This document shows positions 1 to 64,000 of a stretch of DNA of 64,000 nt, piece after piece (position 1 is the stretch's first letter; each line of letters starts with the position of its first letter). The position numbers and the translations under genes were made by a program. The DNA is from a phage. The notes beneath the pieces are model-generated. The model was not told the origin of the DNA and did not search any database. It saw nothing but the letters and a program-made list of their open reading frames with translations. The stretch lies in NCBI GenBank assembly GCA_027263115.1, contig GCA_027263115.1_3656.1. One strand, given 5' to 3'.

Positions 1-263
1 ACACCGATGCGGAAAACAATATCTGCTGGGAGTTCGAAACTGAAGATATCCATAAACTTTTCACCTTCCTAGGTATTAAGGTTGAGGCCAAGTTTGAAGA
101 AGGCGAGTGCGACGATTGTGGATTCTACGAGGTAACAGATTTCTATCTCCCAAGTGGTGAGAACCTTTACTATGAAAGCCACTTCGGCAACTCAAATATG
201 CCACAAGGTTGGGATGAGTTTTTTGAAATTGCGGAAGAGGAGCTGACATACCGTGATTATTGA
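1..263 (+). CDS. hypothetical protein, C-terminal fragment (gene begins upstream of window)
   Basis: Open frame from window edge to TGA at 261-263, no internal stop. Confidence 0.45.
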   Translation, partial: TDAENNICWEFETEDIHKLFTFLGIKVEAKFEEGECDDCGFYEVTDFYLPSGENLYYESHFGNSNMPQGWDEFFEIAEEELTYRDY

Positions 264-711
264 TACTGTAGCGGGAGATTTAATCTCCCTTTTTAAGAGC
301 GGTGCTGGTCACCTGATCCACGGTTGTAACTGCTTTCATACAATGGGTGCAGGCATAGCGAAAGATATTGCCCGTGAGTTCCCTCAAGCACTGGCAGCCG
401 ACAAAGAGACTGCCTATGGTAATCTGGACAAGCTGGGTATGTTTTCTTGTTGGGAGCATTTTGCCAAGAACAGGGTCGTATATGGAATCAACCTGTATAC
501 CCAGTTCTACCCAGGGCCCAATGCTGAATACTTCTCAATAATGAAAGGTTTTGAGCGAGTCAACGAGGTATTCAAAGGTGTGTCATTGCCGTTCTACATT
601 CCTAAAATTGGATGCGGTATTGGCGGTCTAAAGTGGGAACATGTAGAAGATGTAATTAATCTTGCAACCACAGATATTGATGTGGTTGTAGTAGAGTACA
701 AAAAGTGTTGA
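253..711 (+). CDS. macro-domain-like protein (ADP-ribose binding/processing fold)
   Basis: 152 aa, GTG start after GAGGAG; Gly-rich segments HGCNCFHTMGAGIAKDIAREFP and PKIGCGIGG resemble macrodomain loops. Confidence 0.6.
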   Translation: MIIDTVAGDLISLFKSGAGHLIHGCNCFHTMGAGIAKDIAREFPQALAADKETAYGNLDKLGMFSCWEHFAKNRVVYGINLYTQFYPGPNAEYFSIMKGFERVNEVFKGVSLPFYIPKIGCGIGGLKWEHVEDVINLATTDIDVVVVEYKKC

Positions 712-736
712 CGACCATCTTCTGAGGTGATATAGT
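708..736 (+). promoter_or_regulatory. sigma70-type promoter TTGACG-N17-TATAGT
   Basis: Near-consensus -35/-10 with 17-nt spacer, upstream of small ORF 766..936. Confidence 0.5.
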
Positions 737-765
737 TTCCACAACAACTAAGAGAGGAGAGCACT

Positions 766-936
766 GTGGAGACTAAAATCTTAATTCTTGCTGTGGTAGA
801 TACAACCGAAGGAGCTATATTCGAATCTGCAGGGGGGTATTTCTACCTACCATACGGAAAAAGAACTTCCGAGCCAAGTAAAGATTCAATCCTCAAGGTG
901 TTCCCGTGTGCTTTCTGGCTGGAGATTTTGGTATAA
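766..936 (+). CDS. small hypothetical protein (56 aa)
   Basis: GTG start 5 nt after AGAGGAGAG; below 60-aa track cutoff; promoter immediately upstream. Confidence 0.4.
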   Translation: METKILILAVVDTTEGAIFESAGGYFYLPYGKRTSEPSKDSILKVFPCAFWLEILV

Positions 937-962
937 GATTGCAGAGGATTTGGGAGAGAATT

Positions 963-1157
963 ATGAGAAACAAGAAAGAGCTTTACTCTGGTGAGTGGAT
1001 CAACGATCAACAGGTGGGAGAGGTAACCTGCTTCAGATGTTTTACCAGGTACAATCTTAAAACTGCACCAAAAAGTGTTCCAAAGACTGATGGTTATTAC
1101 ATAAAAGAACCTCATTGCCCAAAATGTAAATGCCGATTGTACTGGAGCAATCTGTAA
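963..1157 (+). CDS. small zinc-ribbon protein
   Basis: ATG after GGGAGAG; two CxxC pairs (CFRC, CPKC); start trimmed from track ORF 906..1157. Confidence 0.5.
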   Translation: MRNKKELYSGEWINDQQVGEVTCFRCFTRYNLKTAPKSVPKTDGYYIKEPHCPKCKCRLYWSNL

Positions 1158-1161
1158 GAGG

Positions 1162-1189
1162 TTGACATCTGAAAACTGCAGTGTATAAT
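1162..1189 (+). promoter_or_regulatory. sigma70-type promoter TTGACA-N16-TATAAT
   Basis: Consensus hexamers upstream of ORF 1221. Confidence 0.55.
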
Positions 1190-1220
1190 ATACGCATAAA
1201 CTAACAGAGAGCGATGTATT

Positions 1221-1412
1221 ATGGTAATTTTTAACCGGGATGGTATCATAGTTAGACAGCACCCGTTCCTTGAATACTATCAAATTGAGCAATGGTGCTA
1301 CGGGGATTGCAATCACTCCTATGGGCAAAGTTGGGGATATCGTACAGTTTTTGAATCAACAGATCTTGACAAAGTAAGACAGAGAGTTTTAGAACTTATT
1401 AACAACAAGTGA
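1221..1412 (+). CDS. hypothetical protein
   Basis: 63 aa ORF downstream of consensus promoter. Confidence 0.5.
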   Translation: MVIFNRDGIIVRQHPFLEYYQIEQWCYGDCNHSYGQSWGYRTVFESTDLDKVRQRVLELINNK

Positions 1413-1419
1413 GTATGAT

Positions 1420-1755
1420 ATGGTAACATTAGAAAGACGTAAAGCTATCGCCGCCACACTGGCAGACATCTTTTGGGAGTGCAATTTAAAAGATACCCGA
1501 TATTGTGGCGCATCTGTAGATGCATTATTCCCACGGCCCACTATTGTTGCAATGGGAAACCTGTCAAACGTGGTGTATGGAGCATGGGACAAAGAAGGTG
1601 GATTTTATATCTGGCAACCTGACTACGGGACCTGGAAAGAGGTAAGGGGTGCGGATGACTTTGGGCCTGCAGTTGCCAAAACGATGGATGGCTGGCAAAT
1701 TTATGTTGGAAATGACATGAAGCTGAAAGGCGAGATTGTTTACTGGTTACCTTAA
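1420..1755 (+). CDS. hypothetical protein
   Basis: 111 aa ORF, 8 nt after previous stop (operon-like). Confidence 0.55.
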   Translation: MVTLERRKAIAATLADIFWECNLKDTRYCGASVDALFPRPTIVAMGNLSNVVYGAWDKEGGFYIWQPDYGTWKEVRGADDFGPAVAKTMDGWQIYVGNDMKLKGEIVYWLP

Positions 1756-1775
1756 GAAAGTGCAGGAGATAAAGT

Positions 1776-2021
1776 ATGAACAAAGGGTGGACATTTGTAG
1801 ACGGCGTTGAAAACATGCCTCTAGGAAAGTATATTGTAGCCATGGCAGATGAGAATGGCAAGGTTGATTTCGGAGCTTGCGAGATTGTTCTTGCAGGATC
1901 TGGTGACCATGTGCACAAAACTGGGATAATTAACGGTCATTTCTACTTTGATTACAACCCTGTTGTGGCGTATATGGCTATGCCAGAGTTAGAGCTCCCA
2001 AAGGAGGGTGCAGATGTTTAA
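1776..2021 (+). CDS. hypothetical protein
   Basis: 81 aa, SD GGAG upstream. Confidence 0.55.
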   Translation: MNKGWTFVDGVENMPLGKYIVAMADENGKVDFGACEIVLAGSGDHVHKTGIINGHFYFDYNPVVAYMAMPELELPKEGADV

Positions 2022-2211
2022 GCTTAAATCTGCATGGAACATCGCTGTGGGGGACGAGATCCGCATCCCAGGTGGAAAGACCATTATGAAGATATCACGT
2101 ATCGAGTATGAAGGTGATCGTGTATTTCATATCTTTGCAGAAGATGGTCGAGAAATTTATATACAGGCAGGCTCTCACATCTATATCCATAAGAAAGGGG
2201 ACGACAAATGA
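2008..2211 (+). CDS. hypothetical protein
   Basis: 67 aa, SD AAGGAGGG, overlaps previous stop. Confidence 0.5.
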   Translation: MQMFKLKSAWNIAVGDEIRIPGGKTIMKISRIEYEGDRVFHIFAEDGREIYIQAGSHIYIHKKGDDK

Positions 2212-2540
2212 CAGAGATCATCGTTTCAACTGCAGGGTATGTATTCCTGACAATCATTGCGTTGGCTATTCTGGTGGCGGTGTATGGATTTGTTATCCTG
2301 CCTATTCTTGAGACATTTAGCTTGTGTCGGTGTTGGAGAAAAGCTTACGGACCACAACCGTGGAAAGACTGGTTTCATTTGGTGCGTATAGCGTTCTCTT
2401 ATGCCTATGATCACTCCAGCAGTGCATGCGTAACCGGGTACCATGCCTACAACTGGAACTGGGAAGGGCTGGGGAGATGGACTGTTACAAAAACTATACC
2501 CTTACGGTTGTATAAAGGAAAGAACACACTGGGAGCCTGA
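2208..2540 (+). CDS. hypothetical membrane protein
   Basis: 110 aa, ATGA start/stop coupling, N-terminal hydrophobic helix. Confidence 0.55.
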   Translation: MTEIIVSTAGYVFLTIIALAILVAVYGFVILPILETFSLCRCWRKAYGPQPWKDWFHLVRIAFSYAYDHSSSACVTGYHAYNWNWEGLGRWTVTKTIPLRLYKGKNTLGA

Positions 2541-2850
2541 TATTTTAAGTTATCAGGTTGCCAGAGATCAGGAGGATTTCTAAAATGGATTTCCTCCTTT
2601 TGATATTTTACCTACCAGGATATTTTAAAATCCTTAGAAAATCAGAAAATGGATCGAAAACTAAAATGGATTTTTCAGAGCAGGCACGACGAGATGAACC
2701 ACTCATCCTATCGTCTGCACCATATTCCAGACCACCATTACAGATTTCCCGCACATGCTCACACCCTTCTACTAGAACTTCCCCCACTTACCCTTGACCT
2801 TTTATAGTAATAATCCAACCACTACCTTGAAGTTGTGGCGCAGCTTTCCA

Positions 2851-2938
2851 AGTACTCGATCTGTTTTTCGTTTCAAAGATTGAATTTTCTGAAAATTTTT
2901 CTCGATAAATTTCTCAGTACTCGATCTGTTTTTCGTTT
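2851..2938. repeat. direct repeat pair (22 bp AGTACTCGATCTGTTTTTCGTTT x2) in ORF-poor T-rich segment
   Basis: Identical copies at about 2851-2873 and 2916-2938, surrounded by related tttcgtttt / aaatggattt motifs. Confidence 0.6.
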
Positions 2939-3554
2939 TCTGAATCTGATTTTCTGGAAATCGTTCCGGCTCTCGACCTGAAATTTTTGGGGACGAAATC
3001 GATTTTTCGTTTTCAGAAATGGATTTTTAAAATTTCTATATGGGAATATTTTAGTGGATACTATTTTATAGGAAATTGTTACGGAGGGTAATTAGCGTGC
3101 TAATTAAATTTATTAAATGCGAGGAGTTCTCATTTAGAATTTTGAATGATAATCATTCTCGTTTGCAGAATAACGGGCAGGCCCGGTGATTGTCTCCCGG
3201 CCCCTACTGCCCCGGCTTGTTATTATAGTAACACACAGGACAAAGAAAGCAAGAAGTTTTTGCATAAATTTTTAGACGATAATGATAATCGTTCTCATTT
3301 CATGCAGCGCCCATCCCCGGTGGTTGTCTCCCCCGTCACCGGTGCCTGCCGTCCTTTCGATAGGTATATTTTGCCACCTGGCGGGGCCGCTGTCAACACT
3401 TTTCAAAAAAATTTCTAACCTGATGCGCTGACCGCTGCAACCTGGCGGGGCCAGCCTGGCAGGGCCTAACTGACCAGGTAGGAGAGAATGAAGGCTTGCA
3501 AACCTGGTGGGCCTATGCTATAGGATAGGTAACAATTGAAGAGGAGGTACAAAA

Positions 3555-3731
3555 ATGGAAGGTAATATGATCCCCCTGGAAAATGTAGCTATTAATGACG
3601 CTGAGGCTATCGCCCTGGTTGAAAAGGCTATGGCGGGAGCGTTGGAACATAAAGAAGAGTACGAAAAAATGATGGTTAACCTGGCAGGGGCGGCGGCTGG
3701 AGAATTCTACCCAAAAAATAATTTTAACTAA
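3555..3731 (+). CDS. small hypothetical protein (58 aa)
   Basis: ATG after GAGGAGG; below track cutoff; position confirmed relative to downstream ORF 3817. Confidence 0.5.
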   Translation: MEGNMIPLENVAINDAEAIALVEKAMAGALEHKEEYEKMMVNLAGAAAGEFYPKNNFN

Positions 3732-3734
3732 TGG

Positions 3735-3763
3735 TTGACAGCTCGGACAGTTCTTGTTATTCT
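3735..3763 (+). promoter_or_regulatory. sigma70-type promoter TTGACA-N17-TATTCT
   Basis: -35 consensus, moderate -10, upstream of ORF 3817. Confidence 0.45.
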
Positions 3764-3816
3764 TATCCTCGCAAGGTGAACAACACCACACTAATTAACA
3801 GAGAGGATAAAAAATC

Positions 3817-4014
3817 ATGAACGCCTACGGAATTAAAGTACGTCGCAACACTCGCCAGGTGGTCACCAATCAAGTGATTTGCCGGGTGGATGTAACCATC
3901 AACAACGGGCAAGGCCTTTATAAATTTCGTCGCGGTCATAGCTATACCCTGCAACAGCTTAACCGTTGCGCCCTGACAAAAGGTCAGATCAACCACTGGT
4001 TTAATAAAAAATAA
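3817..4014 (+). CDS. hypothetical protein
   Basis: 65 aa, SD AGAGGA upstream. Confidence 0.55.
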   Translation: MNAYGIKVRRNTRQVVTNQVICRVDVTINNGQGLYKFRRGHSYTLQQLNRCALTKGQINHWFNKK

Positions 4015-4026
4015 TGTTGACATATG

Positions 4027-4055
4027 GTCTGACACAAAATACACTGAAATCGCAA
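4027..4055 (+). promoter_or_regulatory. sigma70-type promoter TTGACA-N17-TACACT
   Basis: Hexamers upstream of ORF 4078. Confidence 0.45.
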
Positions 4056-4077
4056 AAGACACTAAGAGGATAAAATC

Positions 4078-4476
4078 ATGAAAACCACTACCTTTAATTT
4101 TGATAATGCGGACTTTTCTTTTTCTGATGTCAAGAACTGCCGCCGTGATCGTGGATTTTACAAGGCTTATAATCTGGTGGGCCTGGACGATGACAATAAT
4201 TTGCACGAAGTAGCTGAGATCCGGTATTATGCCGCCGCCAGTGGTAACACTCACTACTGCGTGTTTTGGATTCACGACAACAAGAACAATAAGTACGGTT
4301 ATACTGGCGGCAAGGCGAGCGGTCACGGTTACGATAAAGCTAACGCAGCACTTGAGAGTGCATTAAATGCTATGGGGATCACTGCCGACGGCTGGATCTA
4401 CGAAGAAGAGTTTTTGTCGGCACTTGCTGACCACCTGGGCTATAAAAAGCACATTGTGACATGCGCCCACGAATAA
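4078..4476 (+). CDS. hypothetical protein
   Basis: 132 aa, SD AAGAGGA upstream. Confidence 0.6.
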   Translation: MKTTTFNFDNADFSFSDVKNCRRDRGFYKAYNLVGLDDDNNLHEVAEIRYYAAASGNTHYCVFWIHDNKNNKYGYTGGKASGHGYDKANAALESALNAMGITADGWIYEEEFLSALADHLGYKKHIVTCAHE

Positions 4477-4482
4477 AAATCA

Positions 4483-4510
4483 TTGACACGCTGCAAAATT
4501 TAAGTAAACT
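4483..4510 (+). promoter_or_regulatory. promoter-like TTGACA-N16-TAAACT followed by leader hairpin
   Basis: Consensus -35, weak -10; GC hairpin GGCGGGG...CCCGCC then CA-rich leader. Confidence 0.4.
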
Positions 4511-4558
4511 AGACACAAAAGGCGGGGATGTTTCCCGCCAGCACAAAGGAAAAAGATC

Positions 4559-4954
4559 ATGAATAAGAACGTACGCCGCATCATGAACGAACTGGCAAAC
4601 GATGAAAAAATTATTGACATGCATTTATTCAACATTTGCCGCCGTTGTGTAACATATAACAACCGCGCCGCAAAAGCGCGTGAGATGAATGCGAAAGGCA
4701 CCTTAAAGCCCTTTCAGGTGGTTGTAAAATCTATAACCAGTGCAGCAGGCCAGGCGCATGACCACAACAACGAGAGCGCTAATATTGATCCGTCTTACGT
4801 AATGAAACGGATCCGGACTTGCAAGAATAAAGAGCAGGTGTATAACGTCATAGATTGGCTGGACTCCCTGGGTGATGTGGTTTACAATAGGTTTTCTGCA
4901 GCTATCGAGATCCAGCTTGACAGATTGGACGGGAAAGTACTGAAAACTTACTGA
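4559..4954 (+). CDS. hypothetical protein
   Basis: 131 aa, SD AAAGGAAAAAG. Confidence 0.6.
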   Translation: MNKNVRRIMNELANDEKIIDMHLFNICRRCVTYNNRAAKAREMNAKGTLKPFQVVVKSITSAAGQAHDHNNESANIDPSYVMKRIRTCKNKEQVYNVIDWLDSLGDVVYNRFSAAIEIQLDRLDGKVLKTY

Positions 4955-4955
4955 G

Positions 4956-5001
4956 TTTATTTTTAGATGGCCTTGACTCCAGGGCCATCAATAAAGTAAA
5001 C
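4956..5001. repeat. 46-bp intergenic repeat element, copy 1 (TTTATTTTTAGATGGCCTTGACTCCAGGGCCATCAATAAAGTAAAC)
   Basis: Near-identical copies at 5575-5620 and 9310-9355; contains ATGGCC/GGCCAT inverted repeat and TTGACT box. Confidence 0.7.
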
Positions 5002-5033
5002 TAACCACAGTTGAGCGGAAAGGGGGCTTAAAG

Positions 5034-5153
5034 ATGAGTACTACACGCCAGCACACAAAGGTAACTATTATCGTTTGCATCATTGGTTACATCCTGGCGC
5101 AAATGTTGATGGGTAGCGCCAACGGTATCGCAAAATTTTTCTTAAACTTTTAA
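5034..5153 (+). CDS. small hydrophobic peptide (39 aa)
   Basis: ATG after AAGGGGG; single TM-like helix; paralog-like to the 11513 peptide (shared S-x-NGI motif). Confidence 0.4.
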   Translation: MSTTRQHTKVTIIVCIIGYILAQMLMGSANGIAKFFLNF

Positions 5154-5181
5154 TTGACAAGCTAACTTAGATCAGTATACT
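5154..5181 (+). promoter_or_regulatory. sigma70-type promoter TTGACA-N16-TATACT
   Basis: Hexamers followed by GGGAA/TTCCC leader hairpin. Confidence 0.5.
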
Positions 5182-5231
5182 AAACACATAAACGGGAAAA
5201 CTTCCCAGAACACACAAAAGGAGAAAACACC

Positions 5232-5573
5232 ATGACTACTATGACCGCCGCAGAAAAAGCTATGCAGATCGCCGCGCTGAAAAAACAGATCGCAGACCTT
5301 GAGAATAAGATCGATAACTTTGAAATCGACGAGGACAAGTACGACGAAAACTATGATGAATGGTTAGACGAGATCTACGGCGAAATTATGATCGGAAACA
5401 TTTCTTTTCTTCCGTCGCGTATCCTCAAGGAGCTAGATCCTATCGCTTACCGCTGCGGATTTAGCGACTACATCGACAGCTTGGATATTGAGGACGATGA
5501 AGAATACCAGGAATTGCATACAGAGCTTGAAGAAGTGAAAGAAGAGCTTGCAGAACTGGAAGAAAACGAGTAA
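5232..5573 (+). CDS. highly acidic coiled-coil protein (DNA-mimic candidate)
   Basis: 113 aa, SD AAGGAG; roughly one third Asp/Glu with heptad-like N-terminus. Confidence 0.6.
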   Translation: MTTMTAAEKAMQIAALKKQIADLENKIDNFEIDEDKYDENYDEWLDEIYGEIMIGNISFLPSRILKELDPIAYRCGFSDYIDSLDIEDDEEYQELHTELEEVKEELAELEENE

Positions 5574-5574
5574 A

Positions 5575-5620
5575 TTTATTTTTAGATGGCCTTGACTCCA
5601 GGGCCATCAATAAAGTAAAC
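5575..5620. repeat. 46-bp intergenic repeat element, copy 2
   Basis: Identical to copy 1 over about 46 bp. Confidence 0.7.
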
Positions 5621-5662
5621 TTTATACTGTTAACACTGAACTAATGCATAGGAGTTAAAACC

Positions 5663-5908
5663 ATGGCAGCACTAATCACCAAATATTATGCCCCTACCAA
5701 CACCAAAAGCGCCCGTATCATGGTAAAAGGCTTCGGACGTAAAAAGGTTTACACCTGGGATTATGCCTTAGACACGGAAGACAACTACACCAACGCGATG
5801 ACCGATTTTATTAATGACCTGAACACGCGGATCTTGACAAATTATCAAATTACCGATATTGCCTATATAGGGGAAGGCGGGATCTGTTTTGTCGGTATCG
5901 TCAAATAA
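5663..5908 (+). CDS. hypothetical protein
   Basis: 81 aa, SD TAGGAG. Confidence 0.55.
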   Translation: MAALITKYYAPTNTKSARIMVKGFGRKKVYTWDYALDTEDNYTNAMTDFINDLNTRILTNYQITDIAYIGEGGICFVGIVK

Positions 5909-5983
5909 GCTGGTTTTTCGGTGGTCCTGGTAGCAGGGCCATCTATAAAGATAGTTTATCAACACAATGAAAGGAGAAAGTAC

Positions 5984-6331
5984 ATGATCAGCGGGGCTAG
6001 TTTTATTATTGGCGCTATTGCTACGGCTTTAATTGTAAACAAGATCCAGGATAAAAAGGAAAGTACCGCCCTTGCAGAATATCCATTTTGGACATTCAAC
6101 GATAATGAAGATTATATTATAAAGTATAAAAATAAAGAAGGTGACCAAGTAACACCGCGACCGATCCCGGCTTACAAAATGCAGGAAACACTGTACCGCC
6201 TGGAAGCGGGGGGCGCAAAAATTGTAGACTTTTGGGGATACGATCACACAGATCAGGAAGTTATAAAGCGCCGTATCCGGGCTATTCAGGCCAATATTGA
6301 AGTTAGCAAGGGGGGAATATATGAAGATTAA
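5984..6331 (+). CDS. hypothetical membrane-anchored protein
   Basis: ATG after AAAGGAGAAAG (start trimmed from track ORF 5921); N-terminal hydrophobic helix. Confidence 0.55.
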   Translation: MISGASFIIGAIATALIVNKIQDKKESTALAEYPFWTFNDNEDYIIKYKNKEGDQVTPRPIPAYKMQETLYRLEAGGAKIVDFWGYDHTDQEVIKRRIRAIQANIEVSKGGIYED

Positions 6332-6518
6332 TTTTGAGAAGATTGTAAAGCGATCTCATGATTCCGAAGATCTGCCGGAACGACGCCAGCGTAACAATAA
6401 ACTGAATAAGCCAAAAAGATTTGGGAAGATCTGGCGAAATCATTATGATCGTAAACTGCCGGGCCTGCTTTTGGAACGTGAACGACAGGCGGAACGATAC
6501 CGCCACAAAGACAAATAG
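6321..6518 (+). CDS. small basic protein
   Basis: ATG after AAGGGGGG, overlaps previous gene by 11 nt; Arg/Lys-rich. Confidence 0.45.
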   Translation: MKINFEKIVKRSHDSEDLPERRQRNNKLNKPKRFGKIWRNHYDRKLPGLLLERERQAERYRHKDK

Positions 6519-6525
6519 CAACCAA

Positions 6526-6553
6526 CGCCCCGCCATTGTGCGGGGCTTTTTAT
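6526..6553 (+). terminator. rho-independent terminator
   Basis: GCCCCG-loop-CGGGGC hairpin followed by TTTTTATTT. Confidence 0.6.
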
Positions 6554-6698
6554 TTCTATCCCGCCGATAGCGCCCCTGGTTGGCCCTACAAGCGCCATAA
6601 AGGCCCCTACCTATGCAATCCCCTTTATTAACCTGAAAACATCGCCCAGGGCCGTTTTATGGTGTTAAAATATTATTGATAGTTATTTTATTTAAAGC

Positions 6699-6727
6699 TT
6701 GACACCTTGGAATAGTCCGGATATACT
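6699..6727 (+). promoter_or_regulatory. sigma70-type promoter TTGACA-N17-TATACT
   Basis: Hexamers upstream of ORF 6763. Confidence 0.5.
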
Positions 6728-6762
6728 AACCACATCAAAGCAAGAAGGAAGGAGTAAACGCC

Positions 6763-7032
6763 ATGCGTAAATTAAAAAATTTTGATAAAGTTGATATTGT
6801 CCTGAATAATTTTTACTACTGCAATAACAAGGCCGTTTGGTGGCGTGATAGTTCCACCGATAAAGTCAAGGCGCGCTTTCTCCAGGGGCACTGGCAAGGC
6901 CGCCCAGTGATTAAAATCATGGGGCAATTGGTAGCGTTTAAAAATTGCCGCCGTGTTGATGACGTTGAAGAGATTTTAAACATTTTGCGCCACAATAATT
7001 TAAAAATAGTGTTGACAAGTAAATCTCAATAA
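6763..7032 (+). CDS. hypothetical protein
   Basis: 89 aa, SD GGAAGGAG. Confidence 0.55.
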   Translation: MRKLKNFDKVDIVLNNFYYCNNKAVWWRDSSTDKVKARFLQGHWQGRPVIKIMGQLVAFKNCRRVDDVEEILNILRHNNLKIVLTSKSQ

Positions 7033-7039
7033 GTATAAT
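7012..7039 (+). promoter_or_regulatory. sigma70-type promoter TTGACA-N16-TATAAT
   Basis: Consensus hexamers, then leader hairpin GGCGG...CCGCC. Confidence 0.55.
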
Positions 7040-7096
7040 TAAAAACACAGGCGGGAAAACTTACCGCCACTAACAAAGAAAACAGGAGAAAATATC

Positions 7097-7720
7097 ATGA
7101 CCACCGTTAACATTACCACAGGTTGCAATTTATCTTTCGACGTGCTGACCGACGAACAAAAAGAAAAAGCTATTGAAATGGTCCGCGAAAGAGAAGAACA
7201 CAGCGGAGAGGATTTTTTCGCAGAAAGTGTAATTGAATATTATAAAGAACAAGTTTTTCCAGAGTACGGCCTTGAAGATACCGATGTACATTGGTCCGGC
7301 TTTTGGTGCCAGGGTGACGGCGCGTCAATCAGTGCTGAAAACGTGGATTTAGAAAAATTCTTGCGTAAAGTAAAGGCCCTGACCAAGTTCCGATCAATTC
7401 GTCACTTGTTTGGCACAATGCACGATGGCGAGTTATCAGCCAGTATTGAACGCGACAAGTACAGCCATTACAGCCATGAAAACACTGTAAGCGGATACAT
7501 TGATACCACCTGGCTAGATCTGACCGCCAAACAAGAAAACAAAGTGGAAGACCTGGAAGAGCTGATCACCGAGACGGTACGGGAGCTATCCCGCAAGGTT
7601 TACGTAGACCTGGAGGAGGCCTATCTAGAACAGTTCACTACCGAAAACCTGATCGGCCTTATTGAGGCCAATGATTGGCGGTTTGATGTGGATGAATATG
7701 GAGAGATGAGTTTTTCATAA
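7097..7720 (+). CDS. acidic hypothetical protein (207 aa)
   Basis: Largest early ORF; SD CAGGAG; Asp/Glu-rich. Confidence 0.65.
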   Translation: MTTVNITTGCNLSFDVLTDEQKEKAIEMVREREEHSGEDFFAESVIEYYKEQVFPEYGLEDTDVHWSGFWCQGDGASISAENVDLEKFLRKVKALTKFRSIRHLFGTMHDGELSASIERDKYSHYSHENTVSGYIDTTWLDLTAKQENKVEDLEELITETVRELSRKVYVDLEEAYLEQFTTENLIGLIEANDWRFDVDEYGEMSFS

Positions 7721-7728
7721 ATAAAGTG

Positions 7729-7756
7729 TTGCAATAATCTAAAAACCTGCTATATT
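7729..7756 (+). promoter_or_regulatory. promoter TTGCAA-N16-TATATT with leader hairpin
   Basis: Followed by GGGGCAA-loop-TTGCCCC hairpin and CA-rich leader. Confidence 0.45.
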
Positions 7757-7809
7757 AAAACTCAAGGGGGCAAGACGTTTGCCCCACACAAAACAAAGAG
7801 GAAAACATT

Positions 7810-8190
7810 ATGAAAAACACTACTAAAGCTATTGACACCGTTATGTTTAACCTGGTTACCTTTCGCGAGGATATGAAAGATCTTCCACGTGAAACAGTGT
7901 GCGATCACATTGAAAACTATCGCAAACTAATCAAAGAGTTGCCTTTAAAACGTGACCAGTATGCGGCTAACGCTATGCTCAACGCCATGATCAAAAAGAT
8001 GATTCAGTGTGATTTAACCCTGGCCTATGATTATGCAGGTGGTCGTTTTGCAGTATACAATCAGCCCGTGCCTGGTATGGGCACCACCGAAGAATTGCAC
8101 GCGCTCAATCTAAAACAAGACGTGTGGGATAGTATGCCCCGCGTGGTGGTGTGGGCAGAAAGCGGAAAGATTTACGGCGATAATTTTTAA
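7810..8190 (+). CDS. hypothetical protein
   Basis: 126 aa, SD AAGAGGAAAA. Confidence 0.6.
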   Translation: MKNTTKAIDTVMFNLVTFREDMKDLPRETVCDHIENYRKLIKELPLKRDQYAANAMLNAMIKKMIQCDLTLAYDYAGGRFAVYNQPVPGMGTTEELHALNLKQDVWDSMPRVVVWAESGKIYGDNF

Positions 8191-8200
8191 TCAGGTAACA

Positions 8201-8226
8201 GGCGGCATATTTGCCGCCTTATTGTT
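8201..8226 (+). terminator. rho-independent terminator
   Basis: GGCGGCA-loop-GCCGCC hairpin followed by TTATTGTT. Confidence 0.55.
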
Positions 8227-8254
8227 AAACAGAACTGCAAAAGAGGTACATAGA

Positions 8255-8626
8255 ATGGAATTTATTATTTTGGCCGTATTAGTTGCCTTGTTTAACGCCT
8301 GGATCGCTGGCAAGATGGGTAGATCCGCCTTTTTATGGTTTATTATATCTATTTTCCTGGGGGTGGTTTCAACTATTGTACTTGTTATCCTTGCAATTGT
8401 TGACAAAGGTGATAATAGAAAGGGTAAAGTATTTTCCGACCTGTATGACGCGCAAACATTTGTCAACGCCTATTATAGTGATCTTCCAGTCTCCCTACGC
8501 TGCAGCCTTGCACAACAGGTTTTCGATGAAGCTAAAACCAGAGATCACGCCCATGAGATTTGTTTAACTGAGGCGGATCGCCTATTTGAGAGGAATAGAA
8601 AATATGTGGGCCAGCCGTTTAAATAA
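8255..8626 (+). CDS. hypothetical membrane protein (two predicted TM helices)
   Basis: ATG after AAAGAGGTA (start trimmed from track ORF 8222). Confidence 0.55.
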   Translation: MEFIILAVLVALFNAWIAGKMGRSAFLWFIISIFLGVVSTIVLVILAIVDKGDNRKGKVFSDLYDAQTFVNAYYSDLPVSLRCSLAQQVFDEAKTRDHAHEICLTEADRLFERNRKYVGQPFK

Positions 8627-8849
8627 TACCACGTTAATTAATCCCTTTGATGAAGATTTGAAGCCAGCCGCCTGGCGTGATGGATTCAATAACGAACGCT
8701 TTATTTTCAGGCCTGATCTTAAGGAATTTTATAACAATGGATCGAACAACGACAGAGATAATTTTTCTTGTGATGTGCGTGGTGATGGTACTCCTGGGGG
8801 CCATTGTAAACCACGTCACTACTACCAGGATGAAAGGGGGAGACGATGA
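8604..8849 (+). CDS. hypothetical protein
   Basis: ATG after GAGAGGAATAG, overlaps previous gene by 23 nt. Confidence 0.4.
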   Translation: MWASRLNNTTLINPFDEDLKPAAWRDGFNNERFIFRPDLKEFYNNGSNNDRDNFSCDVRGDGTPGGHCKPRHYYQDERGRR

Positions 8850-8965
8850 CAACCAAGGATAAGCCCCGCACCGATAAGGTGCGCCGGGTTATGGTATGGC
8901 TTGAGATCATCGCCCTTGAAATATTGTTAGGCGTAGGGATGTATTTTATCGCTGTAAGTAACTGA
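8846..8965 (+). CDS. small hydrophobic peptide (39 aa)
   Basis: ATGA overlap with previous stop, SD GGGGGAG, single TM-like helix. Confidence 0.4.
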   Translation: MTTKDKPRTDKVRRVMVWLEIIALEILLGVGMYFIAVSN

Positions 8966-8969
8966 TAAC

Positions 8970-9012
8970 GGCCCCCGATCCCTGGGGGCCTAACTTTTTA
9001 AAATTTTTTTTC
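8970..9012 (+). terminator. rho-independent terminator
   Basis: GGCCCCC-loop-GGGGGCC hairpin followed by long T-rich run. Confidence 0.6.
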
Positions 9013-9022
9013 TCCCTGAGTG

Positions 9023-9052
9023 TTGCAATCCGATCCAGAATATGGATAATAA
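9023..9052 (+). promoter_or_regulatory. promoter-like TTGCAA-N18-TAATAA
   Basis: Shares ATATGGATAATAA core with the 10186 promoter; followed by leader hairpin. Confidence 0.4.
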
Positions 9053-9106
9053 TAATCAACGGGGAGCTAATCCCCACCAACACAAAAACCAGAAAGGAGA
9101 AACAAA

Positions 9107-9307
9107 ATGAGCAACAATATCCGCGTTATTAACTTCAAAAAAGAAGAAAAAATTGCCGTGCTGATTGACGGTCAAGAAATCTTCAAGGGCTATTATGAAG
9201 ATCATCAAACGGCGATTAGTATCACTCGCGTGATTGGTTACCATAATTTTTACCCCCAAGGCGCTGAGGCGGCGGTTAAACGAATCAAAGAGATTGTAGG
9301 CCTGTAA
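9107..9307 (+). CDS. hypothetical protein
   Basis: 66 aa, SD AAAGGAGAAA. Confidence 0.55.
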   Translation: MSNNIRVINFKKEEKIAVLIDGQEIFKGYYEDHQTAISITRVIGYHNFYPQGAEAAVKRIKEIVGL

Positions 9308-9309
9308 AA

Positions 9310-9355
9310 TTTATTTTTAGATGGCCTTGACTTCAGGGCCATCAATAAAGTAAAT
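9310..9355. repeat. 46-bp intergenic repeat element, copy 3
   Basis: Two mismatches relative to copies 1 and 2. Confidence 0.65.
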
Positions 9356-9391
9356 TTAAACCCTGTTAAAAGACCACGCAGTTAACAAGGA

Positions 9392-9700
9392 GTGATAGAC
9401 ATGTTTATCCAGGCTAATAATCTTTATTTCTTTGATGGTCAGATCGTAGATGGTGTGGAAGTGGAGATCACCGGGTGCCCTGGCGGTCAGGCTATGACTT
9501 TTCGGAATAATGCCTTTGATGATTCTCATATCGTTATGAGAATGGAAGTTACGAAGCTGGACGACAAGAAAACACTTATTGACTATTCTGTGAAAGATCA
9601 TCCAGACTACCACATGATCTATGGTGATTTGTGCGTTGTTGACCGTGACAAGGTGGGCGGCATTGTGATCGCTATTGTGAACGATGTTTTCTCAAACTAA
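9392..9700 (+). CDS. hypothetical protein
   Basis: 102 aa, SD AAGGAG. Confidence 0.6.
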   Translation: MIDMFIQANNLYFFDGQIVDGVEVEITGCPGGQAMTFRNNAFDDSHIVMRMEVTKLDDKKTLIDYSVKDHPDYHMIYGDLCVVDRDKVGGIVIAIVNDVFSN

Positions 9701-9717
9701 TTTCAGCAGGTGATTTT

Positions 9718-10068
9718 ATGAAAATAAAACTATATTACCTTAATGAGCTTAACCCCCTTGCCCAGGTCCGCGCCATAGCTAATACCTTGATTTGTGAGAA
9801 ATCTGTATATTGTGTTGAGCTTAACGCCATGCGTGAACGTCTCAAAGGTGGTTACTTTGACATCCATACTGCAATCAACGGCCTGAATATGGAATTTATA
9901 CGCTTACGTAACAGCCGCTGGAATCTGGCAAGAATGGAACAAGATCCGGCCTACCTTCGTAAGCTGGTTATTGAAAATCATCTGATGTTTAATGCCGAGG
10001 GTGATTATTACCATTTTCACCGCAGACGCTGGTACCGTGGCGGCAATACAGGCAAGAATGCAAAATAA
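9718..10068 (+). CDS. hypothetical protein
   Basis: 116 aa ORF following previous gene. Confidence 0.5.
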   Translation: MKIKLYYLNELNPLAQVRAIANTLICEKSVYCVELNAMRERLKGGYFDIHTAINGLNMEFIRLRNSRWNLARMEQDPAYLRKLVIENHLMFNAEGDYYHFHRRRWYRGGNTGKNAK

Positions 10069-10103
10069 GGCCCCTAGCAGGGCCTGCAGCAATATAATCA
10101 CAT

Positions 10104-10137
10104 AAAGGCCATGCAACCGCATGGCCTTTATTATTTT
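10104..10137 (+). terminator. rho-independent terminator
   Basis: 11-bp stem AAAGGCCATGC/GCATGGCCTTT, then ATTATTTTGG. Confidence 0.65.
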
Positions 10138-10185
10138 GGCGTTACAACGGCATACGGGGCGCTTAAAAAATTTTTAAAGAAGTAC

Positions 10186-10215
10186 TTGCATCATTCCCGA
10201 CAATATGGATAATAA
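10186..10215 (+). promoter_or_regulatory. promoter-like TTGCAT-N18-TAATAA
   Basis: Paralog of the 9023 promoter, followed by GGGGG/CCCCC hairpin. Confidence 0.4.
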
Positions 10216-10270
10216 GAGTTGTCGAGGGGGAGGCCCCCAATCGTTGACCAGATAGATAGGAGTTAAAATC

Positions 10271-10555
10271 ATGGCTATTGTTACCGCTGGCGATGTAGTA
10301 GAAATGGAAGCAAAATACTTAAAAGCGGGTATGCACATCCTACGGAATGATCAAGAGTTATTATTAACGATGGTTGACTATAATCCCGGCCAGGATTATC
10401 CAAGCATCGACTACTTTTTTGAGTATGTTGATGAAGAGTTGAAAGAGGATGAGGCATATTGCGGTGAGTTCTGCAACTTCTTTTGTCCTGATGAGGTTGT
10501 AAAGGTTATTTATCAACCTGGCGTACCTTTCCCACTGCACGCTATCAATAAATAA
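10271..10555 (+). CDS. hypothetical protein
   Basis: 94 aa, SD TAGGAG. Confidence 0.6.
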   Translation: MAIVTAGDVVEMEAKYLKAGMHILRNDQELLLTMVDYNPGQDYPSIDYFFEYVDEELKEDEAYCGEFCNFFCPDEVVKVIYQPGVPFPLHAINK

Positions 10556-10609
10556 ACCTGGCGGGGCCGAAAAGGCCCCAATTATGAAAATAAAGAGAGG
10601 TAAATCATC

Positions 10610-10843
10610 ATGATGGAACAAATTAAACGCGCTGAGGCTATTAATGGCAATGTGATCTATTTTGTCAGCAAAAACGAAAAAGGCGTACCATATGCGGCGG
10701 TAATAGTACAACCTGACGGCGATTATTGGTTTACTGTGTACGGCGCTTATTCTTTTGGGCGTCCAGTGCATGATAAAATTTTGAAAGTAGCGAACCCTAC
10801 CGGGAAGAATATCACAGCAGAAAAATTTTTTGAAAATAGTTGA
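10610..10843 (+). CDS. hypothetical protein
   Basis: 77 aa, SD AGAGAGGTAAA. Confidence 0.55.
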   Translation: MMEQIKRAEAINGNVIYFVSKNEKGVPYAAVIVQPDGDYWFTVYGAYSFGRPVHDKILKVANPTGKNITAEKFFENS

Positions 10844-10867
10844 CATGACCATATAAGACTGTAATAT
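10840..10867 (+). promoter_or_regulatory. sigma70-type promoter TTGACA-N16-TAATAT
   Basis: Hexamers then leader hairpin GGGGC/GCCCC. Confidence 0.5.
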
Positions 10868-10918
10868 ATAAATCAAAGGGGGCAACAAGCCCCACCAACC
10901 ACAAAGAGGATAAAAATC

Positions 10919-11098
10919 ATGGCTATTATTGCAAAGACTGAGATCGTAGGCTTAGATTCTATTCTACTCGCATATGAGGAAGCTATAGAAATGTATGTGG
11001 TTTCCTACGGTGAATATATCCGTGAATATAAATCTATTGATCTAGCTTTTGAATGTTATATTCGCCAGGTCAATAAAGCATATGATGATTATCGTTAA
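10919..11098 (+). CDS. small hypothetical protein (59 aa)
   Basis: ATG after AAGAGGATAAAAA; below track cutoff. Confidence 0.5.
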   Translation: MAIIAKTEIVGLDSILLAYEEAIEMYVVSYGEYIREYKSIDLAFECYIRQVNKAYDDYR

Positions 11099-11189
11099 AA
11101 TAGTTTGACAACAAACAACCATCTAACAAAGCATAATACATAAGGTGGTAGAATGATCCGCCACCTGGAACAAAGAAGAGGTAAACACC

Positions 11190-11435
11190 ATGAAAAGCAA
11201 TAAAGGTTATAACGGTTACAAAAACAAAACTCATTGGAATGTAAGCCTTTGGATTAATAACGATGAGTCATTGTACCGGTTGGCCCAAGGCTTTATTAAC
11301 GCCAATGCTAATCGTAATGATGCGGCGCGGGATATGATGCTTTTTCTGGAGCTAACCGGACAAGATAAGACCCCGGACGGCTTCAAGTACAGCACTACGG
11401 CGATCCGTGCCGCGATGGTTGGAATGAAACACTAA
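11190..11435 (+). CDS. hypothetical protein
   Basis: 81 aa, SD AAGAGGTAAA; preceded by GGTGG...CCACC leader hairpin. Confidence 0.55.
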   Translation: MKSNKGYNGYKNKTHWNVSLWINNDESLYRLAQGFINANANRNDAARDMMLFLELTGQDKTPDGFKYSTTAIRAAMVGMKH

Positions 11436-11512
11436 AAGCATATAGCCGCCTTACCCTGGGGCCGCTGCTACGGCCCCATGAATAAGGTTACTAACAGAAG
11501 AGAATAAACACC

Positions 11513-11617
11513 ATGAAACAAAAATTAATTGATGCTGTGATCCTGGTTATTGCCTTAGGTATTGGCCTGATTGCAACCATGGCTAATGTGATCTTGTCTT
11601 CCAACGGTATCGGGTGA
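11513..11617 (+). CDS. small hydrophobic peptide (34 aa)
   Basis: ATG after leader hairpin and AGAAGAGAATAAA; TM-like; shares SSNGI motif with the 5034 peptide. Confidence 0.4.
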   Translation: MKQKLIDAVILVIALGIGLIATMANVILSSNGIG

Positions 11618-11626
11618 GGTTGACAA

Positions 11627-11842
11627 ATGATCACTAACAAAACAGGAAAAACAGAATTTTTACGCAACTTACAGATCGGCAAGCCTGAGATCTGGCATTG
11701 CACTAAAACACCACGTGACGAAATGAAAGACTTCACCGCCACGCTGCAACGGGTAAAGATATCCATCACGCAGAAAAAGGCCTTGCTAGTGGTGGAAGGT
11801 GAGATCCCCCAAACCGTTGTTATAGTTGAGCGTACAGCATAG
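11627..11842 (+). CDS. hypothetical protein
   Basis: 71 aa, weak SD GAGGT. Confidence 0.45.
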   Translation: MITNKTGKTEFLRNLQIGKPEIWHCTKTPRDEMKDFTATLQRVKISITQKKALLVVEGEIPQTVVIVERTA

Positions 11843-11933
11843 TTTAATTTATAGAGATACCTGAAAATTAACCAATAAAGCATAAACAGGCGGTTACCGC
11901 CGCCTTAAACGTAGCAGAAAGAGGATAGACACA

Positions 11934-12218
11934 ATGAAAAAGATGATCGCAGTGGTTGCCCTAGTTGTTGGACTTAATGCGCCTGTAATGGCTAAAGAGC
12001 TGGCAAAAGAGGTTAATCTAACGGATATTCATGCCGTCAATCAAATCGGGGTTACTTATCGCTTATGCCTTGCCGCTAAAACTTTTAATGACGGCACAAC
12101 AGAGTACTACGGATTCGAGGGTATCCGGTGCGGTGAGCTTGCTCGCGACCTTAAGGAAGATCCAGATCTGGAAGATCTACCCATCACCGTAAACGGTAAA
12201 GCTTACGTAAACCGTTAA
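11934..12218 (+). CDS. secreted/periplasmic small protein
   Basis: 94 aa, SD AAGAGGA; N-terminal signal-peptide-like MKKMIAVVALVVGLNAPVMA. Confidence 0.6.
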   Translation: MKKMIAVVALVVGLNAPVMAKELAKEVNLTDIHAVNQIGVTYRLCLAAKTFNDGTTEYYGFEGIRCGELARDLKEDPDLEDLPITVNGKAYVNR

Positions 12219-12220
12219 CC

Positions 12221-12355
12221 ATGAGAAAGATAATCATCACCTTGGGGATTGTGGTAGCAATACTGGCGCTCTTTCCCCTTATGGTTAGGTATGTGCTGAT
12301 CAGTGTTGTCCTGATAGTCAGCGATCTATTGGAAACGGTTGGCACCTTGTTTTAA
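12221..12355 (+). CDS. small hydrophobic peptide (44 aa)
   Basis: Starts 3 nt after previous stop, no clear SD, strongly hydrophobic. Confidence 0.3.
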   Translation: MRKIIITLGIVVAILALFPLMVRYVLISVVLIVSDLLETVGTLF

Positions 12356-12368
12356 AGAGCGATAAAAA

Positions 12369-12560
12369 ATGAATATCGAACAAGTTAGAAAGGTATTAGC
12401 GGTACTGCGTTATCATAATCATAGAAAGGTCATAGACGATCCTGATTATGTTGATTCAAGTCTAGAAGAGGATACACTACAAGCCATAAGTAACATGCAA
12501 GAATTGCTAAAGCGCATGACAGAGAAAAACAGACCGGACTACATAGGCGAAAAAATATAA
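12369..12560 (+). CDS. hypothetical protein
   Basis: 63 aa ORF in gene array. Confidence 0.5.
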   Translation: MNIEQVRKVLAVLRYHNHRKVIDDPDYVDSSLEEDTLQAISNMQELLKRMTEKNRPDYIGEKI

Positions 12561-12577
12561 TATTTATAAACTACAAA

Positions 12578-12607
12578 ACAGGGCTTGCAATGGCCCTGTT
12601 TTTGTTA
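12578..12607 (+). terminator. rho-independent terminator
   Basis: ACAGGGC-loop-GCCCTGT hairpin followed by TTTTTGTT. Confidence 0.65.
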
Positions 12608-12687
12608 TACTTATTCTACGGCAGGCACCTGGCGACGGGGGGAGACAATCACCGGGCCTGCCTGTCATACAAGAACTATAAAAACCG

Positions 12688-12716
12688 TTGACATCTGCCA
12701 TGGGGTGGGGTAACAT
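12688..12716 (+). promoter_or_regulatory. promoter TTGACA-N17-TAACAT
   Basis: Followed by GGGCA/TGCCC hairpin and CA-rich leader. Confidence 0.45.
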
Positions 12717-12770
12717 TTATCTTGAAGGGGCAAAAGTGCCCACACAACAACCAGGAGAGAGGAAAACATT

Positions 12771-13043
12771 ATGTCAAGCTGGATTAATCAAGAAGTCGAA
12801 TCACGTTTTAATGCTATATGGGATCTCATCGAAAAAGAGGACGGAACATCAAGCCCCTACCTCAACAATTTGGAATTCCATTTTGTGGAAGCGATGAACG
12901 CAGAACATGATCACGAAGGTGGCGCGGATGAGTTCGCTAAAGGTTATGGCTTTAACAATGCCAACGAAATGATCGAGGCGGTTGTACTCCAGGCTGAGGA
13001 AGATTATCAATTAAAAACGCTTGAATTCTGCCGCCGTAAGTAA
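12771..13043 (+). CDS. acidic hypothetical protein
   Basis: 90 aa, SD AGGAGAGAGG. Confidence 0.6.
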   Translation: MSSWINQEVESRFNAIWDLIEKEDGTSSPYLNNLEFHFVEAMNAEHDHEGGADEFAKGYGFNNANEMIEAVVLQAEEDYQLKTLEFCRRK

Positions 13044-13103
13044 TAAGATAATGACACGGGCCAAAAGGCCCACTAATCAGAACCACACAAAGGGAGAAAG
13101 AAA

Positions 13104-13322
13104 ATGACAACCCGTAAAATTAAAGTTGTTTGCATTGAATCGACTGGGGGCGCTTTTGTAGTTGGTCAGGAATATAATGCGGTTTTAATGGGTACGGATT
13201 GGAAGGTTAAAGGCCTTAATGGTTACGAGTACGGCACTACTTGCGGCTTGCGTGGTCGAATCGGATACGTGAGTTTAGACAATAAAGAAAAATTTGTTTT
13301 CGACACCCTTGTGAGTAAATAG
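13104..13322 (+). CDS. hypothetical protein
   Basis: 72 aa, SD AAGGGAGAAAG; preceded by GGGCC/GGCCC hairpin. Confidence 0.55.
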   Translation: MTTRKIKVVCIESTGGAFVVGQEYNAVLMGTDWKVKGLNGYEYGTTCGLRGRIGYVSLDNKEKFVFDTLVSK

Positions 13323-13400
13323 CATGAATTGCTAAAGACTGATCTGCGAACTGCTGTATTATCAACTAATCAAAACGAACCACATAAAGAGGTAAACATC

Positions 13401-13664
13401 ATGAAACGTCTTGATCAGCTCAAACTAGTTCAGTACATGGCCTACAGAATTCTTGAAGTCCAAAAAGGTAGCAAAAAAGAGGTTTGCGAGAAAGCTTATA
13501 AGATCTTTACCCGCAAAAAAGATGACTGGATGCTACGCCAGACCAAAAAGGCTGACATCTTGGGGTACCTGGAAGAAGAGATCCGCCTTGAAGAGCAAGA
13601 AGAGATCCGCCGCAGTGAAGCAGATTATCAGGCAGCTTGGGAAAACTGGATGAATAACAAATAA
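13401..13664 (+). CDS. hypothetical protein
   Basis: ATG after AAGAGGTAAA (start trimmed from track ORF 13329); Lys/Glu-rich. Confidence 0.5.
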   Translation: MKRLDQLKLVQYMAYRILEVQKGSKKEVCEKAYKIFTRKKDDWMLRQTKKADILGYLEEEIRLEEQEEIRRSEADYQAAWENWMNNK

Positions 13665-13728
13665 TACAACAAGTTACGGTCAGGGGGCAATAAAGCCCCT
13701 TGATCACATAAAAATTATGCTATCCTTA

Positions 13729-13757
13729 TTGACAAGGATCGGCAGTTTTGCTATATT
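13729..13757 (+). promoter_or_regulatory. sigma70-type promoter TTGACA-N17-TATATT
   Basis: Hexamers upstream of ORF 13807. Confidence 0.5.
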
Positions 13758-13806
13758 CTTTTTTAAAGGGAAGTTGTAAGAAAATTAACTAAGAGGTAAA
13801 AACACC

Positions 13807-14226
13807 ATGAACATTAAATCTAATAATCCGGCATATAGCTTTGATAACGCTTTTTGTCACGGTCCGGCGGCGAAAGGATTCGAAATCGATGGTAAACTAA
13901 TTATTGTCAATGTTGACGGGGAAGAGGTTGCAGTATATCCGGTGGCAGACGTAAAAAGCCGTTTACAATGCCGCATTGATGTTACCGCCTATCAGCTTGA
14001 TCCGGTCCGCATAGTTGCCCTGGTCCTGGAAGAAGAAATTAAAGCCATGCACCATAGCAACAGGTTTATTGGTGACGCTCAGGATAATATGAAGGTGTGC
14101 CGCCATAAAGTTAATGAAGTGCTTAAAGAGTACGGCTATAAAGATCTTATGATCAAACGTGATGAAAAATTCCGGTACCGTAACGACCTGGCAAATCGAA
14201 TCTATGAAATATACGAATCATTATAA
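13807..14226 (+). CDS. hypothetical protein
   Basis: 139 aa, SD AAGAGGTAAAAA; last gene of rightward early array. Confidence 0.6.
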   Translation: MNIKSNNPAYSFDNAFCHGPAAKGFEIDGKLIIVNVDGEEVAVYPVADVKSRLQCRIDVTAYQLDPVRIVALVLEEEIKAMHHSNRFIGDAQDNMKVCRHKVNEVLKEYGYKDLMIKRDEKFRYRNDLANRIYEIYESL

Positions 14227-14244
14227 TTTTTTAACTGAATTATC

Positions 14245-14270
14245 AAGGGGCTTAGGCCCCTTTCTTTTTG
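14245..14270 (+). terminator. rho-independent terminator closing the early array
   Basis: AAGGGGC-loop-GCCCCTT hairpin followed by TCTTTTTG. Confidence 0.65.
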
Positions 14271-14877
14271 TCTGATCTTCCCCCTACCATAAACGGCCCT
14301 ACCTGGCAAGTGGAATAATTGACGAGCCATCAACCCCACACACTGTACAAATATACATGTAAAATAACTATTGCATAACTTTTCATTGTGTGGTAGCAGG
14401 GCTATTTTTACCCGTTTTTCCTTCCAAAATTGCACGTAATGCAGCTATTGCACAAAATTTAACCTGATGCATATCTTCAGTGTCTTGTCAACAACTAAAA
14501 ATCTTTATAAGTCATGCACTTACATAACCACAAAAGCGTGCTCTACGTGAAAAATCGAGTATAACTATAGCCGCCAGATCTCAGAATTTACGTACGCTCA
14601 CCATTCTATAGTCTGCTAAGTATTTATTCCAACCATAGAATAACGGAATAGTCAATACCTGCATAAAATAATTATTCGTGTAAACTGCATAACATAAATC
14701 AGCTTAGGTGTCAACATTTTTCGTAAACAGTCTGAAATTATCACGATGAGTTATCATAAACAGAGAAATCTTTAGTCGTCTAATGTTTACTGTACGTTAC
14801 TATACTAACTGAAATCATTAGATGACTAATAGAAAGATAAGAAATAATTAACAATACAATTATTTTATCTGTAACAA

Positions 14878-15165
14878 TAAGGCAACTATGCAAACGAATG
14901 GCATGGCGCGACGGAGTCGCGACATAATATAAAAGCAGTAACCATCACCCCCGTGATAGTTTGTCTGCAATCTATTAATCAGATCATAGTTGCCTTGTAT
15001 TTAGTTAATCATGACATAACAAGCAAGGCAACTATAGATCTGCTAATAGTTGCCCTGCTTTTATATTATGTCATAGGAACGCCCGAAGGGGTGACCTAGT
15101 CACCTGGCATAGCCAGCGAAAGATTATTAACTTGGTAATAGTTATCATGCAAACGAATGGCATGG
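14878..15165. repeat. nested palindromic region: 18-bp inverted repeat (about 14921-14938 vs 15055-15072), 19-bp direct repeat ATGCAAACGAATGGCATGG x2, AGGCAACTAT/ATAGTTGCC inverted copies
   Basis: Reverse complements and direct copies read directly in the sequence; no ORF with a ribosome-binding site. Confidence 0.65.
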
Positions 15166-15179
15166 CTTATCATCTCTGT

Positions 15180-15420
15180 GTAAACAGTCAATCATGTAAA
15201 CTATTAGATATGTAAACAGTAAAGGGCGTGAACAGTAAGCGAGGGAATAGTAATAGCGTGAATAGTGACAGCGTAAACAGTGACAGCGTAAACAGTCAGG
15301 CATGTCAATTATGTCATATTGTGTCACCATTATGTCACTATTGTGTCACCAGTATGCCCAGTATGTCAATTGAGTCTAAAGTGTCAAAGGTGTCAGACAA
15401 GTTTTTCTCCTCTTTGTCAA
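15180..15420. repeat. tandem short-repeat arrays (GTAAACAGT family incl. 15-mer TGACAGCGTAAACAG x2; then 22-bp TTATGTCAYTATTGTGTCACCA x2 with further TGTCA units)
   Basis: Direct reading; track ORFs here are low-complexity artefacts of the repeats. Confidence 0.7.
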
Positions 15421-16866
15421 GTGCTGCATGAAAAATTTACAAGCTTGTATGGTAGCATTTTTGCGGCCCGTTTACATTCAGTGATGTATGTATAACCCTT
15501 GTTGTGTGGGAGTTTAGACGTCTAGACGGTTGGAAGTCTGCAGGTCAATATCTAATCTATCGGCTGCTAACTATATCCCACACAAATAGTAAGAAATATA
15601 ATTGTTATATGTGTAAACAGTAACTCATGTTATCAATCCCTGTATGGATCGCCAGTGGTGCGCATAATGGGTATTATGTTAAATTGCCCGTAATGATAAC
15701 AGTTCTCACAATGATAGGTATTCTCATTCATCCACACAAAATAGGTTGCAAATGTTGTGCCACTGTGTGAACGGCCTGGCCTATTAATTTCTCTCACTGC
15801 CTCGATATTTGAGGATTGTTATAAGAATGAGAAGTATTCCCATTCCGTCCGCCTGGCAGCGCTCCTGTAGGTCCTGCAAGGACTCTAGCTGAAAGCTAGA
15901 CCCTTCGGGCCTCCCTGTAGGTCAGGTCAAAATCGTGGCAGAACTGAGCCTGTTCAGATATTTCTGGCTGACTCTTCAGGTCTGTGTGGGAAAAGCCAAC
16001 CTCTCCGGCGGGGCAGGGGAGGGAGGTAAATTAAAAAATTTACGTGGTGTATGAAGCGCTCTTCAGGTAAGGCAGGTATTATGTGATGAAACCCTCTTCA
16101 GGCAATGATATTTGTGGGTGTGATATTTGCTGGAAAGCCAGATATGACGGGACTCCCGGCGGGGCAGGGGTAGTACAGACGGGGGAAATATGGGGATGTA
16201 GTTGGGGAAATTGATCAGGCAGGTAGAGTATGGAATATGTTACAAGTATGTTAAATATGGAGGTTGAATATCTGTAGGATTTGTGTGTAAAATCAAAGAC
16301 TTAAGTGGTGTTGTGGTATTTTCTATAAATAATTCAAGTTTAATAGGTAATATTTGCCTCTATCCACTTTGTGTGGTAAACAGATTCAGATGAGATTAGT
16401 TTACAAGTGTATACATAATATACAAATTAAAGATACAAGAAACCCCCCTCCCCCCTTCGGCTACCATTCACCTTTTCCTCTGACTGGTACTTAAACACTT
16501 ATTCAGACTCTTCAGGTTATCACCCATATATCATATGGCAGTGACTGGTGTCCTCCGGCCCCTCTTTCGTCACCCGTCCGCTTCGCCATGCTAATGCCAT
16601 AGCTAATGGTTCGGTTGTTCACCCTGTTCACTCAGGTGTATCTCTATACCCCTTCAAACCGAAGAGAACAGAAAACCCGAATTACTCGGTAAAAGAAAAG
16701 AGAAGAACTTAATTTTATCAGGATAGGCAAGAATGTCAAGGCATGACTGCTCACTAAACAAGCAAACAGTCATGTGTGGGAGGTAAGTGATTGTGGTGGT
16801 AGGAAATTTAGTTGAAAGATGTGTTATAGGTGCTTCCAGCACTTTAGCCGGGCAGCTAATTGTGTG

Positions 16867-17082
16867 TCAGTCCAGCGGTTCATCCTCTACTTCACTGAAA
16901 TCAATGTTCATGGTCTCTTCCCAACCATCGATCTCAGCACAAGAGTGGAGTTCTTTAGGGTTTACTCCCAAAGCCTCAGCAACAGAGTCTATATTTAACA
17001 CCTCTGGCAGGTATGATTCATCGAATTCAAGGTAAATCAGGCCACGAGTGTTGTCAGCTCCACCAAATATCTCTATCTTCAT
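16867..17082 (-). CDS. hypothetical protein (distal end of leftward block)
   Basis: 71 aa, ATG preceded by GAGGAG on minus strand; N-terminus MKIEI like several upstream paralogs. Confidence 0.5.
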   Translation of the reverse strand: MKIEIFGGADNTRGLIYLEFDESYLPEVLNIDSVAEALGVNPKELHSCAEIDGWEETMNIDFSEVEDEPLD

Positions 17083-17203
17083 AAAATCTCCTCTGGGAAT
17101 GAAAGTGTGAACAGGGTTTTATACGTTCTAATGCACAGGAATTATACACGTTTGCCTCTTCAGGCCATGCTTTAGCATGAGGAACCTGTGTGGGCTCGGT
17201 GCT

Positions 17204-17416
17204 TCATAGTCTACCACCTCTGAACTCTTCGTGCTCAGGCATAATAGAGAACCAGATATCTACGATGTCCTCCCACGTCAGGTCATCAGCCTCAGGATCT
17301 GTCTGGGACGAAGATGAAGAGTCCTCAGAATCTAAGTTTTCCTCTTTAACTGGCTCATCCAAGGGACATATGGTCACTCCTTCGGATGTCTCTTCAGATG
17401 CATGTGTGTTGATCAT
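17204..17416 (-). CDS. small acidic hypothetical protein
   Basis: 70 aa, weak SD GGGTGG; very Asp/Glu/Ser-rich. Confidence 0.4.
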   Translation of the reverse strand: MINTHASEETSEGVTICPLDEPVKEENLDSEDSSSSSQTDPEADDLTWEDIVDIWFSIMPEHEEFRGGRL

Positions 17417-17776
17417 GTTCCACCCGTGAGTATTCCGGCAACAGCCGCTATGGAAGTAATGATCATCAGGATCACCACTAAAACTTCAGACAATGTTCTC
17501 ATTGTGTATTCCATATTCTCCAAACTGTGTGTGGATACTATCACGGGAGCGGTAATGTGTCAACAGCAACGCCGCGAGGGTTTGGTTAAAATCCGAGCGT
17601 ATGGTGATTTGGGTCAAAACGGACGTGCGTTCTCGCTACGCTCGAAAGAGAGACTTGTTTGTAGAAAGCTCTTAAACGCTCTGTAACGAGATTATCTGTC
17701 CAAGGTATGCAATCGTGCACCAGATAAAGAAAAGGACGCCACAGAGCGTCCTAGGTGTCTTAAATTTGATATTTTG

Positions 17777-18088
17777 CTATACCCATGATGGCTTATCAAG
17801 GTTGGAGTAGCTGAAAGGTGTCAAAAGGTGACTGTCAAAATCTCTCAAACTATCCAGATCTTTTTCCTCGTCCTGACACCATCTGTGCCTGCATTTATTG
17901 TTGTAGTGCATAGAATGCATGGCGTTCTGCAACTTAACAGGCACAAGTGATTCCGGAGTAGATAGTATTGTTGGGTATGCCAGAACCACCTCAAACAGTG
18001 GAAACACATCGAAACTAAAATCTACCTCTGCAGAGGTTGATGGCATGTAGGAGTATTTAGCCGTCTTTGTAGACATAATCCACCTCAC
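17777..18088 (-). CDS. hypothetical protein
   Basis: 103 aa, ATGA coupling with upstream gene. Confidence 0.5.
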   Translation of the reverse strand: MRWIMSTKTAKYSYMPSTSAEVDFSFDVFPLFEVVLAYPTILSTPESLVPVKLQNAMHSMHYNNKCRHRWCQDEEKDLDSLRDFDSHLLTPFSYSNLDKPSWV

Positions 18089-18411
18089 ACAGGTTTGATA
18101 ATACCTTTACCGAATAATTCTTCGTATCTAATCTTATCCGGATCCCACTCTTGGATAATTTCGAAGACAATATCCAACCCAGGGATAATCACTTCTCCAG
18201 TGTCAAGTTTGGCAAGAACAAAACCAGAAGGCTGAATGGTTTCCCAGTTGCGCCGATTGGAATAGAAGACCTCGAAAATATCGCCGACCTTTATCTGTTG
18301 ATCAAGATGTTCAAGATTCTCTTTCATATAGACGCAGCGGATTTTTCGTGCAGGCCATAGACCACCTGCATCACGTTCATTTAGCTCTTTTACAGTAATC
18401 GGTATACCCAT
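18085..18411 (-). CDS. hypothetical protein
   Basis: 108 aa in tiled leftward array. Confidence 0.55.
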   Translation of the reverse strand: MGIPITVKELNERDAGGLWPARKIRCVYMKENLEHLDQQIKVGDIFEVFYSNRRNWETIQPSGFVLAKLDTGEVIIPGLDIVFEIIQEWDPDKIRYEELFGKGIIKPV

Positions 18412-18433
18412 CTCAAATCTCCTTCATAGATAG

Positions 18434-18464
18434 TAAAAAGAGGGGCCCAAGCCCCCCCTCTTTG
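18434..18464 (-). terminator. hairpin terminator (G/C-rich stem, T-run on minus strand)
   Basis: AGAGGGGG...CCCCTCT stem between genes 18468..18773 and 18085..18411. Confidence 0.5.
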
Positions 18465-18467
18465 TCA

Positions 18468-18773
18468 TTATTCTACAGAGCGTTTGAACAGAATGTCTGC
18501 CTCAGACATGTGCTCAACCTCTTCTTCGATTTTAGCGCGACGTTTTTCAGCCTCATAGCGAATATCGAACTCGGTAGCCACCAGAGATTTGATGAATTTA
18601 GGAGAATACAGGTGATCCTGCTTCTCAACGAGAATGATATCCTTAATGGCATCTTTCAGATCTTTAATCTGAAGTTGGAGTTCTACCAGTTCTTCGATTG
18701 TTTTGCGAAGGCGATCACGCTCTGCAGTGTCAGAAGGAAGAGAGGTGAACAGTTCAACTTTAGATTTAGCCAT
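18468..18773 (-). CDS. hypothetical protein
   Basis: 101 aa, coiled-coil-like, tiled array. Confidence 0.55.
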   Translation of the reverse strand: MAKSKVELFTSLPSDTAERDRLRKTIEELVELQLQIKDLKDAIKDIILVEKQDHLYSPKFIKSLVATEFDIRYEAEKRRAKIEEEVEHMSEADILFKRSVE

Positions 18774-18801
18774 AGTAAGAGTCTCCTTATGTTGTTTTAA
18801 A

Positions 18802-19119
18802 TTAACGTTCTACAAAAATACCGTTCAGTTCAATAACCAGGAATTTCTGGTCTTCACTATCGTCTCGTGCCAGCACCTCACAGACGTATCGGTCATCCCC
18901 ATCATCATCGCAGTCAAATACAAGACTGAGGACTTTATCATGGTAAACCTTCGCCACTACCGCCTCGTAAGTATTGCCGATTGTGAATCCAAGATAATCT
19001 CCGATGCATTTGACAACAACATGGTCTCCAGCATTTAAGTCAATCTTCGTCATTACTGCGCTCCTTGGGTAATAATACTGTATGTAAAACTTTAACCAGA
19101 GATGTGAATAACGCCCCAA
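18802..19119 (-). CDS. hypothetical protein
   Basis: 105 aa, tiled array. Confidence 0.55.
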   Translation of the reverse strand: MGRYSHLWLKFYIQYYYPRSAVMTKIDLNAGDHVVVKCIGDYLGFTIGNTYEAVVAKVYHDKVLSLVFDCDDDGDDRYVCEVLARDDSEDQKFLVIELNGIFVER

Positions 19120-19208
19120 AACACACCGATAGCGCTAAAACAGACAAGGCCATCATTAAAGCTTCAGTAAAATCAGTCATTCCTCACCTCTTGTTAGTCA
19201 CTATACTA

Positions 19209-19472
19209 TCATTTATCCTTGTCGTCAAGAACTTTTTTAAATCTTTCAGGGATATCTCCCGTTCTTAGATAGTTCATGACCTCGCAAGGTTCCCACTTGA
19301 ATTTCTTACAGAGCAGGGCGGCTGAGATTGTTTCATTGCGAAAAGAAAGGATATTAATATCCCACTCTGAGAACCCCAACTTCCGAAGGGTAGCTACAGA
19401 AATCCTCACCGCAACCCAGCAGCAAAAACATGCAACAAACGCCACTGCTACAACCCACATCAGGATGTTCAT
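19209..19472 (-). CDS. hypothetical membrane protein
   Basis: 87 aa, N-terminal TM helix. Confidence 0.5.
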   Translation of the reverse strand: MNILMWVVAVAFVACFCCWVAVRISVATLRKLGFSEWDINILSFRNETISAALLCKKFKWEPCEVMNYLRTGDIPERFKKVLDDKDK

Positions 19473-19561
19473 ATAAGCACCTTACTGAAATACAAGACAC
19501 AGTGTTAAGGTTACTGACCAGCAAATAATTAACAGTGCCGTTGCAACCTTGGCAAGATTTA

Positions 19562-19849
19562 TCATAGTGCCTCTAAGATTTCATATCCTTCGGGTCGGAA
19601 TACAAGCCACTCCGTGGCTCCGTTTGGTCGATACGCTTTATACAGAACAACCTGGTCTCGGCACATGCACATGGCTACATAGTTTTCATCCACACCTGCA
19701 GCCTGCATTGCATCTTCTTCTCCGGCAACTGCTTTGCTTACAACTTCCTTGGTAGGCAGGTGTGCGATCAGCTCGTCACCATCATTAATTCCAAAATGGC
19801 TGAGTTCGCCGTTGGTATCTTTAATCTTAATCTTAACCAGATCTTTCAT
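19562..19849 (-). CDS. hypothetical protein
   Basis: 95 aa; stop overlaps next start. Confidence 0.55.
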   Translation of the reverse strand: MKDLVKIKIKDTNGELSHFGINDGDELIAHLPTKEVVSKAVAGEEDAMQAAGVDENYVAMCMCRDQVVLYKAYRPNGATEWLVFRPEGYEILEAL

Positions 19850-20178
19850 TAGTCTTCCCCCAGGTTCAAAGGTCCTAAGATTTCATATGCCAGATTAGAA
19901 GTTACAAGAGGGTCTTCTGCGTCTTTAGTATTATACCACCCGTGAATAACCAGAGTCCCACTTTGTTTCATGTCCAACTGGAACTCTTCTGCCGTTTCCT
20001 CATCCAGCTCCAAGATTTCCATAAGGTATTTGATGTTAGGGAGGTATGCAGCTGTTACAGTCCCCTCTACCAGACCTTCAGGCCAACCTACATCTGGATG
20101 ACAAGTAGGAACCAGGTTGGTCAGCTTAATGGTGTACGCTTTTTCTGCACGAGCCTTCAGTAACGGGTCAATCTTCAT
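19849..20178 (-). CDS. hypothetical protein
   Basis: 109 aa; 1-nt overlaps on both sides. Confidence 0.55.
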   Translation of the reverse strand: MKIDPLLKARAEKAYTIKLTNLVPTCHPDVGWPEGLVEGTVTAAYLPNIKYLMEILELDEETAEEFQLDMKQSGTLVIHGWYNTKDAEDPLVTSNLAYEILGPLNLGED

Positions 20179-20528
20179 TATTCGTCCTCCTCTTCGGTAC
20201 CTGCTTCCAGTAATAAGTTAAGAATATCTTCTGCACAAGGTTCATAGAACTCTTGGCCTTCATTATCGATGATTTTGTAGTCATCTCCACGAATAATCAG
20301 GGGATCACTCTCAAAATTATCGAGACCTTTAACAACGACAACACGATCGATTGCCATCATTGTAAGAACTTTATCGACATCTTCCTCTGCTACACCATAC
20401 TGCAGCAGAATGTCTTTGGTAGGAGGAACAGCATCCACCACAACGCCGTTACCAAAACCTTCTGGAAGTTTAGCTAAAATATCTTCCGGAACCACATTCA
20501 CATCAAAACCGGTAATTTCTACTTTCAT
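20178..20528 (-). CDS. hypothetical protein (MKVEITG paralog family)
   Basis: 116 aa; acidic C-terminus. Confidence 0.55.
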   Translation of the reverse strand: MKVEITGFDVNVVPEDILAKLPEGFGNGVVVDAVPPTKDILLQYGVAEEDVDKVLTMMAIDRVVVVKGLDNFESDPLIIRGDDYKIIDNEGQEFYEPCAEDILNLLLEAGTEEEDE

Positions 20529-20789
20529 TTACAGCACCTCTTCGTCAACTACTTCATAAAAATGGCCTGGGATTGCAATAGCGTTCTCACCTTCACCTAC
20601 AAACACAGTTCCGTCAAGAATCAACATCATAAGAATTTCTGTAATATCCTCTTCCGGAACGTTGCCAAAACCTTTAATCAGCTCGTAGGTTGGAATATTT
20701 ACCTCTAAGATGTCACCATCTTTAGAACGGAAATCAACACCGTCCTGAATCTCTGCCGTTTCAAGGTTTTTCAATTTAATCTTCATCAA
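20529..20789 (-). CDS. hypothetical protein (MKIKL paralog family)
   Basis: 86 aa; minus-strand promoter TTGACA-N17-AATAAT at about 20819-20847. Confidence 0.55.
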   Translation of the reverse strand: MMKIKLKNLETAEIQDGVDFRSKDGDILEVNIPTYELIKGFGNVPEEDITEILMMLILDGTVFVGEGENAIAIPGHFYEVVDEEVL

Positions 20790-20865
20790 TCGGTCCCCTG
20801 TCTTGTTAAGATGAAGGTATTATTTCACACAGGGTTGGCGTTGTCAACACCTGTGTGCAAGAAAA

Positions 20866-21261
20866 TTACTGAAACAGTGCGGATAAATTACCTTCTGGTG
20901 GGAACTTATCTGCCAAAAACGGTGTTAGCACAGTAGCCTTCTGAAGATCTGGGGTCCACTCGTTGTTCAGAACATCCCAGTAGTACGCAATGTTGCTGTG
21001 TGGGTGCCGCATTACGAACTTTTTCCCTTCGTAGTCATCTGAAACCTCTACAGAAGAAATAACAACAGAATCTTCAAGGGTTTCTTCATAGAAAGATCCA
21101 CCTTCAAATTTCCAACGAGATGCAAGAGCCCCTGCCTTGAACGCTGCAGATAACGGACTGTCGGCAAGAACATACATTTCTTGCACTCTGTCGCTGCGAT
21201 CTTTGCTTCTTACGTTGTATACAGTATCTGAGCTATACTCAACACGGTATAGGCTTACCAT
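20866..21261 (-). CDS. hypothetical protein (paralog of 23068..23466)
   Basis: 131 aa; shares HP...YYW...WTP motifs with 23068..23466. Confidence 0.55.
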   Translation of the reverse strand: MVSLYRVEYSSDTVYNVRSKDRSDRVQEMYVLADSPLSAAFKAGALASRWKFEGGSFYEETLEDSVVISSVEVSDDYEGKKFVMRHPHSNIAYYWDVLNNEWTPDLQKATVLTPFLADKFPPEGNLSALFQ

Positions 21262-21593
21262 TACCGCACCTCCTCAATAACTTCCACATCTGAACCTACC
21301 ACAAATGCAAAAGGACAGGTTTCATGAAAGATATCCGGATCGCCGCCAAGCTTGCTAACAATTTCTCCACCACTAATAAACACAAGCTCACCGATATTCA
21401 TCAGATTGCTGAAATAGTACCCATAATGATTAAAGAATGCAGCAGGGTCAGGTAGACTAGTAGCCTCAAGCACTACATCGGTTGAGGTTACTTTCTTATC
21501 ATAACCTCTCGCCTTTTGAGATGCAAGATCTGCAGAATCCTCAGGCGACCGGAGATGCATAGGAATTGTTTCACCAATAAAGCGTACTTTCAT
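21261..21593 (-). CDS. hypothetical protein
   Basis: ATG after GGTGA (track ORF 21261..21620 opens with TTG). Confidence 0.5.
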   Translation of the reverse strand: MKVRFIGETIPMHLRSPEDSADLASQKARGYDKKVTSTDVVLEATSLPDPAAFFNHYGYYFSNLMNIGELVFISGGEIVSKLGGDPDIFHETCPFAFVVGSDVEVIEEVR

Positions 21594-21597
21594 ATTA

Positions 21598-21861
21598 TCA
21601 CCCAACAACCATAGCTTCAAAAGGAGTCATGAACGAATAAACGGCATCATCATCTGCTTCAGGGAATGCTCCCAAAGACTTCATATCTGAGCCCTTGACA
21701 AATACAAGGTTTTGATCAAAGGCTTCTTGGGGGTCAATCCGATACATATTTCGTAAAATATCGCTTACCTCCTCATCAAGAGGTGAGTATGCTGTGCACG
21801 TTTTTCCGATCAAGCTTTGAGAATCAGGGTATCCACCTGAAGTTTTAAAATAAACAATCAT
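21598..21861 (-). CDS. hypothetical protein
   Basis: 87 aa, tiled array. Confidence 0.5.
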   Translation of the reverse strand: MIVYFKTSGGYPDSQSLIGKTCTAYSPLDEEVSDILRNMYRIDPQEAFDQNLVFVKGSDMKSLGAFPEADDDAVYSFMTPFEAMVVG

Positions 21862-21952
21862 ATAGTATCACCTCTGGTAAGAGATTGGGACTCCTTTCCC
21901 ACAAATAATTACAAATCTTCCTTAGCGAGGAAGTATGCTAATCCAAGCAGGA

Positions 21953-22222
21953 TTATTCCTCTACAATCTCATACACATCAGGAGTTACAATCAACTCTTC
22001 TCCGTTACCCGGTGCAACAAACACCACCAAACCTTCAGGTGTGTGCTTTTTAGCCATCTCGATAACATCTTCTCGCAGAGCTGGCTCCATCAGATCAAAA
22101 CCTTCACCTAGGGCATCACGAACCACCTTCATATAGTCCACTGGTTGTGCTTCAACAATCATGCCTTCAACCAGTCCACAATTTTTGTCTGCCAGCTCAG
22201 TTTGGAATAATTTAATTTTCAT
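21953..22222 (-). CDS. hypothetical protein (MKIKL paralog family)
   Basis: 89 aa; C-terminal VYEIVEE. Confidence 0.55.
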   Translation of the reverse strand: MKIKLFQTELADKNCGLVEGMIVEAQPVDYMKVVRDALGEGFDLMEPALREDVIEMAKKHTPEGLVVFVAPGNGEELIVTPDVYEIVEE

Positions 22223-22248
22223 TTAGAGGTCTCCTCAATTATTTGATA

Positions 22249-22350
22249 TTAATAGCCGTAACCTAACACATTAACTACAACTGCGATTGCAAACATAATT
22301 TCAAAGCATGCAATCTCTACACTTGGGACTAATTTCTTAATCACGCCCAT
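22249..22350 (-). CDS. small hydrophobic peptide (33 aa)
   Basis: ATG after GGAGAATGAGGTG on minus strand, just downstream of hpf. Confidence 0.35.
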   Translation of the reverse strand: MGVIKKLVPSVEIACFEIMFAIAVVVNVLGYGY

Positions 22351-22359
22351 TGTAGCACC

Positions 22360-22677
22360 TCATTCTCCAAAGTCAATCTTTACTTTTCCTTTCCCTTTAC
22401 CTTTCTTTCCACCGCATTTAGCCAGCTGACGTGCTGCAACATCTACCATACGGTCAGTTGCCTCGTAAGCATCACTGCCTTTAGCTTTGGCAATAACTTC
22501 TTTTCCAGAAGTGTCAAAAATGAACGCCATAACTTCCTGGTGATCATTTTCAACTTTTACACTTACACGTGCATGATTTACAGAAGGATGTAGACGCTCC
22601 AGTTTTGACATTTTGTGGGAAATGAAAGACACCATACCTTCGGTGATTTCTACGTTGCCAGTAATCTCAATTTGCAT
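22360..22677 (-). CDS. hpf: ribosome hibernation promoting factor (HPF/RaiA family)
   Basis: 105 aa; MQIEITGNVEITEGM...LERLHP...ARVSVKVE...EVIAKAKGSDAYEATDRMVDVAARQLAK parallels E. coli HPF; lysine-rich tail. Confidence 0.8.
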   Translation of the reverse strand: MQIEITGNVEITEGMVSFISHKMSKLERLHPSVNHARVSVKVENDHQEVMAFIFDTSGKEVIAKAKGSDAYEATDRMVDVAARQLAKCGGKKGKGKGKVKIDFGE

Positions 22678-22724
22678 AACGTGTTCCTTTTAAAGAAGAG
22701 AGAATAACTCTCTCTTTGAAAACA

Positions 22725-22753
22725 ATAATACTATAACTGAAGCGTTGTGTCAA
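22725..22753 (-). promoter_or_regulatory. sigma70-type promoter TTGACA-N17-TATTAT (minus strand) for hpf
   Basis: Consensus hexamers, followed on minus strand by an AGAGAG/CTCTCT leader hairpin. Confidence 0.55.
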
Positions 22754-22759
22754 CAGTTT

Positions 22760-23050
22760 TTACAGATTGTTGTCGATAGTATTTAAAATATCTACAGCAA
22801 GATCTGCCATTTTTCGAACATACTCTGCAAACTCAACAGGATCCTTGATCAAAGAATTCACAGGGTCGTACCCTAGAGCGTTTAAAATGGCTGCAGCATC
22901 TACAACCTTCTCATCATTTGCGAAGATCTCTCCGTCAAACTTGTAGGTCCATTTTGAGTCAACCTTAGCAGAGCAGGGTTTGTCCATGCTTGTTACACCA
23001 TCGTCTTTAAACTCTCCTGCGTTATCAATATTTAGAATTAAATCCATCAT
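22760..23050 (-). CDS. hypothetical protein
   Basis: 96 aa, tiled array. Confidence 0.55.
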   Translation of the reverse strand: MMDLILNIDNAGEFKDDGVTSMDKPCSAKVDSKWTYKFDGEIFANDEKVVDAAAILNALGYDPVNSLIKDPVEFAEYVRKMADLAVDILNTIDNNL

Positions 23051-23067
23051 GGTGACACCTCACTGTT

Positions 23068-23466
23068 TCAGTTTAGCTTTTCTTCAACAACCCCATAACT
23101 TGGGGCAGAGTCAAGAGCTTTCTGGTTTAAAAGTGGCGTAGCAGAATCTGCAAACGGTGTCCAAGTTTTTGTTCTGGCATTCCAGTAATGCTTCACTCTG
23201 GAATCTGGATGCACTATAACAAAAACTTTTTCACTTGTCAACACATTAATTTCTTCTACACCCTTGCTGATAATTTCTCCGTCATAGCCCCCAGTCTGGT
23301 ATCCTTCGTACCAGGTTCTTGCATAGGCATAGCCAGCCTGCCAGCATGCAGCCTCCTCCGAGGTGGAGACTACGTAGAAGTCTTTCTCAAATTCTGGAAT
23401 ACGCCCTTGCTTTACGCTCCAAGCCCCGCGAATTTTCATTGTAACTTTAAACAGTTTATTTTTCAC
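23068..23466 (-). CDS. hypothetical protein (paralog of 20866..21261)
   Basis: 132 aa; shared HPDSRVKHYWNARTKTWTP-type motif. Confidence 0.55.
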   Translation of the reverse strand: MKNKLFKVTMKIRGAWSVKQGRIPEFEKDFYVVSTSEEAACWQAGYAYARTWYEGYQTGGYDGEIISKGVEEINVLTSEKVFVIVHPDSRVKHYWNARTKTWTPFADSATPLLNQKALDSAPSYGVVEEKLN

Positions 23467-23478
23467 AACGGTTACCCA

Positions 23479-23733
23479 TCACAGCTCTACAATATCTGCA
23501 TCTGACCCTACCCCAAAGGCATAGTAGGACTCTTCCCCGAAATAATATTCAGGTGCACCAGCGGTGATCAGGTCTGATCCCAAGATAAACACCACGTTGT
23601 GGCCTACATAACTGTGATGTTGCCGCACAGGATCATCCCACGGCAACCCTTCAAAGTATACCGCAGGAACGACCTTTCCATTCAGGAAGGATTGTCCCAA
23701 GTAGACGTTAGAATCAAGAATTTTAACCTTCAT
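23479..23733 (-). CDS. hypothetical protein (MKVK / DLIAAGA paralog family)
   Basis: 84 aa; motifs MKVKILDS, DLITAGA. Confidence 0.55.
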   Translation of the reverse strand: MKVKILDSNVYLGQSFLNGKVVPAVYFEGLPWDDPVRQHHSYVGHNVVFILGSDLITAGAPEYYFGEESYYAFGVGSDADIVEL

Positions 23734-23950
23734 GATCGTCCTCCACTACCTCTACATCCTCACCTAGGGCAAAGTTATAGGTCCACTGACTGTCAAAGCA
23801 TTCCTGAGATGCACCAGCGGCAATAAGATCTGCTCCTTTTATTTTTAAAAGGTCAGGGTAATCTTCGTTAGGGACAGCAGTAAACACTTTTCCTACTAAA
23901 GGCTCCTGACCAATATAGAAGCTTGAATCTAAAACTTTAACTTTCATCAA
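23723..23950 (-). CDS. hypothetical protein (MKVK / DLIAAGA paralog family)
   Basis: 75 aa; motifs MKVKVLDS, DLIAAGA, VEVVEDD. Confidence 0.55.
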   Translation of the reverse strand: MMKVKVLDSSFYIGQEPLVGKVFTAVPNEDYPDLLKIKGADLIAAGASQECFDSQWTYNFALGEDVEVVEDDHEG

Positions 23951-24234
23951 CGGTCTCCATCAGGTGGTTGTGGGACGTAAACACTGTTACGAATATCGTC
24001 AGCAGTGTAGTAATAAGTGGTTCCAACCCTGTCTCGGGCTGCAATGTACTCTGCTATACCAATAAGTGCCATTGATTTGGTGGCGTATCTTCCCAACTCG
24101 TTAGCTCCCCAGTAGAATTTAGACCAGTAGGGAATAAGACCGAACAAATATACCTTTTGACGAACTTCCCAGTAAGTGCCTTTTCCGACAAGTTTAAACT
24201 CTACTTCACTACTGTTAATCTTTTTCATTATCAA
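23947..24234 (-). CDS. hypothetical protein
   Basis: 95 aa, ATGA coupling. Confidence 0.55.
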   Translation of the reverse strand: MIMKKINSSEVEFKLVGKGTYWEVRQKVYLFGLIPYWSKFYWGANELGRYATKSMALIGIAEYIAARDRVGTTYYYTADDIRNSVYVPQPPDGDR

Positions 24235-24527
24235 TCTCCCTCTACCGTGGTCGGATTGTCAGTAAGAAATTGAGCATTGGCTGGAGGCACGCCTGACATT
24301 TTCCACACAACCATAAGTTTGTAACCAGGCACTCTATTAAGTGCAGATCGAGTAGAGTTTGTGCACGTATACTTTCGCTTTCCAAACCCGTTCTCCATCA
24401 TAATCCAGTACCCAGTATCTTTGTCACCAGGTATCGGTAGACCACCTTCATCAACCCACTGAATGGACCACGGCACGATGGCTACAGCTTTATATTTAAA
24501 CTTTTTAAACCACTCAAAAAGTTTCAT
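24231..24527 (-). CDS. hypothetical protein
   Basis: 98 aa, ATGA coupling. Confidence 0.55.
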   Translation of the reverse strand: MKLFEWFKKFKYKAVAIVPWSIQWVDEGGLPIPGDKDTGYWIMMENGFGKRKYTCTNSTRSALNRVPGYKLMVVWKMSGVPPANAQFLTDNPTTVEGD

Positions 24528-24712
24528 AATTCAGCCTCGCTTGGCAACTCTTCTACCTTAACATGCCGAAAAGTGTTACCGTAATGGTTGATCCATGACA
24601 TCAGCTCGCTTTCTTGCTCTTCCTCTGGGATGAACTCTCGAATGCTGACAAGTTTTAAGAAAACCCAATCACAATCTGCACCCATTCTACCAGACAGGCA
24701 ATAGTGCTTCAT
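24524..24712 (-). CDS. hypothetical protein
   Basis: 62 aa, ATGA coupling. Confidence 0.5.
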   Translation of the reverse strand: MKHYCLSGRMGADCDWVFLKLVSIREFIPEEEQESELMSWINHYGNTFRHVKVEELPSEAEL

Positions 24713-24730
24713 AAAACCCTCCTGCCTGGT

Positions 24731-24925
24731 TTAGAATATTGCTTCTTCCATTGCGCCTGAGAGCAACAAAGAGGTGATCTGGCTAACATTCATCTCAGAC
24801 TCTACTTCCTCCCCTTTGAAAGGTTCGCGGCAGAATAGGACTGTTTCAGGACTTTTACTTCGAACAATATAATACAAATCATTCAATGTGTTGTAGTAAT
24901 AAGTGTTAAAACGTAAGTTTTTCAT
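24731..24925 (-). CDS. hypothetical protein
   Basis: 64 aa. Confidence 0.5.
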   Translation of the reverse strand: MKNLRFNTYYYNTLNDLYYIVRSKSPETVLFCREPFKGEEVESEMNVSQITSLLLSGAMEEAIF

Positions 24926-25209
24926 TTTCTAGTCCTCTTCTTAGATTTTTGGGGAGAAACGCTTTCTGCAATACGAGACAGACGTTCTTCTGAAGCCTTA
25001 CCTACTCCAGGTTTTTTGAGTGGATTATCTTTATGACCACAATCCAACTGGATATTGGATACCTCTCCAACTTTGTAAGTCAATTCTAGCAAAAGGTTGT
25101 CGTCCTTGTCAAATGTTTTTACGATAAATTTTTTATCGTTCTCCTGAACTTCATATCTGGTACCTGCAGTATACAGCATGGTGCCATCAGCATAGGATAT
25201 CCAGATCAT
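24922..25209 (-). CDS. hypothetical protein
   Basis: 95 aa, ATGA coupling. Confidence 0.55.
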   Translation of the reverse strand: MIWISYADGTMLYTAGTRYEVQENDKKFIVKTFDKDDNLLLELTYKVGEVSNIQLDCGHKDNPLKKPGVGKASEERLSRIAESVSPQKSKKRTRK

Positions 25210-25553
25210 TGAGCCTCCTTTTGCTGCAACAGCATTAACTCTTTGTTAGAGATCTTTACTGCTGTTTTTATTGTTCCATCTTCACGAAACCACGACCAGA
25301 ACTCTACAGTGTCACCACTATCAAGTAAAGCATGCCCATGGTAAAAATCTTTGTCCTTAGACAGTTTCTCATCTATATCTGCATCAACACATTCGTGATC
25401 CATAGCATTTTGCCTGAACGCATCGGTTATGCCAATGCACGCCTTGCTCTCAAGACTGGTATATCCGATATCTTTTAATTCAGTTTCCCAAGTCCAGTAC
25501 CCTATAAAAGCTAAAACAGCTACCCACAGTAATAACGTTTTAATCTTTGGCAT
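25206..25553 (-). CDS. hypothetical protein with N-terminal signal/anchor
   Basis: 115 aa; hydrophobic N-terminus LLLWVAVLAFIGYW. Confidence 0.55.
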   Translation of the reverse strand: MPKIKTLLLWVAVLAFIGYWTWETELKDIGYTSLESKACIGITDAFRQNAMDHECVDADIDEKLSKDKDFYHGHALLDSGDTVEFWSWFREDGTIKTAVKISNKELMLLQQKEAQ

Positions 25554-25615
25554 TCTCTCTACCTCTTTCTTAGTTTATTTCACTATGGCACATCCTTTGT
25601 GCCATATCTCAACTA

Positions 25616-26086
25616 CTACTTAAATAGTAGTTCAAAATAGTGCAAAATTAACAGAAGTTGAACTACACCTAGTGCAACGGCGAGTATGTTAATCTTAGAA
25701 TCGAAAAACTTCTTAACTTTTACTCTAAAAGGTTCCTTAATGTCCTTTACGATCCTATCTATAGATGACCTCATATCTCTGATTACCATCCTGAACATTA
25801 AAGACGGATGCTCCCCCATCTCTGTAACGGAATCGAAAACATACTCTCTTCGGTCATAAGGGCCGCCAGCTCTGCGTATTAACCTCTCCACAGAGACCTC
25901 GAACGTCACACCTGTAACGTAATCATCTATAACAAGTCGTGACGGGTCTTTACCTTTACTATCAAGAGGTATCAAAGTTATCTTTCCAGATTTTGTTAAA
26001 ATTTCCCCTTTTTCAAGCAAGGTGTACCAATGCTCTCTGCCAAGACTGTTGAGGCACGTTTTTACATATTTAACAAACATCGTCAC
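25616..26086 (-). CDS. hypothetical protein with C-terminal TM helix
   Basis: 156 aa. Confidence 0.55.
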   Translation of the reverse strand: MTMFVKYVKTCLNSLGREHWYTLLEKGEILTKSGKITLIPLDSKGKDPSRLVIDDYVTGVTFEVSVERLIRRAGGPYDRREYVFDSVTEMGEHPSLMFRMVIRDMRSSIDRIVKDIKEPFRVKVKKFFDSKINILAVALGVVQLLLILHYFELLFK

Positions 26087-26286
26087 CCCTCATCGCACGT
26101 CTGATATAACCACTCTATAAAATCTTGATACCATTCGCCCTCTGAGCGCTCCGTAGGCCAATAATCTTCACCCTCTCGTGCATTAAAATCTGAGTATTCA
26201 ACTTTCCACTCCTTTACCAGCTCGTGGAGAAGGTTTTCAGCCTGCTCTAAAGATTTATTTTTTACCATTGCTGTCTCCTTTTTCAA
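26083..26286 (-). CDS. hypothetical protein
   Basis: 67 aa, ATGA coupling, SD AAAGGAGA. Confidence 0.5.
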   Translation of the reverse strand: MKKETAMVKNKSLEQAENLLHELVKEWKVEYSDFNAREGEDYWPTERSEGEWYQDFIEWLYQTCDEG

Positions 26287-26351
26287 GATAGTTATACATC
26301 AGAACTGCACCACCTAAGATGGCTACCAGTAACAATATCCCAGATAGCATC

Positions 26352-26504
26352 TCAATAAACATGGCTTGAAACACTGGAAGGTCTCCCTAAATTAACGCAC
26401 CATTTTAAATACATGCTCTTTTCCCATAAAGGTGCCTGGCTAAGATCTGCGTAGAACGCAATCTCTTTAAGAACAGTATAGATAGTTTTAGGTGCGGTCT
26501 CCAT
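26352..26504 (-). CDS. small hypothetical protein (50 aa)
   Basis: Internal ATG preceded by AGGAAGGAGA (track ORF 26352..26540 trimmed). Confidence 0.35.
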   Translation of the reverse strand: METAPKTIYTVLKEIAFYADLSQAPLWEKSMYLKWCVNLGRPSSVSSHVY

Positions 26505-26715
26505 CCCTACTCTCCTTCCTGATATTCTTGTAGTAATCAACTAGGCACATTATTACGATGAAGATAACAACAGGCCAAAAAGGTGCAGCAGTGATGATGG
26601 TGATAAAATCATCAAACTTCACCCTTCGTCTGGACACGATGCATACACCTGTCAAGAATACCGCTGTTATAACGGACATTACCAGGTAACCTATTAGCAC
26701 AACATTTATACTCAT
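26488..26715 (-). CDS. holin-like small membrane protein (two TM helices, charged C-terminus)
   Basis: 75 aa; two hydrophobic helices and a KESRDGDRT tail. Confidence 0.4.
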   Translation of the reverse strand: MSINVVLIGYLVMSVITAVFLTGVCIVSRRRVKFDDFITIITAAPFWPVVIFIVIMCLVDYYKNIRKESRDGDRT

Positions 26716-26745
26716 TGGTCCTCCCTTTGTAGGTTAAATTGTATA

Positions 26746-27279
26746 CTACAAATGGTCGCTGAGGGTGTCAAGAAAATTATCCCGTTCTTTCTCAGAGTTT
26801 TCATGTGTGTAGCTGAAAAACATATCGAGAATAACCTTATTGATATATTCCAGCTCCTCTGTGTTCAGATGCTTAGCAGGATCTACAATGACATCCCAAA
26901 TATCATACAGACCACACTCATGATACCCATAACGCCACTCAATTGTCAAGCTGAGCGGCAAATCTTTACCTTCACAAACAACCTTCCATCTACATATGTT
27001 GGTATCTGGTCGTACCTGTGCACGGTACACCTGCACAAAATCCAATTTGAATTTGAGGTACTCGTCATACAATTTAAGCACAAAGCTCTCGATTTGTGGA
27101 GACACTTTTGCAGCAAACTGTGCGTATTTGTACTTGCACTGGATGATCTTTCTGCGTTTTGCAGTTAAATTTTTTGCCGCCAGTTGTTCTTCAGTGTATC
27201 TCCACCTACGATCAACAAACGCAACAGGGTCTTTGTCCCCATAGAGGTCTTCCCAGTTAATCAGAAGCATACCTGTCAC
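26746..27279 (-). CDS. hypothetical protein
   Basis: 177 aa. Confidence 0.6.
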   Translation of the reverse strand: MTGMLLINWEDLYGDKDPVAFVDRRWRYTEEQLAAKNLTAKRRKIIQCKYKYAQFAAKVSPQIESFVLKLYDEYLKFKLDFVQVYRAQVRPDTNICRWKVVCEGKDLPLSLTIEWRYGYHECGLYDIWDVIVDPAKHLNTEELEYINKVILDMFFSYTHENSEKERDNFLDTLSDHL

Positions 27280-27509
27280 TCCTCCACAACTTCAAGGCCT
27301 TTACCGCCTCGCTCTGGCAGATTACTTAAAGATAGGTAATACATATAATCAGGAGAGATCCTGCCAGACTCTGCACCTGCAGCTAGTAAATCCTTCCCTT
27401 TAACCAGGACAACATTCTCGTTTGCAGATAGCCGTTTTGCTTCCACAATTTTACCAACACAGTCAACCAAGGAAGGGTACCCTAAATCTGTAAGAAATTT
27501 AACTTTCAT
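27276..27509 (-). CDS. hypothetical protein (MKVK / DLLAAGA paralog family)
   Basis: 77 aa; motifs MKVKFLTD, DLLAAGA, VVEE. Confidence 0.55.
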   Translation of the reverse strand: MKVKFLTDLGYPSLVDCVGKIVEAKRLSANENVVLVKGKDLLAAGAESGRISPDYMYYLSLSNLPERGGKGLEVVEE

Positions 27510-27546
27510 GCTACCTCCTACCTACCGTCCCTGGTAAGATAAATTA

Positions 27547-27945
27547 TTACTGAACAGAGCGCGGTGCTGGGAAGGATAACTCTTCTAAAGAGAAGATTTC
27601 ATTTCCTACCACCCAAGTTGCTGGGTCATCTGGATCAACAGGTTGGATAATCATTACCTCATCCGCCTCGCACACACGTTTCCCACCCATAGTAGCGTCA
27701 GCCACTAACATACGCGGCTCTTCAGAAATGCACAGGTAGCCACCTCGGCCCACTGTTCCTTCCACGGGATCCTGCCCTTTGACCACAATGAATACCTTCT
27801 CTCCTGTGGAGATATTACTTTTCACACTAACAGTTTGACCAACTTTAGATGTACCGATCTTGGTGGCTTCAAACATTAAATCCCGAATTACTGTTGCATA
27901 GTTGCCGGACACTTTCTTACCTTCTTTAGTAATCTCAATCTTCAT
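27547..27945 (-). CDS. hypothetical protein
   Basis: 132 aa, SD AAGGAG. Confidence 0.6.
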   Translation of the reverse strand: MKIEITKEGKKVSGNYATVIRDLMFEATKIGTSKVGQTVSVKSNISTGEKVFIVVKGQDPVEGTVGRGGYLCISEEPRMLVADATMGGKRVCEADEVMIIQPVDPDDPATWVVGNEIFSLEELSFPAPRSVQ

Positions 27946-28181
27946 AATCTAGGCTCCTTAAATGAATCTATGTAATCAATTAAATCCCAAGCATCGCGAT
28001 GGGCTGTCAGAGGGTATACTTCTCCGAGAGGGATCATAGCAATAAGTCTATCAAAAACCCAGTCTGGACGCAACATTTTATGGTGATATTCCCACTCACC
28101 TTCCACAGATTTTTTCTGAGTGATCAGGATCTCTGTGTAGTGTTTCGCCTGTCTTGAGTAGATTGAAAATGACTTGTACAT
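27942..28181 (-). CDS. hypothetical protein
   Basis: ATG after AGAGGGGG (track ORF 27942..28217 opens with TTG). Confidence 0.5.
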   Translation of the reverse strand: MYKSFSIYSRQAKHYTEILITQKKSVEGEWEYHHKMLRPDWVFDRLIAMIPLGEVYPLTAHRDAWDLIDYIDSFKEPRL

Positions 28182-28217
28182 AAATGACCCCCTCTTGTTG
28201 AAAACAACAATACACAA

Positions 28218-28502
28218 CTACCAGGTTACTGTCAAGTAGGCAACCGTATTATTTTTCTCTGGGGAGATGCCAACAACATCTACCTGCAGACCTCCTGCCC
28301 TTAAATCTCCAACAATGTGCGGGAAGTAATCTGAGAGATGCGAGGGTAGATTTATCGAAAATCCGCACCCCAGAAAGCCTGCTAACGCTTTATTTTGTAT
28401 CTCCCCTACAATCGCATCATAAATGGAGTTAAGCTCGTCAGGGAGCGTTACAGGGCGTTTTAGCGCTAGCTGGTGTAATTTGTCCTTAGCACTCATTTTC
28501 AT
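28218..28502 (-). CDS. hypothetical protein
   Basis: Internal ATG adjacent to stop of upstream methyltransferase gene. Confidence 0.5.
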   Translation of the reverse strand: MKMSAKDKLHQLALKRPVTLPDELNSIYDAIVGEIQNKALAGFLGCGFSINLPSHLSDYFPHIVGDLRAGGLQVDVVGISPEKNNTVAYLTVTW

Positions 28503-29032
28503 TTCAGGTCTACCTCTGGGGGTGCCAACCACATAAACGGCGGCAAGTCTAAACGGTTTTTCTTATCCCACACAAAATATGCATATGCTTGCCCGTCAGT
28601 TCTGCCGTTTGATTGAAATGATGGACGCTTAGATATTGTGATCACAGTAGTAGGTGCATTATCAAGCCACCATTCAAATCTGGCTTTGCTTTCCAGAAAA
28701 TTAAGACGCAAAAGCATAATAACTACGTCAGCATCTTTCAACGCCTTGTCTACAAACTCACGAGCCAGGCTGTATGGTGGGTTGGTGATAATACAGTCAA
28801 CATGGTTGTATTCTGTATTCAGATAGTCAACACCTTCTTGTATTTCTCCCCATGCAGATCCTAACGGCATACGGGAGTAGAACACACCTGAGGCACTATT
28901 CCTGCAAGGCTCTAAGTAGGTCCAGTCTTCTGGGAACGGAATAAGGTCATACAGCCCTTCTGCACACCACTCCGGTGTCACATACTCATCGTAGGCGTTA
29001 CGTTGTTCATCAGGTTTTCTAGCACAAGTCAT
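28499..29032 (-). CDS. DNA N6-adenine methyltransferase (small, Dam-like)
   Basis: 177 aa; catalytic IITNPPYS motif. Confidence 0.7.
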   Translation of the reverse strand: MTCARKPDEQRNAYDEYVTPEWCAEGLYDLIPFPEDWTYLEPCRNSASGVFYSRMPLGSAWGEIQEGVDYLNTEYNHVDCIITNPPYSLAREFVDKALKDADVVIMLLRLNFLESKARFEWWLDNAPTTVITISKRPSFQSNGRTDGQAYAYFVWDKKNRLDLPPFMWLAPPEVDLK

Positions 29033-29045
29033 GCAAATCTCCAGA

Positions 29046-29068
29046 TCATAAAAGCCCTCCGAAGAGGG
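29046..29068 (-). terminator. rho-independent terminator (minus strand)
   Basis: AAAGCCCTC-TTCG-GAGGGCTTT hairpin followed by TTTTAT on minus strand. Confidence 0.55.
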
Positions 29069-29083
29069 CTTTAGAATTAATGT

Positions 29084-30133
29084 TTAAGCTTCTTCGACAA
29101 TTCCTGCACCCAGGATTTTTTCATTGAGCTCTTTTGCTGTTTTAATAATATTGTCCACCAGACGCTTGCGAGTCTTATCTTTCACCTTAACCTCTTCACC
29201 GCCGTTCAGAGTAGTCTTCAATTGAGACAGAATATCCTGAAGTTCAACGACAGAGAATCTCTGCAGATCTTCTGAAGTAATCTCACTCAGGGCAATTCTG
29301 ACGGTCTCGCCACTTTCCATCTGCAGATTCAGGAACACAGTGTGAACATCACCTTTCGAACCACCCGCTTTTGCAGATTCAACAGCATGAACTAACTCAT
29401 CTAAAGATGTGCACTGGTGAATCTCCGGAAGACCTGCTTCACCTAACACGCCTTCTTCATCACCTTTTGCCAGAAGCTTTTTCGGTTTTTGTCCGTTCTG
29501 GATGCGTTGTATGTTGCCTTCATCCAGAATAATAGCTCCAGTGCGTGCTGCCAGCTCTTCTCCGTCCAACCACACTTCGCCACCAGCTGTGATGGATGCG
29601 ATCTCATCTTCTGTCAGCACCCCACCGTAGTATTTTTCGATCAGGCGTTCAAAACGTTTTTTCCAGTAGCTGACCTGAGTATTCATGTTCACACCGTTAC
29701 CATAAGTGCCACCTTGATAGTAGTGGAACATAAACTCTGTGTCCGGAGCCACAGTACGTTCTTTACAACCAAGCCATAAGATTGTTCCAGCAGAGCAGCA
29801 CATCCCTTCAGCATGTGCAACAACGCTTGCCTGAGACTCTCGGAATGCCTGCAGATAAGCCATTGCAATGTGCACGCAACCCCCAGGGCTATTGATGATC
29901 ACCCGAATGCTTTCTTCCGGCTGAGCCATACGGATCGTCTGCAGACGAGACATATGATCTTGTAAGTCTTCCAAATCGTCGATATAAAGAACGTGGTCAA
30001 CAACAGGTGTTGGGTAGCTGTATGTTTCCATGATACCGCCCGGCATACCAAACATTTTATTACTCATAGGTTCGAAACCGTTCTGTTTTTCTTTCATGCC
30101 GTGTACCATGGTGCTGCGAGGTGTTAAATTCAT
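29084..30133 (-). CDS. ClpP/S49-like serine peptidase with C-terminal extension
   Basis: 349 aa; VINSPGGCVHIA, GMCCSAGTIL (Ser), FHYYQGG (His) resemble ClpP-family motifs. Confidence 0.6.
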   Translation of the reverse strand: MNLTPRSTMVHGMKEKQNGFEPMSNKMFGMPGGIMETYSYPTPVVDHVLYIDDLEDLQDHMSRLQTIRMAQPEESIRVIINSPGGCVHIAMAYLQAFRESQASVVAHAEGMCCSAGTILWLGCKERTVAPDTEFMFHYYQGGTYGNGVNMNTQVSYWKKRFERLIEKYYGGVLTEDEIASITAGGEVWLDGEELAARTGAIILDEGNIQRIQNGQKPKKLLAKGDEEGVLGEAGLPEIHQCTSLDELVHAVESAKAGGSKGDVHTVFLNLQMESGETVRIALSEITSEDLQRFSVVELQDILSQLKTTLNGGEEVKVKDKTRKRLVDNIIKTAKELNEKILGAGIVEEA

Positions 30134-30193
30134 GAGAAATCCTTAATATTGGAAGTTGAAAGCTATTTATTTAAACCTGATTCACATTTACCT

Positions 30194-30505
30194 TTATTTA
30201 GCAATCACTATGGAATACTTACGATTGTCAGAAGCATCACAGCTCAATGATTGCCAGTCTACCACATACCACGTATCATTGTCAACAATTACTTTATCGC
30301 CTGTTCTGTAGCAGGTGCTGCTTTCAATAATCCGAGACTCGATAAAGAATCTGTGTCGGCGCTCACGTAGCAACGCTAAGTTGATTATATTACCACCACT
30401 GTCCTTGATCCACACATTCTTGGATCCTTTATTTGCCAAAATTGTCTCGCCGTTATAGACAAACAGGCAGTATATTTTATTCAGTCTCTCTTGTATTGTA
30501 GCCAT
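30194..30505 (-). CDS. hypothetical protein
   Basis: 103 aa. Confidence 0.55.
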   Translation of the reverse strand: MATIQERLNKIYCLFVYNGETILANKGSKNVWIKDSGGNIINLALLRERRHRFFIESRIIESSTCYRTGDKVIVDNDTWYVVDWQSLSCDASDNRKYSIVIAK

Positions 30506-30608
30506 ACTATCTCCTTCTCCTTGTCTTGTCCGATAATAATATCTAAAGCTTACCTGTTTGTCAACAACTGTTTTAGATATTTAAGGGTGGAATAACCACC
30601 CTTCTGTA

Positions 30609-31397
30609 TTACTCGGAAACAGGGGTCCAAATATGATTTGCACGATCCTCAATAAGATTGAGTGCAATCTGACGACCCAACCCGGAACGAACAACATCGT
30701 CTGGACTATCAAAGCTGATCATTCCAACCTCAGGGTCTGGATGACGAGTAAAGAAATCCGTCACCCATGCAAGGCCAGATTTACCAGGGATGTCACGTTG
30801 GCTATTATCGCCCATAATTACAAGGGTGGCCTGATCAGAGATCCTTGTGATAATTGACAACATTTCTTCAGGGTTAGTTTGCTGTGCCTCGTCAATCAGG
30901 ACAAAGCATCGCTCATCGAAACTACGACCACGAATGCTTTCAACCTCACAAATCTCGATACGGCTGTTCTGACCGTCTCCCAGCATTGCGGCAAAAGCAC
31001 CTTTGCCAACACGACGACAAATCGTGTCCATCATGCTTCGAAGATAGGGCCACAGTTTCTGCATTGCATTTCCAGGTTTAAATCCTGAAGTCTTTCCTGT
31101 CTGAACGTAAGGACGTGCAACAATGATCTTATCAATCTCGTTCTTACGCAGAAGATCACCTGCATATGCAGATGCCATGAATGTCTTACCGGATCCAAAC
31201 ACACCGTTTACAATGATAATCTTACGTGACCCTAGATAATCAAGATACTTTTGCTGCTTCTTATTCATTGGTCGGAGAGCTGGAGCGGTGTGCTCTCTTT
31301 CGTCAGCAAATTTCTCAGCAGCCTTGCGCAGGCGATCAGATTTGCGAGCCTCTCTAGCTTCATCACGCATGCGTTTTGTTTCTTTAGCTCGACCCAT
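30609..31397 (-). CDS. phoH: PhoH-like ATPase
   Basis: 262 aa; Walker A GVFGSGKTF and PhoH-like overall pattern. Confidence 0.85.
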   Translation of the reverse strand: MGRAKETKRMRDEAREARKSDRLRKAAEKFADEREHTAPALRPMNKKQQKYLDYLGSRKIIIVNGVFGSGKTFMASAYAGDLLRKNEIDKIIVARPYVQTGKTSGFKPGNAMQKLWPYLRSMMDTICRRVGKGAFAAMLGDGQNSRIEICEVESIRGRSFDERCFVLIDEAQQTNPEEMLSIITRISDQATLVIMGDNSQRDIPGKSGLAWVTDFFTRHPDPEVGMISFDSPDDVVRSGLGRQIALNLIEDRANHIWTPVSE

Positions 31398-31435
31398 GTT
31401 GGGACTCCTTTCAGATTGAGATGTGCCAAGTACTT

Positions 31436-31786
31436 TTACTGCAACAGTTTTTCAATAGCCGCTTCCATGCTGCTTGCAACAGCCTGAACTCGGATATTCA
31501 TCTCTTCTTGGTGGATCAGCTCCTTAAGCTCTTTAATGGTAAATTCTTTAGAGAAACCTTCCACCATAATCTTGTGTAAGGCTTCTTGCGTATCTACTTG
31601 CAAGAACTTTTCCAGTTTGTTGGCAGAGGCTTCTAAATCAGCCCGAATGCGAGGGTCATCTGTGCGATTCAGCATTAGGCGTAAGCCATCAAGATTAGTA
31701 GAAATAGCGTCTGCATGTTGAGTAACTAACCGTGGCAAAATGAGATCTACAAACTTATTAGCCAAATCGATACGTTCTTGTGTCAC
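31436..31786 (-). CDS. hypothetical protein
   Basis: 116 aa, GTG start overlapping stop of upstream micro-ORF. Confidence 0.5.
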   Translation of the reverse strand: MTQERIDLANKFVDLILPRLVTQHADAISTNLDGLRLMLNRTDDPRIRADLEASANKLEKFLQVDTQEALHKIMVEGFSKEFTIKELKELIHQEEMNIRVQAVASSMEAAIEKLLQ

Positions 31787-31896
31787 TGTTGCACCCCCTC
31801 TTCATCCTCATGATGTTTCTTTTCACGCTTGTGTTTTTTCTTGAGCTCAAGCGCAATTTCTTTTTTGTACGCCTTCTTCAAGGCTTTTTTAGCCAT
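31783..31896 (-). CDS. small highly basic protein (37 aa)
   Basis: ATG after GAGGAGGTG; Lys-rich; GTGA coupling with downstream gene. Confidence 0.45.
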   Translation of the reverse strand: MAKKALKKAYKKEIALELKKKHKREKKHHEDEEGVQQ

Positions 31897-31960
31897 TTGG
31901 CACCTCCTCTGCTTTCATTTTACGATAATTATACCTATCTAAACAAAGCTTTGTCAACAG

Positions 31961-32434
31961 CTAGTCTACCTGAACCCAACCGCCTGATACTTTTTTAAAC
32001 ATTCTTTGGTTATCACTGCCTCGGAACGGTTTCTTGGTTGGTAAATCTTTTACATACTTACCGTCAATGATGATATCAGCCAGTTTAAGAACATCACTAG
32101 AGATATGGTCAAATGTGAACCCAGTATATACAAGAATAGTTTTCTTGTCACCAAATTTTTCCTTAATTTTCTCCATCAGGCTAATAATATCTGGCTCATT
32201 ATAGTATGCTAAGGGTTCTCCACCCAGCAGAGAGATACCGCACACAGACGGGTTATCTAAATCTGACAAGATTTTTTGCAAGTCTTCTTCAGTAAACTCT
32301 CTCCCCTTATCTTTTGACCAAAATGCCTGATTAAAGCAACCAGGGCAAGCGTGTGGGCACCCAGATACCCATAAGGCAGTTCTAATACCTGGCCCTTCGG
32401 TGTAAGATATTTCTGTGTATCCGGCAATATTCAT
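31961..32434 (-). CDS. nrdG: anaerobic ribonucleotide reductase activating protein (radical SAM)
   Basis: 157 aa; CPHACPGC radical-SAM cysteine cluster; adjacent to nrdD. Confidence 0.85.
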   Translation of the reverse strand: MNIAGYTEISYTEGPGIRTALWVSGCPHACPGCFNQAFWSKDKGREFTEEDLQKILSDLDNPSVCGISLLGGEPLAYYNEPDIISLMEKIKEKFGDKKTILVYTGFTFDHISSDVLKLADIIIDGKYVKDLPTKKPFRGSDNQRMFKKVSGGWVQVD

Positions 32435-32547
32435 AGATACTCCGCATCACATTTAGGGCAATGCCAAATAAAATCGTCCAGTGCCTTGCACCAACGAAGA
32501 TTGCAACGACAACCACACTTGCAAATTTTATAAATACCTGTAGACAT
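32431..32547 (-). CDS. small cysteine-rich protein (38 aa, 7 Cys)
   Basis: ATG after AGGAGGT; ATGA coupling with nrdG start; sits between nrdD and nrdG. Confidence 0.5.
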   Translation of the reverse strand: MSTGIYKICKCGCRCNLRWCKALDDFIWHCPKCDAEYL

Positions 32548-32610
32548 ACTGTACCTCCTAGCTCACTGTGTGTCAATAATATGCCACATCCTTGTGGCTT
32601 TTGTCAAGTA

Positions 32611-34734
32611 TCAGCAACCACAACTTCCGTAGTGCTTAACCCGTTCTATAACTTCCGCTTGCTTACCTTTATTGTAAGGACGGGAGTTTGGACTAGACAG
32701 GTACCCGGATACACGTCTGATCACACTGATCGTTCCCTCTTCATGGTTTCCACACTCTGGGCATACAAAGCCTTTAGCTGTTGCACTAAACTCACCAGAG
32801 AAACCACACTTGAGACATTTATCCACAGGTTGGTTAATACCAAAATACATAATGTGTTTATACCCGAAGTCAACAAGAGCCTCTAAAGCATCCAGGTTGT
32901 TTTTCAGATTTGGTGTCTCTACGTATCCGATGTTGCCACCAGAGGAGATCATAGCAAAACCTTCTTCATACTTCCACTTATCAAAAGGAGAGCTATTGAT
33001 CCATACTGGCTGATGGAAACTGTTGGTGAGATATTCATGCTCGTGCTTCAACACTTCAGGATATTCACGATCCAGACAGGTTGCAGCTTTATAGCATAGG
33101 CTCTCAGAAGGGGTGCCGTACAAGCTAAATGCTAGTCTACTTTCCTTCTTGTATCGCTCACAAGCATCTCTCATGTGCTGAAGGATTCCAAGAGCTAAAG
33201 CCTTGTCACCCTCTCTGCCCAAAATCTGACAGGTTTCATACACACCAATATACCCAATACTGATGGAAGCGTACCCGTCATAGAAGAGTTTATCAATACT
33301 CTCTTCAGGATCCAGGCGAGCAAGAGCGCCTTCACACCACATGATAGGGTTCTGCCCTGCCTTGGTGCCTTTCAGACGGTTAACCCTTACAAGGTGAGCC
33401 TCGTATGCAAGATCCAGATACTCGTCAAGAACGGCAAAGAAATCAACACCTTCCGTCTTAGCTTTTGCCGCAATCATTGGCAGGTTAAGACTAACAACAC
33501 CCAAGTTGAATCTGCCGAGGTATTTCTCCTCGCCTGTTTCCAAGTCATTGTATTTGCTAAGAAAACTCCGGCAACCCATGCTCGTTACTTTACCATCTGT
33601 CGAGCCTGTCACTTTACGATTTAGTGGAACAGAAACAAAGTCAGGATAAATCCGCTCTGCAGAGCATTCCAGAGCTAATCGTTTCAAATCATAGTTAGGA
33701 TCTCCAGGGTTCATGTTGACACCCTCTTCTAGGAAGAACAGCACTTTAGGGAACACAGGTGTGATACGTTCTTCACCAAGACCCATTTTGTGGACTTTCA
33801 AGTAATTTTTGGTAATCATTCTACCAAAGACCGAGGTATCCAGTCCTAAACTTAATGTGATGAATGGAGTTTGCCCGTTGACAGAAGTTAACGTATTGAT
33901 TTGATAGAGCAAAGTCTGCATGCTGTCAAATACGTCTTTATCTGTCATTTGCATTGCAACAGTCTCAGCATCTGGCAACCAATGTTCCTGGCAAAATTTA
34001 AGGTTCTTCTCATAGGTCGCTTCAGCATACTGTGCCAGATAATGATCAATATGGCTCATAGTCTGACCACCATATTGAGCACTAGCTACTGCACTAGAGA
34101 TTTGGCTAAGGATTGTTGTTGCAACCCCTATTGACTTCGGCTTACTGACATGGGCGTTACCAATGTTGAATCCGTTTTCCAACATATCTGGATAATTTAC
34201 CAAACAACAGTTTGTTAACGGACTGATCAAGTAGTCAAGATCATGCACATGGATGAAGCCTCTATTGTGCTCTTCTGAGACACGGTCTGGCAGGATCTGT
34301 GTTGATGCAAGGTGTTTGCTAAGGATGCCTGCAAGCAGGTCACGATGAGTGTGTACATGATTGGTAGGCTTATTTGCGTTTTCTTTTGTAAATTCATCAC
34401 AAGTGCGATCCAAGAAGCCACTAATATCTGCAAGCAGTTTTCCACCTGCCTCTCTATTATTATCTCTTGTCTGCCTATACTGGATGTATTCTCTGGCTGC
34501 ACATTTTAAACCCATATCCATAAGAGCGTCTTCAACAAGGATATGGATATTTTTTACAGAGATCGTGCACTGGTCGGTTGGTAGAGTGTTAGCAACAACT
34601 TCATTAACCGCGCAGGCGATCCGGTAAGCTTCTTCTTCAGTATGTCCAGACTCAAGTAAGGCGGACTCTGCCGCCTTGATCACCTTAATTCCGTTATAGA
34701 CCTCTTCTCTACCGTCCCGTTTTACAACTTTCAC
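32611..34734 (-). CDS. nrdD: anaerobic ribonucleoside-triphosphate reductase (class III)
   Basis: 707 aa; C-terminal glycyl-radical motif RRVSGYL and zinc-ribbon cysteines. Confidence 0.9.
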   Translation of the reverse strand: MKVVKRDGREEVYNGIKVIKAAESALLESGHTEEEAYRIACAVNEVVANTLPTDQCTISVKNIHILVEDALMDMGLKCAAREYIQYRQTRDNNREAGGKLLADISGFLDRTCDEFTKENANKPTNHVHTHRDLLAGILSKHLASTQILPDRVSEEHNRGFIHVHDLDYLISPLTNCCLVNYPDMLENGFNIGNAHVSKPKSIGVATTILSQISSAVASAQYGGQTMSHIDHYLAQYAEATYEKNLKFCQEHWLPDAETVAMQMTDKDVFDSMQTLLYQINTLTSVNGQTPFITLSLGLDTSVFGRMITKNYLKVHKMGLGEERITPVFPKVLFFLEEGVNMNPGDPNYDLKRLALECSAERIYPDFVSVPLNRKVTGSTDGKVTSMGCRSFLSKYNDLETGEEKYLGRFNLGVVSLNLPMIAAKAKTEGVDFFAVLDEYLDLAYEAHLVRVNRLKGTKAGQNPIMWCEGALARLDPEESIDKLFYDGYASISIGYIGVYETCQILGREGDKALALGILQHMRDACERYKKESRLAFSLYGTPSESLCYKAATCLDREYPEVLKHEHEYLTNSFHQPVWINSSPFDKWKYEEGFAMISSGGNIGYVETPNLKNNLDALEALVDFGYKHIMYFGINQPVDKCLKCGFSGEFSATAKGFVCPECGNHEEGTISVIRRVSGYLSSPNSRPYNKGKQAEVIERVKHYGSCGC

Positions 34735-35009
34735 TTTTTCTCTCCAAAACCATTCTTAACAAAAGAGATGAAATCGTCGGCACCGCCTATATGGACACTT
34801 TCAAGATTACTTTCTAAGAAGATCTGCGGCAACGTTCTGGGTACGATTGGACTGCACTTCTCAATAAGCTCTTCTTTTGTGTAACCCTCGCCAAGTGTCT
34901 TATATACAAAAGGCAGACCCTTACTGACTGCAAATTCTTTTGCTCTTACACAATGTGGGCAGTTATCTTTACCGTAAATAATAAAGAAAAAAGATTTTTC
35001 ACAGCTCAT
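34731..35009 (-). CDS. glutaredoxin/thioredoxin-like redoxin
   Basis: 92 aa; CPHC active site near N-terminus; adjacent to the nrd genes. Confidence 0.75.
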   Translation of the reverse strand: MSCEKSFFFIIYGKDNCPHCVRAKEFAVSKGLPFVYKTLGEGYTKEELIEKCSPIVPRTLPQIFLESNLESVHIGGADDFISFVKNGFGEKK

Positions 35010-35012
35010 GTA

Positions 35013-36101
35013 TTAAAACTCCCAAATTTCTTCTTCAGCGTCGTTAACAGTTGTGTTGACGCGGTAGTCAGTGTTCGACATTTCTTGGTTCGCCGTCTGT
35101 TGCAATGAAGGTTTCATCCACACCTGCATAAACGGTAGAGGGTCCTTTGTTGGCGGCACAAAGTCTTTGTCGATGTCGTAGTAATCATAAATCGGTGAGC
35201 AGTTATAGTCAACCCATTCTTTAAGCAACGGTGAGTTAAGACCTATAATCGCTCTTCCTTCGCTGAAAATATAGTCACTCCAACCGTACTCTTTGGTTCG
35301 TACTTCATCAAGAATCTCTTTTAACTCCCCTTTTATCTCAAGGAAGCTTTTCTCCCATGCGGGATCATTAAGCAGGATATCAATGATGGCAAAATCACCT
35401 TTCGAATGTAGCATTTCGTCAAGCATGATTTTTTGAACAAGCTGCGCCACCTGAACAAAGATACCCTGCTCAGCTACTGCGAAAGTGCATGCAAAACTTG
35501 CAATAAACTCAATACTTTCCAGAGCTAAAAGTGCAAAAAGCGCTCTAAGAATGCATTTCCGCACAACATCTTCTTCAACACTAGAAGGATCCAGTCGGTA
35601 TTTTGCACCAATAACCTCAAGCTCTTGCATGTATTTGACAATAACGCCGGATCTGCTCAGAACGTTTTGGTTTTCCTGAATCTCTTCTATAATCTCACGG
35701 GCATTGGGGAGGCATTGTCTAACAATCTCTGAGTAAGTTAGTGCGTGAAGAACTTCAATCTCTGACTGTTTCATCAATAGAGTGAAAAGCTCACTATTGG
35801 TGATAAATGGTGAAAACAGACAAATGATAGATCTTGCCGCAACGCTATCAGCCTCCCATTGCCACATCAAGGTCTGCACCATCACGTCATAAGTTGACTT
35901 TGAGCATGTTACAAAATCTGAAATAGATTGCGACAAATCCACTTCATCCTCTGCCCAGTCTTGTTCTTTTTGTTTTTTGTATAGTTCAAACAGTTGTGGA
36001 TATTTTTTGTTGATAGAGTCGTACATACCCATTTGCTGTCCTAGAAACAGCGGATAGTCACCAGTTTTATGAGCGGTGTTCTCAGCATTAAATACAGCCA
36101 T
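35013..36101 (-). CDS. nrdB: ribonucleotide reductase class Ia beta subunit
   Basis: 362 aa; ferritin-like di-iron protein immediately downstream of nrdA. Confidence 0.85.
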   Translation of the reverse strand: MAVFNAENTAHKTGDYPLFLGQQMGMYDSINKKYPQLFELYKKQKEQDWAEDEVDLSQSISDFVTCSKSTYDVMVQTLMWQWEADSVAARSIICLFSPFITNSELFTLLMKQSEIEVLHALTYSEIVRQCLPNAREIIEEIQENQNVLSRSGVIVKYMQELEVIGAKYRLDPSSVEEDVVRKCILRALFALLALESIEFIASFACTFAVAEQGIFVQVAQLVQKIMLDEMLHSKGDFAIIDILLNDPAWEKSFLEIKGELKEILDEVRTKEYGWSDYIFSEGRAIIGLNSPLLKEWVDYNCSPIYDYYDIDKDFVPPTKDPLPFMQVWMKPSLQQTANQEMSNTDYRVNTTVNDAEEEIWEF

Positions 36102-36107
36102 TATTCT

Positions 36108-36135
36108 AACCTCTAAAATGGGGCCGAAGCCCCTT
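36108..36135 (-). terminator. hairpin (possible attenuator/terminator) between nrdA and nrdB
   Basis: GGGGC-TTCG-GCCCC stem followed by ATTTTAG on minus strand. Confidence 0.4.
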
Positions 36136-36140
36136 TAAAA

Positions 36141-38456
36141 TTATAGTGCACAACTTTCGCAATACTGATCTTCAACTGAACTATCTGCATTCAAAGGATA
36201 GTTCTTTCTGGTTTCATCTTCAGCCTGTTTCTTGGCATGAAGTTCCTCTGCCAAGGAGTCGCCAGCACCAACCCTAGAGTTTAAATAATACCATGTCTTC
36301 ATTCCGAATTTAGTGGCACGGATAAGGTACCCTAGCTGCTCCTTCATTGAAATTTTACCATCTTTCAACTTGGTGTAGTCTATGTACAAATCCGCGCTGA
36401 TTGCCTGACCTGTGAATTTTTGAATCACAGCATACATATCGATCATGTCGTTAGTATCAACGTCCCAAGCCGAAGTGTAATACTCTTTCAACTCATCATA
36501 GTCAGGAACGATAAACAGCACCTGCCCTTGTGGCGACTTTTTAAAGATAATGTGCTCACGGACAGGATAGACCCCGTTAGTGGTGTTTGTTGCCAGCGAA
36601 GAGCTTTCATTAGGCATATATGCTTCAAGAACGCTATTACGTAGCCCACCATTTTCAATGATTTCTTTACGTAACCCTTCCCAATCCTGTTTAAGAGAAG
36701 GATCTTTCACCACGCTATCGACCTCTTTGTTATAGGTGTCGATTGGTAACCAACCTTCTGGATATTTTGTTTTATGCATCCACTCGCAGACACCACGCTC
36801 TTTTGCCAACCGTAAACTTGCCTTATGCAAGCTGTAGCTGTGAAGTTCTGCAAGATCGTGAACGAGCTGTTTACTTTCAGGAGATCCGTAAGTAACCTTG
36901 TGGCTGGCAATAAAATGTGCAACATTGGTAAGGCCAACCCCGATGGATCTGCGTTTTTTAACTGTGCTTTCCATATTTTCATACGGATATGTCATGATTT
37001 CCATAACATTGTCAATCATAAGCACCGTATAGTATGCAACATCCTCATACTCCTCTGGAGTAACCCTCCCAGCTACAAGAGATGACAGGAAGCACAATGC
37101 AACCTCTCCATCATCAGCATCGTACTTGAAGATATTACGCATATCTGAATAGCCTTTTGTCGGGAGGGCTATTTCTGCACACAGGTTACTTGAATAGATC
37201 ACATCTTTAAAAGGTGTATGTCTATTCATCTCATCTGTCCAGTATACATACAGCCTTCCCACCTCAGTACGCTGCGTGATCAGTTCAACAGCAAGATCTC
37301 TGGCCCGGATCCATGTTTTAGGAATACTGTCATCTTTAGCAATACGATCAACCTCTGCATCAAACTCCTCCATAGACATGGTGAAGATACCCTCATGCAG
37401 TTGAGGCGCGTGCTTATAAGAAACAAGCATCCAATCCAAATTCTTAGCCACACGGTTGATAAACGACCTATTAATACCGATGGAGTAGTCCATGGTGTTG
37501 ATTCTTTTTGAAGCAACAGTCATAGGGTTTCTCAAACGGATTAGCTCATCAATCTGCGGGTCTAGTGCAAGAAATGATACTGTTGCAGAACCGCCACGTG
37601 ATTGTTGTCTGTTCTCCTTAACCCCAGCATCAATACCTCGATAATATGGAATCTTACCCATGTGTTTAATAGTGTTACCACGAACACCATCGCCTGCAGA
37701 TCTTGATGATAAATAGTAGCCGATACCTGCTTGGTTAACCGTCATTGTGTACGCAACTTCACGTGCCACACCAATAGATTTTGCTGTATCGTCAGCTTTT
37801 ATTACACAACAAGATGCATACCCTGTCTTACCTGTGCGCAGCCCGTTTAAGTACGGTGTCGGGGCATTGATCTTTAAGTCGGACAGATAAGTGTATAATT
37901 TTACAACATCGTTGATACGACGTTCTTTCGGCATATTCTTCATGACAGCCATTGCTATCCCCATAAACATCATCTGGGGAGATTCAAACAAGGTGTCTTT
38001 AAGAGTATCCTTGATCCCGTATTTGTCGCGAAACTGTTTAAGGACTGCATAGCCATAACCGAGATCTTTACTGTGGTCAATAACAGCGTCTAAAGTGTTT
38101 AGCTCGGTAAAGCTATAGCCCATATCCTCCCAATACCCTTTCTCAACCATGGTATTGTAAAATGATGGTAAGGAAGGGATCTTTGTAAACCCTCCAAAAG
38201 CCTCTTTATAAATCTGACCAATAAGAACACGACCAGCCATACGGGAATGTGCTTCGTCTTTACGGCTAACACAGGAGTCTATGATAGCTTGGTTAACTTC
38301 TTTGGTTGTACATCCATCATACAGTCGTTTGTATGCATCCAGTGCAATATGTGACCAATTGCCGTTACCGTCGTCACCGAAAATAGCTGCCTTATTTAAA
38401 CGTTCTGGATCGAATGCTACCTCACATCCGTTGCTTTTAATTACCTTGGTGATCAA
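36141..38456 (-). CDS. nrdA: ribonucleotide reductase class Ia alpha subunit
   Basis: 771 aa; N-terminal ATP-cone-like region, active-site NLCAEI, C-terminal CESC; TTG start after GGAGGAAG. Confidence 0.9.
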   Translation of the reverse strand: MITKVIKSNGCEVAFDPERLNKAAIFGDDGNGNWSHIALDAYKRLYDGCTTKEVNQAIIDSCVSRKDEAHSRMAGRVLIGQIYKEAFGGFTKIPSLPSFYNTMVEKGYWEDMGYSFTELNTLDAVIDHSKDLGYGYAVLKQFRDKYGIKDTLKDTLFESPQMMFMGIAMAVMKNMPKERRINDVVKLYTYLSDLKINAPTPYLNGLRTGKTGYASCCVIKADDTAKSIGVAREVAYTMTVNQAGIGYYLSSRSAGDGVRGNTIKHMGKIPYYRGIDAGVKENRQQSRGGSATVSFLALDPQIDELIRLRNPMTVASKRINTMDYSIGINRSFINRVAKNLDWMLVSYKHAPQLHEGIFTMSMEEFDAEVDRIAKDDSIPKTWIRARDLAVELITQRTEVGRLYVYWTDEMNRHTPFKDVIYSSNLCAEIALPTKGYSDMRNIFKYDADDGEVALCFLSSLVAGRVTPEEYEDVAYYTVLMIDNVMEIMTYPYENMESTVKKRRSIGVGLTNVAHFIASHKVTYGSPESKQLVHDLAELHSYSLHKASLRLAKERGVCEWMHKTKYPEGWLPIDTYNKEVDSVVKDPSLKQDWEGLRKEIIENGGLRNSVLEAYMPNESSSLATNTTNGVYPVREHIIFKKSPQGQVLFIVPDYDELKEYYTSAWDVDTNDMIDMYAVIQKFTGQAISADLYIDYTKLKDGKISMKEQLGYLIRATKFGMKTWYYLNSRVGAGDSLAEELHAKKQAEDETRKNYPLNADSSVEDQYCESCAL

Positions 38457-38683
38457 TTTGCTTCCTCCACTTCATTAACGTATTTATCAAGGCAGGTATC
38501 AGTATCTTGCTGGATAAAGGTATCCTCTTCTACAGAGATATTTATAATTTTACCTGTATACTCGTCATAATAAACATCATCATACATTTTAATATCGTTT
38601 GTCAGGCCGTTGAACCAAAGCCAACCAACATACTCTGCCCGACTTGCAAAACCAAGATCCTTCCACTTGGAGTTATGGCTCAT
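38453..38683 (-). CDS. hypothetical protein
   Basis: Internal ATG after GGTGGTGAAG; TTGA coupling with nrdA start. Confidence 0.5.
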   Translation of the reverse strand: MSHNSKWKDLGFASRAEYVGWLWFNGLTNDIKMYDDVYYDEYTGKIINISVEEDTFIQQDTDTCLDKYVNEVEEAN

Positions 38684-38693
38684 CTTCACCACC

Positions 38694-39155
38694 TTAGCTT
38701 TCAATACCGAATAATTTTTCCAGGCGATGCAGATCTTCAAAATTGAAAGGTTCATCAACAATATGAATATCTTCAGCCTTTTCAGATTGTTTTGTATACT
38801 TTCTTACATTAACACGATCCTCTACTGGGATATCATACGGGAGATCTTGAACAAGCATTGCCTCACCAGGTGCTTTATCCACATCTAAAATATCTACACC
38901 GTTATACATTTGCGGGTATCTAAAGTCTGCACGCATAACACCAGCAAATACATCTGCCTTTCGATAATGTGTTGGCTTATTTTTGCATCGAACGTTTTTT
39001 CCACGAAGAACATCAATACTTTTTAAATCAAACCCTACGGCAAAGAGTGCAGCTCGGAGACCGTTTCGTGTGCGAACGTTAAACCCAGGGACGGTAGCTA
39101 GGAAATCTAAAGTAACTGAAATAAATGTCTTTTTAGGAATCATAACATTACTCAT
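38694..39155 (-). CDS. hypothetical protein
   Basis: ATG after GGAGA (track ORF 38694..39194 trimmed). Confidence 0.5.
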   Translation of the reverse strand: MSNVMIPKKTFISVTLDFLATVPGFNVRTRNGLRAALFAVGFDLKSIDVLRGKNVRCKNKPTHYRKADVFAGVMRADFRYPQMYNGVDILDVDKAPGEAMLVQDLPYDIPVEDRVNVRKYTKQSEKAEDIHIVDEPFNFEDLHRLEKLFGIES

Positions 39156-39253
39156 ATCTGTCTCCATTTCTGGCTCACCAACAAAGTGAGCCATTATTAT
39201 AGATTATCTGATACTATTAGTCAACACAAAAGTTACCTATCGCTGTGATAGGA

Positions 39254-40237
39254 TTAACCTTTCACGAAGTGGTTATTAAGCAGTTGTCTGTGCTGAACCC
39301 ACCCACAAAAGTTGGCAGACCAGAATTTACCATCACGGTCTTGATGGGTTACACCTTCCTGCCAAACACAGCTGTCTTGTGTGATTTCACATGAAGACAG
39401 GTAGTAGTTTAAACGTTCCATTGCGTTATCGTGATCCATAGGTGTTGCCTGGTGCTCGTAAGGGCTTGCATGGATACGATCCCCACCAATCAATTTTTTA
39501 GCCACACTGTCTGCCTTTTCAAACGTGCTGTCAATATTTCGATAAGATACTTGTGCACAGCAACTAGCACTGATAGACAGAGCTTCTTTAGTATCGAGAA
39601 TGCAGAGCTTTCCTTCTGTGTCACGTACAGCGTAGTTAAACTCTCCGTCCAAATAAACGTGCTCTACATATGGAGTGTGCCATTGCCCTGGTTTAAGGAT
39701 TTCAGGAGTGCTATTCACAAGAGCTTCCCACATACAATTAGCCAACATCTGAATCGTAGGATCCGCATCGTGCCAGCAACGGAGATGGAAAAAATTATTC
39801 CACTCTGTGCTTGTTACAACTGTTTTCATGCGCTGAAACGGCTCCACTAAGCGGTTACATACTTGTTTATGGTAACCAGCAAGGGCGAACTTCTCTGCAT
39901 GCCAAGCGGCGTTTTTTGCAGCTTCTTTCCAAAACTCTTCAGGGGTTAGCTCCATGTCAGTGTACTCTACACGGATCTTTTGATCGTGTTCTCCACCATC
40001 TTCCATACCTCGCTTATTTACACCGAAGCGAACTGGCATTGCCGGATTCTCCACAATCTGTTGCAGCATCTTGCCGACAGGTACTGCACGGGAAGACATG
40101 GCGTTTCGGCTGAACACTCGGTGCGTCATAAGCTCTGAGTGAATAATTCGAGGATACTCTAGTTCAAAAGTGGTGATACGCTTACCTTTCTCGGAAATGC
40201 TGTCAGCAATAATCTTTGCAGTGCACAGTTTTAGCAT
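39254..40237 (-). CDS. thyX: flavin-dependent thymidylate synthase-like protein (ThyX family)
   Basis: 327 aa; THRVFSRNAMSSRAVP matches the ThyX RHRxxSxxxxSxR signature except first Arg is Thr; SD AGGAGA. Confidence 0.7.
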   Translation of the reverse strand: MLKLCTAKIIADSISEKGKRITTFELEYPRIIHSELMTHRVFSRNAMSSRAVPVGKMLQQIVENPAMPVRFGVNKRGMEDGGEHDQKIRVEYTDMELTPEEFWKEAAKNAAWHAEKFALAGYHKQVCNRLVEPFQRMKTVVTSTEWNNFFHLRCWHDADPTIQMLANCMWEALVNSTPEILKPGQWHTPYVEHVYLDGEFNYAVRDTEGKLCILDTKEALSISASCCAQVSYRNIDSTFEKADSVAKKLIGGDRIHASPYEHQATPMDHDNAMERLNYYLSSCEITQDSCVWQEGVTHQDRDGKFWSANFCGWVQHRQLLNNHFVKG

Positions 40238-40437
40238 TATTTAGCTCTCCTTGTTTTAATTTTGGAAATTTCGTCTGGGTTTACGTTGGCCTTAAATGCA
40301 AGGTATCTGTTGAACATGTCAGAGCACATATCTTGGGTGATCCTGGAGGCATACACTAGCTTACCTCCTAGATCATACACCTCTAGCCAGTCACCGTATC
40401 TGACTACAGGATCGCCACCTTTAGAACATCTGCCCAT
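40237..40437 (-). CDS. hypothetical protein
   Basis: 66 aa. Confidence 0.5.
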   Translation of the reverse strand: MGRCSKGGDPVVRYGDWLEVYDLGGKLVYASRITQDMCSDMFNRYLAFKANVNPDEISKIKTRRAK

Positions 40438-40438
40438 T

Positions 40439-41032
40439 TCAAATACCTTCTAAAAATTTTCCTATTTTATACCAGCTATTAGCGGTATAGTCAACACTGA
40501 CCTTTAACTCCTCGAATTGCTCATAAGGTGTATCTTTTAGGATTTTAATAACTTCAGGTCGTGAAGCGAATTGGTTCAGGTATTCATGCCTGTCGTCAAT
40601 TATAACATCTACAGCCACATTCCCTTTGAAATGTGTGGCGTAGAAGCCGTGGCCCTGGGTGTGATCGTCCAGATCCATAAAATCACTGGTCCAACGCTTT
40701 AAGAACCTTGATTTAGATGCAAGGTGACCTTTCTTGCATACCGAGATAAATGCAAGCTTGTGACCACGAGCCACCAAATCTTTCATAACCTCAATAGCCC
40801 CCTCTTCAGGCTTAAGAAAGTCGTAGAGGAACGGATCACTCCAGAAATCAAAAGGTCCTATGATGTTTTCTTTGGGGCGATCAGGCCAATACTTTGACAG
40901 ATCGTAATACATCAGCCCATTAGAAGGTTTAACGACTGTCTTACTGGCTGGACCATACAAACGCTCCAACCACTCCCACCATGCTGTTCCTGAATCTACC
41001 AGTGTCAAATCTACATCAATTCCGATTAACAT
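40439..41032 (-). CDS. HAD-superfamily phosphatase (5'-nucleotidase-like)
   Basis: 197 aa; N-terminal IGIDVDLTLVDS (DxDxT motif). Confidence 0.6.
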   Translation of the reverse strand: MLIGIDVDLTLVDSGTAWWEWLERLYGPASKTVVKPSNGLMYYDLSKYWPDRPKENIIGPFDFWSDPFLYDFLKPEEGAIEVMKDLVARGHKLAFISVCKKGHLASKSRFLKRWTSDFMDLDDHTQGHGFYATHFKGNVAVDVIIDDRHEYLNQFASRPEVIKILKDTPYEQFEELKVSVDYTANSWYKIGKFLEGI

Positions 41033-41640
41033 TCTTCTTGGGCCTCTTTAGCATCAATATACTTGCACACAATCTCCGATGCACATTCCCAAGGTGCACC
41101 TTCAGGATTTACAACATCGAACTCAATCCCTTTTATTCCGTTATTTTCCAGACTTAGATAGGTTCTGGAATCATTTCCCCAGTCATATCCGACACGGTGA
41201 ATACGGAACAACAACAGATCTCCACCTGTGCTGTATGCGTACTCGCTAAGGCATGCCAGCTCCTCTTTGAATCCCCCATCGGAGTAAACAATAACCCCTT
41301 TACCTTCAGGGAAATCTTTCTTCAAAGATGCGACTGCGGCTTTACCGAAAGCATCTTCACCAAAGATAGGTTTAATCAGATTTTCACTACAATGGATCAT
41401 CCATTCTCGCGGAGAAACATGCTTGCCGTCTATCATTAAGAAAGGGCAAGGCTCTTCTTTGTAGTGGCGGTCATAAAGTGCATTCCAGAGTTGAGGAGTT
41501 ACACCAGCTGCCTTAATTGCCACACTGAAGAGCATTTCCTTAACCTCACGGTGGTGTGAGTTAGGAATAGCTTCCAACAAGAGATCTGCAATGTGATCCT
41601 TACCACTGCTGGGTGGGGCGTTAAGAACAATAATATCCAT
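41026..41640 (-). CDS. P-loop nucleotide kinase (dNMP kinase-like)
   Basis: 204 aa; N-terminal LNAPPSSGKDH P-loop. Confidence 0.5.
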   Translation of the reverse strand: MDIIVLNAPPSSGKDHIADLLLEAIPNSHHREVKEMLFSVAIKAAGVTPQLWNALYDRHYKEEPCPFLMIDGKHVSPREWMIHCSENLIKPIFGEDAFGKAAVASLKKDFPEGKGVIVYSDGGFKEELACLSEYAYSTGGDLLLFRIHRVGYDWGNDSRTYLSLENNGIKGIEFDVVNPEGAPWECASEIVCKYIDAKEAQEEC

Positions 41641-41843
41641 TAAAAACCTCCGTGGTATTCTTCAACTGCATCAATAATACTTTTACACTTATCTACCAGC
41701 TCGTTAGCCACTACAGCATCGTCTTCCCAAACAGCCTCCTCAATCTGATCAAGCAATGATCGCATCTTACTCATCATTTCTGGGATAAAGTTTTCTGAAA
41801 AGCTGTCTGGAATTGTTAACTCTAGTGTCATTTCGGTCTCCAA
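41640..41843 (-). CDS. small acidic hypothetical protein
   Basis: 67 aa. Confidence 0.5.
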   Translation of the reverse strand: METEMTLELTIPDSFSENFIPEMMSKMRSLLDQIEEAVWEDDAVVANELVDKCKSIIDAVEEYHGGF

Positions 41844-41858
41844 TCATACTATGCGTTA

Positions 41859-42317
41859 TTAGAAGTTTGTTTTTACACGTCCCTTCTCATCAACCTCGTT
41901 GTTAGCTAAAAGCGTTACAAAGTCTGTGAAACGAACATGAAGAACCCTTTTCTTATCAAGGTATCCTAAAGCCACCCCTGAGAAATTTAGCATCAAAGGG
42001 GCTAAAGAAGCTCTGGCACTGAAATGCTGTTGTTCTACCCTTCCAACACCCTTAGTGTAGGATGGGTTAAGATTGTAAGTTCTGAATCCCAGTTTTGTTG
42101 GAGCTTTAGAATTAAAAACGACTTTATAGCGTTTCTTACTCAACTTATGCTCCAGGATAAGCATTCCCTTATCACCTTTGATAAGTTGAAAATCTGTAAA
42201 GTGCTCTTTTAAGACGAAAGGTAGTGCCAGTCCCATCGCCTGTCCTCTTTGTACCGCTGTCTCACCAAAAGCTTTTGCATCAGTAAGTTCTTTGGTCAAG
42301 TCTATGCTTTTGATCAT
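41859..42317 (-). CDS. hypothetical protein
   Basis: 152 aa. Confidence 0.55.
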   Translation of the reverse strand: MIKSIDLTKELTDAKAFGETAVQRGQAMGLALPFVLKEHFTDFQLIKGDKGMLILEHKLSKKRYKVVFNSKAPTKLGFRTYNLNPSYTKGVGRVEQQHFSARASLAPLMLNFSGVALGYLDKKRVLHVRFTDFVTLLANNEVDEKGRVKTNF

Positions 42318-43128
42318 ACCTGGTCTCCAAAATGTATTGTAGTTCTTTCTTACCTATACTCTTCATTCCAGCAGTCTTACCTGCTTCTTCTTGAAAAGAA
42401 GAATAGCATTCAGCAAACACTCTGTCAACACCGTTAACTAAAGATTTTATGAAATATGTTGATTCTTCAGATTTTGGGTCATCATCCCCCAATACTTTTC
42501 CAGCATTATACCCAACACGTCTTACACAGAAGTCGTAGTCATCTGGTGTGCTAAAAGAAAATAACTTATTCTCTCCAATCTCTACAGGATCCCTATTGCA
42601 CGCCTTTTTCTCCCAAATTTGGAAAACACATGGCACGTCATAAGGTTTGCCATTAAGTAAAAACGAATTCTTAGGGCACCTTTCGCTGTAGACAAGGTGC
42701 ATCGACATGTCCAGTTTGTTTGCAAAAAATATTTTTTCAAATGTCCGTGGCAAGATGAAGGCTATAGCCCCTCCAAGCTCTAGCAATGATGCACAATGGT
42801 TAAAGAATTTGCAAGCTAAGGATGAATTCTTGCCAAATGGTGGGTTACCTATGAAGACATCTGCCTTGGGATGCACCTCCAAGAAGTTTGCCTGAATGCA
42901 CGGTGTTGGTCCTTCAAATTCAGGATCTGGTACTAAATCGTACGACAGTATCTCTGAAAATAGTTTTGAAAAAGAACCCCTTCCAGCAGAAGGCTCAACG
43001 TATGCACAATTCCCATACTTATCTTTTACTTTACCAACAAGATATTCTGCATACTCAGGGTTTGTGTAGTATTTGTCGTTGGACTCTTTCTTGCTCAAAG
43101 TGCCTCCAAAAGGAAAAGGGAGGCGCAA
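42280..43128 (-). CDS. DNA methyltransferase (N6-adenine/N4-cytosine type)
   Basis: Motif I YVEPSAGRGSF and motif IV FIGNPPFG; true start probably TTG at 43098 after GGAGG. Confidence 0.7.
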   Translation of the reverse strand: MRLPFPFGGTLSKKESNDKYYTNPEYAEYLVGKVKDKYGNCAYVEPSAGRGSFSKLFSEILSYDLVPDPEFEGPTPCIQANFLEVHPKADVFIGNPPFGKNSSLACKFFNHCASLLELGGAIAFILPRTFEKIFFANKLDMSMHLVYSERCPKNSFLLNGKPYDVPCVFQIWEKKACNRDPVEIGENKLFSFSTPDDYDFCVRRVGYNAGKVLGDDDPKSEESTYFIKSLVNGVDRVFAECYSSFQEEAGKTAGMKSIGKKELQYILETRYDQKHRLDQRTY

Positions 43129-43143
43129 GCCTCCCTATAATTG

Positions 43144-44127
43144 TTAGATTATCTGAATCAGGGTATTTTTCATTTCTTCTCTGGTGCGGATGTTGTTACG
43201 GTCACGAACAACAGATCCACAACCTTCGCAGCGGTATGTTTTAAATGCACTCAGTTGAGTATACGCCAAAGCTTCTTCCTCGTGAAGGTGTTCTCCACCA
43301 CAGCGTGGGCAACGAACTTTTGGCTCCTCATCCTGGTAGTACAATGACATGTTGGGGTGCTGCTTAGCAAACGGGCGAGCCAGCAAATACAGGCCTTCCA
43401 GAGATAGGATATCGCCAACATTGTACTCCCGCATCTGTTTAAACGCCTCAAGATCACCGTGAACACACTTGATCCACATTTCAAATGTGTGGTCAATCAG
43501 TTTCTGTCGGGCAAGTTGGAAGTATTTGCATGCATACTCCAAAGTGTTTGCATTCAAACGGAATGCCTTCTTGATCATTTTAAGGGTGTCAACCTCTTTG
43601 TAGGGGCTTGTTGGAGGCAATCCGTGAAATGCAAATCGTTGGTTGGCCCACCCACAGTCAAAACCTGAATTGTGGGCTACTGCGACATCACATTTATCCA
43701 GATAATACCACAAATCCTGAATCAATTCGAGATCATTGTGAATATCCTCATCCCACATTTTGTAATCAGGAAGAGCGCAGTCAACCACACTAGGACTGTC
43801 TAACCACTTACCTGCGAAAGTTAGCATGTAGGGCATAATTTCAATACCGCAGGTTTGAATGTTGGTCTTATAGTGCCCAAAGAACCAGCCGTTTGTTGGG
43901 GATGTCTCTGTATCATACACCCAAACTTTAGCACCTTTGTGCTCTTCAAGGAAGCGCTCCGTTGCTTCTCCTACAATCTCTGACATATTCTCTTGTGCAC
44001 GTTTAAGCTGTAGTCGGATCCAGCTCTCACGTGACTCACGGCCTAAAAATTCACGAGCAATTTGTCTATTAGTGTATCCTTGTTGCTTTAGTGTTAAAAT
44101 TTGCTCAAGAGTTAACTTTGTCATCAT
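43144..44127 (-). CDS. DnaQ-like 3'-5' exonuclease (DEDD) with N-terminal HTH and C-terminal zinc ribbon
   Basis: 327 aa; VYDTETSP, AHNSGFDCGW, YNVGDI motifs; CPRC...CEGC. Confidence 0.6.
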   Translation of the reverse strand: MMTKLTLEQILTLKQQGYTNRQIAREFLGRESRESWIRLQLKRAQENMSEIVGEATERFLEEHKGAKVWVYDTETSPTNGWFFGHYKTNIQTCGIEIMPYMLTFAGKWLDSPSVVDCALPDYKMWDEDIHNDLELIQDLWYYLDKCDVAVAHNSGFDCGWANQRFAFHGLPPTSPYKEVDTLKMIKKAFRLNANTLEYACKYFQLARQKLIDHTFEMWIKCVHGDLEAFKQMREYNVGDILSLEGLYLLARPFAKQHPNMSLYYQDEEPKVRCPRCGGEHLHEEEALAYTQLSAFKTYRCEGCGSVVRDRNNIRTREEMKNTLIQII

Positions 44128-44139
44128 CGTTAAGATTCC

Positions 44140-44361
44140 TTAGTAAAACTGAAGAATGTCTTTTAAAGCGAAGTCACGATATTCGCCCTTGTCTACATCG
44201 AAGGCACGCATCAACCACTGCTCTTCTTTATGATACTCTGTAGAGCCAAACCATAAATTAGGCTCAGTAACGCAGCGATCTGCAACAACACCTTTCCAGT
44301 TACGGTATTTCATCCTGATCAGGACTGAGTCGCAAGGATTGAATACCTTTTTCATCCCCAT
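44140..44361 (-). CDS. hypothetical protein
   Basis: 73 aa. Confidence 0.5.
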   Translation of the reverse strand: MGMKKVFNPCDSVLIRMKYRNWKGVVADRCVTEPNLWFGSTEYHKEEQWLMRAFDVDKGEYRDFALKDILQFY

Positions 44362-44905
44362 AGAAATCTCTCTCCTCAGTTTTCTTTATAAACTCCTGCA
44401 TGTAGAGCTCAATAGCCTCATGCTTGGTGCACTCTGGATTAATGACAAGATTGAGATCTGATTCTGCTCGTGCAATAATCGTAGCTTTAGAGCATCTCCT
44501 CAAGAACTTTGTCATATCATCTCTGTAGTTTTTGTGGAGCGGGAAGTCGCTGTAGTCTTTCTCCAAATAGTCAGCCATCCGGCGCAACGCCTCTGATAAA
44601 CTGCAATCTGTATACTCGTTACAGTATTTCATCCAGTATTTAAGCACATACCCCTCAAAGGTATTAGTGCATTGAGACAAAACACCCCTGCAACGACCAG
44701 TCAGATGATCATGATCTAAACAAGGCTTACGAAGTGGCTCGCACAAGATCGGATCAAGACCATCCTGCTCCTCTGACAATTCTTTTCGAAAGTTGGCTAT
44801 GTCCTTAGAATCTTTTAACCACCCGTTATGAACTGGGGCTTTGACAGCTTTCTTTCTTATTTTACGCTTTGCGATAATCCCTCCAGATGAGCCCTGCCTA
44901 TCCAA
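44300..44905 (-). CDS. endonuclease VII-like nuclease
   Basis: PCLDHDHLTGRCRGVLSQCTN matches the endonuclease VII signature; start uncertain (49-nt overlap). Confidence 0.55.
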   Translation of the reverse strand: MDRQGSSGGIIAKRKIRKKAVKAPVHNGWLKDSKDIANFRKELSEEQDGLDPILCEPLRKPCLDHDHLTGRCRGVLSQCTNTFEGYVLKYWMKYCNEYTDCSLSEALRRMADYLEKDYSDFPLHKNYRDDMTKFLRRCSKATIIARAESDLNLVINPECTKHEAIELYMQEFIKKTEERDFYGDEKGIQSLRLSPDQDEIP

Positions 44906-45486
44906 TAAGCATCTGCGAGATCGGCCTTACCTTGTACCAAATTGATCCCGTCTAGGAACCCAGGTTCAGATACTTCGCAGGCCTTAACCATCAACTTTTT
45001 ATCCATTGTAACAGGTTTCTTCACAGTATGCTCTTTACCTGTCTTTTTGTCAAGCTTTTTCTTCTCCTCAAAAGCAAGTTCTTCAGGAAGATGACTACGA
45101 GCAAACTTTTTGGCAGTTGTTGGTGTCACTGTGTGGACCTTAAACAGGCCGTCATTTTCACAATCAGCTAAGGCATCCCAAAGCATAATTTCAAGACCGT
45201 AAAACAACCCAGCCAGTTCACGTGTGGCATCCCCGCGTGATCCAAAGGAAAGCCCTTCCATAACCACGGTGTCAACGTGATGCGTGTGGATATAATATCT
45301 GACCTGTTTGCAGATCCAGTCAATACGCTCAGCAGCTGTTGCAAAAGAAACCGTCCCTGGTTTCTTCTCTTTTGCAGATGAGCTTTGAGTTCGTAACACA
45401 ACCTTATGAACAGGCTTTCCATCGTCCCATACAACGCAAGCTGTGTGTGTCAACGACTGGTCTATGGATAATAGACGCTCTCTCAT
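44857..45486 (-). CDS. RuvC-like Holliday junction resolvase
   Basis: 209 aa; LSIDQSLTHTACVV (Asp), MEGLSFG (Glu), ADLADAYWIG (Asp) in RuvC-like order. Confidence 0.55.
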   Translation of the reverse strand: MRERLLSIDQSLTHTACVVWDDGKPVHKVVLRTQSSSAKEKKPGTVSFATAAERIDWICKQVRYYIHTHHVDTVVMEGLSFGSRGDATRELAGLFYGLEIMLWDALADCENDGLFKVHTVTPTTAKKFARSHLPEELAFEEKKKLDKKTGKEHTVKKPVTMDKKLMVKACEVSEPGFLDGINLVQGKADLADAYWIGRAHLEGLSQSVK

Positions 45487-45818
45487 GCTTCCTCATCCTC
45501 CTCTCCTTCATCAGGAGCATAAGCCTTATCTTTGAACAAGACGAGAGAGCAAAGCTTAACATCTGTTTCCACACTGGTGAACATGCATAACCGCTCGCCC
45601 TCAATCAACTCACAATCCTCTTTTAAAACAGCAGACCATACACGGTCATCTGCGTAATCATCTGTGTACAGGATGTATGAAATAGTGTCATCTTCATACA
45701 ACCGCCACATACCTGTGGCAACAACGAATGTATTTTTTGTTTTAAGTGTCCCTGTTGTGTGATCATCCTCAAAAACAGCTTCCATAATTGCGTTATCTAC
45801 AGAATTTTTAGTCATCAA
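45483..45818 (-). CDS. acidic hypothetical protein
   Basis: 111 aa, ATGA coupling. Confidence 0.5.
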   Translation of the reverse strand: MMTKNSVDNAIMEAVFEDDHTTGTLKTKNTFVVATGMWRLYEDDTISYILYTDDYADDRVWSAVLKEDCELIEGERLCMFTSVETDVKLCSLVLFKDKAYAPDEGEEDEEA

Positions 45819-46954
45819 ATTGCTCCAACATTTCTAAGAACGTTAACAAGTTTTGTTTGATCATTGAATGTTCGCTTCATATACAAACAGTCAAAAATTA
45901 TACTCATCCATTGACCTACGGAGATTCTACGATCAATACCATTGAAGTCAGTATACTTAACAACACCTTTCGGGAACCACTTCTTGTACTGATCAATAAT
46001 AGCCACCCACATCTCCTTTGGAGTGCTGCACTGAGACAGTAGGTAGAATGCTGAGGCATCTCCGAACTTACCCTTACCGATAAGTCCTTGATACGGCTTG
46101 ATGTTGTCAGCAGAGTCACCACACAGCATTTGGTATCCGAAGAACAGCATTCCGTAACCACCAACCTCTCCATTAGGCTTCATGAAGATGTTCCCCATAC
46201 CGTTATCGATCAGCATAGGGGTTTCCCTTACAAAATCTCCCTTATCGTTTCGCATGGGATCGAACACAAGCCCCGGTAGTGTTCTTTGGTCCTTATCAAT
46301 AGAGATAATAAACTTGTTGAACTTACCTGTTTTTTGGTAGTGGTTCCAACCTTCAAATTGCTGGATAGCTAACCAGTCATCAGCCTCGATACCGTTGATC
46401 ACTTGAGCATTATACTGCTTTTGGAGATACTGTCTTGCATCTCCAAGCAGCAGTGGTCGAAGAGTATTGTTACGGTTGGCTTTATATCTTTCCGGCATGG
46501 GAAGATCTAGTCTGAAATTACCTGTGCCTCCAAGTACCCCCACGCACCGATCTTCCGGAATACCGAGATAATTAAGGACTGCATTAGCTTTACACTTAAT
46601 TGTGTGCAAGCAATTCTCTACAGGATCAGGGGTTTGGATATCCAAGACATCGAAATCTTCTCGTGTCCACGGAATAAACTCCTTGCCAGCCTTTTTACAT
46701 GCAGCTTCACGGTTGGTATTCTCAGCTTTTAACCAACCACCAACGGTGTTCTTCTGCCGCCCCCAGAACTCTGTTCGTGTTTTAAACATCTTCTTACGTC
46801 CGGAGGCTTTGTGTGTTACCTCAATTGTCCTTTTTTCACAACTTGCTGCAGCTTGATATGCAACCTGATCGAAGTCATAATAAACTATAGCGTCAGGTTC
46901 AAGAAGATCAGCCAGACAATCTATGGACTCAATAAGTGGATATTCTCTACTCAA
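45815..46954 (-). CDS. 5'-3' exonuclease / flap endonuclease (FEN family)
   Basis: 379 aa; GIEADDWLA and CGDSADNIKPYQGLIGKG helix-hairpin-helix-like motifs. Confidence 0.65.
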   Translation of the reverse strand: MSREYPLIESIDCLADLLEPDAIVYYDFDQVAYQAAASCEKRTIEVTHKASGRKKMFKTRTEFWGRQKNTVGGWLKAENTNREAACKKAGKEFIPWTREDFDVLDIQTPDPVENCLHTIKCKANAVLNYLGIPEDRCVGVLGGTGNFRLDLPMPERYKANRNNTLRPLLLGDARQYLQKQYNAQVINGIEADDWLAIQQFEGWNHYQKTGKFNKFIISIDKDQRTLPGLVFDPMRNDKGDFVRETPMLIDNGMGNIFMKPNGEVGGYGMLFFGYQMLCGDSADNIKPYQGLIGKGKFGDASAFYLLSQCSTPKEMWVAIIDQYKKWFPKGVVKYTDFNGIDRRISVGQWMSIIFDCLYMKRTFNDQTKLVNVLRNVGAI

Positions 46955-47255
46955 AGACCCTCCTGTTAGTTATTCTGCAAGATGGTTGGATGCTGTAATG
47001 GAATGCATCATCACTCTCTGCAATAAGTGACTCAACATCCCAATACTTTTCAAAAAGGAACGGATTAGACCCCCAGTGGTGGGTTATTTTCATCAAGGAG
47101 TCTGGTATCATATAACCACAGATCTTAATTACATCGCCAGGTTGAATTGTGTTTTCATGAAGGTTACTTGCCTTCTTCAGAATCATACCTTTATGATTCT
47201 CGTTTGCATACAACTGGACAATATCTTTATCTTCAATAATAAAAATTTTAAGCAT
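46947..47255 (-). CDS. hypothetical protein
   Basis: 102 aa. Confidence 0.5.
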   Translation of the reverse strand: MLKIFIIEDKDIVQLYANENHKGMILKKASNLHENTIQPGDVIKICGYMIPDSLMKITHHWGSNPFLFEKYWDVESLIAESDDAFHYSIQPSCRITNRRVFE

Positions 47256-47314
47256 ATCTGGTTCTCCTAGTTTATAGATATCTGACCGATAATATCAGAT
47301 TAATAACACTTTTG

Positions 47315-47608
47315 TCAAGACTTTTTAGTCTTTCTTGGAGAGCTTTTTGTTGATCTTTTCCTTTTGTGGTAGATTCCAAGTGCAGCGTTTTCTTGGGCGC
47401 ACGTTTTAACAGTTCTCAGACAAGAACTTTCAGCTTTAGGCAGGTTTAACTCCCACCAACCAAGCCAGTAAAGTTCTGATTCAGACAACTGCTCAGATTC
47501 AGCCTTCCGATACAAGGCTTGCATACCTCTGATGATATCGTCCAGAGGTGTATCGAATACAAAAGCTGTCTTATCGAATTTCTCTTTTACAGGTCTCTTA
47601 GCCATCAA
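47315..47608 (-). CDS. hypothetical protein
   Basis: 97 aa, basic C-terminus. Confidence 0.5.
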   Translation of the reverse strand: MMAKRPVKEKFDKTAFVFDTPLDDIIRGMQALYRKAESEQLSESELYWLGWWELNLPKAESSCLRTVKTCAQENAALGIYHKRKRSTKSSPRKTKKS

Positions 47609-48062
47609 GGTAACCCTCTATCCACGAAAAGTCAGTCTTCCATTCTGGAACTTTACTAAGCTCACGCCACTCTGCAAAGCAGTCTCGGTAATACGCCTCT
47701 GCCATACCTTTGGTGATCTTATTCACCTTAGCCAACTGATTAACTGCCTGAGCATACTTTCCACGGATATTTGCTAACCCAGGATGCACCGATGTGTGAC
47801 AATCTGGGCACAACGCTATCAGTCCGACAAGCCGGATCACTCCCTCTTCGAAAGTGTAAAGTTCATGACACTCCACTGGGTGTTTGCTGCCTTTACCGCC
47901 GCACACCTCACAGGTGTAGTTGGCTTCTCTATAGCACTTCTTGCGGATCTTATCCCACTCACTCTTCTTTACAGCGTTTCGGAGGTTATTATACCAAGCT
48001 GTTTCTGGGATCAGTTGCACAATAAGCCTGCGTTCAGACTTCATTAAACGTCCGTCTTCCAC
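47598..48062 (-). CDS. zinc-finger protein (possible HNH-like nuclease)
   Basis: 154 aa; CEVCGG...CHELY...CPDCH. Confidence 0.4.
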   Translation of the reverse strand: MEDGRLMKSERRLIVQLIPETAWYNNLRNAVKKSEWDKIRKKCYREANYTCEVCGGKGSKHPVECHELYTFEEGVIRLVGLIALCPDCHTSVHPGLANIRGKYAQAVNQLAKVNKITKGMAEAYYRDCFAEWRELSKVPEWKTDFSWIEGYLDG

Positions 48063-48071
48063 GTATTCTCC

Positions 48072-48278
48072 TCATTCAAAGAAATGGGTGCGAGGGCAGG
48101 AACCTGCCTCTCCTTGTTTCACAAGTTCGTAGAGCTCACCTTGGCTTGTCTCATAAAGGCAAATACGTTTACCATTGTCCCGATATACATCGACAAGATA
48201 CGCTGTTTCACCTGCAGACACGACACCACAGGCCAGACATGCCGCCATGAACAAAATTGCCAACAGAAAATCTTTCAT
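48072..48278 (-). CDS. small secreted or lipoprotein-like protein
   Basis: 68 aa; signal-like MKDFLLAILFMAACLACG; immediately downstream of endolysin. Confidence 0.5.
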   Translation of the reverse strand: MKDFLLAILFMAACLACGVVSAGETAYLVDVYRDNGKRICLYETSQGELYELVKQGEAGSCPRTHFFE

Positions 48279-48341
48279 GGTTAAACCCTCTCAAACATTT
48301 TATGAGGTGACAATACCACGTCCGTGTGGTTATGTCAATGA

Positions 48342-48812
48342 TCAATCCAGGACAACACCGCCTGCCTTTTTAAACACCTCGATCAACTTCTCGATCTTCT
48401 GTTCATGCTGACCATATCCAGCGCCGGGTAACGAAGCCCAGCGGGAACGGCATTTGCGGATAGCTTCGTGGATACGCCCTTCGTCAATGTCGGCGAGAGC
48501 CTTGCACTCACGGATCAGTTGCAACGCAATCTTGTCCTGACTGGCAGGGCCAAAATCTGGTAATCCTAACTGTTTCATGTAGTGTTTAGCAAACTTCTCC
48601 AAAACCTGGTAACGCCCAGCAGCGGAGGAGGTAAGTTTAGCATTTAGCTTAACGTAAACACCTGGATGCTTGCTGTAATCGCTGAACAGCTTGCCGCCGA
48701 CTATGACATCGTACCCCCGATCCTTGGTAGGTTGTCTACCATTATCTGTTCCTTCCGAATATGCGATCATATCCAAGAAAGCTTTTCGTTGAACATTTTT
48801 ATCAAGTTTCAT
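48342..48812 (-). CDS. endolysin, lambda R-like lytic transglycosylase
   Basis: 156 aa; near-colinear with lambda R (QRKAFLDM...SEGTDNGRQ...GYDVIVGG...WASLPGAGYGQ). Confidence 0.9.
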   Translation of the reverse strand: MKLDKNVQRKAFLDMIAYSEGTDNGRQPTKDRGYDVIVGGKLFSDYSKHPGVYVKLNAKLTSSAAGRYQVLEKFAKHYMKQLGLPDFGPASQDKIALQLIRECKALADIDEGRIHEAIRKCRSRWASLPGAGYGQHEQKIEKLIEVFKKAGGVVLD

Positions 48813-48936
48813 TTTTCATACTCTCCAGTTTACTCATAACTAACCCGATCAACAACACTGCATAGTGTGGTTATGTAGGTGCCAATTGAAAAACCATCAT
48901 TCAATTGGCTACCGTTACCTACTAAACCATCCTACA

Positions 48937-50220
48937 TCATTCCAGAACCTCCCAAGTGTCTGGGTTAACATTTCGGACGCAGATACCGACAGGGAATTGG
49001 TAGTTGTTGTCTTCTGTCCTTGCTTGATATTTGAAGGTGACAAACTTGCCGATCATTTCCTGCATCCTGTCATAGCTACGCTCCTCGTGCGTGCCTTTCA
49101 TCTTCATTTTAACAACAACACCTTCCTTGTCAACACAGATAAGAACACCTTCATCATTCTTATCTTTCTCAACGTCAATAACTTTCACCTCTGCGTCGTT
49201 GAACTTTTTCCATTTCAATGCTTCAGATGTTCGCTGACCATACTCATATTTACCACAGAAGTTACGCATAATGGTACCTTCATATCCCTCAGACATAAAT
49301 ATACCAACAGACTCTTCGCACCGATCAACTGTGTATGCAATCTCTGCATCAACAACCTTAATATGATCAAGCATCAAAGAAGCAATAGCACCATTTGCCT
49401 CCATAAGATCCTTACAGCGTCCAGACTCTGTTTCAGGATCCCACCACACCTTATCGCTAGGAATATCGAAAATATGATACTCTAAGTCGTAGCTGCAGTA
49501 CCCTCCGTAACGCAAATCATCACGAACAGGCTCAACATCAACAGGAATGTCCATCTTGTTGAAGTTTTTGTATGTTGCTAAACCTGCTTTAATCGCAGCC
49601 TGACGGCGTTTTTTATCTGCCTTGTAGTCTTTATCGATCTCGGCCTGAATTTCTTCCTGTGTGCGCCACCGTTTAGCAAGAGACACTATTTTCTGCAGAG
49701 GCAGACCATGAATATAGAGCTCTCCGTCGAGCTGTTTAATCCCGGTGGTTAGGTGGAAAGAGCGAAGTTGCTCCAGAAGCTTCCCTTGAATAGGGTAGGA
49801 CTTATTACCACGGGAAATAAATTTAGGCTCACCATTCTGGAAAACAACAAGTAGACGAAGGCCATCTAACTTACGCAAGATCCAGCAAGGTAATTTAAGT
49901 GCCTTGCCACGCTTCAGGTAGTCATGCACCAACATGGGTAAAAGATCAACACCTTGCTCACAATCTTCCATACTCTCCACGTACCCGAGTCGGACCTGTT
50001 TTTCCCACTTACTGATCGCTTCCAGCTCGGCCTGTTGCTCAGCTGTAGTTTCATTAGCGCGACCCACGTTCTTAGGTGTGCAGATCGTCTCTTTGTATTG
50101 CAGTTTACCATCAAGCTTGCCAAACTCTACGATAACCTTATCACCATCCGTGAATACTTTCCACTGTTGGTGGCTGCCATCTTTGTTCAGTGCGTACAGT
50201 GTTGTTTTGATCTGATGCAT
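48937..50220 (-). CDS. ATP-dependent DNA ligase
   Basis: 427 aa; motif I KLDGLR, motif IV EGYEGTIMR, motif V LKWKK. Confidence 0.7.
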   Translation of the reverse strand: MHQIKTTLYALNKDGSHQQWKVFTDGDKVIVEFGKLDGKLQYKETICTPKNVGRANETTAEQQAELEAISKWEKQVRLGYVESMEDCEQGVDLLPMLVHDYLKRGKALKLPCWILRKLDGLRLLVVFQNGEPKFISRGNKSYPIQGKLLEQLRSFHLTTGIKQLDGELYIHGLPLQKIVSLAKRWRTQEEIQAEIDKDYKADKKRRQAAIKAGLATYKNFNKMDIPVDVEPVRDDLRYGGYCSYDLEYHIFDIPSDKVWWDPETESGRCKDLMEANGAIASLMLDHIKVVDAEIAYTVDRCEESVGIFMSEGYEGTIMRNFCGKYEYGQRTSEALKWKKFNDAEVKVIDVEKDKNDEGVLICVDKEGVVVKMKMKGTHEERSYDRMQEMIGKFVTFKYQARTEDNNYQFPVGICVRNVNPDTWEVLE

Positions 50221-50489
50221 TACTCGGCCTCTTCCTTAAAAATGTTAAACATCTCTTCTTTACTCATTACCAGCCAGTCCCCCATAAAATCAACAAGCCA
50301 ATCACCCTGGTACAAGACTAGGTTACCAAACGGCTCTACAAGCTCACACATGCGACGAAGATCTCTGGTCCGAACAGGTGACGATGTAAACACACCTGTA
50401 TCAATCCACCGTTGCAGATCAGATACTGATGAAGAGCTTCCGTCAAACTGGTGTGCTTCTACAGGTTTAGCAAGATTAAATAATGGCAT
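50220..50489 (-). CDS. hypothetical protein
   Basis: 89 aa. Confidence 0.5.
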   Translation of the reverse strand: MPLFNLAKPVEAHQFDGSSSSVSDLQRWIDTGVFTSSPVRTRDLRRMCELVEPFGNLVLYQGDWLVDFMGDWLVMSKEEMFNIFKEEAE

Positions 50490-50784
50490 TGCAGTCCTCC
50501 TTATCTAATAGGTCTTTTATCGGGTAAACAAGCAGGTGTGGATCGTAATAATTTATAGTTTTATTCTGCCACACTATGAACTTAATTACAACTAAATTTA
50601 CCACATCTTTATCTCCATGTAGTCCAACACACAGATTTGTCCATATTTTGTGGTTGAATACTTTGCTGTCGATGTAGATTTTAGTGTCAAACTTATCCTC
50701 TATCCTGCCTATGAGTTTAACCAACTCTTTCATCTGATCCCCAAACACAGCATCGTTTTCAAGATCTCTAGAGTGCTTGTACAT
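50476..50784 (-). CDS. hypothetical protein
   Basis: 102 aa. Confidence 0.5.
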   Translation of the reverse strand: MYKHSRDLENDAVFGDQMKELVKLIGRIEDKFDTKIYIDSKVFNHKIWTNLCVGLHGDKDVVNLVVIKFIVWQNKTINYYDPHLLVYPIKDLLDKEDCNAII

Positions 50785-50809
50785 AACTAACTACCTCACT
50801 GCATACTTT

Positions 50810-50840
50810 CCATAATAAGTAAAGCCGGGTAATCCCGGCT
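50810..50840 (-). terminator. hairpin terminator (minus strand)
   Basis: AGCCGGG-ATTA-CCCGGCT stem followed by T-rich tract on minus strand. Confidence 0.45.
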
Positions 50841-50846
50841 ATGTTG

Positions 50847-51560
50847 TTAAATATACTCTGTTACATCCTTGAAGCTCGAAGGCTTCATGATCTTACCTTT
50901 ACTGTCAAGGAATATGATAACTTTATTACCGTTGTAGAATTCTTCCTTGGCAACAAAACCTTCATATCGACCATCAAAGCGTCGTTCAAGATCTTTAATC
51001 TCCAACTCGATTAGTTGTTCAGCAGGCATATCTGCACTGGCACCGTGTGAATACTGTAGATGGTTGACCCGTGCAAACTTGCTGTCATTCGATTTGAGAA
51101 CCTTACGCATCATCCCGCACACATCGCCGCGAAGCTGGAACAGTAAAGCTGTTGACAACTCCGCTAAGCGGTAAGCTGACGCTCTTTGCTTAGATGTGTT
51201 TTTAGCAGCGATCAGTGTATCATAGAACTCACCGATCTTGAACTTAAGACCTCGTGGATTATCAAACAGGTTTGACCACTTTTCGTGATTGTCATTAACA
51301 AGATAAGCGGCATAACTTGTGACAACGTGAAGATCGCAGGCCTCTTTTAGCAGGTGATCTCCACCATCACCTTTCTCCAGCTCTTCCAAAACTTCATTGA
51401 ACTCTTCCTCAATGAAGCTAAGCTGTAATTCGAACGGTGTGTATGATTTTTTCACTTTAGCTGCCACACGGTTCCAGTTTTCCACCCAGTTGGCAGACCA
51501 AAGGTAGTTTTCAGGTTGGGACAGTTTTTCCAGGTTGTCAATTAATTTGGTATTCAGCAT
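50847..51560 (-). CDS. hypothetical protein (possible MazG-like NTP pyrophosphohydrolase domain)
   Basis: 237 aa; acidic helix FIEEEFNEVLEELEKGD...LKEACDLHVV. Confidence 0.3.
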   Translation of the reverse strand: MLNTKLIDNLEKLSQPENYLWSANWVENWNRVAAKVKKSYTPFELQLSFIEEEFNEVLEELEKGDGGDHLLKEACDLHVVTSYAAYLVNDNHEKWSNLFDNPRGLKFKIGEFYDTLIAAKNTSKQRASAYRLAELSTALLFQLRGDVCGMMRKVLKSNDSKFARVNHLQYSHGASADMPAEQLIELEIKDLERRFDGRYEGFVAKEEFYNGNKVIIFLDSKGKIMKPSSFKDVTEYI

Positions 51561-51573
51561 TAAAGGTCTCCTT

Positions 51574-52335
51574 TTAAAGTTCCATAAAGTTTTCTACGGT
51601 CTCAATGAATGTTTTATCAGAGAAAGCGTCAACCGCCCCGTTAAACCAAACTGGGATGCCGCGATCCTCATACTGGTAAATATCACTACGTGAAATGCCA
51701 TTCTCCTCTAGATGCTGTGAGTCGTATTTGTTAACGATCAGCAGTTTGGTTCCCTTATTGCAGGCAGGGAATAGTTCCCAGTTAAAATTGATAACTGTGT
51801 TGGAACAACCTACAAGGATAACCATATCATTGCTAGTGAGAGAAGTCAACAGGTCATACATGTCTGTATACTTCGGAGCTACTTCTCCGAAGAACACCAC
51901 ATTAGGCTTAACCCAGATATACTTTCCTGCATCTACCTCAGAGTATCCAATGTCCCTAATGACGTTACTTCCTTCATCGTCATCATAGACTATTTCTGGC
52001 AAATACCCGTGGACATGTAGAATATCTTCATGTTTTACACCAGCACGCTCCAGCAAATCATCTACATTGGTGGTAAGATTGATCACACGGCCAGGCCAGC
52101 GGGAATACCACTCAGCGATCCGGAGATGCGCAAGGTTAGGATCAACACTGCCCAGAGCTACACGGCGTGCATTGTAAAAGTCATGCACCTTATAGTAGTT
52201 CTTGGCAAAGGTGTGGATGTTGCACACCTCATCGATGCTGAAATTCTCCCACATTGCAGTGCTACCAGATCGGAAAGTGGGAATACCAGATTCAGCGCTC
52301 AAACCAGCACCGGAGATAATAATCAGTCGTCGCAT
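51574..52335 (-). CDS. Sir2-family NAD-dependent deacylase / ADP-ribosyltransferase
   Basis: 253 aa; GAGLSAESGIPTFR, LTTNVDDL, LHVHGY; no obvious zinc-binding CxxC pairs. Confidence 0.8.
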   Translation of the reverse strand: MRRLIIISGAGLSAESGIPTFRSGSTAMWENFSIDEVCNIHTFAKNYYKVHDFYNARRVALGSVDPNLAHLRIAEWYSRWPGRVINLTTNVDDLLERAGVKHEDILHVHGYLPEIVYDDDEGSNVIRDIGYSEVDAGKYIWVKPNVVFFGEVAPKYTDMYDLLTSLTSNDMVILVGCSNTVINFNWELFPACNKGTKLLIVNKYDSQHLEENGISRSDIYQYEDRGIPVWFNGAVDAFSDKTFIETVENFMEL

Positions 52336-52343
52336 AAGTGTCC

Positions 52344-52694
52344 TCAGTAGATGTTTTGTTTAATCTCTATTCCAAACTTTTTAAACGAGTCAGCTGCAAG
52401 CATGAATTTACGAGCCGCTGATGGATTAGAAGTATGCACGAAAATCTTCACGTTGTCAACTACAGGAGGCTTACCAAATACAAATTTTTCCTCTAACATG
52501 CAGAAACAGTCGTACCCTTCGAAGACTTCTCCTAAATCGCTGTCAAAATGCCACTCAGAAACGCGCCTGTAGAGCTTTCTATTATCGTTAATAAAATCCA
52601 TGAACTCAGAAGAGTTCTTCAGCCAAAGAGCATCTTGGATTCCGTAATTTGACGGATCTCTCAAGTCATCCAGCCACACAATCAACTTCTTCAT
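52344..52694 (-). CDS. hypothetical protein
   Basis: Internal ATG (MKKLIVW) with ATGA coupling to upstream gene. Confidence 0.5.
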   Translation of the reverse strand: MKKLIVWLDDLRDPSNYGIQDALWLKNSSEFMDFINDNRKLYRRVSEWHFDSDLGEVFEGYDCFCMLEEKFVFGKPPVVDNVKIFVHTSNPSAARKFMLAADSFKKFGIEIKQNIY

Positions 52695-53608
52695 TGCATA
52701 TAGTCCTCGTTGTGAAAATAGCAATCAAGTATCTCACGGCGTTCCTGCTCCAGGAGGCAGTTCCACACATCTTCTGTGTAATTGCTACGAATGAAGTTTA
52801 CCATTCCGTAAAACTCTTCGTCAATACGTTTAAAGATATCATCATCCCAAATCTTCCAAGCTTTACCCCTCATTACGGCCTTCCGTGCCAAATAGTATGG
52901 AGACTTGATCTTCAGCTGCAGGTCATAAGGGTAGTAAGGCTTACGGATCATATACCCTTCGCCCATTGTTTCTGCAGCTAATTCTTTTGCATAGCTGAAC
53001 GGGATTTCACGCACAGTGTGAGGACGTTTTGCACCAAGGTATTTGGCAATCCCATCTAAAGCTGCTTCTGGTAGCATTATTCCAGAATCATTATATCTGC
53101 AACCTATCAAATATGCGCCATGGTCTTCTTGAACAATATGCGGATCTGAAGGGTGACAAATTTCAAACATGAATGTCATGTTTTCATTGCCCATAACCTT
53201 CTTGATAAGATCTAAATTACCACATTGCTCCCTGATGGTTTCTTTTGCGAGGTTACAATATGGGGAATCAAGAGACCCGGTTGTTGAGAACAATAGTTCA
53301 CCTTTATGAGATGATACCACACCGAGGAATCCGTTCTTTTTCTCTACCGCAGTAACAAGTTTACTGTCCGGTAGGTTGGTGGAGTTTTCTCCTAAGTTGA
53401 ATACTTTTGTGAAAGGCCATGCCACAACATTCCCCTCATTGCCAACAACAATACCTCGGCACTCCAGTAAACGCGGAGACAAATGCCACAGATCGTTGTA
53501 GAATACTTTTCTGGCATATTTATAGATCTTTAATCCAAGATCTGGATAATACCGACTGGTTACAAGACCTTTGTCTACTAGGTCATCTGCATTAAAATAC
53601 TTCATCAT
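52691..53608 (-). CDS. RNA ligase (Rnl2-like nucleotidyltransferase)
   Basis: Motif I KKNGF, motif IV EGYMIRK, motif V LKIKS; first ATG at 53626 lacks SD, ATG pair at 53608/53605 follows GAGGAA. Confidence 0.65.
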   Translation of the reverse strand: MMKYFNADDLVDKGLVTSRYYPDLGLKIYKYARKVFYNDLWHLSPRLLECRGIVVGNEGNVVAWPFTKVFNLGENSTNLPDSKLVTAVEKKNGFLGVVSSHKGELLFSTTGSLDSPYCNLAKETIREQCGNLDLIKKVMGNENMTFMFEICHPSDPHIVQEDHGAYLIGCRYNDSGIMLPEAALDGIAKYLGAKRPHTVREIPFSYAKELAAETMGEGYMIRKPYYPYDLQLKIKSPYYLARKAVMRGKAWKIWDDDIFKRIDEEFYGMVNFIRSNYTEDVWNCLLEQERREILDCYFHNEDYMQ

Positions 53609-53669
53609 ACGTTCCTCATTTGTCATTTTGTCAGTCTATCCTGCCACACAAATAACCTAGTGTCAACAC

Positions 53670-53698
53670 TTGAAATTAACAAAACAGTTAGGTATACT
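53670..53698 (+). promoter_or_regulatory. sigma70-type promoter TTGAAA-N17-TATACT
   Basis: In the 100-bp divergent region, upstream of the kinase gene. Confidence 0.5.
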
Positions 53699-53726
53699 AT
53701 CATTAAAATTAAAACGGAGGATTGCT

Positions 53727-54050
53727 ATGTCTAAAATGCTATATATCGTGCGTGGTCTGCCAGGGTCTGGCAAATCAACACTGGCAAATGCGCTATCTTT
53801 AGAAGGTCTGTATCCACATTTTGAGAATGACATGTTTTGGTATGACGATGACGGCAATTACAACTGGGATGCAAGTAAAGTAACACTCGCAGCAAAATGG
53901 TGCAAAGATAACGTAGAAGATATGATGCGTATGGGATACGACCGTATCGTGGTTGAAAACCGCCACGGTAATAAAAGCATTCATGATGTTCCAGACAAGG
54001 TTGTGGATCGTATGGAACGCCAGCTTAAAAACTGCATTAAACTTAAATGA
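53727..54050 (+). CDS. polynucleotide kinase-like P-loop kinase (T4 Pnk kinase-domain-like)
   Basis: 107 aa; N-terminus MLYIVRGLPGSGKSTLA parallels the T4 Pnk kinase P-loop; SD ACGGAGGA. Confidence 0.7.
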   Translation: MSKMLYIVRGLPGSGKSTLANALSLEGLYPHFENDMFWYDDDGNYNWDASKVTLAAKWCKDNVEDMMRMGYDRIVVENRHGNKSIHDVPDKVVDRMERQLKNCIKLK

Positions 54051-54057
54051 GGAATGT

Positions 54058-54612
54058 ATGAAATACTTTGTAACAAGCGATACGCACTTTCTCCACCAGC
54101 GGGTCATGGAGTTTGATTCATGTCAAAAACACAGATCTCAATATGATCACAATCTTGACAGTATGAATGCGGGAATCATCACCGAGTGGAACTCCGTTGT
54201 GTCACCTGCAGACACTGTGTTCCACCTGGGAGATATTGCGTGCACTAATGATAAGAATATCAACAACTTACTTCCAGATATTCTAAATATGTTGAACGGA
54301 CATATTATTCTTGTTCGTGGCAACCATGACACAAGGACGACTGTCAGAATTATGAAAGAGTTCGGTCATGAGGTTGTAGATTATTACGAGCTTCGCCACA
54401 ACAAGAATTTGATCTGTATGAGCCATTACCAGTTTGCAAAGTGGAACAGAAAGCCTCACGGATCAGTCCAACTGTTCGGTCATGCTCACGGAACCACACA
54501 ACAGTTGTTTGGCAGGCAGCTTGATGTCGGTTGGGATGTGTGGGGGAGACTCTTACCATTAGAAGAGGCATACCGTATTGCAATGAGTTTTGATATTGAC
54601 AGCAGGGAGTAA
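54058..54612 (+). CDS. calcineurin-like metallophosphoesterase
   Basis: 184 aa; motifs SDTHF, GDIA, GNHD; SD GAGGAA. Confidence 0.75.
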   Translation: MKYFVTSDTHFLHQRVMEFDSCQKHRSQYDHNLDSMNAGIITEWNSVVSPADTVFHLGDIACTNDKNINNLLPDILNMLNGHIILVRGNHDTRTTVRIMKEFGHEVVDYYELRHNKNLICMSHYQFAKWNRKPHGSVQLFGHAHGTTQQLFGRQLDVGWDVWGRLLPLEEAYRIAMSFDIDSRE

Positions 54613-54659
54613 TCCCTGCTATTTTAAAGAAAATTGCCACACAAGGAGAATCAGGAGAT

Positions 54660-55010
54660 ATGAAAGATGGGGATAAGCTGCTATATCTTAAAGTCCCCCT
54701 TGAAATACTATCTATGTCAAAAGTTTTGAATGACACAACTGGGGAGGTTGTTGTTCTTGACTTGTATGACAAGATTGTATACTGCTACCTGCACAACTGG
54801 TATAAGCTTGGAGGAAATTCCCGCTTCACACCAAGCACAAGGAAAATTGCAGCAGATGTTGGGATAAAGAAAACAAAAGCAGCAGCGTGCGTTAAAACTT
54901 TAGAATGTGCAGGAGTGGTTGAAACATCCACACAAGGGAGAGGTAAAAGATGCACATTTTCCAAAGTTTTGCCACCAGAAGAAGTTATTCGAATGTCAAC
55001 AACTGGTTAG
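54660..55010 (+). CDS. putative winged-helix DNA-binding protein
   Basis: 116 aa; SD AAGGAG; HTH-like TRKIAADVGIKKTKAAACVKTLECAGVVE; iteron array directly downstream. Confidence 0.5.
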   Translation: MKDGDKLLYLKVPLEILSMSKVLNDTTGEVVVLDLYDKIVYCYLHNWYKLGGNSRFTPSTRKIAADVGIKKTKAAACVKTLECAGVVETSTQGRGKRCTFSKVLPPEEVIRMSTTG

Positions 55011-55083
55011 ACCAGTAAAAACTTAAATATCTGTACTATAAGGGTTTGTATGTTTTATGTTCACCATGGAACAGAAACTATTA

Positions 55084-55167
55084 ACTGTCCGTGATACGGA
55101 CACCACTGTCCGTCACGCGGACACATCTGCCCGTAATACGGACACTAACTGTCCGTGATACGGACAC
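55084..55167. repeat. four tandem 21-bp palindromic iterons (core GTCCGTnAYRCGGACAC)
   Basis: Each unit carries GTCCG/CGGAC inverted half-sites; followed by AT-rich palindromic DNA. Confidence 0.75.
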
Positions 55168-55649
55168 ATAAAGAATATAACTAAAATAACTAAATAATAA
55201 AAAATAAAAGATCTAGTACTTATGGTACTAAGTACATATACTTAACTTATGTAGAATATACTAGATCCTAAGTACCATGTTTTAAATTTATTACTTTCTA
55301 TAGGTAGTGTCGGCCCTTCATTGGCACTCGCCTACGAGGGGCGAGATGCCGGGCCTCCATAGTGCACACATGCAGGTCTGTTAACATGTGTGGGAGCGAA
55401 GCGGCGCAGGCCAAAGGCCGAGCACTAATGTGGACCACCGACGAAAGCTTGCCAGCGCCGTAAGGAGTCGGTTGAGAGCCTCCCGCGCGAGTTTGGATAA
55501 AGTTTATGTGTGGAAACGGACAATGAGGCCCCTAAATCGCTCCACAGCCATATAAACTATACCAAGTAAGGCAATCGCACCAGTTTGATAGAAAAGCTCG
55601 TTACAAAGCGATACAGCGAGTTTTTCTATAACTTGAAGAGGAGGCAGCT

Positions 55650-56228
55650 ATGAGTCCACGCAAAGATGACCGTGAAAAGATTGCAAAACGTTATCAGAAT
55701 GAAGAACAGATGGAGAAAACTTTCAAGTGGAAGCCAGGTTTCCAGCGTAATCATTCTAACGCTCGTGATCGTAAGCATCCGGATAAGTGGTTAACACCGC
55801 CAAATGATGGCATGCAGGTTGGTGATGAGAAGGAGCTGTCACCTGGAAAAGATGGCAACTACATTCGCACTAAGGAAGCAGGTCCAAAGGATGACAGCTA
55901 TCTTGTAGATAAGGTTCTTGATGGTATTGATGTGGATGTTGACACTGCACGAAACCTTTTTCTTGGTTGGTATCGTACAGGGTTTTTCGACATCAAGGCT
56001 ATTCGTCGTGTTTGCGATATTAAAAAGTCTGCCTATGATGATGACTCTCTACATCGCACTCTGAGACAATACTCAGAGAGATACGGTCATCCAGTCATCA
56101 CTATTGACGATATTAACGAAGTGATGTATCATGCAGAGGTTGTTGCAGGTAGATTCGGTGATGCATATCTCGGTATTCTTTCTGCAAAAGATGAGGTAAT
56201 GTTAAATAAAATTTACTATGAACGCTGA
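55650..56228 (+). CDS. hypothetical protein
   Basis: 192 aa, SD GAAGAGGAGG. Confidence 0.65.
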   Translation: MSPRKDDREKIAKRYQNEEQMEKTFKWKPGFQRNHSNARDRKHPDKWLTPPNDGMQVGDEKELSPGKDGNYIRTKEAGPKDDSYLVDKVLDGIDVDVDTARNLFLGWYRTGFFDIKAIRRVCDIKKSAYDDDSLHRTLRQYSERYGHPVITIDDINEVMYHAEVVAGRFGDAYLGILSAKDEVMLNKIYYER

Positions 56229-56238
56229 GGAGCGCTTA

Positions 56239-56427
56239 ATGAACAACCCGGTAGCAAAGAACTGTAATAAGTTCAACAAGTCTGCAATTCACACTGACAG
56301 GAAAAAGAGCTGGTCTCCTGACATTGACGAGGAGCTTGAGAGTTACTTTGAAGACCTGGTCACTAATGCAGATGAGGTTGCGATTAAAGAATACGCAGAC
56401 AGGAAGGATAAGGCCGGAATCTGTTGA
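56239..56427 (+). CDS. hypothetical protein
   Basis: ATG after GAGGAG (track ORF 56218..56427 trimmed). Confidence 0.45.
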   Translation: MNNPVAKNCNKFNKSAIHTDRKKSWSPDIDEELESYFEDLVTNADEVAIKEYADRKDKAGIC

Positions 56428-56452
56428 CAAAAATAGTGTTACCTGATAAGAT
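56424..56452 (+). promoter_or_regulatory. promoter TTGACA-N17-TAAGAT
   Basis: Hexamers upstream of ORF 56504. Confidence 0.45.
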
Positions 56453-56503
56453 CTGCAATATGATGTGATGCAATTTTAACTTACGAGGTCTACAGGTAAT
56501 GCT

Positions 56504-56746
56504 ATGTTTAAGGTTAAGCTCGTTTTTCGTTCCATGAATGAGGATTATTTAGAAGATGAAGGTGAATTTCGTGCACTGGATGATGCAATAGATTTTGCCA
56601 ACGACTTAGCTTGTATGAATACAGGTTATGGGCTATGCTGTTGGGATGGTGGTGTTCAGATCGGTGATAGCAAGATCTTCTACTTCTACCCTGAGCCCGA
56701 TAACAAACAAATTAAGTATGTTTTATTTATTTGTGCTTTACAATGA
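56504..56746 (+). CDS. hypothetical protein
   Basis: 80 aa. Confidence 0.5.
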   Translation: MFKVKLVFRSMNEDYLEDEGEFRALDDAIDFANDLACMNTGYGLCCWDGGVQIGDSKIFYFYPEPDNKQIKYVLFICALQ

Positions 56747-57034
56747 GGTTGTTTTCGTGTATCATGATGAATATCCAATTTAAAGATGAATTTGATGGAT
56801 TTATCTCCGGATGCTTTGAAACAGGGTTCGGAGAAGACTGAGTTCCCCTTAGAGGGCTTGATAGTGCACCACACTTAAAATGGTAGGGGCAGCCAGCACA
56901 TGACGATGTGACCCCAGCCAACCTGTAATAAGGTCGAGCCAGAGCGCGGTAATGGGTATCTGGTAACCCACTTGTTGGGTCTTGCTGGTCCAGGACGCTG
57001 GGCAAGTCGCAGGGAATACCACCCTGCGGCGAAC

Positions 57035-57063
57035 TTGACAATCAGTATTTGCCGTGATAAAAT
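57035..57063 (+). promoter_or_regulatory. promoter TTGACA-N17-TAAAAT with extended -10 TG
   Basis: Upstream of ORF 57092. Confidence 0.5.
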
Positions 57064-57091
57064 CCACCTATCACGTGATAATGGAGGAAAC

Positions 57092-57430
57092 ATGGCGGAT
57101 ACAACTAAAAAGCGTCGCCGTAGAGGCAGACCTCTGAAAGAGGAGTCCAACGCCATTCAGCTAGAGAAGAACATTCTTGATATGAAGGAATCTTTTATAG
57201 CGATGGTTCCAGAAGCTCACAAAGTTTTAAGAGAGCTGATGTTGGACCCGAAAACCAAACAAAATATTCGTCAAAGCATTGCAGAGTATGTTCTTGATAA
57301 GGCAGACCGAATGCAGGAAGAATATGATGAGATGTTTGGTGAAGAGGAAGAGGTGGTAGTAGAAGAGGCTGAAAAACCAGCACCTTTTATGCCATTTACC
57401 ACAGAAATACAACCTGTTAGCAATAGCTAA
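57092..57430 (+). CDS. hypothetical protein with basic N-terminus and acidic C-terminus
   Basis: ATG after GGAGGAAAC (track ORF 56972 trimmed); KKRRRRGRPLKEE N-terminus. Confidence 0.55.
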   Translation: MADTTKKRRRRGRPLKEESNAIQLEKNILDMKESFIAMVPEAHKVLRELMLDPKTKQNIRQSIAEYVLDKADRMQEEYDEMFGEEEEVVVEEAEKPAPFMPFTTEIQPVSNS

Positions 57431-57526
57431 AATATTTTCTTGACAAACTTTGCTTAACAGTGTAATATTGTAAACATGGTCTCCCACCTTTTCTGGCGGC
57501 TAAGGTGTAAAAGAAAGCCACCCAGT

Positions 57527-57601
57527 GCCCTGTTAGCTTAGTGGATAAAGCAGCGGCCTTCTAAGCCGTTGACACTGGTTCGAGTCCAGTACGGGGTGCC
57601 A
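57527..57601 (+). tRNA. tRNA-Arg (anticodon TCT)
   Basis: Hand-folded cloverleaf: 7-bp acceptor, D-arm GCTT/AAGC, anticodon loop CTTCTAA, T-loop TTCGAGT, encoded CCA. Confidence 0.75.
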
Positions 57602-57605
57602 AATT

Positions 57606-57692
57606 GGGGAGTTATCCCGTAGAGGTAGCGGTGTAGACTGTAAATCTATTGTCATTGCGACTCGGGTGGTTCGACTCCACCACTCCCCACCA
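57606..57692 (+). tRNA. tRNA-Tyr (anticodon GTA), long variable arm
   Basis: Acceptor GGGGAGT/ACTCCCC, anticodon loop CTGTAAA, T-loop TTCGACT, CCA; 87 nt. Confidence 0.65.
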
Positions 57693-57805
57693 AATTTATA
57701 TTTTAGATGCATAAATAATACAGATAATGGCATTGATATTTATCGTCGTTTATACTAGTCACTAACTGCTCGAAAATCAGTGTCATTATCAGTATAATTT
57801 ACAAA

Positions 57806-57896
57806 GGAGGGTAGGGAGCAATGGTGCTCAAGCGGTCTTGAAAACCGTCCCATTGAGGATGACTCGATGATGGTTCGATTCCATTACTCTCCGCCA
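57806..57896 (+). tRNA. tRNA-Ser (anticodon TGA), long variable arm
   Basis: Acceptor GGAGGGT/ACTCTCC, anticodon loop CTTGAAA, T-loop TTCGATT, CCA; 91 nt. Confidence 0.65.
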
Positions 57897-57994
57897 CATT
57901 GTTGACCTTGTAATTAAGCGAAAGCCGGAAGCAGAACCGGATTATCAAATGTTACAGTCGTCATCGCCGACTAGCAACATGGTCAACATACTGA

Positions 57995-58093
57995 GCTAGG
58001 TAAGCCCTTTGGCAAGGGCGAGGATTTTTAATCCTGAAAATAGACGAGGTAGTCGTTGAATACATAGATGGTTCGATTCCATCACCTAGCACC
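57995..58093 (+). tRNA. atypical tRNA-like element (possible tRNA-Lys TTT with about 25-nt insertion, or pseudo-tRNA)
   Basis: Perfect 7-bp acceptor GCTAGGT/ACCTAGC, canonical T-arm GATGG-TTCGATT-CCATC, D-arm GCCC/GGGC, TTT-containing loop; about 99 nt; no encoded CCA. Confidence 0.35.
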
Positions 58094-58098
58094 TTTTT

Positions 58099-58174
58099 GC
58101 TGATGTAGCACAATTGGTAGTGCAATTGATTTGTAATCAATAGGTTGCAGGTTCAAGTCCTGCCATCAGCACCA
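58099..58174 (+). tRNA. tRNA-Thr (anticodon TGT)
   Basis: Acceptor GCTGATG/CATCAGC, D-arm GCAC/GTGC, anticodon loop TTTGTAA, T-loop TTCAAGT, CCA. Confidence 0.75.
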
Positions 58175-58175
58175 T

Positions 58176-58250
58176 GGCCCTGTAGCTGGAAGGTTCAAGC
58201 AAGCGACTCATAATCGCCAGACGGTGGTTCAATTCCACCCAGGGCCACCA
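58176..58250 (+). tRNA. tRNA-Met or tRNA-Ile2 (anticodon CAT), elongator-type
   Basis: Acceptor GGCCCTG/CAGGGCC with paired 1-72, anticodon loop CTCATAA, T-loop TTCAATT, CCA. Confidence 0.65.
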
Positions 58251-58261
58251 AATAGTAGATA

Positions 58262-58338
58262 CTCCGCGTAGCTCAGCTTGGTAGAGCGCCTGATTTGGGA
58301 TCAGGAGGTCGAGTGTTCGAATCACTCCGTGGAGACCA
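58262..58338 (+). tRNA. tRNA-Pro (anticodon TGG)
   Basis: C1-G72 acceptor, D-arm GCTC-AGCTTGGTAG-AGC, anticodon loop TTTGGGA, T-loop TTCGAAT, CCA. Confidence 0.75.
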
Positions 58339-58384
58339 CTTTCAGTTATACTTTAAACATATACAAACAAAAGGAACCTTTAAA

Positions 58385-58654
58385 ATGTATACACTTAAAA
58401 TTGTAGAGCGTGTGAATCCAACCCATACCGTAGATTTTCGTGACGATTTCAATCCTCTGGCTGTAAATCTTCGAGAGTCATATCATGAACTCAGCTGCGA
58501 TGCAGTGGTGGTCTTTTTTGAAGACAACTCTGAAGGGGCGGTAGCTTGTGTTGTTGATAGTGAGCAGAAGTTTTATATTTACAGAGATGTAGATGCATAC
58601 TTGATGAATGAAAATGCAGTTACTGTTAGAATCATCCACCGAGTGCCTCGATAA
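58385..58654 (+). CDS. hypothetical protein
   Basis: ATG after AAAAGGAACC (track ORF 58295 trimmed). Confidence 0.5.
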   Translation: MYTLKIVERVNPTHTVDFRDDFNPLAVNLRESYHELSCDAVVVFFEDNSEGAVACVVDSEQKFYIYRDVDAYLMNENAVTVRIIHRVPR

Positions 58655-58707
58655 GTATTAGTCTCCTTTTAGTTAGTTTCGATCTATTTAGGTTACTCAA
58701 TTTTAAC

Positions 58708-58745
58708 CCGCCCCGTTAGCTGTATAGCTGCGGGGTTTTTTCGTT
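58708..58745 (+). terminator. rho-independent terminator
   Basis: CCGCCCCG...CGGGG hairpin followed by TTTTTTCGTTT. Confidence 0.6.
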
Positions 58746-58759
58746 TCTGGAGCCTTAAA

Positions 58760-59158
58760 ATGATTTCAGGTTTAACATGGCTGAGTAGGTATAGAGGGAT
58801 CATAAAAGGTTTAGTTTTTGCAGCGGCTATAGGTGCAGCTTATCTTGGGGCCGTGTATTGGTTTAACTCTAAGCTTAATGATGCCTACCAAGAGGGTGTG
58901 TCAGCAACAGAGTTAAAGTGGGAACGGATCCTTGATCAGCAACAAAAGCAGGCCGACAAAATTAAAATGGGCCACGCAGAGGAGGTTAAAAACCTTGAAA
59001 AATCTCTTTCTGATTTGCAGGATAAATTAAATATAGCTGAGAGGGCAGGTAGAGAAAAGCAGATTATTTACCTCCAATCACCTGAAGGTAAGAAGTCAAC
59101 ACTTCCTGATCAGCTTATAGATATTTATAATGAGAGTATCAATCAGGAGGATCGATGA
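58760..59158 (+). CDS. i-spanin (Rz-like: N-terminal TM helix plus coiled coil)
   Basis: 132 aa; TM segment LVFAAAIGAAYLGAVYWF then helical region; ATGA coupling with next gene. Confidence 0.6.
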   Translation: MISGLTWLSRYRGIIKGLVFAAAIGAAYLGAVYWFNSKLNDAYQEGVSATELKWERILDQQQKQADKIKMGHAEEVKNLEKSLSDLQDKLNIAERAGREKQIIYLQSPEGKKSTLPDQLIDIYNESINQEDR

Positions 59159-59442
59159 GAGTTGCTACACTGTTTATTGCGTGCTTGTTATTATGCGGGT
59201 GTGCAACCAGTGTTGAGAAAGAATACAAGATTGACCCTCCAGATGTAGGAAGGTTGATTGTTAAACCCCCAGAAGGTGCCATGAAACCACCTGCTAAAGC
59301 TATGCCTTTGAAGAAAGGTGCGCCAGATGCAGTGAACTCTGGCATTATGAGGGATAATAATCTGTCTTGTAGCAATGATAGAGCTAAATTGATCATTTTG
59401 CAAGACTATATTAGAACACTGTTTCCAAAGGAGAGAGGTTAA
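59155..59442 (+). CDS. o-spanin (Rz1-like proline-rich lipoprotein)
   Basis: 95 aa; signal with LLLCGC lipobox-like site; Pro-rich DPPDVGRLIVKPPEGAMKPPAKAMP; SD CAGGAGGA. Confidence 0.6.
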   Translation: MRVATLFIACLLLCGCATSVEKEYKIDPPDVGRLIVKPPEGAMKPPAKAMPLKKGAPDAVNSGIMRDNNLSCSNDRAKLIILQDYIRTLFPKERG

Positions 59443-60989
59443 TGTCTAAGATTTACGGACCGTGTTCTGAAAAGCAGAAGATGATCCTAGAAAACGATGC
59501 AGATATTTTGGTAATCGGCGGTGCCGCAGGGTCTGGCAAGTCGTTCCTCTTGCAGTTGATGCCACTTAAAATTATTGATGACCCCCACAGCTCTGTGGTT
59601 ATGTTCCGAAGAACAACCCCACAGTTGGAAGGTGAGGGTGGACTATGGCCTAAAGCAGTAGCTATTTATAGTGATCTGCCTGAAAACATTAAGCCAAAGT
59701 TCAGAGAGAAGGATCATAAGTTCATTTTTCCACGGTTTGATCCGAACACTGGCAAGTGGGATAGGAGCAAAAAGGGAGCTGTTGTAAAATACTGCCACAT
59801 GGAGTATGTACAAGATAAGCTTAACCATCAAGGGCTTGAGTACACCATGGTTTGCTTCGATGAGGGAACGCAGTTCGAATGGGAGCAGATAGACTATCTG
59901 ATGTCTCGTCTGCGATCTCAGTCAAAGTATCCATCAAGAATGGTTATCAGCTGTAACCCCGATTCAGAACACATGCTTGCCAAACTGGTTAGATGGTGGT
60001 TGGACGATGAAGGGTATCCAGATCCGGAGAAATGCGGTAAGAAAAGATATTTTATCCGACGCGACGGTGAATTTATTTGGGGAGACTCTAAGGAAGAGTT
60101 GATAGAGAAATACACCACGGTTAACGGACTGGGTGTAGAGATCAAGCCAAGACCGTTGTCATTCTCGTTCATAGGCGCAACAATATTCGATAATCCTGTC
60201 TGTTTGAGAGACAACCCAGAATACCTTGCTTTCCTCGAAGGTCTACCAGAGCTGGAAAAAGCTCAGCTTCTCCATGGTAACTGGTTTGCAAAGCCTGAGG
60301 GTGCAAACTATTTTCAAAGATCTTTCCTTCGTGATGCCGATAGAGTACCCCTTGGATCAGTATCTTGCAGGGCATGGGATAAGGCAGGAACCGAGAGAAC
60401 TTCCGGCAATAAATTTCCTGACTTTACTGCCAGTATTAAGGTAAGTAAAGATAGCGACGGCTTTTATTACCTGTCAGGGGATTATTGTCCTGAAAACGTG
60501 GATGACGGGAGGTATTCCACAGGTCTGGAAGGCAAGTTCTGTAAAAAGGCTGGTGAACGAGATGTGATCATCAGGAAACAGGCGCAGTTTGATGGTGATG
60601 ATTGTATAATCGTATTCTCTGTGGACCCCGGTCAGGCAGGTAAGAGTGAGTTCTTAACCTCATCCAGATCCTTGCTCGCAGAAGGGTTCAGGGTTGAAGA
60701 AGATCCAATGCCTTCCAACAAGTCTAAACTGACAAGGTTCTCACCTTTTGCCAATCTTGCCCAACAAGGGATGGTGAGGATTGTAAAATCCAGTTTCCAT
60801 CCTGATACTCTGGAAGCATTTCTGACCGAACTTGAAAAATTCAACGGGGAAAGATCAACATTTAACAGAAAAGACGACTGGGCTGACTGTGTAGCTTCTG
60901 CAATTAATTTCCTGGAGAAAGAGGAGGTAGCACTTCCTTGTGTGATTCCATCAATCTCATCACCCTCTATGTTCAAGCGTTTTATCTAA
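59442..60989 (+). CDS. terminase large subunit
   Basis: 515 aa; N-terminal Walker A VIGGAAGSGKSF; position before portal gene; ATGA coupling with o-spanin. Confidence 0.8.
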   Translation: MSKIYGPCSEKQKMILENDADILVIGGAAGSGKSFLLQLMPLKIIDDPHSSVVMFRRTTPQLEGEGGLWPKAVAIYSDLPENIKPKFREKDHKFIFPRFDPNTGKWDRSKKGAVVKYCHMEYVQDKLNHQGLEYTMVCFDEGTQFEWEQIDYLMSRLRSQSKYPSRMVISCNPDSEHMLAKLVRWWLDDEGYPDPEKCGKKRYFIRRDGEFIWGDSKEELIEKYTTVNGLGVEIKPRPLSFSFIGATIFDNPVCLRDNPEYLAFLEGLPELEKAQLLHGNWFAKPEGANYFQRSFLRDADRVPLGSVSCRAWDKAGTERTSGNKFPDFTASIKVSKDSDGFYYLSGDYCPENVDDGRYSTGLEGKFCKKAGERDVIIRKQAQFDGDDCIIVFSVDPGQAGKSEFLTSSRSLLAEGFRVEEDPMPSNKSKLTRFSPFANLAQQGMVRIVKSSFHPDTLEAFLTELEKFNGERSTFNRKDDWADCVASAINFLEKEEVALPCVIPSISSPSMFKRFI

Positions 60990-61089
60990 GTGTTGCCAAT
61001 CTTAATTAGATGTGGTACAATAAAGTAATTGGAGATACTAGCCCTCTGACGAGGGCTATTTTGTTATACTGTTTTGAGGGGTAAAGCTT

Positions 61090-62646
61090 GTGTCCAAAAA
61101 GAACCGCAGGAAACACAACGCCACAGCCAAAACTGTGAATAAATCTGGGAACGCAGGCGCACCAACTCATAATGTTCGTATGAGTGAGATCGGTTCTGGC
61201 GCACTTTCCCAAATTATGGCAGAATCGCAATCTATGATGGTTGAGGAATTGCGTTGGCCTCAGCTGATTGCCACAGTGGAGACTATGAAATGTGATTCCA
61301 CAGTTGCTACTGCCTTAGATACAAAATATGTTTTCATCACGAAAGCATTCAATGATTTTAAGATCCTTTATAATGTTAAAAGTGAAGACTCTAAGAAAGC
61401 TGCCGAGCTTATAGAGTATTCTTTGCGTAATTTGGCAAACCAACAAACCCTTCGGGATATTGCAAGAAGCGCAGCTACCTTTAACGAGTATGGTTTTTCA
61501 CTGTTTGAGAAAGTATACCGCAGAGAGAAAGAAGGTAAATATGCCGGGATGCTTCTTATTGATAAAATTGCATTCCGACCTCAGGCCAGTCTGTCCAGAT
61601 CAGAGCCGTTTGTCTTTGACAAGAATAGTAGAACACTGACAGGTATTTATCAGTCACCTAATGCATTTCTAAACACTCAGAATGCACGCTGGGCTGGACC
61701 TCTTGCTGCAATGCCTTCAAAAGGCTTTAATGAGCCTGAAATTTTCATCCCTGCTAAAAAGCTTATGCTCATGACCCTGTCAGGAACAGAATCTAACCCT
61801 GCAGGTGTGTCACCTATGATAGGTTGCTACAGATCTTTCCGTGAGAAAGTTCTGATTGAAAACCTTGAGGTTGTTGGCTGTTCCAAAGACCTTGGTGGTG
61901 TGCTTGAGCTGAAAATTCCTTCCAATATTTTGAACAAGGCCAGCATTGATCCGAATTCAATGGAAGGGAGAATGGTTGCAGACCTTATGCTTGACGCAGC
62001 AAACGCCCATAGTGGTGAGCAAAGTTTCTTTATACTTCCGTCTGATAGAGATAAGTCTGGTAAAGAGCTTTACTCCATGACCCTGAAGGGGGTTGACGGT
62101 ATGGGTAAGCAGTATTCCACTAAAGATTTGATTGATGCCCGTAAGAAGGCGATTCTTGACCGTTTCGGTGCTGGCTTTATTAACCTCGGTAACGATAACG
62201 TTGGATCCTTCTCTCTGTCTGAGTCAAAACAGTCTATCCATGGTCATTTTGTTCAGCGTGATATAGATATTATCACTGAAGCCTTCAATAAAGATCTTAT
62301 TCCACAGCTTCTGGCATTGAATGGTATCATCCTTGAAGATGATGATATGCCTAAACTGAAACCTGGTCTGATTGAAGAAGTGGATATGGAGAGCTTCTCC
62401 AAGTTTGTCCAGAGGATCGGTGCTGTAGGTTACTTGCCAAAAACTCCTGCAGTAATTAATAAGATTCTTGAAGTAGGTGGGTTTGATGAAAGATTTGACG
62501 AGGACATGGATCAGGAAGAGCTGATGAAGCTCTTGGGCCAGGACATTAGTAGAGCTGGTGATGGAATGGCTGCAGGATCCACTGGTAACGGCACTTCTAA
62601 GATGTCATCAACCAGAGATAATTCCATATCCAACATGGAAAATTAA
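61090..62646 (+). CDS. portal protein (putative)
   Basis: 518 aa, GTG start; size and position immediately after terminase; no motif-level confirmation. Confidence 0.55.
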   Translation: MSKKNRRKHNATAKTVNKSGNAGAPTHNVRMSEIGSGALSQIMAESQSMMVEELRWPQLIATVETMKCDSTVATALDTKYVFITKAFNDFKILYNVKSEDSKKAAELIEYSLRNLANQQTLRDIARSAATFNEYGFSLFEKVYRREKEGKYAGMLLIDKIAFRPQASLSRSEPFVFDKNSRTLTGIYQSPNAFLNTQNARWAGPLAAMPSKGFNEPEIFIPAKKLMLMTLSGTESNPAGVSPMIGCYRSFREKVLIENLEVVGCSKDLGGVLELKIPSNILNKASIDPNSMEGRMVADLMLDAANAHSGEQSFFILPSDRDKSGKELYSMTLKGVDGMGKQYSTKDLIDARKKAILDRFGAGFINLGNDNVGSFSLSESKQSIHGHFVQRDIDIITEAFNKDLIPQLLALNGIILEDDDMPKLKPGLIEEVDMESFSKFVQRIGAVGYLPKTPAVINKILEVGGFDERFDEDMDQEELMKLLGQDISRAGDGMAAGSTGNGTSKMSSTRDNSISNMEN

Positions 62647-62713
62647 AAATTATCAACACAGGGGGTTGCAAAACCTCCTTTGGCGTGATAAAATAATCCA
62701 CATGGGGAATAAG

Positions 62714-63133
62714 ATGCCACAGGAAGAAATGATTTCCTACGAAATCATCTACGAGCCTGACACTAAAGATGCTCACGGTGAGTGGATGAGTAAAGACACC
62801 ATCAAAAAGGCTAAAGATAACTGGGACGCAGCATACGCCGCAGGACTAGTTTCTGAAAACCTTTTTCACTTGACCTCTACAGATGCTTTCACCATTGAAA
62901 AGACGTGGATTCAAGAAGAGTTTGATGTTGTAGTGATTGGCACTGAGCAGGTCATCAAGGCTGGCTCTTGGGTTGCTAAAGTTAAATACAATAATCCTGA
63001 ATTATGGGAAGCTAAGAAGGCTGGCATTGTTGGTGGCCTAAGCATTCAGGCAACAGGTAATGTTGATGAAGAAACTGGTGAAATTACCAACGTAAACTTC
63101 GGGATCAGTGTTGTAGAAGAGGGCAATGAATAA
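62714..63133 (+). CDS. head morphogenesis-associated protein (unassigned)
   Basis: 139 aa from internal ATG of track ORF 62558; between portal and scaffold-like gene. Confidence 0.4.
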   Translation: MPQEEMISYEIIYEPDTKDAHGEWMSKDTIKKAKDNWDAAYAAGLVSENLFHLTSTDAFTIEKTWIQEEFDVVVIGTEQVIKAGSWVAKVKYNNPELWEAKKAGIVGGLSIQATGNVDEETGEITNVNFGISVVEEGNE

Positions 63134-64000
63134 TGTCTGAAAAAACGATTACTATTAAAGAGAAGGGGATTGCCCTGTGCCACAAGGCGCAAGGCTATAG
63201 CGCTAACAACAGACCTGTATCTCTTTTGATGAAGAGTGATCTTAATCCTGAGCAGTTAACAGACGATATTGTTAAGGCACTTCGTCAAGTTACTGTGGAG
63301 CTTAGTTTTGAAGAATACCTGCGTCGTTTCTTCGATATGTGGTATGATGATGCTAAAGCACTTGCACACATGCTTGGCTTTGAGATTGAAGAAGAGGCTT
63401 GGGCTAAAGAGCATCCTGATTGGGAATGGGCGCAAGCTGACGCAGAGTCTTGTATTGCATGGCTGGAAGAGCGTTGTGATAACGTGACCATTCATAAAGC
63501 TGCAAAAGAAGGCAAGCAGCTTAGTGTGGTAGATCAATACAGTCTGTTAAAAACACAACAGATTTTTGAACAAGTAACCGCTGATCTCTTCGATAAAGAA
63601 GGGAACCTGATTAAGGCGGTACAGGAACCTGCTGAGGTGGATAAAACTACCAAGGTGGATGATATTGAAAAATCCGCAAATACCGAGGAGAATCCGGTGG
63701 ACGTAACCAAAACCAAAGAGTACCTGGACCTGCTGAAGCAAGTAGAAGAGCTGAAAGCGACCCAGAGTAAAGCTGAAGAAATTATTAAGGCCCAGGTTGA
63801 AGTTGAAAAAGCTAAAATGCTGACTAAGGCCCAAGCTTTAAGCTTTGTCGGTGAAGAAGATCATGCAACCTTGGTTGACTTCATGCTGGAAAAAGCTAAC
63901 GAACCTATCGTAGCTATGCTGGAGAAAGCTCAAGCACGCATCGCAGAGCTGCAAGCTGAAGTTGAAAAAGCTAAAGAAGAGTTTGCCACTACCGAGCACG
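63133..64000 (+). CDS. scaffold-like coiled-coil protein, N-terminal part (continues past window end)
   Basis: Open frame from ATG at about 63133 to window end without stop; Glu/Lys/Ala-rich helical repeats. Confidence 0.5.
   Translation, partial: MSEKTITIKEKGIALCHKAQGYSANNRPVSLLMKSDLNPEQLTDDIVKALRQVTVELSFEEYLRRFFDMWYDDAKALAHMLGFEIEEEAWAKEHPDWEWAQADAESCIAWLEERCDNVTIHKAAKEGKQLSVVDQYSLLKTQQIFEQVTADLFDKEGNLIKAVQEPAEVDKTTKVDDIEKSANTEENPVDVTKTKEYLDLLKQVEELKATQSKAEEIIKAQVEVEKAKMLTKAQALSFVGEEDHATLVDFMLEKANEPIVAMLEKAQARIAELQAEVEKAKEEFATTEH

Follow-up and report, generated by a model that had tools for sequence, protein, structure and literature searches.

Three groups of described proteins bear comparison with the ClpP-like peptidase of rV5-like phages. 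The first is cellular ClpP (MEROPS S14, PF00574, TIGR00493; E. coli ClpP, PDB 1tyf/6wr2), a serine peptidase with an alpha/beta core and a handle helix. The second is the ClpP-related head maturation proteases of phages (NF045542; phrog_1684, phrog_94, phrog_133), which belong to the same fold superfamily, cleave by the same Ser/His mechanism and in many cases are extended at the C-terminus. The third is phrog_1827, labelled “ATP-dependent protease” and found in ICP1, KVP40/nt-1-like, PaP1-like and T5-like Klebsiella phages; these proteins form a sister family of the rV5-type peptidase and have its catalytic core. The peptidase itself was named “ClpP (ATP-dependent) protease subunit” in 2013 as gp122 of rV5 (PMC3606486, Table S3), and Iyer et al. 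(2021, PMC7824862) earlier suggested a regulatory or host-directed role for ClpP homologs of phages. We found no experimental paper on phage ClpP homologs of the gp122 type: the PhageExpressionAtlas preprint mentions host clpP alone, the BASEL paper does not discuss proteases, and the main text of the PAK_P3/PAK_P4 transcriptome paper reports regions only.

Here we analyze gp122 in a 64,000-nucleotide stretch of phage DNA (“the window”; contig GCA_027263115.1_3656.1). More than 100 rV5-like phages (Vequintavirus), such as Escherichia phage AlexBoehm (MZ501048), match the 4 kb around the ClpP-like gene with 99%–99.9% identity, and the window corresponds to AlexBoehm from ~76 kb, past the end of that genome, and on to 5 kb. 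The gene, its ClpP annotation, the idea of host targeting and a genomic placement that is normal for the family are already known. What is new is the loss of the unfoldase-docking pocket, a C-terminal module with an orphan fold, a two-gene transcription unit, and the displacement of the ClpP-fold peptidase by an HslV-fold peptidase in sister phages. Feature coordinates are collected in Table 1.

Table 1. Positions in the window of the ClpP-like gene, its protein segments, flanking genes, predicted transcription signals and the putative prohead protease
Feature	Position	Strand	Evidence
ClpP-fold serine peptidase, 349 aa (rV5 gp122, phrog_5410)	29084..30133	-	ORF, Pfam, PHROG, AlphaFold model
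N-terminal tail, aa 1-44, predicted disordered	30002..30133	-	pLDDT <50 for residues 1-40
ClpP-fold catalytic core, aa 45-212	29498..30001	-	AlphaFold model, pLDDT >90
Ser114 codon; His137 codon	29792-29794; 29723-29725	-	Within catalytic core
Charged variable linker, aa 213-262	29348..29497	-	Low pLDDT, little conservation
Conserved C-terminal module, aa 263-349, orphan fold as modelled	29087..29347	-	Beta-hairpin then helices
PhoH-like ATPase, conserved upstream flank of the peptidase slot	30609..31397	-	Pfam PhoH 3.6e-47
103-aa ORF (rV5 gp121, phrog_5456), between PhoH and the ClpP-like gene	30194..30505	-	ORF list and phrog match
N6-adenine DNA methyltransferase, conserved downstream flank of the slot	28499..29032	-	phrog_799 8e-67
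Predicted sigma-70-type promoter TTGACA-17-TATTAT (rV5 P121)	30536..30564	-	Promoter scan and sequence reading; 11/12 match
Predicted intrinsic terminator hairpin AAAGCCCUC-UUCG-GAGGGCUUU plus U-run (rV5 t122)	29048..29072	-	Fold -14.9 kcal/mol
XkdF-type (Peptidase_S78_2) putative prohead protease, between portal and scaffold	62714..63133	+	Pfam PF14550 5e-18, 65.7 bits against a cutoff of 24

Fold, catalytic residues and terminal extensions

The initial annotation had called this gene a 349-aa ClpP-like peptidase, and the open reading frame, domain matches and structural model all agree. The gene starts with ATG, preceded 7 nt upstream by an AAGGA ribosome-binding site. Residues 59–168 of the protein match Pfam CLP_protease (PF00574) with 47.7 bits against a cutoff of 20.2, and residues 24–345 give an essentially full-length match to phrog_5410 (“ATP-dependent protease”; 2e-155), with a second match to phrog_1827 at 2.6e-40. 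In an AlphaFold model built on 26 family sequences, the core adopts the ClpP alpha/beta fold with its handle region, and the top 50 Foldseek matches are all ClpP (E ~1e-10, TM 0.65–0.72 relative to the target). Identity to cellular ClpP is ~20%–27%, and the catalytic Ser and His positions as well as the INSPGG and QGG motifs are kept.

Ser114 and His137 do not vary among the 26 family members, nor in the ICP1, nt-1 and PaP1 homologs, and because of this invariance the protein is probably catalytically active. The third triad residue differs from that of cellular ClpP. The position equivalent to Asp171 is Glu in the window protein, and in the family it is Gln in 22 of 26 members and Glu in the other four; ICP1 and nt-1 have Asp.

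Unlike cellular ClpP, gp122 has a disordered N-terminal tail of 40 residues and a C-terminal extension of ~140 residues. The tail has the motif N-x-x-F-G-x-P-G ... Y-S-Y-P, in which Y40 and P41 are invariant and F28 and G29 almost so. The C-terminal extension, first put at about 150 aa, is real and consists of a linker (residues ~213–262) and a module (residues ~263–343). The module is modelled with a pLDDT of ~80–90, and when it was remodelled alone its core had a pLDDT of ~90; F293, E297 and R322 are invariant. Domain prediction had been suggested as a check on the extension: the model gives a conserved hairpin/helix module, no Pfam domain was found in the extension, and searches of BFVD and the PDB with the module gave no informative fold match. 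When a profile of the module was compared with 1.84 billion representative proteins, there were only six matches; three were full-length family members with the module at the C-terminus, and the remainder were fragments or weak. As modelled, the module is an orphan fold confined to the rV5-type family. The phrog_1827 proteins, most of which are 180–245 aa long, lack it: the ICP1 homolog ends in a long tail of another kind, that of nt-1 in a short acidic one, and the PaP1 homolog has no tail.

The unfoldase-docking surface

Does gp122 work as an ATP-dependent protease subunit, as its database label says? In E. coli ClpP, the pocket that receives the IGF/IGL loops of ClpX and ClpA is formed by Y60, Y62, F82, I90, M92, F112 and L114, together with L48 and F49. 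In a profile alignment with E. coli ClpP, for which the INSPGG motif and those of the catalytic Ser and His served as anchors, the first seven positions correspond to R77, I/V79, E99, H107, E109, T127 and A/S129 of gp122. R77, E99, H107, E109 and T127 are invariant across the family, so that conserved polar or charged residues stand where ClpP has a hydrophobic pocket. The helix bearing L48 and F49 is shortened in gp122 by a five-residue deletion that removes both positions. On this mapping, the hydrophobic IGF/IGL docking pocket is shown to be absent. The NCBIfam equivalog and subfamily models for cellular ClpP score gp122 at 33–39 bits against cutoffs of 228–308. Moreover, the phage annotation lists no homolog of ClpX or ClpA and a single AAA+ protein, of the MoxR type. 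Because the docking residues are replaced, the ClpP models score low and the phage has no annotated ClpX or ClpA, the label “ATP-dependent” is unsupported.

These observations bear on the possibility that gp122 is a true ClpP subunit that works with the ClpX or ClpA of the host, either by itself or together with host ClpP, and so redirects ATP-dependent proteolysis during infection. Such a role would fit the complete ClpP fold, the Ser-His pair and the PF00574 score above cutoff. It would also fit the existence of mixed ClpP1/ClpP2 rings in bacteria, and the closest solved structures include Pseudomonas ClpP1/ClpP2 chains. Nevertheless, with every mapped pocket position replaced, the Asp171 equivalent changed to Gln or Glu, and scores far below the cutoffs of the cellular ClpP models, this role is unlikely. 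The replacement of the gene by an HslV-type peptidase in sister phages, described below, further argues against a need for one specific unfoldase.

It has to be asked as well whether gp122 mainly binds rather than cuts. As a decoy or cap, it could block or re-tune host ClpP, for example through a tail motif that resembles the IGF/IGL tripeptide of the Clp unfoldases. The disordered N-terminal tail does carry a conserved F-G-(M/F/L) motif, which aligns with I-G-W in nt-1, and gp122 has lost its own docking pocket. However, a motif three residues long has no statistical weight, and the ICP1 and PaP1 homologs lack it. The invariance of Ser114 and His137 across very distant homologs points to selection for catalysis, and the HslV-type replacement, which depends on a free N-terminal Thr, cannot bear such a tail. 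A role mainly in binding is therefore highly improbable.

Genomic context, transcription signals and head maturation

The ClpP-like gene lies in a 35-kb leftward block (minus strand, 18–53 kb of the window) of nucleotide-metabolism and replication genes, including those for class I and class III RNR, thymidylate synthase, ligase and exonucleases. As first reported, it sits between the PhoH-like and methyltransferase genes and away from the head genes, which are on the plus strand at 59.4–64 kb, ~30 kb away on the opposite strand; the 103-aa ORF also lies between PhoH and the peptidase. All four genes of the slot and its flanks are on the minus strand. PADLOC returned zero matches for the ClpP-like protein and the 103-aa ORF.

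This placement had been regarded as unusual for a phage ClpP-like protease, a premise that does not hold: ~940 phage records have a homolog, and most of these homologs are outside head modules. The gene is found among nucleotide-metabolism, replication or early genes in the window, AlexBoehm, a Seunavirus-like phage, CR8, ICP1, nt-1, PaP1 and Spivey. In T4-like nt-1, the homolog is between frd and uvsX, and gp21 is in the gp20–gp23 head cluster ~25 kb away. In T5-like Spivey, it is in the early region; T5-like phages encode a separate prohead protease. The phrog_1827 genes thus have the same kind of genomic location as gp122. Linkage of PhoH to the peptidase gene is kept in Seunavirus-like phages, CR8, ICP1 and phi92, and in Seunavirus-like and Certrevirus phages the gene upstream of the ClpP-like one is a gp121 homolog (26%–31% identity).

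The gene pair has its own predicted transcription signals. A sigma-70-type promoter, running from 30564 to 30536, precedes the 103-aa ORF, and a GC-rich hairpin follows the stop codon of the ClpP-like gene. Both were predicted independently in rV5, as P121 and as t122 with the same folding energy of -14.9 kcal/mol (PMC3606486, Table S4). P121 and t122 bracket genes 121 and 122, giving a two-gene unit with gp121 first. In rV5, genes 82–163 were described as a transcription unit apart from the late morphogenesis unit 27–81, whose promoters carry a TGGTAAAATA-like motif (PMC3606486). The TGGTAAAATA late motif is absent from the intergenic DNA that precedes the 103-aa ORF and from that preceding the ClpP-like gene. 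Its nearest copy, with one mismatch (30386–30395), is inside the 103-aa ORF and was judged not to be meaningful. From the type of promoter and the placement in unit 82–163 outside the late unit, gp121 and gp122 would be expected to be expressed early or in the middle of infection.

What, then, matures the head? The slot after the portal gene is occupied by the XkdF-type peptidase and not by the ClpP-like gene. The XkdF-type protein has the D-x-H and G-x-S motifs in common with PaP1 gp048, and its homologs are named prohead or capsid protease in the AlexBoehm and ICP1 annotations. XkdF has been proposed as a head-processing peptidase (Iyer et al. 2021, PMC7824862). In virions of CB7, a relative, the XkdF homolog was detected and the list contains no Clp protein. 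Mass spectrometry of rV5 virions found neither ClpP-like nor XkdF-like peptides, which is weak evidence because only 19 proteins were detected in total. A tryptic peptide of the rV5 virion capsid protein begins at residue 5, indicating that the N-terminus is kept, and a delta domain is absent from the capsid protein. For ICP1, the capsid paper reports cleavage of the scaffold in E. coli without any phage protease, and makes no experimental protease assignment.

It is possible to read the same data differently, with gp122 as a true prohead maturation protease that has been relocated, its C-terminal extension targeting capsid or scaffold, as such extensions do in other head proteases of the ClpP/S49 type, and the XkdF-like protein doing another job. 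C-terminal targeting domains are typical of prohead proteases, and gp122 has a C-terminal extension. The best NCBIfam model for gp122 is NF045542 (ClpP-related head maturation protease), which ranks ahead of the cellular ClpP models, and several head-maturation PHROGs match at E ~1e-22 to 1e-4. The ClpP-like and XkdF-like genes occur together in rV5-like phages, ICP1 and PaP1, which have one type of head module. Finally, we know of no XkdF-type protein that has been shown biochemically to be a protease. Set against this, the NF045542 score (60.3 bits) is half of the cutoff of 120. The gene is outside the head module, between a sigma-70 promoter and a terminator and not preceded by the late motif, and the N-terminus of the capsid protein is intact. 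The C-terminal module is unrelated to known scaffold, capsid-binding or targeting domains, and the PaP1 and nt-1 homologs lack it. nt-1 has gp21 in addition to its homolog in the replication cluster. The head module of phi92- and phAPEC8-like phages is the same, their capsid protein being related to that of rV5-like phages at E 1e-69, and these phages lack the ClpP-like gene. Relocation of a head protease is hence quite unlikely, and comparative evidence gives good support to the conclusion that gp122 is something other than an ordinary prohead protease. The initial annotation had suggested a regulatory or host-directed role in place of head maturation. Its rejection of head maturation is borne out by the phage's own XkdF-type peptidase, by nt-1 and the phi92-like phages, and by the promoter and terminator; the regulatory or host-directed role is a plausible inference.

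An HslV-type peptidase in the same slot of sister phages

The phage JohannJBalmer, which is phi92-like, has the same TerL-portal-XkdF-scaffold-decoration-MCP module as rV5-like phages. None of its reading frames contains a ClpP-like sequence (best E 5.6). What JohannJBalmer and phi92 have in the slot bounded by PhoH and the methyltransferase is an HslV-family peptidase (phrog_1040; phi92 gene 058). The flanks of the slot are orthologous, the window methyltransferase being 47% identical to that of JohannJBalmer (E 9e-46). The HslV-type peptidase matches Pfam Proteasome above cutoff and HslV structures at E 5e-8, and its N-terminal Thr (Thr1), a Lys and a GSG motif are invariant in 17 homologs. 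Conversely, the rV5-like genome has no HslV-like gene. Among Escherichia phage records there are 219 XkdF, 107 ClpP-like and 107 HslV-like entries, which are counts and not a gene-by-genome table. At the level of gene content and synteny, ClpP-fold and HslV-fold peptidases are thus shown to replace each other in situ in sister lineages.

The two peptidases differ in fold and mechanism, the HslV type being an Ntn-hydrolase with an N-terminal Thr. They are alike in occupying the same slot, in being the proteolytic core of a two-component chambered protease, in being encoded without a cognate ATPase, and in having variable C-terminal tails. That unrelated folds have been swapped in one slot suggests that generic chambered proteolytic activity is what the slot keeps, which is a further argument against a capsid-specific role.

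What might gp122 do? It is reasonably likely that gp122 is an active ClpP-fold Ser/His peptidase of a non-structural program, with no role in capsid maturation and independent of ClpX and ClpA. It would be made with the small upstream protein from a promoter read by host RNA polymerase with sigma-70, and would most likely assemble into a ClpP-like ring. The ring could degrade peptides, or proteins that are only loosely folded, from the host or the phage early program, acting without canonical ClpX/ClpA docking. The C-terminal module, on its flexible linker, may recognize a partner or substrate. In filling the conserved slot between PhoH and the methyltransferase, gp122 would supply the trait under selection, generic compartmentalized proteolysis.

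A broader proposal can be added to this account tentatively. The rV5-, phi92- and phAPEC8-like phages could carry a conserved “proteolysis cassette” beside PhoH, in which the methyltransferase flank is joined by a chambered peptidase and the small protein encoded upstream of it, with ClpP and HslV types functionally interchangeable and canonical ATPases lacking. The two peptidases might reach the same target or partner through the upstream protein, an acidic tail helix, or both, and the cassette might serve as a dedicated takeover or counter-defence module. The helix in question would be a short acidic one, ...T.ED(L/I)..F(S/N)..(E/Q)L..(I/M)L, common to both tails. We regard this proposal as possible, though doubtful.

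What are the implications of these findings? First, a conserved peptidase that is evidently under selection is present in hundreds of large lytic phages, among them phages of the rV5, phi92, PAK_P1 and ICP1 groups that are candidates for therapy. Second, the routine labels “ATP-dependent Clp protease subunit” and head protease are probably both wrong here. Third, the swap of a ClpP fold for an HslV fold in one slot is a natural experiment that points to a need for a generic compartmentalized protease before assembly. Fourth, matched phage pairs, such as the BASEL phages AlexBoehm and JohannJBalmer, allow a direct test of function. Should the targets turn out to be defence or regulatory proteins of the host, the peptidase would represent a widespread and so far unstudied means of takeover; otherwise, an annotation will have been corrected.

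Several comparisons between the two peptidases and their neighbors gave minor results. Homology between the HslV-type peptidase and the ClpP-like protein was rejected (hhalign probability 1%). The long tails of the 288-aa HslV-like proteins look like the ClpP-like C-terminal module by eye, and this candidate was also rejected (hhalign probability 0.09%). Two other similarities are weaker hints, to be treated as leads only. A 29-column tail segment of both peptidases scores 22.5, compared with 12.2 ± 2.3 (maximum 18.2) after column shuffling, with an hhalign probability of only 4%. The small ORFs directly upstream of either peptidase have a C-terminal (V/I)LVD.(E/D)T...(I/V)D(W/Y) motif in common (hhalign E 4e-4, probability 34%).

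Proteases in the slot between the PhoH and methyltransferase genes

In phi92-like phages, the slot between the PhoH and methyltransferase genes is occupied by a different protease: an HslV-family (proteasome-fold) peptidase replaces the ClpP-like gene. This peptidase is found in 167 phage records. Its C-terminal tails vary among phi92-like phages, and some members of the family reach 280-380 aa, with additional C-terminal domains.

The ClpP-like protein itself has a disordered N-terminal tail with a conserved N-x-x-F-G-x-P-G motif, and the homolog in the T4-like phage nt-1 has I-G-W aligned to F-G-x of this tail. The hydrophobic-Gly-hydrophobic tripeptide can be likened to the IGF/IGL motif by which Clp unfoldases dock, although three residues are too few for the likeness to count statistically. 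The docking pocket of the ClpP-like protein has been lost, while its own tail has a tripeptide resembling the motif that such a pocket receives.

Coordinates of the features discussed
Feature	Sequence	Position	Strand	Remarks
XkdF-type peptidase	window	62714-63133	+	head module
XkdF-type peptidase, gp048	PaP1 (L006)	3525-3995		
N-x-x-F-G-x-P-G motif	window	29995-30060		disordered N-terminal tail of ClpP-like protein, aa 25-46
HslV-family peptidase	MZ501084.1 (L013)	11049-11702	-	
HslV-family peptidase	phi92 (L015)	3501-4154		
GC dip	window	about 14000-16800		to 0.39
Class III anaerobic ribonucleotide reductase	window	32611-34734	-	single uninterrupted ORF, 707 aa
MoxR-type AAA+ ATPase and putative metallopeptidase (486 aa)	MZ501048.1	1016-2476 and 6124-7308		outside the window

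Names of the head-module peptidase and of related phage records

The XkdF-type peptidase of the head module is widely mislabelled as a "DNA methyltransferase" (phrog_1530), for example in the RefSeq records of FV3, FFH2, ESCO5 and PaP1; "DNA-binding protein" is the other wrong label it has been given. The mechanical ORF list extended this ORF to a GTG at 62558, into the portal gene, whereas the annotated start is at 62714.

When window positions 28000-32000 were compared with the GenBank MG0656xx records, ~19 "Campylobacter phage" records (C15, A12a and C12 among them), with C. jejuni given as host, showed 98.5-99.9% identity to this E. coli rV5-like phage, and other records matched phi92-like phages. 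These records look like mislabelled or contaminant assemblies.

Genome layout and other genes

The low-GC stretch of the window, where rightward genes give way to leftward genes, is the counterpart of a ~2.5-kb part of the rV5-like phage AlexBoehm that has no annotated CDS (90.5-93.0 kb). It is probably the "non-coding" box on the rV5 map. The ribonucleotide reductase is encoded in one piece here but is joined from two pieces in the AlexBoehm annotation, which suggests that some relatives carry an inserted intron or intein that this phage lacks.

The MoxR-type ATPase and the putative metallopeptidase are encoded in the rightward early region of AlexBoehm, and are a second non-structural protease-related pair in the rV5-like genome. 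The predominant virion proteins detected by mass spectrometry include rV5 gp133 (rV5 Table S5, PMC3606486); the gene for this reported virion protein lies in the leftward non-structural block.

Follow-up and report, generated by a model that had tools for sequence, protein, structure and literature searches.

A putative portable zinc-ribbon micro-gene and a gp113 homologue near the nrdDG genes of an rV5-like Escherichia coli phage

The DNA analysed here, a stretch of 64,000 nucleotides (the window), carries two micro-ORFs in the vicinity of its ribonucleotide reductase (RNR) genes. Both are real, conserved small genes, and neither is an RNR component. On balance, we think that the first, a cysteine-rich ORF of 38 amino acids (Cys ORF), is probably an autonomous and portable accessory gene encoding a zinc-ribbon protein rather than an RNR subunit, and that the second, a lysine-rich ORF of 37 amino acids, is gp113, acting with gp114. 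Two points stand out for the Cys ORF: it has apparently been transferred into a start-codon slot as a unit that matches the ORF exactly, and its product has a seven-cysteine motif.

Anatomy of the two micro-genes

The window is from an rV5-like E. coli phage (Vequintavirus). The region described here has 92-99.9% identity to 121 phage records, which with few exceptions come from rV5-like Vequintavirus phages. Every gene of this region is on the minus strand, and the features are as follows, from high to low coordinates.

36141..38456, minus strand: nrdA
35013..36101, minus strand: nrdB
34731..35009, minus strand: glutaredoxin gene
32611..34734, minus strand: nrdD, anaerobic ribonucleotide reductase, 707 aa, uninterrupted in the window
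32548..32607, minus strand: spacer from nrdD to the Cys ORF, with two TTGACA promoter-like sites (10/12 matches each) and a hairpin
32583..32598, minus strand: weak 6-bp GC-rich hairpin in this spacer, its fold not unusual
32553..32559, minus strand: Shine-Dalgarno AGGAGGT of the Cys ORF, read from the sequence, 5 nt 5' of the ATG
32431..32547, minus strand: Cys-rich micro-gene, 38 aa, seven invariant Cys, predicted zinc ribbon, phrog_20137
32431..32434, minus strand: ATGA junction, Cys ORF stop over nrdG start
31961..32434, minus strand: nrdG, anaerobic RNR activase, radical SAM, 157 aa
31928..31957, minus strand: perfect sigma-70 promoter-like site TTGACA-18-TATAAT (12/12 matches) upstream of the Lys-rich ORF
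31902..31909, minus strand: Shine-Dalgarno GAGGAGGT of the Lys-rich ORF, read from the sequence, 5 nt 5' of the ATG
31783..31896, minus strand: Lys-rich micro-gene, 37 aa, homologue of rV5 gp113 and PVP-SE1 gp144, phrog_7670
31783..31786, minus strand: GTGA junction, Lys-rich ORF stop over the GTG start of the gp114-like gene
31436..31786, minus strand: gp114-like protein, 116 aa, predicted all-helical, GTG start, phrog_7650
30609..31397, minus strand: phoH, PhoH-like ATPase, final gene of the unit opened by the Lys-rich ORF

The product of the Cys ORF is MSTGIYKICKCGCRCNLRWCKALDDFIWHCPKCDAEYL (38 aa, 7 Cys). The preliminary description placed this ORF between nrdD and nrdG, behind its Shine-Dalgarno sequence (SD) and overlapping the nrdG start, and the sequence agrees in each particular, with the TGA at 32433..32431 and the nrdG ATG at 32434..32432; its account of the Lys-rich ORF, of the SD of that ORF and of the overlap with the next GTG start is equally accurate. 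The same description regarded both ORFs as embedded in the nrd cluster. This is true of the Cys ORF, but the Lys-rich ORF stands outside the nrd cluster and system and opens a separate unit with the gp114-like gene and phoH, with a promoter-like site upstream. Since such a site lies before each micro-ORF, each is the first cistron after it. A search for RNA elements returned no Rfam match and no unusual folding energy. Both micro-ORFs are carried as hypothetical proteins in several existing GenBank records, and a literature search found no study of either. A scripted search pointed to a third promoter-proximal micro-ORF at 48937..49056, which proved to be the C-terminal end of a ligase-like ORF of 427 aa. 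The idea that nrdD is read through into the Cys ORF was also rejected: the two are in the same frame, yet two in-frame TGA codons lie between them.

Conservation and predicted fold of the Cys protein

By tblastn, about 120 phage records carry an intact Cys ORF, with pairwise Nei-Gojobori dN/dS values of 0.05-0.2. In comparison with the metagenomic relatives L006 and L007, which form a diverged lineage, synonymous sites are saturated and the protein core is retained. The Cys protein of L007 shares 79% identity with that of the window, whereas the adjoining NrdG shares 52% and PhoH 51%; judged by sequence identity, the Cys protein is more strongly kept than the neighbouring enzyme. Among 13 aligned family members all seven cysteines and 23 columns are invariant, the invariant positions including Cys, Trp, Asp and Pro, and the family motif is C-K-x(0,1)-C-G-C-x-C-[NK]-L-R-W-C-x-x-L-D-D-x-I-W-[HY]-C-P-x-C-x-x-E-Y-L.

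The Cys protein constitutes an orphan family. A profile search of 5.8 billion proteins gave 14 clusters, all of them obvious family members of 36-54 aa, and an exhaustive HMMER scan of 1.84 billion representatives found nothing real beyond the family; one HMMER match (P0021) was a spurious tandem-repeat translation. With E-values up to 1, the Cys ORF had no match in Pfam or NCBIfam to any RNR component or other family. It matches the phrog_20137 profile over its full length (positions 1-38 of 38, E=1.8e-31). This profile is labelled 'ribonucleotide reductase', a name that appears to have been copied from the neighbouring gene, in parallel with phrog_13972, a small-ORF family labelled 'DNA ligase' that is matched by a peptide of phage K1E. 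As some GenBank records also call the 38-aa ORF 'ribonucleotide reductase', the present analysis corrects a tempting assignment of guilt by adjacency.

The AlphaFold2 (AF2) model of the Cys protein, built from the family alignment, has three strands (residues 16-20, 25-30 and 35-37) with only moderate confidence (pLDDT 70.8). The top Foldseek matches to this model in the PDB are the zinc ribbons of Rpb9, ZifS (8yoz) and the N-terminus of a Nudix protein (3cng), with TMq 0.70-0.75 and rmsd 1.1-1.4 A; the E-values, at least 0.3, are non-significant, as expected for a query of 38 residues. BFVD matches comprise members of the same family together with numerous small viral zinc fingers that are uncharacterised. 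A sequence search of the PDB with the family gave weak matches at the level of the knuckles only, namely a CPxCG zinc-finger micro-protein (E=0.12) and the eL43 motif IWHCPKC. Two knuckles, C9-x-C11-G and C30-P-x-C33, are invariant in the 13 sequences, the first being CxC in most members and CxxCG in the variants of 41-54 aa. Together, the CxC/CxxC-G and CPxC knuckles could form a Cys4 site, and the model looks like a free-standing zinc-ribbon mini-protein for which metal binding is plausible. Beyond the two knuckles, C13, C15 and C20 are also invariant, and a plain Cys4 ribbon leaves these three extra cysteines unaccounted for.

In size and predicted architecture the Cys protein is similar to the small zinc-ribbon or CPxCG micro-proteins (PDB 8q5b, T. 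thermophilus ZifS 8yoz and Halobacterium Brz), which have 35-60 aa, CxxCG and CPxC knuckles and a three-stranded ribbon, and are often encoded, like the Cys ORF, directly 5' of another gene; Brz is a small one-domain zinc-finger protein (PMC2253796). It differs from them in that sequence homology is not significant (best E=0.12), in its seven, not four, invariant cysteines, in a first knuckle that is mostly CxC, and in being a phage-encoded orphan. The best structural matches are the RNA polymerase zinc ribbons of the Rpb9/TFIIS type (TMq 0.70-0.75, rmsd about 1.2 A over 32-34 residues, E non-significant); these are domains of larger proteins with 18-20% identity to the Cys protein, and the likeness in fold implies no common function. 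Based on the model, we regard the Cys protein as a putative new and orphan addition to the wide range of small zinc-ribbon micro-proteins, that is, as a strongly constrained micro-protein of apparently metal-binding type.

Genomic contexts of the Cys ORF and competing explanations

In most Vequintavirus records the Cys ORF abuts and overlaps nrdG (86 of the 121 records cover at least 80% of the query region), and L006 and L007 show the same arrangement. The preliminary description had proposed that the peptide is a metal-binding accessory of the anaerobic RNR, which might, for instance, deliver or protect the metal of the NrdG [4Fe-4S] cluster or of the NrdD zinc site. This arrangement, its identical form in the diverged lineage and the seven invariant cysteines all speak for such a role, and the knuckles and predicted ribbon make the metal part of the proposal plausible. 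The RNR part fares worse. PVP-SE1 (Seunavirus, same subfamily) and ESCO5 (Phapecoctavirus) possess the nrdD-nrdG pair, joined by an ATGA overlap of the nrdD stop with the nrdG start, and have no Cys ORF between these syntenic genes; absence from phages with otherwise syntenic nrdDG genes was the very observation that the preliminary description had set against its own proposal. In the LL12/rV5-type Vequintaviruses, the Cys ORF ends in TAA and is followed by a 34-aa ORF, a 78-aa ORF (phrog_3249) and then nrdG. Here it is the 78-aa ORF that overlaps nrdG, a divergent allele whose product is 52% identical to the NrdG of the window. In typing phage 14 and L006, genes resembling homing endonucleases are inserted between nrdD and the Cys ORF. 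Finally, a homologue of the Cys ORF precedes DNA ligase in podoviruses of the genus Vectrevirus, and a search of one of their genomes, ACG-C91, for NrdD and NrdG homologues found none. A gene dedicated to NrdDG would be expected to co-occur with it and to be missing without it, and the Cys ORF is absent from PVP-SE1 and ESCO5 and present in the RNR-less Vectrevirus phages. Because of this absence, of the uncoupling in LL12/rV5 and of the presence in RNR-less podoviruses, an NrdG-specific role is not supported by the sequence comparisons; the lack of any Pfam or NCBIfam relation to RNR components and a PHROG label that has apparently spread from the neighbour point in the same direction, and we consider an RNR accessory rather unlikely.

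Two observations speak the other way. The ORF stands beside nrdG in two deeply diverged rV5-like lineages, and such long linkage would also be expected from a functional tie to NrdG. Moreover, NrdDG is also encoded by the host, E. coli, and would offer a target even to Vectrevirus phages; the occurrence of the ORF in podoviruses that lack RNR genes is therefore no strict proof against an RNR-related target.

The podovirus homologue was found in the SP6-like phage ACG-C91 and in three further Vectrevirus contigs (L008-L010). It has about 80% amino acid identity, with many synonymous differences, and sits between a nucleotide kinase and DNA ligase with an ATGA overlap at the downstream start. 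Alignment of the Vectrevirus kinase-ligase junction revealed conserved flanks and four states: the slot is empty in LL11, as in SP6; it holds the Cys ORF in ACG-C91 and L008, an unrelated 38-aa CxxC..CxxC ORF in K1E and 10 other records, and a 57-aa ORF in Mt1B1_P10. Each insert starts at the ATG used by the ligase in the empty site and finishes in ATGAATAT, which is the start of nrdG and of the ligase alike. Homology between the window and ACG-C91 runs from the ATG to 8 nt into the downstream gene and is confined to the ORF; the SD regions of the two are unrelated. The Cys ORF would thus have made an unusually clean transfer between myovirus and podovirus, as an exact ORF-sized unit, into a slot used by other micro-ORFs.

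The explanation that we favour combines these observations. The Cys ORF would be an orphan accessory gene of E. coli phages encoding an autonomous small metal-binding protein, expressed from its own strong SD alongside genes of DNA and nucleotide metabolism. Its place would be a slot at the start codon of an essential gene (in rV5-like phages nrdG, in SP6-like phages DNA ligase), and the insertion would spare translation of the downstream gene because the stop of the Cys ORF overlaps the downstream start. Where related phages have an ATGA junction between nrdD and nrdG, the ORF may, in the rV5-like phages, have taken over that junction. The crossing between unrelated phage families, as a unit running from ATG to ATGAATAT, probably proceeded via microhomology at the two start codons, with the resident SD being reused and the downstream gene still coupled. 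The protein could use its ribbon to bind a macromolecule of host or phage as its target. A loose analogue of the transfer may be the PeSL cassettes of T4-type phages, in which small orphan ORFs are shuffled between phages (Arbiol et al. 2010, PMC2839356). Before the Cys ORF of the window stand sigma-70 promoter-like sites and a weak stem-loop, which are elements of the kind found in a PeSL; the unit common to the window and Vectrevirus is the bare ORF, with neither promoter nor stem-loop.

Small phage proteins of this kind often prove to be host-takeover or anti-defence factors. It is conceivable, although we hold the idea only tentatively, that the Cys peptide is such an effector and that different micro-effectors replace one another at the slots preceding nrdG and ligase. 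This would be in keeping with an orphan ORF that is patchily distributed and horizontally transferred, and with a Vectrevirus slot that takes unrelated micro-ORFs or none. The occupant in K1E also weakly resembles two families of small phage or prophage zinc-ribbon proteins, Lar (TIGR03655, E=3.7e-4, 20.7 bits against a cut-off of 39.6) and the ECs_2282 zinc-binding proteins (NF047912, below the curated cut-off). But this sub-threshold Lar match belongs to a different protein: hhalign did not detect the K1E ORF as a homologue of the Cys family, and neither the 38-aa nor the 54-aa form of the Cys ORF matched Lar (TIGR03655) or anti-defence models, the Lar and ECs_2282 models not matching the Cys ORF at all. 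A bolder version, which we offer as speculation of similar standing, would make the Cys protein one of a set of interchangeable anti-defence or host-takeover micro-effectors inserted exactly at the start codons of essential DNA-metabolism genes; each would reuse the resident SD and ATG, end in ATGA, ride on downstream translation and move between unrelated phage families by start-codon microhomology, and the seven-cysteine motif would be a new binuclear or intermolecular metal site in place of a plain Cys4 ribbon.

The remaining explanations deny the peptide a function of its own or make it a substrate or regulator. Both micro-ORFs have a perfect AGGAGGT SD, the downstream SDs (GGAG, and a GTG start for gp114) are weaker and lie inside the micro-ORF, and stop and start overlap by 4 nt, as might be found if the ORFs were mere translational couplers or leaders that load ribosomes onto nrdG and gp114. 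Overlap alone says little, since densely packed phage genomes often contain ATGA overlaps, as noted for rV5 (PMC3606486). The translational coupling put forward in the preliminary description fits the stop-start anatomy of both ORFs and may operate in the window, but it does not extend to the Cys ORF of the LL12/rV5 type. That the amino acids of the Cys ORF are under strong purifying selection, with Cys, Trp, Asp and Pro invariant, that the ORF is retained in LL12 where it is uncoupled, that an 8-nt gap separates the gp113 homologue of PVP-SE1 from gp145, and that RNA structure does not mask the downstream starts (z-scores -0.3 and +0.2) make functionless peptides highly improbable. Still less credible is a RiPP precursor of the SCIFF/ranthipeptide kind or a Cys-codon or arrest-type regulatory leader, to which the Cys ORF is similar as a short Cys-rich peptide directly 5' of a radical SAM gene. 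The neighbour is the canonical RNR activase NrdG, whose only domains are Fer4_12 (E=9e-43) and Radical_SAM and whose 157 aa are too few to accommodate a SPASM or RRE domain; a zinc-ribbon fold is predicted for the peptide; its entire sequence is conserved, beyond the Cys codons; and the linkage to a radical SAM gene is missing in Vectrevirus and broken in LL12. We have therefore rejected the RiPP-precursor and pure-leader readings of the Cys ORF.

The Lys-rich ORF and gp114

The Lys-rich ORF contains 12 Lys and one Arg among its 37 residues and is, by sequence, gp113 of rV5: it matches phrog_7670 with E=2e-20, as does PVP-SE1 gp144 with E=1.4e-28, and the annotation of PVP-SE1 notes a similarity of gene 144 (46 aa) to rV5 gp113 and of gene 145 to gp114. 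It has no match in Pfam or NCBIfam, and a PDB sequence match of the family, over 15 residues, was due to chance. The homologues in L006 and L007, located by synteny, have 41-44 aa, and the gp114 homologues there have 133 aa. In three diverged lineages the N-terminal 20 or so residues keep the pattern M[AS]KKxL[KR]KAYxKE[IL]ALEL; beyond them the sequence stays basic and then becomes acidic. The peptide may form a small basic amphipathic helix. Identity to the distant relatives is 52-54% for the Lys-rich ORF, versus 28-35% for gp114.

The AF2 model of gp114 consists of four helices (pLDDT 83). A fold search with this model was uninformative (best match DUF2059, TM 0.54, E at least 0.5), and a word-based homologue search together with a scan of IMG/VR returned close relatives only.

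A gp114 homologue follows the Lys-rich ORF in the window and in L005, L006, L007 and L015. The pairs gp113/gp114 of rV5 and gp144/gp145 of PVP-SE1 are direct homologues of the pair in the window, in the same order upstream of phoH, with no difference in kind, although the junction type varies: GTGA in the window, ATGA in L007, a 14-nt overlap in L006 and the gap already mentioned in PVP-SE1. A sigma-70-driven unit would begin with the gp113 homologue as its first cistron and continue with the helical gp114 (and phoH). The gp113 homologue most likely works together with gp114; the two are conserved together across the Vequintavirinae.

Two nrdG alleles and disrupted forms of the neighbouring micro-gene

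The genus Vequintavirus holds two nrdG alleles with a mutual identity of only 52%, as found by comparing phage LL12 (L002, 2054-2527) with the window (31961-32434). The C-terminal tail is near-identical between them, differing at a single position among the final 21 residues, and this combination makes nrdG itself a mosaic gene. A 78-aa ORF (phrog_3249) and a 34-aa ORF accompany the LL12 allele.

Rare disrupted variants of the Cys ORF, the cysteine-rich micro-gene between nrdD and nrdG, are represented by protein entries P0014 and P0004. In P0014 (62 aa, from a 1473-bp ENA contig), residues 1-20 of the Cys ORF are fused to the C-terminal part of the 78-aa LL12-type ORF, and the fusion resembles a deletion product. 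In P0004 (phage Alma, 61 aa), the residues EYL are replaced by an altered, longer C-terminus.

Interruptions and C-terminal tail of nrdD

The nrdD gene of the window (32611-34734) is uninterrupted; in relatives, inserted introns or homing endonucleases break it up. In phage EmilHeitz (L001), nrdD is joined from two pieces and a putative homing endonuclease is present; in the diverged metagenomic contigs L006 (1-3971) and L007 (687-3936) a 264-aa ORF and HNH/NUMOD4 genes lie between the nrdD fragments. The insertion in O157 typing phage 14 (L005, 779-1939) is located between nrdD and the Cys ORF, and consists of a 386-aa ORF that matches the endonuclease families phrog_681 (E=1e-80) and phrog_559 (HNH). 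Apparently the same insertion is found in inoa, nomine and magaca. Several records label it "putative minor capsid protein", possibly in error.

The window NrdD ends in a short cysteine-containing tail (...VKHYGSCGC; 32611-32630), directly 5' of the spacer bearing the promoter-like sites of the Cys ORF. SCSC replaces SCGC in LL12 and typing phage 14, and the tail is absent from NrdD of the Seunavirus PVP-SE1 (..VKHV) and of L007 (..VKHFH).

Related records and lineages

Across the nrdD-nrdG region, L006 and L007 (Logan SRR31127853 and DRR596585) share only ~75% nucleotide identity with Vequintavirus, and the phage collection has nothing closer to them, so the contigs may belong to an undescribed rV5-related lineage. 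In both, nrdG and the homologue of gp113, the lysine-rich micro-ORF, are separated by an additional 377-aa ORF and a 104-aa ORF. In the region examined here, approximately 18 records named "Campylobacter phage" (MG0656xx) match rV5-like E. coli phages at 97-99.9% identity, suggesting mislabelled or contaminating sequences.

Other genes, sites and slot occupants

Three further features were recorded in the window, the last of which looks like an ATP-dependent DNA ligase:

30194-30505, minus strand, 103-aa ORF (phrog_5456) flanked by phoH and the ClpP-like protease gene
30536-30564, minus strand, near-consensus sigma-70 site (11/12 matches) upstream of the 103-aa ORF
48937-50220, minus strand, 427-aa ORF with a KxDG motif (RKLDG)

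Alternative occupants of the kinase-ligase slot, the junction where micro-ORFs alternate, were identified in two Vectrevirus phages:

L011 (K1E), 699-815, 38-aa CxxC..CxxC micro-ORF
L012 (Mt1B1_P10), 699-872, 57-aa phrog_15259 protein

For the K1E peptide, the Lar-family and ECs_2282 zinc-binding models give matches below threshold. The 57-aa ORF is unannotated in the Mt1B1_P10 record.

What the first reader, a model, noticed from the sequence alone, without database searches (positions are those of the whole stretch)
39254..41640. ThyX-like enzyme with a variant signature, clustered with a HAD nucleotidase and a P-loop kinase
The ThyX-like protein is long (327 aa) and its signature reads THR...S....S.R rather than RHR. 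It is followed by a DxDxT HAD phosphatase and a P-loop kinase. This could be ordinary dTMP synthesis and dNMP salvage, or part of a pathway making a modified pyrimidine.
Basis: inference. Interest (0 to 1): 0.4.

Follow-up and report, generated by a model that had tools for sequence, protein, structure and literature searches.

The report
Rearranged phage ThyX in dNTP operon
This is the ordinary nucleotide-supply gene cluster of an rV5-like E. coli phage (thymidylate synthase, deoxynucleotidase, dNMP kinase, next to ribonucleotide reductase). Its "odd" thymidylate synthase belongs to a very large, uncharacterised phage subfamily in which part of the enzyme has moved to the other end of the protein.

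Summary
Three minus-strand genes encode a 327-aa ThyX-like protein (39254-40237), a DxDxT HAD phosphatase (40439-41032) and a P-loop kinase (41026-41640).

The window is a Vequintavirus (rV5-like coliphage). These genes end a tightly coupled operon just upstream of the nrdAB/nrdDG genes.

- **THR signature:** it is not a local oddity. It marks a huge phage subfamily (about 5,000 clusters at 50% identity; 1,036 of 50,697 phage genomes).
- **Rearrangement:** the N-terminal helix-helix-His segment of canonical ThyX lies after the core instead of before it.
- **HAD protein:** an NT5C-type 5'(3')-deoxyribonucleotidase.
- **Kinase:** resembles T4 gp1 only weakly, and occurs in about 1,500 phages, many of them small phages in which no thymidylate synthase is expected.

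No hypermodification genes lie nearby. Vequintavirinae are exceptionally restriction-sensitive, and this is the genome's only thymidylate synthase.

Ordinary dTMP synthesis is therefore the best reading (about 0.7). A simple base replacement such as 5-hmU is not excluded. Interest is modest; the point worth following up is the rearranged ThyX subfamily, for which I found no solved structure or assay.

The parts
39254..40237 (-). ThyX-like flavin-dependent thymidylate synthase homologue, 327 aa (rV5 gp106 orthologue).
40088..40126 (-). ThyX signature THRVFSRNAMSSR (T38-R50), with Thr in place of the first Arg.
   Evidence: Translation. In 94 diverse homologues the counts are T38 89/94, H39 94/94, R40 78/94, S48 93/94, R50 94/94 and A51 94/94. 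THR occurs in 110 of the 150 top cluster representatives and RHR in 1.
39698..40183 (-). Core of the ThyX fold (residues 19-180). It carries R30, H39, R40, S48, R50, R129 and R153.
   Evidence: hhalign places residues 19-180 on T. maritima ThyX 59-201 (Prob 95.8%, E 8e-9) and on M. tuberculosis ThyX 76-225 (Prob 96.9%, E 2e-10).
39440..39592 (-). Relocated segment (residues 216-266): helix-helix-His loop with C-A-Q-V-S-Y-R and H-A-S-P-Y-E-H. It is homologous to the N-terminal 60 residues of canonical ThyX.
   Evidence: hhalign places residues 221-267 on T. maritima ThyX 20-64 (Prob 66%, E 6e-5). The Pfam Thy1 profile matches isolated C-terminal fragments of three homologues at positions 9-57, 12-57 and 12-62 (E 8e-5, 0.04, 0.012). 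H256 and S231 are invariant and Y232 is Y or F in 94/94.
39284..39334 (-). Conserved C-terminal tail DGKFWSANFCGWVQHRQ, with N309 and Q315 nearly invariant and R317 invariant.
   Evidence: Column counts. There is a weak resemblance to the strand-helix of T. maritima ThyX 156-172 and M. tuberculosis ThyX 181-196 (E 0.04-0.08).
40237..40437 (-). 66-aa ORF of unknown function. Its stop codon overlaps the thyX start by 1 nt.
   Evidence: phrog_4903 gives E 1e-34. Junction sequence TAAATAATG. It was not found in the 80 distant loci.
40439..41032 (-). HAD-superfamily NT5C-type 5'(3')-deoxyribonucleotidase, 197 aa.
   Evidence: Pfam NT5C scores 27.2 bits against a gathering score of 24.8 over the full length. 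A profile of 14 homologues hits the human mitochondrial and cytosolic deoxyribonucleotidases 1mh9, 4l6a and 2i7d at E 4e-9 to 1e-5. All four HAD motifs align: DxDxT, S97, K107 and D146-D147.
41026..41640 (-). P-loop (G-K-D) kinase, putative dNMP kinase, 204 aa. It overlaps the HAD gene by 7 nt.
   Evidence: phrog_139 'deoxynucleoside monophosphate kinase' gives E 1e-43. There is no Pfam or NCBIfam hit. hhalign against T4 gp1 (1DEK) gives Prob 33%, E 4.6e-4 over the first 75 residues only. Only the 23-residue P-loop aligns with M6 gp54, a 5-hmdU DNA kinase.
41640..41843 (-). 67-aa acidic ORF. Its stop codon overlaps the kinase start by 1 nt. It is the first gene of the tightly coupled run.
   Evidence: phrog_7393 gives E 4e-30. 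Junction.
39196..39252 (-). Hairpin plus T-run (39252-39236) directly after the thyX stop, followed by a sigma-70-like promoter TTGACT-17-TATAAT (39224-39196). This marks the likely end of the operon and the start of the RNR transcription unit.
   Evidence: Consensus scan (11 of 12 promoter match) and sequence. The total count of promoter-like sites in the region does not exceed that in shuffled sequence, so this is suggestive only.
35013..38456 (-). Context: class Ia ribonucleotide reductase nrdA (36141-38456) and nrdB (35013-36101), immediately downstream.
   Evidence: ORFs. Annotation of relatives 98% identical.
43117..43136 (-). Strong terminator-like hairpin between the DnaQ-like exonuclease gene and the methyltransferase gene. 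It is the probable upstream limit of the transcription unit.
   Evidence: 8-bp stem with 6 GC pairs, then TTTTCCTTTTG.

Best explanation
The region is the 3' end of a translationally coupled operon in a Vequintavirus (rV5-like) genome. Its job is to supply DNA precursors.

Reading 5'->3' on the minus strand, the genes are:
1. A small acidic protein.
2. A P-loop (GKD) nucleotide kinase, probably a dNMP kinase.
3. An NT5C-type HAD 5'(3')-deoxyribonucleotidase.
4. A 66-aa protein.
5. A flavin-dependent thymidylate synthase of the ThyX fold.

The class Ia and class III ribonucleotide reductase genes follow under their own promoter.

Proposed mechanism (inferred):
- RNR makes deoxyribonucleotides.
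- The ThyX-like enzyme reductively methylates dUMP to dTMP, using FAD, NADPH and methylene-tetrahydrofolate.
- The kinase converts dNMPs to dNDPs.
- The nucleotidase trims pyrimidine dNMP pools.

The Thr-His-Arg signature and the 327-aa length are family traits, not a local change. They define a very large phage-borne ThyX subfamily. In it the helix-helix-His-loop segment that opens canonical ThyX has been moved behind the catalytic core. The first Arg of RHR is Thr, and the lid Tyr is Ala.

What is shown: gene order, fold, residue conservation, segment order and family distribution.
What is inferred: enzymatic activities, substrates and pathway logic.
For: Identity of the genome: 98-99% nucleotide identity to rV5-like coliphages. 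Relatives annotate this gene as thymidylate synthase, with nrdA, nrdB, grx, nrdD and nrdG downstream. The rV5 paper calls it gp106, thymidylate synthase (PMC3606486).

Residues that bind dUMP and FAD in solved ThyX structures (PMC3498832; PMC6514825) are conserved in 94 diverse homologues:
- R30 (= Mtb R87): 92/94.
- H39: 94/94.
- R40: 78/94.
- S48: 93/94.
- R50: 94/94.
- R129 (= Tm R147): 94/94.
- R153 (= Tm R174): 94/94.
- H256 (= Tm H53): 94/94.
- S258 (= Mtb S71): 90/94.

Selection: the family has 5,034 representatives at 50% identity with E<=1e-3, of which 4,292 have E<=1e-10. It occurs in 1,036 of 50,697 phage records. Inteins are inserted exactly at the THR and HASPFEH motifs.

Context in 80 distant viral loci: RNR large subunit in 29, RNR small subunit in 27, and replication nucleases. 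No hypermodification enzymes were seen.

Only thymidylate synthase: the relative EmilHeitz has no other annotated one. tblastn with a ThyA-family protein and two canonical ThyX sequences finds nothing in that genome or in the window (best E 0.06).

HAD protein: NT5C family, E 4e-9 to human mdN, all motifs present.

Phenotype: Vequintavirinae are 'exceptionally susceptible' to restriction-modification systems (PMC8594841). rV5 DNA is cut by XbaI.
Against: - No member of this subfamily has a solved structure. A PDB sequence search finds nothing at E<1 with the protein alone, and the family profile gives E 0.6. I also found no assay in the literature searches.
- The protein fails the NCBI thyX equivalog cut-off: 40 bits against 87.9.
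- Two reaction-centre residues of the canonical motif are systematically replaced. The first Arg of RHR contacts the flavin and dUMP, and it is Thr. The lid Tyr over C5/N5 is Ala.
- The kinase assignment rests on a PHROG label and a weak, partial match to T4 gp1.
- No phage dCMP deaminase or dUTPase is annotated to supply dUMP, so the host would have to provide it.
- Restriction sensitivity rules out bulky adducts. It does not rule out a simple replacement such as 5-hmU; this point rests on my own knowledge of SPO1 DNA.
Confidence: 0.72

Rival explanations
1. Base-replacement pathway of the SPO1 or T4 type. The variant ThyX releases 5-hydroxymethyl-dUMP, or another C5-modified dUMP, instead of dTMP. 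The NT5C-type nucleotidase removes dTMP. The GKD kinase phosphorylates the modified nucleotide. Phage DNA would then carry a simple modified pyrimidine.
For: - The two substituted residues (R->T and lid Y->A) sit at the flavin N5 / dUMP C5 reaction centre. An opened lid could let water reach the exocyclic-methylene intermediate that ThyX chemistry forms (described in PMC8989533).
- Characterised NT5C enzymes prefer dUMP and dTMP (own knowledge).
- The HAD gene lies directly upstream of the ThyX-like gene, on the same strand, in 15 of 80 distant loci. MazG-like genes occur in 12.
- T4 gp1, the nearest characterised kinase, serves a modified-base pathway (own knowledge).
- I found no nucleoside analysis of Vequintavirus DNA.
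Against: - Known hm-pyrimidine pathways use ThyA-family hydroxymethylases, 5-hmdU DNA kinases and transferases (PMC8989533). None is present, and the kinase shares only its P-loop with M6 gp54.
- No dTTPase, dUTPase, dCTPase or glycosyltransferase is annotated near the cluster or elsewhere in the nucleotide genes.
- The three genes co-occur in only 3 of 80 loci.
- The kinase family is in 1,529 phage records, among them many T1-like siphoviruses and small podoviruses, which are not expected to encode a thymidylate synthase (not checked per genome).
- The ThyX subfamily is present in long-studied phages such as ICP1, PAK_P1-like and N4-like phages. I know of no report of unusual bases in them.
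- The phage group is exceptionally restriction-sensitive.
Confidence: 0.07
2. The ThyX-like protein is a flavin-dependent C5-methylase with a different substrate. Candidates are UMP (as for the nucleoside-antibiotic enzyme PolB), dCMP, or a nucleic acid. It would then not be a dUMP-specific thymidylate synthase.
Against: - The phosphate-binding residues (R30, S48, R50, R129) and the uracil-binding Arg (R153) are essentially invariant. This points to a uracil mononucleotide.
- The gene is consistently linked with RNR genes and lies in DNA-replication modules.
- No other thymidylate synthase is present in the genome.
Confidence: 0.05
3. The kinase and the HAD phosphatase together form a split polynucleotide kinase/3'-phosphatase (T4 Pnkp-like) for nucleic-acid end healing. 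On this reading they are unrelated to nucleotide pools.
For: T4 Pnkp combines a P-loop kinase with a DxDxT phosphatase (own knowledge). The two genes overlap by 7 nt.
Against: - The HAD profile matches NT5C deoxyribonucleotidases over its full length (E 4e-9). Its Pfam hit is NT5C.
- The close relative EmilHeitz already encodes a separate polynucleotide kinase, phosphoesterase and RNA ligase elsewhere.
- The kinase carries the GKD loop and the PHROG dNMP-kinase assignment.
- Both genes occur together near the ThyX-like gene in only 3 of 80 loci.
Confidence: 0.02
4. The ThyX-like protein is catalytically dead and serves a structural or regulatory role, for example within a dNTP-synthesising complex.
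For: A canonical Arg and the lid Tyr are lost. There are no biochemical data.
Against: More than ten active-site residues are invariant or nearly invariant across sequences only 37-50% identical. Inteins lie in two active-site motifs. The family is very large.
Confidence: 0.03

Closest known systems
Canonical flavin-dependent thymidylate synthase ThyX/FDTS (T. maritima TM0449, PDB 1KQ4/1O26; M. tuberculosis Rv2754c, 2AF6; PBCV-1 A674R, 4FZB).
   Same: - Same order of H-R-x7-S-x-R, the R147 equivalent and the R174 equivalent within the core.
- The His-loop motif H-x-S-P-x-E-H is conserved.
- Pfam Thy1 scores above its gathering threshold.
   Different: - The protein is 327 aa, against about 190-250.
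- Thy1 profile positions 1-59 (helices 1-2 and the His53 loop) lie after the core, at residues 216-266, instead of before it.
- The first Arg of RHR is Thr (89/94), and the lid Tyr is Ala (94/94).
- T. maritima N163 and R165 are both Thr in the core.
- There is an extra conserved C-terminal tail with an invariant Arg.
- The protein scores below the TIGR02170 cut-off.
- It is undetectable by plain sequence search of the PDB.
PolB, the ThyX-fold UMP/dUMP C5-methylase of polyoxin biosynthesis (PDB 4P5A).
   Different: PolB belongs to an antibiotic gene cluster in Streptomyces and has the canonical segment order. Here the context is phage RNR and replication genes.
T4 gp1 deoxynucleoside monophosphate kinase (PDB 1DEK).
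   Same: Unusual Walker A motif ending G-K-D. There is a weak profile match over the first 75 residues (E 4.6e-4). PHROG 139 carries the same functional label.
   Different: The match is partial and of low probability (33%). There is no Pfam or NCBIfam hit, and the PDB profile search recovers only generic P-loops. Substrate range is unknown.
NT5C family 5'(3')-deoxyribonucleotidases (human mdN 1MH9, cdN 2I7D; S. epidermidis 3BWV).
   Same: Full-length profile match at E 4e-9 to 8e-8. All four HAD motifs are present, including the family-typical I-D-D-R.
   Different: Identity is low. The cap region (residues 15-75) is lineage-specific. No substrate data exist.
Phage pyrimidine-modification pathways: T4 hmC, SPO1 hmU, and the thymidine hypermodification clusters of M6, ViI, SP10 and PhiW-14 (PMC8989533).
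   Same: Superficially similar parts list: a C5 one-carbon transferase acting on a pyrimidine nucleotide, plus a P-loop kinase and a phosphohydrolase.
   Different: Those pathways use ThyA-family hydroxymethylases, 5-hmdU DNA kinases, aGPT-Pplases and dNTP-exclusion enzymes. Here the transferase has the ThyX fold, the kinase shares only its P-loop with M6 gp54, no transferase genes are present, and the phage group is restriction-sensitive.

Membership tests
ThyX / flavin-dependent thymidylate synthase | Pfam PF02511 (Thy1) domain above the gathering score. | tested here: met
   37.3 bits against 24.8. However, only profile positions 60-190 are matched, at residues 23-178. Nine further family members show the same partial match.
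ThyX / flavin-dependent thymidylate synthase | NCBIfam TIGR02170 thyX equivalog cut-off. | tested here: not met
   40 bits against a cut-off of 87.9.
ThyX / flavin-dependent thymidylate synthase | ThyX three-dimensional fold. | tested here: met
   [not shown]
ThyX / flavin-dependent thymidylate synthase | Signature RHRxxSxxxxSxR: the first Arg. | tested here: not met
   T38. Across 94 homologues the column is T 89, K 3, R 2.
ThyX / flavin-dependent thymidylate synthase | Signature RHRxxSxxxxSxR: the His, second Arg, both Ser and last Arg. | tested here: met
   H39 94/94, R40 78/94, S43 88/94, S48 93/94, R50 94/94.
ThyX / flavin-dependent thymidylate synthase | Lid Tyr following S-x-R (Mtb Y108, Tm Y91). 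| tested here: not met
   A51 in 94/94. The role of this Tyr is described in PMC6514825.
ThyX / flavin-dependent thymidylate synthase | Uracil- and phosphate-binding Arg residues (Tm R147, R174; Mtb R87). | tested here: met
   R129 94/94, R153 94/94 and R30 92/94.
ThyX / flavin-dependent thymidylate synthase | N-terminal helix-helix-His loop (Tm H53) placed before the core. | tested here: not met
   The segment exists, with H256 invariant, but lies C-terminal to the core. Thy1 profile positions 9-62 match residues after W186. hhalign places residues 221-267 on Tm 20-64.
ThyX / flavin-dependent thymidylate synthase | FAD-bound homotetramer converting dUMP to dTMP with CH2-THF and NADPH. | not testable with these tools
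   This needs expression, flavin analysis and enzyme assays.
NT5C 5'(3')-deoxyribonucleotidase (HAD superfamily) | Pfam PF06941 above the gathering score, with homology to solved mdN/cdN structures. | tested here: met
   27.2 bits against 24.8, full length. Profile E 4e-9 to 1mh9.
NT5C 5'(3')-deoxyribonucleotidase (HAD superfamily) | Four HAD catalytic motifs: DxDx[TV], S/T, K, DD. | tested here: met
   D6, D8, S97 and K107 are invariant, D147 is nearly invariant, and T10 and D146 are present.
NT5C 5'(3')-deoxyribonucleotidase (HAD superfamily) | Dephosphorylation of deoxyribonucleoside monophosphates. | not testable with these tools
   Needs an enzyme assay.
T4 gp1-type dNMP kinase | Sequence or profile homology to gp1 over the whole fold. 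| tested here: inconclusive
   hhalign gives Prob 33%, E 4.6e-4, over the first 75 residues only. The PDB profile search returns only P-loops. phrog_139 gives E 1e-43.
T4 gp1-type dNMP kinase | Walker A motif ending G-K-D. | tested here: met
   SSGKD at residues 11-15. G-K-D is conserved in all homologues whose N-terminus is present.
Thymidine hypermodification / hm-pyrimidine pathways | ThyA-family dUMP or dCMP hydroxymethylase. | tested here: not met
   The family profile shows no similarity to M6 gp58 (E 0.36). No ThyA-family hit was found in the window or in the full genome of a close relative.
Thymidine hypermodification / hm-pyrimidine pathways | 5-hmdU DNA kinase (5-HMUDK). | tested here: not met
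   Only the 23-residue P-loop aligns with M6 gp54.
Thymidine hypermodification / hm-pyrimidine pathways | Transferases (aGPT-Pplase, glycosyltransferase) or dNTP-exclusion enzymes in the cluster. | tested here: not met
   None among the window neighbours. None among recurrent neighbours in 80 loci. None annotated in EmilHeitz near the nucleotide genes.
Thymidine hypermodification / hm-pyrimidine pathways | Virion DNA carrying non-canonical pyrimidines or resisting restriction. | not testable with these tools
   The literature reports exceptional restriction-modification sensitivity (PMC8594841) and XbaI digestion (PMC3606486). I found no nucleoside analysis.

The most novel reading that the evidence does not exclude
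The THR-type, segment-swapped ThyX proteins would not be thymidylate synthases but dUMP C5-hydroxymethylases, or makers of another C5-modified dUMP. The loss of the lid Tyr and of the flavin-contacting Arg would expose the exocyclic-methylene intermediate to water. Together with the adjacent NT5C-type nucleotidase (a dTMP/dUMP sink) and the GKD kinase, they would form a ThyX-based base-replacement pathway. That pathway would be present in more than a thousand sequenced phages of Gram-negative bacteria. It would have gone unnoticed because simple hmU-type DNA is still cut by many restriction enzymes.
Probability: 0.06. Interest if true: 0.8.

Novelty: new variant of a known kind. Interest (0 to 1): 0.3.

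Why it matters
As a gene cluster this is routine. It is the dNTP-supply module of a well-known coliphage group, already annotated as such.

The point that deserves attention is the enzyme family. The thymidylate synthase carried by rV5-like, ICP1, PAK_P1-like, N4-like and many other phages belongs to a distinct ThyX lineage:
- about 5,000 clusters at 50% identity;
- a rearranged segment order;
- two substitutions at the reaction centre;
- no solved structure in the PDB copy searched, and no biochemical characterisation found in the papers searched.

ThyX is studied both as a mechanistic curiosity (flavin-mediated methylene transfer) and as an antibacterial target. A natural variant that lacks the 'essential' first Arg and the lid Tyr would test current ideas of how the flavin, the folate and dUMP are positioned.

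It would also tell annotators whether 'FAD-dependent thymidylate synthase' is a safe label for thousands of phage genes.

Tried and rejected
- **Plain PDB sequence searches.** All three proteins gave nothing useful. Profiles were needed.
- **Tandem-duplication origin.** I tested whether the protein is an internal tandem duplication. hhalign of the N-half against the C-half found no repeat (E 0.23). The duplication-plus-truncation origin of the rearrangement therefore stays speculative.
- **Canonical ThyX profile.** The database search returned only actinobacterial sequences and added little beyond the two reference sequences. The Pfam scan of isolated C-terminal fragments was more informative.
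- **Domain fusions.** Longer homologues were checked for informative fusions. Only inteins or unannotated extensions were found.
- **Regulatory RNA.** Rfam found nothing at gathering thresholds between 30000 and 48000.
- **Kinase as 5-hmdU DNA kinase.** Rejected; only the P-loop aligns.
- **Split-Pnkp idea.** Rejected.
- **AFDB fold library.** It was not available.
- **Literature.** Searches found no description of this subfamily's architecture or activity. PMC2258874, on the extended ThyX motif, is not held in the library.


Full report
**1. Observation**

The minus strand of 39254-41843 carries five closely packed ORFs:
- a 67-aa ORF (41640-41843);
- a 204-aa P-loop protein (41026-41640);
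- a 197-aa HAD protein (40439-41032);
- a 66-aa ORF (40237-40437);
- a 327-aa ThyX-like protein (39254-40237).

Neighbouring genes overlap by 1 or 7 nt or are 1 nt apart. The ThyX-like ORF cannot be extended upstream, so its N-terminus is complete.

**2. What genome this is**

The 2.4-kb stretch is 98-99% identical to rV5-like coliphages of the genus Vequintavirus, and 121 records match.

In well-annotated relatives the neighbours are a DnaQ-like exonuclease and an N6-adenine methyltransferase upstream. Downstream lie two small genes, then nrdA, nrdB, glutaredoxin, nrdD and nrdG.

After the thyX stop comes a small hairpin with a T-run, and then an 11/12 match to a sigma-70 promoter. A strong terminator-like hairpin lies at 43117-43136. 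The cluster therefore looks like the tail of one transcription unit, with the RNR genes forming the next. These are consensus matches only.

**3. The ThyX-like protein is a real member of the ThyX fold**

- Pfam Thy1 is passed (37.3 bits against 24.8), but only for residues 23-178 against profile positions 60-190.
- The NCBI equivalog model is failed (40 bits against 87.9).
- Plain sequence search of the PDB finds nothing.
- With 94 diverse homologues the AlphaFold model reaches pLDDT 93.5 and pTM 0.91.
- Profile-profile alignment places residues 19-180 on T. maritima ThyX 59-201 (Prob 95.8%) and on M. tuberculosis ThyX 76-225 (Prob 96.9%). I wrote the two reference sequences from memory. The T. 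maritima one was checked residue by residue against 1KQ4. The M. tuberculosis one was checked only indirectly, by its strong hits to mycobacterial ThyX proteins.

**4. The variant signature is a family hallmark**

The family is very large. A full scan of 1.84 billion cluster representatives gives 5,034 hits at E<=1e-3 and 4,292 at E<=1e-10. Median length is 323 aa. tblastn finds it in 1,036 of 50,697 phage records. These include Vequintavirinae, Vibrio ICP1, Pseudomonas PAK_P1-like phages, N4-like podoviruses, Caulobacter and Flavobacterium phages and others.

Among the 150 best representatives, 110 read THR and one reads RHR.

Conservation in the 94-sequence alignment:

| Residue | Count (of 94) |
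|---|---|
| T38 | 89 |
| H39 | 94 |
| R40 | 78 |
| S48 | 93 |
| R50 | 94 |
| A51 | 94 |
| R129 | 94 |
| R153 | 94 |
| H256 | 94 |
| R317 | 94 |

I mapped these onto solved enzymes using the published residue roles (PMC3498832; PMC6514825).
- **Retained:** the nucleotide-binding set, namely Mtb R87, S105, R107, R199 and Tm R147.
- **Replaced:** the first Arg of RHR, which contacts the isoalloxazine ring and dUMP, is Thr. The Tyr that lids the C5/N5 reaction centre is Ala.

A basic residue at position 44 (R or K in 89/94) and the invariant R317 are candidates for compensation. This is inference, because I could not inspect coordinates.

Homologues of 550-680 aa contain inteins. These are inserted directly after THR or inside the H-A-S-P-F-E-H motif. 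Inteins typically sit at functionally critical sites of essential enzymes.

**5. The extra length is a rearrangement**

Every family member tested matches Pfam Thy1 only from profile position 55-60 onwards, where a near-full-length stretch aligned at all. The missing first 59 positions hold helices 1 and 2 and the His53 loop, which stacks the folate and helps hold FAD. They are found behind the core:
- hhalign aligns residues 221-267 (ISASCCAQVSYR...HASPYEHQATP) with T. maritima residues 20-64 (Prob 66%, E 6e-5). The equivalent match to the M. tuberculosis profile has E 1.6e-3.
- I scanned isolated C-terminal fragments of 32 homologues, each starting at W186, against all of Pfam. Thy1 was the only family hit by more than two of them: 4 members, best E 8e-5.
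- The three hits I located lie at profile positions 9-57, 12-57 and 12-62.
- The Tyr-x23-His spacing also resembles the Tyr-x24-His of the published extended ThyX motif. I recall that motif from Ulmer et al. 2008, a paper not held in the library.

The segment order is thus B-A instead of A-B. I rate this at about 85%.

A conserved tail (W-S-G-N-F-x-G-W-x-Q-x-R-Q) weakly resembles the strand-helix that carries the FAD-binding Asn and Arg in canonical ThyX (E 0.04-0.08). The corresponding positions in the core are both Thr here.

An origin by tandem duplication and complementary loss would explain this. However, the two halves show no detectable similarity to each other, so that origin remains a hypothesis.

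I found no description of this architecture in the searchable literature.

**6. The partners**

*HAD protein.* It is an NT5C-type 5'(3')-deoxyribonucleotidase. Pfam NT5C is above threshold over the full length. A 14-sequence profile hits human mitochondrial and cytosolic deoxyribonucleotidases at E 4e-9 to 1e-5, with all four HAD motifs aligned.

*Kinase.* It is less certain. phrog_139 (dNMP kinase) gives E 1e-43, but there is no Pfam or NCBIfam hit. Only the first 75 residues align to T4 gp1 (Prob 33%; gp1 sequence verified). It shares only its P-loop with the 5-hmdU DNA kinase of phage M6.

The kinase family occurs in 1,529 phage records. Many are small T1-like siphoviruses and podoviruses, which are not expected to carry a thymidylate synthase, though I did not check this genome by genome. 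It is therefore not a dedicated partner of the ThyX-like enzyme.

**7. Is the trio a pathway?**

I examined 80 distant IMG/VR loci that carry the ThyX-like gene (40-88% identity).

| Neighbour | Loci (of 80) |
|---|---|
| RNR large subunit | 29 |
| 5'-exonuclease-like protein | 28 |
| RNR small subunit | 27 |
| HAD gene | 15 |
| MazG-like | 12 |
| Kinase | 10 |
| HAD and kinase together | 3 |

The HAD gene always lies upstream on the same strand. No transferases, radical-SAM enzymes, amidoligases or similar genes recur. The linkage is recurrent but facultative, as expected for interchangeable nucleotide-metabolism genes.

The complete genome of the close relative EmilHeitz has no other annotated thymidylate synthase, DHFR, dCMP deaminase or dUTPase. 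It does have a separate polynucleotide kinase, phosphoesterase and RNA ligase, four N6-adenine methyltransferases and a Dcm-like methyltransferase. tblastn with a ThyA-family protein and two canonical ThyX sequences finds nothing in that genome or in the window.

**8. Modified DNA?**

- The BASEL study reports that Vequintavirinae are 'exceptionally susceptible' to restriction-modification systems and seem to lack effective protection (PMC8594841).
- rV5 DNA is cut by XbaI (PMC3606486).
- Known thymidine hypermodification uses ThyA-family hydroxymethylases, 5-hmdU DNA kinases and aGPT-Pplases (PMC8989533). None of these is present.

This argues strongly against bulky hypermodification. It does not formally exclude a simple replacement such as 5-hmU, because hmU DNA such as that of SPO1 is cut by many restriction enzymes (my own knowledge). 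I found no nucleoside analysis. Given the altered reaction centre, I keep a small probability (about 6-7%) for a non-dTMP product.

**9. Verdict**

The cluster is an ordinary phage dNTP-supply module, already annotated as such.

The worthwhile residue is that the 'thymidylate synthase' of this and more than a thousand other sequenced phages belongs to a rearranged ThyX subfamily with no solved structure in the PDB copy searched. This subfamily fails several defining features of ThyX while keeping the fold and the nucleotide-binding residues.

Novelty: a new variant of a known kind. Interest: modest (0.3).

Noticed in passing
window 32611-34734 (-), insertion point near 33874/33875: The class III RNR gene nrdD is uninterrupted here (707 aa). 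In the close relatives EmilHeitz and Mangalyan it is split by an insertion of about 797 bp that encodes an HNH homing endonuclease.
   Followed up: partly
GenBank records MG065644-MG065685 (hits H1, H2, H26, H27, H99, H101): About 20 records named 'Campylobacter phage' are 98.7-100% identical to E. coli Vequintavirus in this region. Others from the same series match T1-like coliphages. The host labels look wrong.
   Followed up: no
proteins P0125, P0134, P0145, P0153, P0158, P0163, P0214, P0216: Homologues of the ThyX-like protein that are 520-680 aa long carry inteins, some with homing-endonuclease domains. The inteins are inserted right after the T-H-R motif or inside the H-A-S-P-F-E-H motif.
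   Followed up: partly
window 39155-39224 (-): The sigma-70-like promoter (TTGACT-17-TATAAT) ends 1 nt before the ATG at 39194. The downstream gene therefore more likely starts at Met14 (39155). Mangalyan annotates it that way, and the PHROG match covers residues 14-166.
   Followed up: partly
window 42280-43128 (-): This ORF has the N6-adenine methyltransferase motifs EPSAGRG and NPPF and overlaps the next ORF (41859-42317) by 38 nt. Close relatives encode four N6A methyltransferases and a Dcm-like enzyme yet remain restriction-sensitive.
   Followed up: no
L027 6961-7326 and 23 other IMG/VR loci: A family of about 118 aa with no Pfam hit lies directly downstream of the ThyX-like gene, between it and the RNR small subunit, in 24 of 80 distant viral loci.
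   Followed up: no
window 43144-44127 (-): A DnaQ-like 3'-5' exonuclease with a C-terminal zinc ribbon (phrog_403, 'DNA polymerase exonuclease subunit') is encoded separately from the DNA polymerase.
   Followed up: no
BFVD hits: Several other 'long' phage ThyX-like proteins of 300-370 aa exist, for example in crAss-like phages, Gordonia phages and Pseudomonas phage goonie. They match only the core of this model (TM about 0.3), so phage ThyX may have been extended or rearranged more than once.
   Followed up: no
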